Shown piece by piece: positions 1 to 20,000 of a stretch of 20,000 nt of DNA; the first letter of the stretch is position 1, and every line of letters begins with the position of its first letter. The translations under genes were made by a program, and so were the position numbers. Under the pieces are notes generated by a model. The model was not told the DNA's origin, did not search any database, and was given only the letters and a program-made list of their open reading frames with translations. The DNA is taken from IMG/VR virus record IMGVR_UViG_3300029955_000003; one strand, 5' to 3'. The stretch comes from an uncultured virus (IMG/VR IMGVR_UViG_3300029955_000003) (taxonomy: Duplodnaviria > Heunggongvirae > Uroviricota > Caudoviricetes).

Positions 1-227
1 GGAAATTTACGATCTAACGTCTCTTTAATCTGTTTAAGATCGGTTCTTATCTCGATGATAATATCGTGATCTACTTCTAGCTTATCCACACGTACCTTTA
101 GTACAGAGATATTCGCAGCATTAGTTTGAATATCATTCTTTAAAGAGAACGCAAAGCCGGTTAATCCTACGATAGTAGTAAGAATTAATAGTATTGGTTG
201 AATGTTGTCATGAAATGCTTTTAACAT
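1..227 (-). CDS. Small membrane-anchored coiled-coil protein (possible holin/XhlA-like or virion protein), runs off the left edge
   Basis: Not in the ORF track because it is open at the edge. Hand translation from ATG at 227: MLKAFHDNIQPILLILTTIVGLTGFAFSLKNDIQTNAANISVLKVRVDKLEVDHDIIIEIRTDLKQIKETLDRKF..., with no stop. One N-terminal hydrophobic helix, then a heptad-like segment. SD GGAG at 240-237. Confidence 0.75.
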   Translation of the reverse strand, partial: MLKAFHDNIQPILLILTTIVGLTGFAFSLKNDIQTNAANISVLKVRVDKLEVDHDIIIEIRTDLKQIKETLDRKF

Positions 228-253
228 AGCAGTTTACTCCAAGTTATATAAAT

Positions 254-259
254 TATTTA
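254..259 (-). promoter_or_regulatory. Putative T4-type late promoter (TAAATA) for the minus-strand gene
   Basis: TATTTA at 254-259 reads TAAATA on the minus strand, 13 nt upstream of the SD. It lies within the inverted repeat AAGTTATA(241-248)/TATAACTT(258-265). Confidence 0.5.
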
Positions 260-308
260 TAACTTAATGGTATTATTCAATATTTTATAAGTGATATAAA
301 TTTTAAGT

Positions 309-337
309 GTTGACTTCGGATCGGGGTTATACTAAAT
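309..337 (+). promoter_or_regulatory. Putative host sigma70-type promoter of the NAD operon
   Basis: GTTGAC(309-314)-N17-CTAAAT(332-337), close to the rhizobial consensus CTTGAC-N17-CTATAT. It also contains TAAATA (333-338). Confidence 0.6.
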
Positions 338-347
338 ATGAGCATAA
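327..347. promoter_or_regulatory. NadQ-like operator (21-bp imperfect palindrome) overlapping the -10 element
   Basis: TTATACTA-AATAT-GAGCATAA, flanked by GG/CC. One mismatch to the NadQ consensus as I recall it (TTATRCTC-N5-GAGYATAA), and directly upstream of NAD genes. Confidence 0.55.
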
Positions 348-393
348 CCACACAGGAGTTGTGTAGGTTCACATACACTAAAGGAGTTTTAGT
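346..393 (+). promoter_or_regulatory. 5' leader: GGAGU-loop hairpin plus RBS AAGGAGTTTTAGT
   Basis: Stem AACC-ACACA(346-354)/TGTGT-a-GGTT(360-369) with loop GGAGT(355-359). The 13-mer at 381-393 is identical to the one upstream of nadV. Confidence 0.55.
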
Positions 394-1482
394 ATGACAA
401 AAAAGTACAACTATGTGCTATTTCACGGCAGATTGCAGTTTCCCCATAAGGGACATAAACACAACATTGAAACAGCGCTTGAATTATCCGAAGTGGTAAT
501 GATCGGTATTGGTTCACCCAATAGAGCCAGTTCCCCCCGAAATCCTCTTTATGCGGAGGAACGTATTGAAGTTCTTACTAGAATGTTTCCACAAGAGGTA
601 GCTGACGGGCGCATACATTTTCTACCAATCCCTGATATTACTTATAACGATCAGGCGTGGGTTATCAACACGCGGAAAATTATAACTAATTTTATTTTGG
701 ATCATGGAAACGCATATGGATTTCAAAATCATGGGTTGAAAGATTTCAACATTGGAATCATTGGTTATGAAAAAGATGCTTCATCTTCATACCTGAGAAT
801 GTTCCATGGGTGGGATTTGATCAGCTTGCCATCGCAGCACGGGACATTCAATTCAACGGAAATACGTGATAATTATTTTCAGCGGACTCCTATCTTTCCA
901 GAACGGGTATGCCCGGTTGAAGTTGTCGATTATATGGAAAAATTCATGTATACCGATAAGTTCAAATGGTTGTTGGGTGAAGCCGAATATTACCGGGATT
1001 ATAAGAAAAGTTGGGAACATTCCCCCTATCCTGTTATTATTCCTTGCGTAGACGCGGTATGTGTTCAAAATGGACAAATCCTTTTGGTAACAAGAGGCAA
1101 ACGTCCCGGTTTAGGCTTGCTTGCACTTCCGGGAGGGCATGTCAATCCTGACGAAACATTCCGTAATGCTATTATTAGGGAACTGCGGGAGGAAACTGAA
1201 ATAGAGGATAATAGAGGAAAAATGCCGCCAGCAGTTTTGGGAGCATATATTGAAGATAAGATGACTAGACTTTTCGATGATCCGTGGCGTTCTGAAAAAG
1301 GGCGAGTCACCACCAATGCTTATAAGTTTACTTTCCCTGATAGGGACGAACCTTTCAAAGTGCTTGGTGCAGATGATGCGGAATTTGCACAGTGGTATCC
1401 GTTGGATTCTCTGGATGCTAGAGATTTCTTCGACGACCACGCCCATATCATTAGAGAAATGACCGGCGTTAATATTGATTGA
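394..1482 (+). CDS. nadM: Bifunctional NMN adenylyltransferase / ADP-ribose pyrophosphatase (NadM-Nudix, NatV-like)
   Basis: N-terminal GRxQxxHKGH nucleotidyltransferase motif, IGS...RNPL..EER and NSTEIR. C-terminal Nudix box GGHVNPDETFRNAIIRELREET, followed by GADDA and FDDH. Strong SD. Confidence 0.93.
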   Translation: MTKKYNYVLFHGRLQFPHKGHKHNIETALELSEVVMIGIGSPNRASSPRNPLYAEERIEVLTRMFPQEVADGRIHFLPIPDITYNDQAWVINTRKIITNFILDHGNAYGFQNHGLKDFNIGIIGYEKDASSSYLRMFHGWDLISLPSQHGTFNSTEIRDNYFQRTPIFPERVCPVEVVDYMEKFMYTDKFKWLLGEAEYYRDYKKSWEHSPYPVIIPCVDAVCVQNGQILLVTRGKRPGLGLLALPGGHVNPDETFRNAIIRELREETEIEDNRGKMPPAVLGAYIEDKMTRLFDDPWRSEKGRVTTNAYKFTFPDRDEPFKVLGADDAEFAQWYPLDSLDARDFFDDHAHIIREMTGVNID

Positions 1483-1488
1483 AAACTA

Positions 1489-1520
1489 ATACTTGACTAT
1501 GAGCTTATAGTCAAGTATCC
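1489..1520. promoter_or_regulatory. 30-bp near-perfect palindrome overlapping a putative internal promoter (CTTGAC-N17-GTATCC)
   Basis: ATACTTGACTAT(1489-1500) gAGCTt ATAGTCAAGTAT(1507-1518). CTTGAC at 1492-1497. No U-tract follows. Confidence 0.55.
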
Positions 1521-1535
1521 CATTACCTAAACCCT

Positions 1536-1580
1536 GTGTAGGGGAGTCCTACACTTATAGAAAACTGAAGGAGTTTTAGT
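1536..1580 (+). promoter_or_regulatory. 5' leader: GGAGU-loop hairpin plus RBS AAGGAGTTTTAGT
   Basis: Stem GTGTAGG(1536-1542)/CCTACAC(1548-1554) with loop GGAGT(1543-1547). RBS 13-mer at 1568-1580. Confidence 0.55.
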
Positions 1581-1581
1581 T

Positions 1582-3051
1582 ATGAAACATTTTGTAAGAT
1601 TTAATCCGCGCAACCCTTGTTTAATGGCGGATGGTTATAAATTTTCACATGCCGCAGCGGGCGCTGTGCATAAGTGGGGACAATATCCCCCACACACTGA
1701 GCGGCAATTCAGCTATATCGAGGCGCGCGTCGGTTCTAAATTTAGCGAGGGCGTCTTTTTTGGTCTTCAATATTTTCTTAAAGAATATATGACCGTTCGT
1801 ATAACGAAGAAAGATGTCGAGGAAGCCGAGTATTTTTGTAAGCTTTATGGTGTTCCGTTTGATACGGAAAAGTTCATGGACATTGTGAATCGCACTGACG
1901 GATATTGGGATGTCACCATTGAGGCGATTCCCGAAGGATCGGTCGTTCCCAAATCCAATGTGCAGGTTCAAATCTATAACAATAGTCCAGAAAGTTTTTG
2001 GCAACCATCGTTCCTCGAAACGGTTTTGCAACGCGCCGTGTGGTACGGGAGTACCGTTGCGACTCTTTCGCGTGAAGCTAAAAAGGTTATCAGGCGCGGT
2101 CTGGAAATCTCGGCAGATAACTTAGATGGTTTGCCGTGGAAGCTTCATGATTTCGGTGCGCGTGGCGTTTCTTGCCATGAACAGGCGATGATCGGTGGCG
2201 CGGCGCATTTGGTTAACTTTATGGGAAGCGATACCGTTGAAGGCGTCGTGATGGCGAATTATTATTATGGTGAACAGATGGCGGCTAATACCATTGTTGC
2301 CACGGAACATTCAACTACTATTAGTTGGGGTGAGATTAGAGAACCCGATGCATTGATCAATCTTATTGATCAATTTGGCGACAAATATAAAATTATCGCC
2401 AGTGTTGCAGACAGCTTTGATTTCTTTCGCGTGGTGGAAGAATATTGGGGTGAAAGGCTGCTACAGCGAGTGAAGGATTGGGGCGGCACGATTGTAGTCC
2501 GTCCTGATAGTGGCGACGCCACGACTATTCCTGTTGAGGGCATAGATCGTCTTATGAAGAAAGTTGGACACACTTTAAACACGAAACGGTTTAGATTACT
2601 GCCTAACTATTTCAGGTTTGTTCAAGGTGATGGAATGAATTTGGAATCGGTTGAGCAATTGGATAACAATCTTATTGCGGCGGGCATCAGCACTGATAAC
2701 CTTACTCGTGGTATGGGCGGCGGTCTTCTTATGAAGGTTGATCGTGACACCATGCATTATGCGCAGAAGCCGGGACTTATTGAAATCCGCAATCCTGATG
2801 GAACCATCGAGTATCGCGAAATCCGTAAGACCCCCAAGACCGATACCGGCAAGACTTCTAAAGGCGGTCGTCTTGCCCTTATCGAAAGTTGTGGCATTGG
2901 TTCAAGCACCATCGAAACTATCAAATATGATGATTTGAATGGTCGCAGGAATTTACTTCGTCCGGTTTGGAAAACTGGCGAACTATTGATAGATTCTACC
3001 TTCGCACAAGTTAGAGAGAATGCTAAGCTTGACTATCACTACGCAGCGTAA
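1582..3051 (+). CDS. nadV: Nicotinamide phosphoribosyltransferase (NadV/Nampt family)
   Basis: Motifs DGYKxSH..QYPP, SYIEAR, FFGLQY, LHDFGARG, AHLVNFMGSDT, ATEHS, VRPDSGD, QGDG, GMGGGLL..VDRDT and K.PKTD.GK.SK.G. Confidence 0.93.
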   Translation: MKHFVRFNPRNPCLMADGYKFSHAAAGAVHKWGQYPPHTERQFSYIEARVGSKFSEGVFFGLQYFLKEYMTVRITKKDVEEAEYFCKLYGVPFDTEKFMDIVNRTDGYWDVTIEAIPEGSVVPKSNVQVQIYNNSPESFWQPSFLETVLQRAVWYGSTVATLSREAKKVIRRGLEISADNLDGLPWKLHDFGARGVSCHEQAMIGGAAHLVNFMGSDTVEGVVMANYYYGEQMAANTIVATEHSTTISWGEIREPDALINLIDQFGDKYKIIASVADSFDFFRVVEEYWGERLLQRVKDWGGTIVVRPDSGDATTIPVEGIDRLMKKVGHTLNTKRFRLLPNYFRFVQGDGMNLESVEQLDNNLIAAGISTDNLTRGMGGGLLMKVDRDTMHYAQKPGLIEIRNPDGTIEYREIRKTPKTDTGKTSKGGRLALIESCGIGSSTIETIKYDDLNGRRNLLRPVWKTGELLIDSTFAQVRENAKLDYHYAA

Positions 3052-3057
3052 TATAGT

Positions 3058-3081
3058 GGGGGCGCAAGCCCCCCCCTTATT
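3058..3081 (+). terminator. Putative intrinsic terminator after nadV
   Basis: GGGGGC-GCAA-GCCCCC (GNRA tetraloop) followed by a weak pyrimidine tail (cccttattctt). Confidence 0.65.
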
Positions 3082-3098
3082 CTTAAAAATGAGAAGTT

Positions 3099-3614
3099 AT
3101 GTATAACGATTTTTATAAACTTTCACAGTCTGAAAATTTTAATAAAATTATAAACTCGAACGGAATTTCCGAAAGTGTTATTTTTTTAAGTGATGCTGAT
3201 AACGTTGTTTATAAATTTTATAAGAATGATCCCGCCTACTCCCGGTTCGTGAACTGGTGCGTGGGCAGGGACGACCCCCATTTGCCGGTGATCGAGTGTT
3301 TGCAAGAGACAGATGATGGGTTTTCTAAGGTTAAATTAGAGAAACTTTCTCCGATCACTGAGGATGAATTTTATGATCTTGGTTTGTTTGATCTGATTAA
3401 CTATGCGTTAGATCAGGCAGAGTATGTTGATCACTTCATTCTCCCCACGGATGAATATCTTCAAGAAATTGTTATGCGCTATCCGGGGTTTGGGAGAACG
3501 ATTGTTTCTCTTTATACGGCACTCGTAGATAAACATAATAAGATTGATTTACATTACGAGAACATTATGATGCGTAGTGGTATTCCTGTTATTATTGATC
3601 CGTTGTTACCATGA
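3099..3614 (+). CDS. Minimal Ser/Thr protein kinase-like protein, T7 gp0.7 kinase-domain family
   Basis: VYK (beta3 Lys), DPAY..FVNWC, HLPVI, LEKL, catalytic loop DLHYENIM and metal-binding IIDP. The Gly-rich loop looks degenerate (NGISESVIF). Confidence 0.75.
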   Translation: MYNDFYKLSQSENFNKIINSNGISESVIFLSDADNVVYKFYKNDPAYSRFVNWCVGRDDPHLPVIECLQETDDGFSKVKLEKLSPITEDEFYDLGLFDLINYALDQAEYVDHFILPTDEYLQEIVMRYPGFGRTIVSLYTALVDKHNKIDLHYENIMMRSGIPVIIDPLLP

Positions 3615-4186
3615 TTAAGGTCAAGAATGAGATAAAAACACGGTTAGCCAACAACGAGATACTTGATAAAAATCTTATTATTGGTTATTTTAAATTCTTT
3701 AACTACGAGTACTTGTCAGAAGGTGCGAGTAGTGTTGTATTCGAACACCCTACTAAACCTTATATTTTAAAAGTGTTTCAAAATGATGATGCATATTTTA
3801 ACTATTTTGAGTTTTGTTTGTGTAATCAGAATAACCCTTTTATCCCGAAAGTTAAACCGGTTTTATTACATGGTCCCAATTCCGGTATTGTGAAAATTGA
3901 AAAACTATTTCCTATTGACAAACGGGACCGTTTTGCATTAAAAGCAATGCAGTGGGTAGAAGCAGAGTTATATCTTGGTGATAAAATAGGATTACCGAAA
4001 TTTAATGAAGATTTATACCATAAAGAAATTGGTGAGTGGATTAAGAACAATCCAGCGTTTGTCAGTTTAGCCAAACACTTACGATCACGCACGAAAGGAA
4101 CCGGGCTACATTTTGATTTTCACGAAAGTAATATTATGAAGCGTGGGGATCAATTAGTTATTACTGATGCACTAATTCAAGGTTAA
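3611..4186 (+). CDS. Ser/Thr protein kinase-like protein, T7 gp0.7 kinase-domain family
   Basis: LSEGASSVVFEHP..PYILKV (compare T7 LGxGHFSAAYSHP...VIKV), DDAY..YFEFC, FIPKV, IEKL, FDFHESNIM and VITDA. ATGA overlap with the upstream kinase. Confidence 0.8.
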   Translation: MIKVKNEIKTRLANNEILDKNLIIGYFKFFNYEYLSEGASSVVFEHPTKPYILKVFQNDDAYFNYFEFCLCNQNNPFIPKVKPVLLHGPNSGIVKIEKLFPIDKRDRFALKAMQWVEAELYLGDKIGLPKFNEDLYHKEIGEWIKNNPAFVSLAKHLRSRTKGTGLHFDFHESNIMKRGDQLVITDALIQG

Positions 4187-4267
4187 AAGGTGAGTTATAT
4201 AAGAGTATCTTTAATACGAGTCTTAGGATCATTAAAGATTATGAGGATGAATATTTACAGGAAAATT

Positions 4268-4726
4268 ATGATGGAGACGAGTTGGATCAAGAGTGAAGGG
4301 GCTATAGTATATGATCCCCCGCGAGACACTATGAAACGGAACACCAAAAACTGGTGCATCGTTCAGACTTCGCGTGGTATTACCGGTCTTTATCGCTGGT
4401 TCCTCGACCGTAATTGGTGGGAAGTGGAAAAAAACAATGTTAAACGTGGGTACTTTGAACCCGCGTTCCCCGGTCATATTTCCATTATCCGGGGCGAACA
4501 GTTGCGGCAAAATGCCGAAGATTGGAATAAAATCTTTAAGAAAAAAGTAGCGTTTGAGTATGCAAATGACATTCGTATGACTACTCAAGACGAAAAATTT
4601 TACTATATTCCAGTAAGGTTCCCTGAATATAATGAAATCAGGAAGCACTTTGGCTTGTTGACGCACGATCCGCGCAACGGCAAGGAGTTTACAGGACATA
4701 TCACGATAGCAAAGACGTATGGATAA
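4268..4726 (+). CDS. 2H phosphoesterase superfamily protein
   Basis: Two Hx(S/T) motifs in hydrophobic context, PGHISII and TGHITIA, about 73 aa apart. Start moved from GTG 4190 to ATG 4268/4271 because of the CAGGA SD at 4258-4262. Confidence 0.72.
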   Translation: MMETSWIKSEGAIVYDPPRDTMKRNTKNWCIVQTSRGITGLYRWFLDRNWWEVEKNNVKRGYFEPAFPGHISIIRGEQLRQNAEDWNKIFKKKVAFEYANDIRMTTQDEKFYYIPVRFPEYNEIRKHFGLLTHDPRNGKEFTGHITIAKTYG

Positions 4727-5723
4727 TATACCAAGTTTATTTGAGCAGTTATTCGTTGCAAGGAAACATTATAGAGCGCGCGGGTGGATCAATATAGATT
4801 GTCCTGAGTGCGGAGATACGCGCCAGCGTTGTGGGTTCAAACGAACTGACAACGCTGGTTTTCTTGTTTCTTGCTTAAATGGCGGCTGCGCACTTAATGT
4901 GGAAAGCGCTGGCTGGACGCCGGGATATTTCTTTAGTGGTCGATTGAAAAAGTTGTATAGCGATTTGGGTGGTGACATTAGAGAGCTACCGCTTAAAGAT
5001 ATGGCATTCCAAAATAGAAAAATAATTCATGATAAGAATGGTAATGTTATTGGGCAAGAACAATTAGAGATTGTCACCAACTTTCCAGAAATAGAGTTGC
5101 CGGAACGCGCCATCCCGCTGCTCGATGCCGCGGAAAAAAACCACGATGCGTTGGAAGTCTTTGAATATTTGATTGATCGTTGGGCTGACTATCCAAAATA
5201 TTACAACTTCTATTGGTCACCTAAATGGAGAAATAATCTTATCATTCCGTTTTTTCATAAAGAAAAAGTAGTTGGTTATGCCAGCCGTAATATTAAGATA
5301 AAAACCGGTAAAGGTCGGTACTATCAAACATGTGCTGCGGACTTTATGTTCAATCAAGATAAAATTTTTAACAATGATGAGGGTGTAGCAATTGTAGTTG
5401 AATCACCGTTAGACGCTATTGCATTAGATTGTTATGCATCTAAAGCGTCCCATCTAACAAAGAAACAAATAAACCTATTAAACGCGTCAGGTAAAGAAAT
5501 AATTTTAGTACCTGACCATCGCATAAAAGAATATGAATCCTTTCTTAATATTGCGATTGATAACAATTGGTCATTAGCTGTTCCTGATTGGGGTAGTTCA
5601 TTATTAGATGCGGGAGATTCTATCAAAAAGAATGGTGCGTTGTTCACCTTGGATATCATTGTCACATCAGCTTCAAAGAACTATATACGAAGTAGGAGTT
5701 CTTTGAAATTAAAAGCACAATGA
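4719..5723 (+). CDS. DNA primase (T4 gp61/DnaG-like)
   Basis: N-terminal Zn finger CPECGD...SCLNGGC, LIIPFF...VGYASR, and TOPRIM motifs VVESPLDA and LVPD. Adjacent to the helicase. Confidence 0.88.
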   Translation: MDNIPSLFEQLFVARKHYRARGWINIDCPECGDTRQRCGFKRTDNAGFLVSCLNGGCALNVESAGWTPGYFFSGRLKKLYSDLGGDIRELPLKDMAFQNRKIIHDKNGNVIGQEQLEIVTNFPEIELPERAIPLLDAAEKNHDALEVFEYLIDRWADYPKYYNFYWSPKWRNNLIIPFFHKEKVVGYASRNIKIKTGKGRYYQTCAADFMFNQDKIFNNDEGVAIVVESPLDAIALDCYASKASHLTKKQINLLNASGKEIILVPDHRIKEYESFLNIAIDNNWSLAVPDWGSSLLDAGDSIKKNGALFTLDIIVTSASKNYIRSRSSLKLKAQ

Positions 5724-7186
5724 CAGCAGCCGTACACGCAAAATCACCAGAAATCGATTTAGATCAGATTCCAGAGCATGATCCCGTTGAAATTGATCAG
5801 TTTATCATGCTTTCGAGCATGGTTGCGAATCCCGATATCTTGAGAAAATGTCAACCCATATTAAAGAAGGAATATTTCACAAGGGAATATCAGAAAGCTT
5901 ACGAGTTTATTAATAAATTTCTGTTAGAAATGAATCGCGCCCCCACTAGGAATATAGTATGGAGCGAGACAGGCGTTAAGCTTGACCCTGCCGAGGATTA
6001 CCGCGATGCAGAAATTGCTGATTACATGGTAACATCTATTGTTGATCATTGTCGGCATTCGCAGTTAATAGATTTTCTAAATGATTCTTCTGAACAGATT
6101 AATAAACTTCGGCAGTCACAAACTGCGATTGATCGTGGCACATTATCGTCCTTTATGAAGACAATTGAGACTATTTCAAATACCAGCGTTCAACAGAACC
6201 TTGGATATGAATTTCATAAAGACGTTGAAACCTTGATAGAAATGTCAAAGTCTCACGATGGGGTAGCGACAGGTTTAGATTTTCTAGATGAAGTTCTTGA
6301 AGGGGGTGTTACACAACCGAGTGTTAATGTCGTGTCGGCTGCTTCTGGACATGGTAAATCGGTATTCTTACAGAATATGGCAATTTATCAATTAAGAAGA
6401 GGCAAGAACGTTATATATTTCTCCCTTGAGCTTCAACCGGAAATGTTGGCAAAGCGTTTCGCCGCTATGATGACTGACACGGCAATGGGTAAAATTTATA
6501 CCGAGGTCGATTCGGTTGTTTATCAGGTTCACCGTAATGGGAAAAAAGAAGGCAAACTGCGTATTGTAAAATACAATATGTCTGGTACTACCGTAGCCGA
6601 CTTGAGAAACTATCATAAAGAAGTTAGTGAGCATGATGGAGTTTTATATGATGTAGTTTGCGCCGATTACATGGATTTGTTTTGGGCGATGCGACCGGGA
6701 ATACAGGCTGATAATGTATCTGCCAAAGATAAAGCTGTTTCCGAAGAAATGAACGATTTTGCTCATGACAAATATTGCAAGAAAGTGATTTGGACGGCAT
6801 CACAAATGACCAAGGGTCAGGATGAAGAAAAGGCAACCGGGCAAGGACGTGTGGCGGGCGGTAAATCTAAAGTTGACGCCGCCGATAACCTATTCATATT
6901 AAAGCGTACTATAGAAGACAAACAGGAAGAACGCATATGGTTGCATATATCTAAGGCGCGATCTTCTAGAGCAGAAGGTGCTTCGATCCCGCTGCACTGG
7001 AATCCTGCTACTTTACGAATAGGGAATGGTGATAGAAGCCTGTTAATGGAAGCAAATCCATTTCTTTATGGTAAAGTTGAAAAACCAAAAGAAAATGTTG
7101 AAGGTAATGTTGCCGCCGCCGAAAATAAAACCATAACTACTATTAGAAGTAGACTAGCTCAAAACAAGGAAGCAAAGAATGGCTGA
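5720..7186 (+). CDS. DnaB-like replicative helicase (T4 gp41-like)
   Basis: TG..FLD..L.GG, Walker A AASGHGKS, YFSLEL, Walker B VCADYMD, WTASQ and KAR. Confidence 0.92.
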   Translation: MTAAVHAKSPEIDLDQIPEHDPVEIDQFIMLSSMVANPDILRKCQPILKKEYFTREYQKAYEFINKFLLEMNRAPTRNIVWSETGVKLDPAEDYRDAEIADYMVTSIVDHCRHSQLIDFLNDSSEQINKLRQSQTAIDRGTLSSFMKTIETISNTSVQQNLGYEFHKDVETLIEMSKSHDGVATGLDFLDEVLEGGVTQPSVNVVSAASGHGKSVFLQNMAIYQLRRGKNVIYFSLELQPEMLAKRFAAMMTDTAMGKIYTEVDSVVYQVHRNGKKEGKLRIVKYNMSGTTVADLRNYHKEVSEHDGVLYDVVCADYMDLFWAMRPGIQADNVSAKDKAVSEEMNDFAHDKYCKKVIWTASQMTKGQDEEKATGQGRVAGGKSKVDAADNLFILKRTIEDKQEERIWLHISKARSSRAEGASIPLHWNPATLRIGNGDRSLLMEANPFLYGKVEKPKENVEGNVAAAENKTITTIRSRLAQNKEAKNG

Positions 7187-7508
7187 AAATAAACCAATTG
7201 GGATGTTCATGGGATCGTATGATTTTTTACCGGAAAAGACTATAACACAGGATGACTTAAATATTGTAACTATAGAGTTTTTAAGAAGACTGTTTGTTAA
7301 AAAGATTGACGGTAAGGAAGAACCGTTTCCTTATCCCGATGGTGCGACTACACAGGAACAACTTATTAAATTGTATACTACTATGAAAATTTCATTTCGT
7401 CCTGACGTGTTTGAAGGTTTCCCTGCCGTAGTACGCAAACATTTTATGATCAGGGAGCGCAATGGTGCATTTTATAGATACGGTCACAAACCAAGGGCAC
7501 TGCGTTAA
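7179..7508 (+). CDS. Hypothetical protein
   Basis: 109-aa ORF overlapping the helicase stop, with an AAGGA SD upstream. Confidence 0.75.
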   Translation: MAENKPIGMFMGSYDFLPEKTITQDDLNIVTIEFLRRLFVKKIDGKEEPFPYPDGATTQEQLIKLYTTMKISFRPDVFEGFPAVVRKHFMIRERNGAFYRYGHKPRALR

Positions 7509-7512
7509 TACA

Positions 7513-7518
7513 TAAATA
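7513..7518 (+). promoter_or_regulatory. Putative late promoter TAAATA
   Basis: cATAAATAt in a short intergenic gap before ORF 7535. The same motif recurs at several gene starts. Confidence 0.55.
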
Positions 7519-7534
7519 TTTTTGAAAGCATTTA

Positions 7535-7792
7535 ATGAACGAGCGGTTGTTTCATAGTTTTATTTCTGATCTGAGTCGGTTTTCATCTCCCGGTGAGGTA
7601 TTGATGCGCGCCCAAGATGCATTTGGGGTGGCAATTAAATTGTTCACGTTGATTGATAACACCGTTCCCGATCCAGAAAACAACCACAAGATAAAAATGG
7701 CATGGTTCAAAGCCGTAAGAGATAATGATTTTCGCAAGTTCAATAAGGCTTACAAAAAATATTCAACATTAGGAAAAGATAATATATCATGA
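7535..7792 (+). CDS. Hypothetical protein
   Basis: 85-aa ORF filling the gap between a late-promoter motif and the next gene (ATGA overlap). Confidence 0.7.
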   Translation: MNERLFHSFISDLSRFSSPGEVLMRAQDAFGVAIKLFTLIDNTVPDPENNHKIKMAWFKAVRDNDFRKFNKAYKKYSTLGKDNIS

Positions 7793-7977
7793 AAAAGAAA
7801 ACATTATTGGAGCTTTTTGATGAAGTGCAAGAAAATTGTTCTGCTGGCGCTGTAGGAGCAGGGGCGATTAGCGGCGGATTGGCGATTGGTACCACAGAGG
7901 CTCCCAAGGTCAAGATTATTAAACGTTCACCAAAAACAAAAAAGCGGGATAATAATACAATTTCAACAGAAAAGTAA
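7789..7977 (+). CDS. Small hypothetical protein, possibly a processed internal head protein
   Basis: MKKKTLLELFDEVQE followed by a Gly/Ala-rich stretch and a basic tail. AGGA SD upstream. Confidence 0.6.
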   Translation: MKKKTLLELFDEVQENCSAGAVGAGAISGGLAIGTTEAPKVKIIKRSPKTKKRDNNTISTEK

Positions 7978-7986
7978 CTTTAATCC

Positions 7987-7992
7987 TAAATA
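7987..7992 (+). promoter_or_regulatory. Putative late promoter TAAATA
   Basis: cTAAATAc upstream of the 8057 gene. Confidence 0.55.
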
Positions 7993-8056
7993 CTTTTTGA
8001 CACAAATGAAATGAATTAATCATTTTAGATATAATGTGTAATAGGAGAAAAGTAAA

Positions 8057-8680
8057 ATGACATATGATGTCTACTCAGCAAATGTACTGAATACCGTAAG
8101 CTTTATCGTTGAACCACAGTTAGTGGGTGAAAACGTGGCTGGTTTGTTTGGTATTTTTCGCGGTCCCGAAAATGCTCACCCATTTTTTGGTCAGCTTACA
8201 ACCACCCCGACTGCTCTGCAAAATCTTGCACAGCTTCGTACAGACTACATCGTGCGCGCATTGACTGCTTACGCCCCAGTTGTTGGTGTTCGTTTAGTAA
8301 CTAACGCTTCTGGTTCAATCGTACCGACCGTGAACTTCGGTTCGGCAATTAAGGTTACCTTCGAAACCAATTCAATGGGAATTTTCGAAGACCCTGCTTA
8401 TATTTCAAGCGGTGGTGTTGGTAACAAAGAAAGAACTACGGATATCGTGGACACCCTTGGTGTTGGTGGTATGTCTTATACCAAGACAAAGCCCGGCTTA
8501 CAGAGCCTATTAAATGCTCTTTCGACCGTTTCGTTTGATAATGGTGTTACGGGTCCGTTCGGCGCTCTTGCTGCAACTGGTGCGATCACTCTTCCTGATA
8601 CAACCGTAACAACCGGTGCGCCTACGCTCACCGCTGCTGGTGGTTTCACCGCAGGATTGAAGATTTATTTTGCCAACTAA
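8057..8680 (+). CDS. Probable abundant virion structural protein
   Basis: Thr/Gly/Ala/Val-rich with no Cys. It has its own late promoter, a strong SD (AGGAGA) and a strong terminator, and uses many GGT/GCT/ACC/TTC/AAC codons. Confidence 0.7.
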   Translation: MTYDVYSANVLNTVSFIVEPQLVGENVAGLFGIFRGPENAHPFFGQLTTTPTALQNLAQLRTDYIVRALTAYAPVVGVRLVTNASGSIVPTVNFGSAIKVTFETNSMGIFEDPAYISSGGVGNKERTTDIVDTLGVGGMSYTKTKPGLQSLLNALSTVSFDNGVTGPFGALAATGAITLPDTTVTTGAPTLTAAGGFTAGLKIYFAN

Positions 8681-8705
8681 GTTAGTTAAGTAAATGTTTA
8701 TGATT

Positions 8706-8731
8706 AAAGAGGGGTTCGCCCCTCTTTTTTT
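8706..8731 (+). terminator. Intrinsic terminator
   Basis: AAAGAGGGG-TTCG-CCCCTCTTT followed by further T residues. Confidence 0.9.
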
Positions 8732-8755
8732 ATTGCATTTTTATAAAATAATATC

Positions 8756-8761
8756 TAAATA
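8756..8761 (+). promoter_or_regulatory. Putative late promoter TAAATA (7 nt before ATG)
   Basis: cTAAATAacaacaaATG, with no SD between motif and start. Confidence 0.55.
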
Positions 8762-8768
8762 ACAACAA

Positions 8769-9188
8769 ATGAGCAATAATTTAAATTTTAATATACTAAA
8801 ACAAGCTTGGAAAAAGCTTATACGAAGTAATATTACTTCAATACTTAAAGTTGCGCCCGGTTTTGATAACCCACAAAATGTCTTTTTGAAAAACATGAAA
8901 GATTCTAGTGATTCTTTAGAAGTTAAATTTGGTGGGTTTGAGAGTGCGGTCAAAGATACCCGCGATGTGCAATCAGCTAAAAGAGTTATAATCGACTGGT
9001 TAAAAAAAATAAGCATATCCGTGCAGATAATACCTTCAACCCCCACAGAATTATATGTTAGAATATCTAAAGATTTAAAATTTTCTGAAGATATACAGCC
9101 TGTTGTGGTTGAAAAACCGATAAAAGAAAATAAATACCCATTATCTGAAAAAAAATTAGTTAATATTGTACGGAGTAATCTTAAATGA
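8769..9188 (+). CDS. Hypothetical protein
   Basis: 139-aa ORF after a terminator and late-promoter motif, with an ATGA overlap to the next gene. Confidence 0.7.
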   Translation: MSNNLNFNILKQAWKKLIRSNITSILKVAPGFDNPQNVFLKNMKDSSDSLEVKFGGFESAVKDTRDVQSAKRVIIDWLKKISISVQIIPSTPTELYVRISKDLKFSEDIQPVVVEKPIKENKYPLSEKKLVNIVRSNLK

Positions 9189-9922
9189 ATGGGTTTGATG
9201 ATTTTGATAATGTACCGACTTACACACACCTAAAGCCAGTTAATAATGATAGACAGGCGTCGGAAACCGGATGGAAGGTGCGAGAACCGCTACAAGATAA
9301 TGCGGATATAGACATTTCATATAAAACGCGTAGACCAAACTTAAATCACGAGCTTGCTGTCGATATCCATAATGGATTGGGAGGCGCTAGAGTAATTGCT
9401 GAGGCGCGGCGCAAAATGGATGAAATTGGTGATTTAGACATTACTGATTTCATGGATGCAAAAGTATCGCCTGATGTAAAACGAGCTTTTGCCGAAAGTA
9501 TGAAAAGACAAAGACCGAGGTCTTCTGCATCTACACCATCACAAAACTACGATAATCCTTTTGATGATAGCGAAACGTCCAGTGGTGGCAGATTTGTTGT
9601 GGAAAAAGCTATGGCTGCATTGAAGTCAGGAGCTAAAATTCCAGTATGGATGATCGTTGATTCAAATAATGGTCAACAGTTCCAAAAACCATTTAAAATA
9701 CATGAAGCTGCTATAGCAGTTTCGAATTTATTAAACGAGCATGGTACTATTAAACATCCTTCTGTCAAGAAAGCGCTCACGGCATATGACACTTATAATG
9801 AAATTCTTAAGAAGGTCAATATCGTTAAAAAGGCTATCAATGAGGGCGAAGAAGAACAAAGACCCGTTCTGACCCGTCTCAGAGAGCAACTTAAAACCTG
9901 CGGAAAAGCCATAGGACTGTAA
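9185..9922 (+). CDS. Hypothetical protein
   Basis: 245-aa ORF with a GGAG SD, a disordered N-terminal half and a helical C-terminus. Confidence 0.8.
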   Translation: MNGFDDFDNVPTYTHLKPVNNDRQASETGWKVREPLQDNADIDISYKTRRPNLNHELAVDIHNGLGGARVIAEARRKMDEIGDLDITDFMDAKVSPDVKRAFAESMKRQRPRSSASTPSQNYDNPFDDSETSSGGRFVVEKAMAALKSGAKIPVWMIVDSNNGQQFQKPFKIHEAAIAVSNLLNEHGTIKHPSVKKALTAYDTYNEILKKVNIVKKAINEGEEEQRPVLTRLREQLKTCGKAIGL

Positions 9923-9937
9923 TAGAAATGTTTTCGC

Positions 9938-9943
9938 TAAATA
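9938..9943 (+). promoter_or_regulatory. Putative late promoter TAAATA
   Basis: gcTAAATAtt upstream of the AGGA SD and ATG 9966. Confidence 0.55.
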
Positions 9944-9965
9944 TTATTAATATTAGGAATTTGAT

Positions 9966-11132
9966 ATGAGTCTTGCTTTTTTACGCGAAACACCAGAGAT
10001 AAAACTTAGAAAGATCGAAAATGATCTTTCTACTATTAATGAAGAATTTAATTTCTCTACATTTAGTAAGTTACCTATTCAAAAGGTTCAAAAGTGCATT
10101 TCTTACTATAATGGTAAAATAGGTACTCTAAAAGAATCCACGTATGGGTCTTGGTTGTTTAATCCAAAATTTAATGAATTTTCTTTAATTAGAGAAGGAC
10201 TGCTTTCTATATTAGAAAAGAAACAATCCTTAATTGATAATGAACAATTAGTTCGTGGTTTTGTCTATTATAATAATGTTAAACATTTCGATAAGCAATT
10301 GGTTGGTGAAAGATGTTTTTACAAGAATAATTTTGATGCGGATTGGGTTCCTTTTAAGGAGCATATCGCCGTCACAAAAGCAAAAGAATTATTGCGTTAT
10401 GGATCAGAAGAAGATTTTAAAAAGATTTATTTTGAATTTGCAGATGGAAATTCAATTTCTTTTGGAAAAGTAGATTTATCCCATGTGTCAGAATCTACTG
10501 ACAGCGCTTTAGAAGCAATTGAAGAATATTGTGATAGTCGGTGGAATGGTCCATGGGCTTGGGAAGCTCCTTCTTCCGAAAAATTAATGATGGTTATAGA
10601 GGATAAAAAAATGGATTTGGCTACCGCTAGAAAAAAGAAAATCGACCTTGCTAAACAAATAACTTCTTTATATGAAGAGCAAATGGATAAATTTGCGTTG
10701 GTTGGCGCTATTCAGGACATGCAGAGCCGCGTAGATTCGATGATCGCAGACGTAGGTAAGATTATGAGTGACTCGATTGAATTAGGGGTGGCTGCTCAGA
10801 CCACTCCCGGAACTGGTAATAGTAATTTACATGGCACAATCGAAGCCCCTGCGAATAATGTTGCGCAAGGATTAGCTCAGTTAAAAGCAGCAATTCAAAA
10901 TGCATTGGGGGCAATTAGTGCTAACGTGGAGTCGCCTACCCTTGACGGGCTTGATCCTACAATGGGTAATGATGGTGGCGCTCCCGGCGCTGTTCCCGGC
11001 GCTGAGGGTGGATTACCTCCTGCGCCTACCGGCGACATGGGTCTTGGCGGCGACCCGGCTGCTTTAGGTGACACTCTTTCTGGTGTCGGTGTTGAAGGCG
11101 AAGATGGCGAACGTATTAAGAAGGATATGTAA
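9966..11132 (+). CDS. Hypothetical late protein, possible prohead core/scaffold-type protein
   Basis: 388 aa with several (L/I)xE sites (LRE, LKE, IRE, LYE), a coiled-coil region and a Gly/Pro/Asp-rich tail ending GERIKKDM. Confidence 0.75.
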   Translation: MSLAFLRETPEIKLRKIENDLSTINEEFNFSTFSKLPIQKVQKCISYYNGKIGTLKESTYGSWLFNPKFNEFSLIREGLLSILEKKQSLIDNEQLVRGFVYYNNVKHFDKQLVGERCFYKNNFDADWVPFKEHIAVTKAKELLRYGSEEDFKKIYFEFADGNSISFGKVDLSHVSESTDSALEAIEEYCDSRWNGPWAWEAPSSEKLMMVIEDKKMDLATARKKKIDLAKQITSLYEEQMDKFALVGAIQDMQSRVDSMIADVGKIMSDSIELGVAAQTTPGTGNSNLHGTIEAPANNVAQGLAQLKAAIQNALGAISANVESPTLDGLDPTMGNDGGAPGAVPGAEGGLPPAPTGDMGLGGDPAALGDTLSGVGVEGEDGERIKKDM

Positions 11133-11497
11133 TGCTTGATTTAGACGATGGATTTTATGATGCCAGTTCTGCTAGAAATATGTCACTTGGTGCTCGTGCC
11201 AGCGTGTCAATTATTTTAACTGAAATAAGTGCATTGAAGCTTGCCGTTGATGCCGCAGTATTTGCTGGTAACACGACAGTTAAGATTGACACGACTGCAA
11301 TGGCAGTTTCTTCGACGTATTTTACTGCGTGGAGCGATCCATTTAATCCTGCTAACACAAGCATATATGTCGCTCAACGGTTCGCAATGGACTCGGTTAT
11401 TAGGTATTTCACTAGATTAGGATATGACATTTTTCGGGTCAGAGGCACTGTCGCTGATCCTACTGCTAATAGTTTTACTTGGGTGATTAACTGGTAA
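11132..11497 (+). CDS. Hypothetical (probable virion) protein
   Basis: 121 aa, TAATG overlap, AAGGA SD. Ends YF.RLGY.I.R...F.W.I.W. Confidence 0.75.
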   Translation: MLDLDDGFYDASSARNMSLGARASVSIILTEISALKLAVDAAVFAGNTTVKIDTTAMAVSSTYFTAWSDPFNPANTSIYVAQRFAMDSVIRYFTRLGYDIFRVRGTVADPTANSFTWVINW

Positions 11498-11515
11498 GTA
11501 CTATATACATTTTAA

Positions 11516-11926
11516 ATGACTTCCACTAAAGAACATAATTTAATAATTTTTGGTTTAGATTTTAAAGATGAGCTTATCATTCAGGACAAAGCTGAATTAG
11601 AAGGTTATCTTTCTGTAGACCATATGTTATATGATTATTTTCAATTTCCTAAAATTGAAATGTTTGATTGTATGCGCCGCTATCATATGGCGGTCACTCA
11701 ACACTGGTTGAATATCGGTGTTGAGTTTGTCTCAATGGAAACGAGTCAAGGGAATCATAATTTTATCGCAGTAAGTGGTAAAAAATGCTTTGTTAAAAAA
11801 AATGATGTGTCTACCTTAGAGACAGGTTTTTTCGAAATTGATCCGACACATATTTTAAAATTAAAGAAATTTTGTGAAACATTGGATATTCCTTTTTTCA
11901 GTCCTAACTGGTACGTTGTGGCGTGA
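11516..11926 (+). CDS. Hypothetical protein
   Basis: 136-aa ORF with a TAAGTA late-like motif at 11495-11500. Confidence 0.7.
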   Translation: MTSTKEHNLIIFGLDFKDELIIQDKAELEGYLSVDHMLYDYFQFPKIEMFDCMRRYHMAVTQHWLNIGVEFVSMETSQGNHNFIAVSGKKCFVKKNDVSTLETGFFEIDPTHILKLKKFCETLDIPFFSPNWYVVA

Positions 11927-13317
11927 CCCAAAAGACTTTGTTACAATTTATTGAAGAAGCTAATAATATACATGATAATAGATATACCTATTTGAACAGC
12001 GTATATAATGGAGCGCGGAAAAAAATTATAATTACATGTAAATTACATGGTGATTTCGAACAAATGGCGTATAGCCATTTGGCTGGATGTGGTTGTTCTA
12101 TTTGTGCAGAAGAAGATAGAACATTAAAAAAGAGAACTACTGTTCCGGTATTAATTAACCAATTTAAAAAAATTCATGGTAATTTGTACATATATGATAA
12201 AGTTAACTATATCAATGCACGTACTCCAATAGATATAGTTTGTAATACTCATGGAGACTTTAGACAGGAGCCGAGGGTTCATTTACGTGGTAATGGTTGT
12301 CCTAAATGTGGTATAATTTATAATACCACACGACATACCAAATCATTAGACACCTTTATTCAAGAAGCAGCTAAAACTCATAATGATTTTTATGACTATT
12401 CAACAACAATATATATTAATACTATGTCTAAAATTATTATAACTTGTCCTAAACATGGTGAGTTTAGACAAACTCCTGATGCCCATTTACGTGGTCAATG
12501 GTGTTCTAAATGTAAACCAAAGGATTCTAAAGCTCAACGTGAAATTAATGAATTTATTTTAAGTCTTGGATTTGAAACAATTTATGGTGATAAAAACATT
12601 ATTAAACCAAAAGAATTGGATATAGTTATACCGTTGAAGAAATTAGCTGTAGAATACAATGGACTTCATTGGCATCATGATAAAAGAATAAAAAAGGACA
12701 ATCATATAATTAAACAACAATTAACTAATGATGCAGGATATGAATTAGTAACCATATTTGAGGATGAATGGTTGACTAAACCTCATGTAGTTAAAAAACT
12801 AATTTCGCGCCGTCTTTTGGATAAACTACCAGATATCCACTCCTACTCTATCGGTACTATTGATCCAATAATGGCTAGAACTTTCCTAAATGAGGAACAT
12901 ATAAACGGAGCGCCGGAAATACTAGGAGTGTGTTTGGGATATTTTGACGAAACAGATACGCTGATATCATTATTAACATTAGATTTAATTAATAATAATG
13001 ATTGGAATTTATCACGTATTGCTACAAATAATTATTATGATGATGCAACGATAGATAAATTATTTTATTATTTTATAGAAAACTATCAACCACGTACTAT
13101 ATCGACTATATCAGACAATAGGTTCTCAGATAATAAAATATATTTAAATCTTAAATTCAACGTTTCGAAAAAACTTCCAATTGACTATATGTATATTAAG
13201 TCATCGCGTAGATATACAAAATCAGAAATTGAGAAAATAACACAAACTACAATTTCTAAAAAATCAAAGAAAATTTGGGATTGTGGCAAAACCGAGTGGG
13301 TATGGAAAAGGGATTAA
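11923..13317 (+). mobile_element. Free-standing homing endonuclease gene (three zinc-ribbon repeats + Vsr/DUF559-like nuclease + Hef-like C-terminal domain)
   Basis: Three repeats of I.C..HG.F.Q....HL.G..C..C, nuclease motifs ELDI.IP..KLAVEYNGLHWH and IFEDEW, and a C-terminal IWDCG..W.W. Visibly more AT-rich than its neighbours and overlaps the upstream stop (GTGA). Confidence 0.82.
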
Positions 13318-13319
13318 TT

Positions 13320-14024
13320 GTGATAAGATATAATGGACCGAAGCTGGCGTATCCAGAATTAGAAGCAGTAACAACAGAAAAAGGGCGCGTATACACTACC
13401 CCAACCGGTCCAGCACCTTCAGTCACCACTATTTTATCTAAATTACCCCACCCGGAATTAGACGCTTGGAAAGAGCGCGTGGGAGAAGATGAAGCAAAAC
13501 GGATTTCCACCGAAGCCACAAATATCGGCACCGCAATGCATAATTTATGTGAAAGTTTCATAACAAAGGAGCCTTACAAAAAAACCACTACCGATGAATT
13601 GGAAGAAATCGCGGAACAAATGTTTCGTAAAGTTAAAATGTACGGCTTACGTAGAGTTACTGAAGTCTTTGGGATTGAAGTGTGTTTGCATTTGGATAAC
13701 TTGGTAGCTGGGCGTACCGATCTTATAGGAATTGAAGATGGTAAATTCAGCATCATGGATTATAAAACTTCCAAGTTCTTTAAAAAAGAATCAGAAATTG
13801 AAAACTATTTCATACAGTTGGGCTTTTATGTCAACATGCACGAATTTATGTTTCCTGAACATAAATTTGAACAGGGAGTGTTGTTCATAGGCACCAGACC
13901 TAACCCGGCGTATAATAAAACCGCAGATATTCAAGTGGTTAGATTAGATAAAGTTAAATTAGAGTATTACAAAAATAAGGCATTAGATACTATTGAATGG
14001 TATTACCAAAATTTTCATAAATAA
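13320..14024 (+). CDS. PD-(D/E)xK (Cas4/RecB-like) exonuclease
   Basis: PSVTTIL, W..RVG..EA, GT.MH, E..L, AGRTDL, IMDYKTS and Y..QL..Y. Start reassigned to GTG 13320, after the HEG stop, with AAGGGA upstream. Confidence 0.88.
   Translation: MIRYNGPKLAYPELEAVTTEKGRVYTTPTGPAPSVTTILSKLPHPELDAWKERVGEDEAKRISTEATNIGTAMHNLCESFITKEPYKKTTTDELEEIAEQMFRKVKMYGLRRVTEVFGIEVCLHLDNLVAGRTDLIGIEDGKFSIMDYKTSKFFKKESEIENYFIQLGFYVNMHEFMFPEHKFEQGVLFIGTRPNPAYNKTADIQVVRLDKVKLEYYKNKALDTIEWYYQNFHK
14018..14023 (+). promoter_or_regulatory. Putative late promoter TAAATA (5 nt before ATG)
   Basis: caTAAATAataacATG, overlapping the exonuclease stop codon. Confidence 0.55.
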
Positions 14025-14028
14025 TAAC

Positions 14029-14742
14029 ATGAAACGCCATATTTTATTAGAATTAACAAACACTAAGGACATGCAAACTGACTTAGATGCTGAGGCTAAA
14101 CGCCTCGCGGGTGGGGATGAAGCGCAGAACCCTCCACAGCAGCCTTTAAACGGTGCAGCAGACCAACCAGAACCAAACCCGCAGATTGACACCCAAATGG
14201 GTGGTGAAGTCCCTGACGGCGATGCTGCGCCCCCTGAAGAAGGTGCGCCCTCTGATGAGGTTTCTGATGGCGAGAATGCCGTAGAAGATGAGATTGATAA
14301 TGATGAGCCGGATGAAGAAATTGACGGCGATCTAGTTGGTCAATTAAAAGACCAATCTTACGTTAAAGATTATAATCATGACAACGATAAATCTCCGGTA
14401 AGCCCGATTAAGATTGCAGGAATGGCAATTGACTCATTATATCAATTAAAGAATCAAGTCCGCTTTCAACTTAATAAGTTAACCCTATCTGATGACTCCG
14501 GGATATCAGACGATTCTAATTTAGAGTTTTACCAAGATTTGATGGCATACGTAAACGCAGTCATTGAATATAGAAAAACGGAAATAAGAAGCAATGATGA
14601 CGAGGATACCGGGAACACCCGCCCACAAGTTGCTAAACAAAATCCTCCTAAGAATATAAAATATGGAGAAGTTAAGCCGCAGAAATTCAAAGAAGATATA
14701 TTCTTGAAGCGTTTTAATGATCTGTTATCAGATAATATATAA
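14029..14742 (+). CDS. Acidic, low-complexity hypothetical late protein (possible head-internal/scaffold protein)
   Basis: Start likely ATG 14029 (MKRHILLE...). Long D/E/P/Q-rich disordered region followed by a helical domain. Confidence 0.75.
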   Translation: MKRHILLELTNTKDMQTDLDAEAKRLAGGDEAQNPPQQPLNGAADQPEPNPQIDTQMGGEVPDGDAAPPEEGAPSDEVSDGENAVEDEIDNDEPDEEIDGDLVGQLKDQSYVKDYNHDNDKSPVSPIKIAGMAIDSLYQLKNQVRFQLNKLTLSDDSGISDDSNLEFYQDLMAYVNAVIEYRKTEIRSNDDEDTGNTRPQVAKQNPPKNIKYGEVKPQKFKEDIFLKRFNDLLSDNI

Positions 14743-14766
14743 CATAATTTAATGATTTGATATTAG

Positions 14767-14800
14767 AAAACTCCTACCTATATCCATAGGTAGGAGTTTT
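14767..14800. terminator. 15-bp perfect hairpin: terminator that also contains the rnh ribosome-binding site
   Basis: AAAACTCCTACCTAT-ATCC-ATAGGTAGGAGTTTT. The AGGAG SD lies in the 3' arm and the ATG is at 14804. Confidence 0.75.
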
Positions 14801-14803
14801 GGT

Positions 14804-15817
14804 ATGCGGTTTACCATTTTTGATGCAAACAATTTAGTTCACAGGGCTTGGCACTCGTTGCATAGGCGAGTGAAGGGTTTTACTGATTCTGAATATTCTC
14901 AACGGAAAATGGTTATGGAAAATCTTTTTCAGACCGTTCGTATGTGTAATAATCATTTTTACCCAGACTGTTTGGTGTTTTGCTTTGATTCTAGGTCTTG
15001 GCGAAAGTCGTTATTTGATGATTATAAAATATCTCATAAAGCACGGATTAAAACTCCTGATGAGATTACGAGAAATGATATTATTCATAAGATAATAAAT
15101 GAATTTGCTGATTTCATCAAAACAACCAACAATATATTTTTAGAGAGAAGCGGTGCAGAAGCCGATGACTTTATTGCTTTCTGGACTTTCATGCACCCTG
15201 AGGATGAACATATCATTATTTCAGGCGATTCTGACTTTAAACAGTTGGTTAAGGCTGGCGTGTCATTGTTTGCTCCGGTTCCTAAAAAAATGTATACTGT
15301 TAGAGGGGTGTTTTATCAAGATAACAAAATTGACGACACCCAAATTGAATATCTCTTTGATGAAGTGTGGAAAATTTCTTTCGAAAAAGACGGCACACGA
15401 GAAGTGTTTGATCCCGGATGGGAGCTTTTTCAAAAAATAATCAGGGGTGATGATAACGATGATGTGCCAACCTGTTTCCCACGCGTCCAAACAAAGACAA
15501 TGAAGAAAGTTTATTATGGGTCTTTGTTAGATTGGAATAATTTTATGAATGGAGATGTCCAAACAGAGGAAGGACCACGCCCATTAGCACAACTTTACGA
15601 TTTTAATCGGCGTCTTATCGATTTGAATTACCAACCAGACGACATAAAAGAGATGTTGATTGAAGCAATTCAGGAAGCATCGAAACTTAAAAATAATGAA
15701 ATGGTTGAATACAATTTTACAAAAATTTGTACAAAATATAAGATGACACGATTGATGAATAATGCTAATGATTATATAACAATTTTTAACAAGAGATTGG
15801 CAGGAGAAAAATTATGA
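14804..15817 (+). CDS. rnh: RNase H / 5'-3' exonuclease (T4 rnh, FEN family)
   Basis: IFDANNL, FCFDSRSWRK, YK, EADDFIA, IISGDSDFKQL, KIIRGDDNDDVP and N.RLIDL..QP. Confidence 0.9.
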   Translation: MRFTIFDANNLVHRAWHSLHRRVKGFTDSEYSQRKMVMENLFQTVRMCNNHFYPDCLVFCFDSRSWRKSLFDDYKISHKARIKTPDEITRNDIIHKIINEFADFIKTTNNIFLERSGAEADDFIAFWTFMHPEDEHIIISGDSDFKQLVKAGVSLFAPVPKKMYTVRGVFYQDNKIDDTQIEYLFDEVWKISFEKDGTREVFDPGWELFQKIIRGDDNDDVPTCFPRVQTKTMKKVYYGSLLDWNNFMNGDVQTEEGPRPLAQLYDFNRRLIDLNYQPDDIKEMLIEAIQEASKLKNNEMVEYNFTKICTKYKMTRLMNNANDYITIFNKRLAGEKL

Positions 15818-16224
15818 CTATTGACTTAGAAGCAAAATTAGCAGAAGCAGATGCCTTAGCGGCAGAGACGGTATACGAATTCAAATCGCTCGATGAATTA
15901 AAGCATGGCACCATTAAGTTTACAGTAGACCTCAAGGATTTATTCAAAGCTACTTTACGAGAAGTTTTAAGTACTCCTGATGATGAAGTGATTATGAACG
16001 TACCACTACCGATGTCTTTTTATACAACGAAGAATCAATCTAGGCTTATAGAAAACGACAAGACTTCCCCTAAAGGAATGATTATTAAAAATTTCAATGT
16101 GTACGATACATTGAAAGTCAATTATGCGATTGGGCAATTCAAAGCAGACGACATTATATCATGGGTTCGTAAGTACCACCCGGAAATAATAAAACAGATT
16201 ACGGATGAAGCAAAGAAGAAATAA
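15814..16224 (+). CDS. Hypothetical protein
   Basis: 136 aa with a strong SD (CAGGAG) and an ATGA overlap. Confidence 0.8.
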   Translation: MTIDLEAKLAEADALAAETVYEFKSLDELKHGTIKFTVDLKDLFKATLREVLSTPDDEVIMNVPLPMSFYTTKNQSRLIENDKTSPKGMIIKNFNVYDTLKVNYAIGQFKADDIISWVRKYHPEIIKQITDEAKKK

Positions 16225-16235
16225 GTTATATTGAA

Positions 16236-16241
16236 TAAATA
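16236..16241 (+). promoter_or_regulatory. Putative late promoter TAAATA (5 nt before ATG)
   Basis: gaaTAAATActataATG, with no SD. Confidence 0.55.
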
Positions 16242-16246
16242 CTATA

Positions 16247-16636
16247 ATGCGCCGGTATAATATCAACGAGTTCCAAAAACAAACCGCTTATCGTAAGTTA
16301 AATGCATCCTATCAAGTTATGGATGATGCAGAAGAACATGTAGTCGGCATCTGTAAAATAGAAGATGGTGTTATAACCAAATTAGATTATACAGAGTCGA
16401 AAGATAATTATTTTGCTGGACAAGTCGTCACTACTATATTGACAGCCGCATGTAAAGAAGCAGATTCTAAAGACTGTTTTTTGTATATTGAGATTTCAGA
16501 TACCGAGCAAAATTTTAAAAAAATGCTTGAGCGTTTTGGGTTCCGTGACCAAGGTGAAAATATTCTCAAGCGTGGACCGGGAAGCATTCTTCCTCCTAAT
16601 CCTGCATTGGTTCCGGGGTTTAGTGGCGGTTTATAA
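16247..16636 (+). CDS. GNAT-fold acetyltransferase-like protein (degenerate)
   Basis: Pattern ...ILTAACKEADSKDCFLYIE...FKKMLERFGF resembles the GNAT C-terminal motifs. The acetyl-CoA loop (R/QxxGxG) is not canonical. Confidence 0.5.
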   Translation: MRRYNINEFQKQTAYRKLNASYQVMDDAEEHVVGICKIEDGVITKLDYTESKDNYFAGQVVTTILTAACKEADSKDCFLYIEISDTEQNFKKMLERFGFRDQGENILKRGPGSILPPNPALVPGFSGGL

Positions 16637-16696
16637 ATTTTTCTTGACTTGATAACATATAATCATATTTCCTTTATAATAGAAGGAAATATGATT

Positions 16697-16987
16697 ATGA
16701 CAAAAGTTTTACCCCCACGCAGATATAAGTTAAGCACTGGTCAATTTGTGATGATCGATCCGGCTGATGCCGGGTTTATTGGAACGGCTACGTGGCGCGC
16801 TAAGAAGAGCGACGGCAGCGATAACTATCATGCAGCATATACCGCCACCATAAACGGTAAGAAGAACGCCACGGTGCGCCTCCATAGGTTGGTCACTAAC
16901 GCAAAAAAGAATGAACGCGTTATATTCATCAATGGTAACGGGTTGGATTGCCGTCGCAAGAATCTAATAAAGGTTAAAATTTCCTAA
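16697..16987 (+). CDS. HNH endonuclease-like protein, catalytic residues apparently substituted
   Basis: LSTGQFVMIDPAD...W...RLHRLV....RVIFINGNGLDCRRKNL follows the phage HNH pattern MHR...VDHINGN.LDNR..NL, but DH is replaced by IF and N by C. SD AAGGA at 16683-16687. Confidence 0.72.
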   Translation: MTKVLPPRRYKLSTGQFVMIDPADAGFIGTATWRAKKSDGSDNYHAAYTATINGKKNATVRLHRLVTNAKKNERVIFINGNGLDCRRKNLIKVKIS

Positions 16988-18096
16988 TGGATAATATTCT
17001 AATCGTTGGTGCTGGCAAAATCGGCACCATCCTATACACTTATATGGGATACTTGAATATTAATGTAGAATTTGCTGATATTAATCCCGCAAATTCTAGC
17101 TATTATACAACATCAGTGAATTTAAAAAATTCTCTTCAAATAAAAGAAATTTTAATTGAAGAGAACATTTCTTGTTTGATTAATACCAGTAGTGTTAATG
17201 ATGTTAAATCAATATTGGCTGTCATAGAATTATGTAATGCTCTGAAAATAAATTATATAGATATCCATTATAATGAGCAAGTGGAAGAAGCGGTTGCATT
17301 ATGGAATTTGGATATTAATGTGATATTAGGAACCGGGTTAGCCCCTGGAATAGTGAATCTTATAGCTGCTGATTTGGTTAATAACACAAAGTTAGAATAT
17401 CCCCATTTGCTAGAAGCTCATGTCGGTAGCTTATCTAGAGATACCGACAATGCCATTTTGTTGGTTCCTACTTATGCAGTAGACGCACTGTGTGATGAAT
17501 ACAACAGTAAAGCTAAGTTTGTGAATAATGGACAGGTGACAGCATATGAACCATTTAAAAATGGTATGAAAAAAGACATAATAATTAATGATTTAAATTA
17601 TGAGGCGTTTGTGACTGCCGGTGGGTTTTCAACATTCTTTGATACTTTCAAAGATAAGATACCTAATATAATTTATCGTAGCTTAAAAAAACCCGGACAT
17701 TATGGTATTGTCTCAGAAAGATACGTCAGTAGGTCGTTTGTGGCACTTCCACCTAAAGACGCAGACGATATCTTAGTACAGTTCGACATGGGAAATTTCT
17801 ATACTGATGTTGAAAACACCACTATAGAAAATGTAGATGATATTGTTATTATGTACGTCACTCTCGGCGGTCTAACAACCAATGGTATTTTTAGTACAGA
17901 ATATACAAAATTAGTTTTTACGCGATCTGATTTCAAGTATGGTTCCGCTACAGATAATTTGATATCATTAGGAATAGTTACGGCGCTTCGGGCTATATTA
18001 TTACAAGCGGTCAACAACAAGGGTATTGTAAAATATGAAGACATCCCTTATAATATACTAACATCTACTTTTGAAACATTTAATGTGAGGTTATAA
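16987..18096 (+). CDS. Saccharopine dehydrogenase / L-lysine 6-dehydrogenase family NAD(P)-dependent oxidoreductase
   Basis: Rossmann motif [36 protein letters not shown] and YRSLKKPGH (compare YxTIRYPGH). Confidence 0.8.
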
Positions 18097-18899
18097 TGGG
18101 AAAATATCATGAAGTCTTGGGAATTGCTGAAGGTGCTACCGAGGCAGAAATTAATAGTGCGTTTAAAAAATTAGCAAAAAAATTTCACCCCGATGTTAAT
18201 AAGGATGATCCAGAAGCAGAAAATAAATTCAAAGAAATAAATGAAGCTGCTGATGGGTTAAAAAAAGGAAAGAGTGGACCCGAAGATCAAAGACCACAAG
18301 GAAATCCCGGTGGTTTTGGTTGGGGCGGCACCCCATGGTCGGGCTTCCACGATGCGTTTCGGGATTTTGGAAGAAACCCACATTCACCATTTCAACAAAC
18401 ACAGGCACAGGTTCATGAGTCGGTGGCGGTTCCGTTAGAAACCTTTATCAAAGGTGGTGTTTATAAATTTGTAGTCAATGTAGGGATGCAAAAATTTGAA
18501 CATGATATAACATTAGAGCCGGATACTGCTGTAGGTACTCTAGTGGTAATATCTTTACCGGAAATAAAAAATGTCGTGTTTAATATCCACCTATTACCAA
18601 TATCCACTAATAACATAGAGATACATGGTATTAATCTGGTGATTCCGACGCGCATAAATGTATTTGATGCATTACTCGGTGTTGATAAAATTATAACATT
18701 ACCTGATGATAAACAAATTAATATGACTGTACCATGTGGTGTTCAACCCAACACGCTATTAAGAGTGGTTGGAAAAGGGTTGCATCAAAATAATAAACGC
18801 GGGGACGTATTTATTAAGATAGAATTAGAAGTTCCTAGGATAAATGAGGAACAACGAGATAAAATAAAAGAATTTTTGGAAGAAACTGGGATTAATTAA
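18096..18899 (+). CDS. dnaJ: DnaJ-family co-chaperone, class B (no Zn finger)
   Basis: J-domain YHEVLGI...[11 protein letters not shown]...FKEINEA, a G/F-rich linker, and a C-terminal DALLG...VP.G.QP...LRVVGKG...RGD. Confidence 0.92.
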
Positions 18900-18911
18900 T
18901 CCCAGTTTCTT
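18880..18911. terminator. 32-bp perfect palindrome over the dnaJ stop codon, probable terminator
   Basis: AAGAAACTGGGATTAA|TTAATCCCAGTTTCTT. Confidence 0.7.
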
Positions 18912-18913
18912 AT

Positions 18914-18960
18914 TATCAACATCTAGCTATCATATGCCAATTTCACACAATATATTGTTA
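18914..18960. promoter_or_regulatory. Tandem NrdR-like boxes
   Basis: tatCAACATCTAGcta (18914-18929) and acaCAATATATTGtta (18945-18960), 31 bp apart, compared with the consensus acaCwAtATaTwGtgt. Directly upstream of an RNR gene. Confidence 0.7.
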
Positions 18961-18990
18961 AATTGATTAATATACCCAGTCATTAAATAT

Positions 18991-19019
18991 CTTGCCGCAT
19001 CGGATAGATGCACCTATAT
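18991..19019 (+). promoter_or_regulatory. Alphaproteobacterial-type sigma70 promoter for the RNR gene
   Basis: CTTGCC(18991-18996)-N17-CTATAT(19014-19019). A TAAATA also lies at 18984-18989. Confidence 0.65.
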
Positions 19020-19046
19020 AATATCAAAATGAAGGAAATAACCCAC

Positions 19047-20000
19047 ATGAATGACGTATCAGCACTCGCTGAAGCGAACGATGCTTTTTTGCCCATAACG
19101 AATAATCACCTACCTACTTTATACCAACATTATATATATTTGTCCCGTTATTCTCGCTGGCTTGATGACGAGGGTCGCCGCGAAACATGGACTGAAACTG
19201 TTTCGCGTTATTTCAATTTCATGCAAGAGCATCTAATTGAAAATAATAATTTCAACAGCGCGGATATCCGTGGCGAGCTTGAGGAAGCTGTCCTGAATTT
19301 ATCCATTATGCCAAGTATGCGGGCATTAATGACGAGTGGACCGGCTTTGAAGCGCGAGAACATTGCGGGGTTCAACTGCGCTTTCGTCGCAGTCGATTCG
19401 CCTAGAGCGTTTGATGAGATTTTATACGTATTGATGAACGGCACTGGCGTCGGCTTTAGTGTTGAAGAAAAAAGCGTTAGACTTTTACCAATCGTCGCTG
19501 ATGAATTTCATTCAACTGAAACTAAGATAGTCGTAGAAGATTCTAAAATTGGTTGGGCTAAAGCATTTAAGCAGCTTATAAGCCTGTTGTACGCTGGTGA
19601 GATTCCTTCGTGGGACGTTTCTAAGGTTAGAGCGGCAGGGTTCAGACTTAAAACATTTGGTGGTAGGGCATCAGGACCGGAACCCTTGGTTGGACTGTTT
19701 AAGTTTTCGGTAGAGCTTTTTAAGCGCAGTGCCGGGAGAAAACTGACAACGTTAGAATGTCATGATCTTGTTTGTAAGATTGCGGAGATTGTGGTTGTTG
19801 GTGGTGTGAGAAGAAGTGCGTTAATTTCCCTTTCTGATTTAAATGATGATCGTATGCGCTCGTCAAAGTCTGGTTTATGGTGGGAACAAAACGTGCAGCG
19901 CGCGTTAGCCAATAACTCTGCCGTCTATAATGGCAAGCCAGAGATTAAGCTTTTTATGAAAGAATGGTTATCGTTGGTGGAATCTGATTCCGGCGAGCGT
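19047..20000 (+). CDS. nrdJ: Class II (adenosylcobalamin-dependent, monomeric RTPR-type) ribonucleotide reductase, 5' part
   Basis: Not in the ORF track because it runs off the edge. Hand translation: MNDVSALA...YLSRYSRWLDDEGRRETWTETVSRY...IMPSMRALMTSG...AGFNC...LMNGTGVGFSVE...LKTFGGRASGPEPL...VVVGGVRRSALISLS...QRALANNS...SGER. SD AAGGA at 19032-19036. Confidence 0.92.
   Translation, partial: MNDVSALAEANDAFLPITNNHLPTLYQHYIYLSRYSRWLDDEGRRETWTETVSRYFNFMQEHLIENNNFNSADIRGELEEAVLNLSIMPSMRALMTSGPALKRENIAGFNCAFVAVDSPRAFDEILYVLMNGTGVGFSVEEKSVRLLPIVADEFHSTETKIVVEDSKIGWAKAFKQLISLLYAGEIPSWDVSKVRAAGFRLKTFGGRASGPEPLVGLFKFSVELFKRSAGRKLTTLECHDLVCKIAEIVVVGGVRRSALISLSDLNDDRMRSSKSGLWWEQNVQRALANNSAVYNGKPEIKLFMKEWLSLVESDSGER

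Follow-up and report, generated by a model that had tools for sequence, protein, structure and literature searches.

A candidate NadQ-type operator ahead of an NAD+ salvage operon in a giant T4-like phage

A two-gene NAD+ salvage operon on a peat phage contig

The window analysed here is a 20,000-nt stretch lying on a 51,442-bp contig (61 ORFs, 38% GC) of an uncultivated giant T4-like phage from peat metagenomes, the contig amounting to about 14% of the genome by CheckV completeness. It also encodes a T4-type terminase, sheath, gp15, baseplate, UvsW and UvsX, and longer contigs of up to 131 kb hold the same protein as this one. Megablast of window positions 1-3300 against 50,697 phage records gave zero matches, and a single-protein scan across viral contigs returned no relative of the window. 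When the phage ribosomal protein S21 was searched as a host clue, only the protein itself and one relative were recovered. In a NadM tree the window falls within a clade (SH-aLRT 99) that includes Methylosinus and is mostly alphaproteobacterial, and the phage host is probably an alphaproteobacterium.

The operon consists of nadM-Nudix followed by nadV (Table 1), and for both gene calls of an earlier sequence-only reading of this DNA the domains and family matches agree. nadM-Nudix matched PHROG 395 at 3.7e-58 and scored 278.7 bits against NCBIfam NF003786, under the 397-bit equivalog cut-off; in the alignment H18 and H21 are invariant, as are G247, G248, E263, L264, E266 and E267 of the Nudix region. 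nadV matched PHROG 448 at 5e-127 and reached 477.1 bits against NCBIfam NF006629, exceeding the cut-off of 405. The earlier assignment of the pair to the NARP2 type (Nampt plus NMNAT/Nudix) on a phage contig was upheld, with enzyme homology predicting that the pair would restore NAD+ and counteract NAD+-depleting defence. Operon GC (0.39-0.48) is slightly higher than that of the flanking DNA, and the inverted repeat in the gap between the genes carries no T-run on the + strand.

Table 1. Features of the nadM-nadV operon (window coordinates)
Feature	Position	Strand	Basis
-35-like hexamer TTGACT, nadM-nadV promoter	310..315	+	read from sequence
NadQ-type operator (candidate), 21-bp imperfect palindrome	327..347 (GG/CC extension to 325-349)	.	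consensus match, shuffles
nadM leader hairpin 1, loop GGAGT	350..364	+	minimum-energy fold
nadM leader hairpin 2, Shine-Dalgarno GGAG in loop	377..393	+	minimum-energy fold
nadM-Nudix, bifunctional NMN adenylyltransferase / Nudix hydrolase, 362 aa	394..1482	+	Pfam CTP_transf_like + NUDIX
Perfect 12-bp inverted repeat, nadM/nadV gap	1489..1518 (arms 1489-1500 and 1507-1518)	.	unique in contig
nadV leader hairpin 1, loop GGAGT	1536..1554	+	minimum-energy fold
nadV leader hairpin 2, Shine-Dalgarno GGAG in loop	1563..1581	+	minimum-energy fold
nadV, nicotinamide phosphoribosyltransferase (Nampt), 489 aa	1582..3051	+	Pfam NAMPT_N + NAPRTase
Intrinsic terminator, operon end	3058..3075	+	G+C stem then T-rich tail

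Each leader is predicted to fold into two hairpins. The first element recurs in 48 of 226 nadM loci, about 45 nt upstream of the gene start, and for nadM hairpin 2 the covariation analysis of 122 sequences found 89.3% of cells paired versus 52.6% in shuffles. Leaders of nadV carried the GGAG-loop type of hairpin 2 in 117 of 167 cases, compared with 23 of 698 control ORFs. Strongly covarying GGAG-loop hairpins are common to the nadM and nadV leaders of bacteria and phages. Searches of the window leaders and of 8 related loci against Rfam covariance models, NAD+ riboswitches included, gave no match with an E-value of 1 or below. The GGAG-loop hairpins in both leaders probably form a second control layer, acting on translation.

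The 21-bp candidate operator and its promoter

Upstream of nadM-Nudix, the stretch 325-349 reads ggTTATACTAAATATGAGCATAAcc and includes the 21-bp site TTATACTAAATATGAGCATAA at 327-347. On re-reading, the palindrome and its GG/CC extension were present as first described; the arms, TTATACTA and GAGCATAA, can pair at 6 of 8 positions, rising to 8 of 10 once the extension is counted. The NadQ consensus given in the earlier reading proved essentially correct against the accessible part of the published account, which gives ttATRCTCannntGAGYATaa (Leyn 2016, PMC5343134). Of the 18 positions that this consensus specifies, the site matches 17; the sole deviation, an A instead of the conserved C at position 8, counts against a NadQ assignment. 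Its core is CT-N7-AG, the NadQ type, and not the GT-N7-AC of NrtR. None of 200 dinucleotide-shuffled versions of the window contained a site with at most one mismatch. For the contig as a whole, counting both strands, 0.0012 such sites are expected analytically, and its runner-up site carries 4 mismatches. Our interpretation is that the palindrome is a genuine NadQ-type operator, with a host NadQ as its most likely binding protein.

The operator begins 12 nt past TTGACT and 67 nt ahead of the nadM-Nudix start. With the -35 hexamer on one side and leader hairpin 1 on the other, it necessarily spans the -10 region and the point where transcription begins. The earlier claim that it overlies the -10 element and start site stands insofar as it spans every plausible -10 register (332-339) as well as the likely start, but not with TATACT (328-333) as a standard -10; that candidate was rejected because its spacing to TTGACT is merely 12 nt. 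Promoters of the form TTGAC(T/A)-N17-TAnnnT are present elsewhere in the phage. The -10 partner of TTGACT is weak in all registers across 332-339, and a simple sigma-70 scan returned no call for the 310-339 promoter, a result that counts against the NadQ interpretation.

Among the sequencing runs that hold the window sequence, no RNA run was listed. Four DNA runs yielded contigs identical to the operator over 327-347; these runs show only 8 differences in total over 3.3 kb, a diversity so low that the identity is uninformative on selection.

Occurrence of the box in bacteria and other phages

Across 249 nadM loci we found 13 sites with at most 3 mismatches, 11 of them within 250 nt upstream of nadM; these 11 fall in 56,973 nt of DNA just upstream of the gene, and the other 2 in the remaining 1,339,860 nt. 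Loci with a box before nadM number 10 and come from Roseibium and metagenome contigs. In box-bearing loci the box starts 66-126 nt upstream of the ATG, several at the window's own distance of 67 nt, and the common order is box, hairpin 1, hairpin 2, ATG, with respective offsets of -67/-44/-17 in the window, -67/-42/-14 in locus L431 and -68/-42/-14 in locus L235. Recurrence of the site before nadM in related loci is mixed, with the box present in these 10 loci but missing closer to the phage. All 8 of the closest NadM relatives lack it (best upstream matches, 5 to 9 mismatches), the best 80 viral nadM loci have none within 250 nt upstream of nadM, and the nine cultured alphaproteobacterial phages with nadM (L002-L010) contain no site with 4 or fewer mismatches; each of these results weighs against the NadQ interpretation. 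In Agrobacterium phage Atu_ph07 and Sinorhizobium phage Phosso, which are structural relatives, we found no nadV and only 3-mismatch sites at background level. When the box is labelled on the NadM tree, at least 4 independent changes are needed.

In bacteria, the box is found alongside candidate regulators. Roseibium sediminicola has a single NrtR_WHD protein, a NadQ orthologue matching PDB 7q91 ('NADQ transcription factor') at 3.7e-78. Three boxes with a perfect core lie in its genome, a single one ahead of nadA and a pair ahead of nadM-nadV. Bacteria with NadQ thus carry this type of box upstream of nadM-nadV at the spacing seen in the window. Methylosinus sp. Sm6, whose genus shares the window's NadM clade, encodes a NadQ (7q91 match at 1.7e-81) and has a tandem pair of boxes in front of nadA, which makes a NadQ-bearing phage host plausible. 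In Roseibium litorale, a 258-aa NrtR-like gene whose best PDB match is 3gz5 (6.5e-32) is divergent from nadM, and the box between the two agrees with 15 of the 18 NadQ consensus positions, so box type alone may not reveal the regulator. If these sites are functional, the bacterial loci would widen the NadQ regulon from de novo and downstream genes to the nadM-nadV salvage pair.

A scan of viral contigs for the box returned 101 stretches with the perfect core and at least 114 with the position-8 variant, flanks being 2.5 kb for 80 of each class and about 300 nt per side for the remaining 55. Among the listed stretches, NAD genes appeared only in L037 (nadA) and L159 (nadV). The L159 site lies 1.2 kb past nadV and precedes ORFs without a NAD link, and a near-identical site in L180 lies inside an ORF; both were taken as chance. 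A complete phage record of 305,833 bp (G005) carries one perfect box 12 nt before nadA, where 8.6e-5 are expected, and its whole genome gave no PF21906 match and encodes no NadQ/NrtR-type protein. Its terminase is unrelated to that of the window phage. The presence of the same wiring in two unrelated giant phages, before nadM-nadV in one and before nadA in the other, points to a solution reached more than once, not to an accident.

Candidate regulators, competing explanations and known systems

A search of the 51-kb contig, or about 14% of the genome, for NrtR_WHD (PF21906) gave no match and no nrtR beside the operon, and neither HTH nor NrtR_WHD proteins were found among its 61 ORFs. Given that the domain is missing both from these 51 kb and from the boxed complete phage, use of a host-encoded NadQ is plausible. 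Overall, we judge it rather probable that the site is a working NadQ-type operator, bound by host NadQ and controlling the two-gene NAD+ salvage operon. Under such a model, a NadQ dimer supplied by the host would occupy the operator and block RNA polymerase, and nadM-nadV would be expressed only after effector release or titration of host NadQ. The NARP2 pathway consumes PRPP and over-produces NAD+, and the KVP40 operon is toxic in E. coli, according to the accessible text of bioRxiv 10.1101/2024.02.11.579819; expression control of such an operon therefore makes sense. Timing of this costly expression is probably set in part by the host regulator, and the benefit to the phage would likely be feedback or cost control of a PRPP-consuming, NAD+ over-producing pathway. 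We see a purpose-built alarm for NAD+-depleting defence as the less likely role. The proposal that the phage uses the host's NAD sensor is in this sense plausible, given the box and the lack of a regulator in 51 kb, but its second half, a defence-inducible switch derepressed as NAD+ falls, found no support: the sole effector named in the literature we found is ATP, which appears in the title of Minazzato 2022 (J Struct Biol). If ATP frees NadQ from DNA, an energy-draining NADase attack would tighten repression rather than relieve it.

An extension of the host-NadQ model, which we consider unlikely, is that giant phages have joined the NadQ circuit with an operator that also acts as a repressor sponge and with the hairpins as a translation gate. 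Each replicated phage genome would add one high-affinity site and titrate scarce host NadQ, so that phage nadM-nadV and host nadABC would be switched on together, timed by copy number; NAD+ would then be raised via salvage and de novo routes without a phage-encoded regulator. The truly defence-inducible alternative, in which an ADP-ribose-responsive NrtR-type repressor reads the operator in place of NadQ, strikes us as quite improbable. NADase defence effectors release ADP-ribose, which would make such a circuit responsive to attack, and NrtR shares its DNA-binding domain with NadQ. The accessible text of PMC2330246 further describes nadM-nadV as a classic NrtR target and ADP-ribose as suppressing NrtR DNA binding, and the R. 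litorale NrtR-like gene sits with its 15/18 NadQ-consensus box beside nadM. The window, however, has CT-N7-AG where NrtR requires GT-N7-AC, it meets the NadQ consensus at 17/18, PF21906 is missing from the 51 kb, and R. sediminicola pairs the same type of box with NadQ alone. A regulator of the NadQ/NrtR kind could instead be encoded by the phage itself, in the other ~86% of its genome. Own regulators are frequent in giant phages, and the low CheckV completeness (14%), together with contigs of up to 131 kb holding the same protein, leaves room for one; yet no HTH/NrtR_WHD protein occurs among the 61 contig ORFs, and G005 has the same box type without such a protein. We give this explanation little credence.

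We also doubt that the box is a relic without a phage role, carried in with a bacterial nadM-nadV cassette. The mostly alphaproteobacterial NadM clade, the box-hairpin-hairpin layout as in bacterial loci and the slightly raised operon GC would all fit such an origin, and an A+T-rich site would erode slowly by drift at 38% GC. Against this, no relative found exceeds 53% identity to the NadM protein, the box is missing in the nearest relatives and has changed independently at least 4 times on the NadM tree, and a neutral 21-mer is not expected to hold 17/18 across such a distance. Least credible of all is that an A+T-rich promoter produced the palindrome by chance. At 38% GC, a search allowing 3 mismatches with positions 9 and 13 free would expect 0.45 sites per window, and the L180 and L159 look-alikes lie in or beside unrelated genes; at the stringency of one mismatch, by contrast, the 0/200 shuffles and the expectation of 0.0012 per contig make chance occurrence unlikely, and the site lies directly before NAD genes at the distance found for bacterial NadQ targets.

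The closest known counterpart is the NadQ (COG4111) regulon of alpha-, beta- and some gamma-proteobacteria (PMC5343134, in its accessible part; PDB 7q91-7q94), with which the phage site shares a 21-bp palindrome (17/18, CT-N7-AG) and a position on the promoter of a NAD metabolic gene. The 2016 regulon lists nadA/B/C/D/E but, in the accessible part of its supplement (PMC5343134), not nadM or nadV, which counts against the NadQ interpretation. The phage operator differs in targeting the salvage pair nadM-nadV and in sitting on a phage genome, as one site and not a tandem pair, with no regulator gene seen nearby. The NrtR system is likewise similar in its homologous winged-helix repressor, 21-bp palindrome and nadM-nadV target, and NrtR operators precede nadM-nadV in Synechocystis sp. 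PCC 6803 and prs-nadV in Shewanella (Rodionov 2008, PMC2330246, as far as accessible). The same source sets NrtR apart by its GT-N7-AC core, its effector ADP-ribose and an nrtR gene that usually adjoins its targets. NARP2 of Vibrio phage KVP40 resembles the window in uniting Nampt and a bifunctional NMNAT/Nudix in one phage operon, whereas the window operon carries a host-type repressor site; the accessible text of the NARP2 paper describes no transcriptional control and uses 'promoter' 0 times (bioRxiv 10.1101/2024.02.11.579819).

Recent work showed that phages overcome Thoeris, DSR, SIR2-HerA and similar defences by reconstituting NAD+, and a site for a host NAD regulator on an operon of this kind offers a concrete and easily testable model in which the phage would delegate the on/off decision to a host metabolic sensor. 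Host transcription-factor boxes are known to precede phage auxiliary metabolic genes, as with the Pho boxes before cyanophage pstS. The arrangement proposed here is alike in tying a phage metabolic gene to a host nutrient-sensing regulator, but it involves another regulator and another pathway, and the window targets are also counter-defence genes.

The operator and promoter of the nadM-nadV operon

At 327-347 the window carries TTATACTAAATATGAGCATAA, flanked by GG and CC, which fits the NadQ consensus ttATRCTCannntGAGYATaa, as given in the regulon description of Leyn 2016 (PMC5343134), at 17 of 18 specified positions. A site with at most one mismatch turned up in 0 of 200 dinucleotide-shuffled versions of the window. 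Analytically, 0.0012 sites are expected in the contig, where the second-best site has four mismatches. The palindrome picked out in the sequence-only reading is real and far beyond chance, and there is good support for identifying it as a NadQ-type operator.

The box occupies the interval from the -35 hexamer to the first leader hairpin in any promoter register, and therefore covers the -10 region and transcript start. A simple promoter scan did not call the nadM-nadV promoter, and its -10 is weak in every register; TTGAC(T/A)-N17-TAnnnT promoters are present in other intergenic regions of the phage. A rhizobial sigma-70 consensus gives a better fit (GTTGAC at 309-314, 17 nt, CTAAAT at 332-337). 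The strongest sigma-70-like promoter in the region (TTGACT-17-TATAGT, 10/12) overlaps the last nadV codons directly 5' of the terminator stem and may drive the next gene (3099-3614). Between nadM and nadV lies an inverted repeat with perfect 12-bp arms and 6 nt between them; TTGACT is part of it, and the contig has no second copy. Because no T-run follows it on the + strand, it does not qualify as a standard terminator, and it may serve for processing or as another operator.

The window corresponds, in reversed orientation, to the first 20 kb of a 51,442-bp IMG/VR virus record (CheckV completeness 14%, GC of the source contig 38%) that encodes T4-type terminase, tail sheath, gp15, baseplate, UvsW and UvsX along with ThyX, RNR, ribosomal protein S21, Cpn10 and DnaJ. 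Given that terminase and sheath are nearest to those of the giant myoviruses PA5oct, 121Q/PBECO4, Sinorhizobium phage Phosso and Agrobacterium phage Atu_ph07 (35-41% identity), the contig is a fragment of a giant phage. S21 had a single relative (65% identity) in a large protein collection. The genes directly 3' of the NAD operon may include further host-takeover or counter-defence functions: one ORF is protein-kinase-like (PHROG 15752, 3.4e-13), and another matches 2H phosphoesterases weakly, under the Pfam cut-off.

Coordinates of features in the window, the source record (G000), the collected comparison loci (L-numbers) and a second, complete phage (G005)
Feature	Sequence	Coordinates
-35-like hexamer TTGACT	window	310-315
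nadM leader hairpins, GGAG(T) in 5-nt loop	window	350-364; 377-393
Bifunctional NMN adenylyltransferase/Nudix (nadM-Nudix)	window	394-1482
Inverted repeat between nadM and nadV	window	1489-1518
nadV leader hairpins, GGAG(T) in 5-nt loop	window	1536-1554; 1563-1581
Nicotinamide phosphoribosyltransferase (nadV)	window	1582-3051
Strongest sigma-70-like promoter	window	3029-3057
Terminator-like G+C stem and T-rich tail, closing the nadM-nadV pair	window	3058-3075
Protein-kinase-like ORF; ORF with weak 2H phosphoesterase match	window	3611-4186; 4190-4726
Ribosomal protein S21, Cpn10 co-chaperonin, DnaJ-like protein	L386 (G000); window	L386 13686-14233 (G000:C1:33585-34132); window 18096-18899
NadQ boxes, single or in tandem, of nadM-nadV operons in bacteria (Roseibium; related metagenome contigs)	L249; L235; L416; L429; L431; L434	2881-2930; 2921-2941; 971-1021; 714-734; 2428-2448; 2421-2441
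Roseibium litorale NrtR-like gene	L288	2024-2800, - strand
Weaker NadQ-like box, R. litorale	L288	2811-2831
Box before nadA of the second phage	L037 (G005)	L037 2501-2521 = G005:C1:210474-210494

Leader hairpins of nadM and nadV

Both window leaders form two hairpins with GGAGT loops, the second of which presents the Shine-Dalgarno sequence. A hairpin with a stem of at least 5 bp was found in 135 of 226 nadM loci (two in 48), and one preceded nadV in 117/167 loci versus 23/698 control ORFs from the same loci. They are often tandem, about 30 nt apart, directly before nadM or nadV, and most nadM/nadV loci among L226-L471 carry them. The stems covary strongly, as assessed on 120 distinct nadM leaders, selected solely by the GGAG closest to the nadM start on its 5' side, together with the window nadM and nadV leaders. 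Across these 122 sequences the 6-bp helix was paired in 89.3% of cells, compared with 52.6% in shuffles (0 of 500 reached the observed value) and at most 49.5% in slid registers; double-change cells numbered 280. Rfam held no family matching the leader hairpins. The hairpins appear to be an element of translational control that is gene-specific and travels with nadM and nadV: a candidate operator of translation, or RNA element, dedicated to NAD salvage genes and common to bacteria and phages. Such translational control would form a second layer over the operator.

The box in bacteria and in a second phage

We gathered nadM loci from genomes (80), viral contigs (80), metagenomes (80) and cultured phages (9). 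Sites with at most three mismatches numbered 11 in the 56,973 nt lying within 250 nt upstream of nadM, versus 2 in the other 1,339,860 nt. The 11 belong to 10 loci, from three Roseibium genomes and seven metagenome contigs (two near-identical to each other); nadV follows nadM in nine, and the contig of the tenth (L445) is not long enough to tell. In most of them the box begins 66-126 nt ahead of the ATG, and in the window 67 nt ahead. Box, hairpin 1, hairpin 2 and ATG follow one another in a shared order, with respective offsets of -67/-44/-17 in the window, -67/-42/-14 in L431 and -68/-42/-14 in L235. Bacteria do place a predicted NadQ-type box before nadM-nadV.

The NadM tree comprised 115 rows (every row of at least 41% identity, every box locus, the cultured phages and each fourth remaining row, with truncated rows dropped). 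Window NadM falls in a clade (SH-aLRT 99) with Methylosinus sp. Sm6, two viral contigs and five metagenome contigs. The box is present at the 10 bacterial and metagenome loci and absent from all of these eight nearest relatives, in which the best upstream matches have 5-9 mismatches. The box label changes at least four times on the tree, and therefore the phage box was not simply inherited with a Roseibium-type cassette.

Of the viral contigs with a perfect-core box, the one of note is L037, which sits in G005, a 305,833-bp record with terminal repeats (100% complete by CheckV, GC 0.44) whose terminase is unrelated to that of the window. Its single box (18/18 fit, 8.6e-5 expected) precedes the ATG of nadA, the quinolinate synthase gene, by 12 nt; its nadM homologue has no box, and nadV is absent from this complete genome. 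In G005, independently of the window, a phage NAD gene thus lies behind a predicted NadQ box. The NrtR-type winged-helix domain (NrtR_WHD) had no match across the whole G005 genome, and the regulator of this box must be host-supplied.

Regulator, effector and relation to known regulons

In the most probable mechanism, a NadQ dimer, probably the host's, would occupy the operator and block initiation, and release of NadQ would let the operon be transcribed. Sequencing runs containing window DNA are labelled peat metagenome. Methylosinus sp. Sm6 encodes NadQ (1.7e-81 to PDB 7q91, a NadQ transcription factor) and has two tandem boxes before nadA; given its place in the NadM clade, a NadQ-bearing alphaproteobacterial host is plausible, though no more than that. 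Use of host NadQ by the phage is likely but unproven.

Feedback control has a rationale because the phage Nampt-Nmnat pathway NARP2, according to its preprint, over-produces NAD+ even without a defence system and draws on PRPP, and the KVP40 operon is toxic in E. coli (bioRxiv 10.1101/2024.02.11.579819). The word "promoter" occurs 0 times in that preprint, and a literature search for phage-linked NadQ gave nothing relevant. The effector is the weak point of the model. ATP may suppress DNA binding by NadQ. The title of Minazzato 2022 describes NadQ as "ATP-responsive". On this basis derepression upon a fall in NAD+, as proposed earlier, is unsupported; the response could even run the opposite way. 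The defence-inducible switch is speculation.

Were NrtR to read the site, NADase effectors would induce the operon through the ADP-ribose they produce. Roseibium litorale has a 258-aa NrtR-like gene (best PDB match 3gz5) divergent from nadM, with a weaker NadQ-like box (15/18 fit) between them and a second, NadQ-like protein encoded elsewhere; box type alone may therefore not always identify the regulator, and in some alphaproteobacteria NrtR and NadQ may use similar sites, jointly or in competition. Roseibium sediminicola has one protein only with an NrtR-type winged helix, a full-length match to 7q91 (3.7e-78), and three perfect-core boxes, two before nadM-nadV and one immediately preceding nadA, the canonical target of NadQ.

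The 2016 NadQ regulon lists nadA, nadC, nadB, nadE, nadQ, nadD and proA, with nadV and nadM assigned to NrtR in the supplement (Leyn 2016, PMC5343134). Because that list has no salvage genes, the bacterial nadM-nadV boxes would extend the NadQ regulon beyond it. Against an NrtR reader and for NadQ stand the core letters of the window site: NrtR boxes, read by a homologous DNA-binding domain, are described with a GT-N7-AC core (Rodionov 2008, PMC2330246), whereas the window site has CT-N7-AG, like NadQ boxes.
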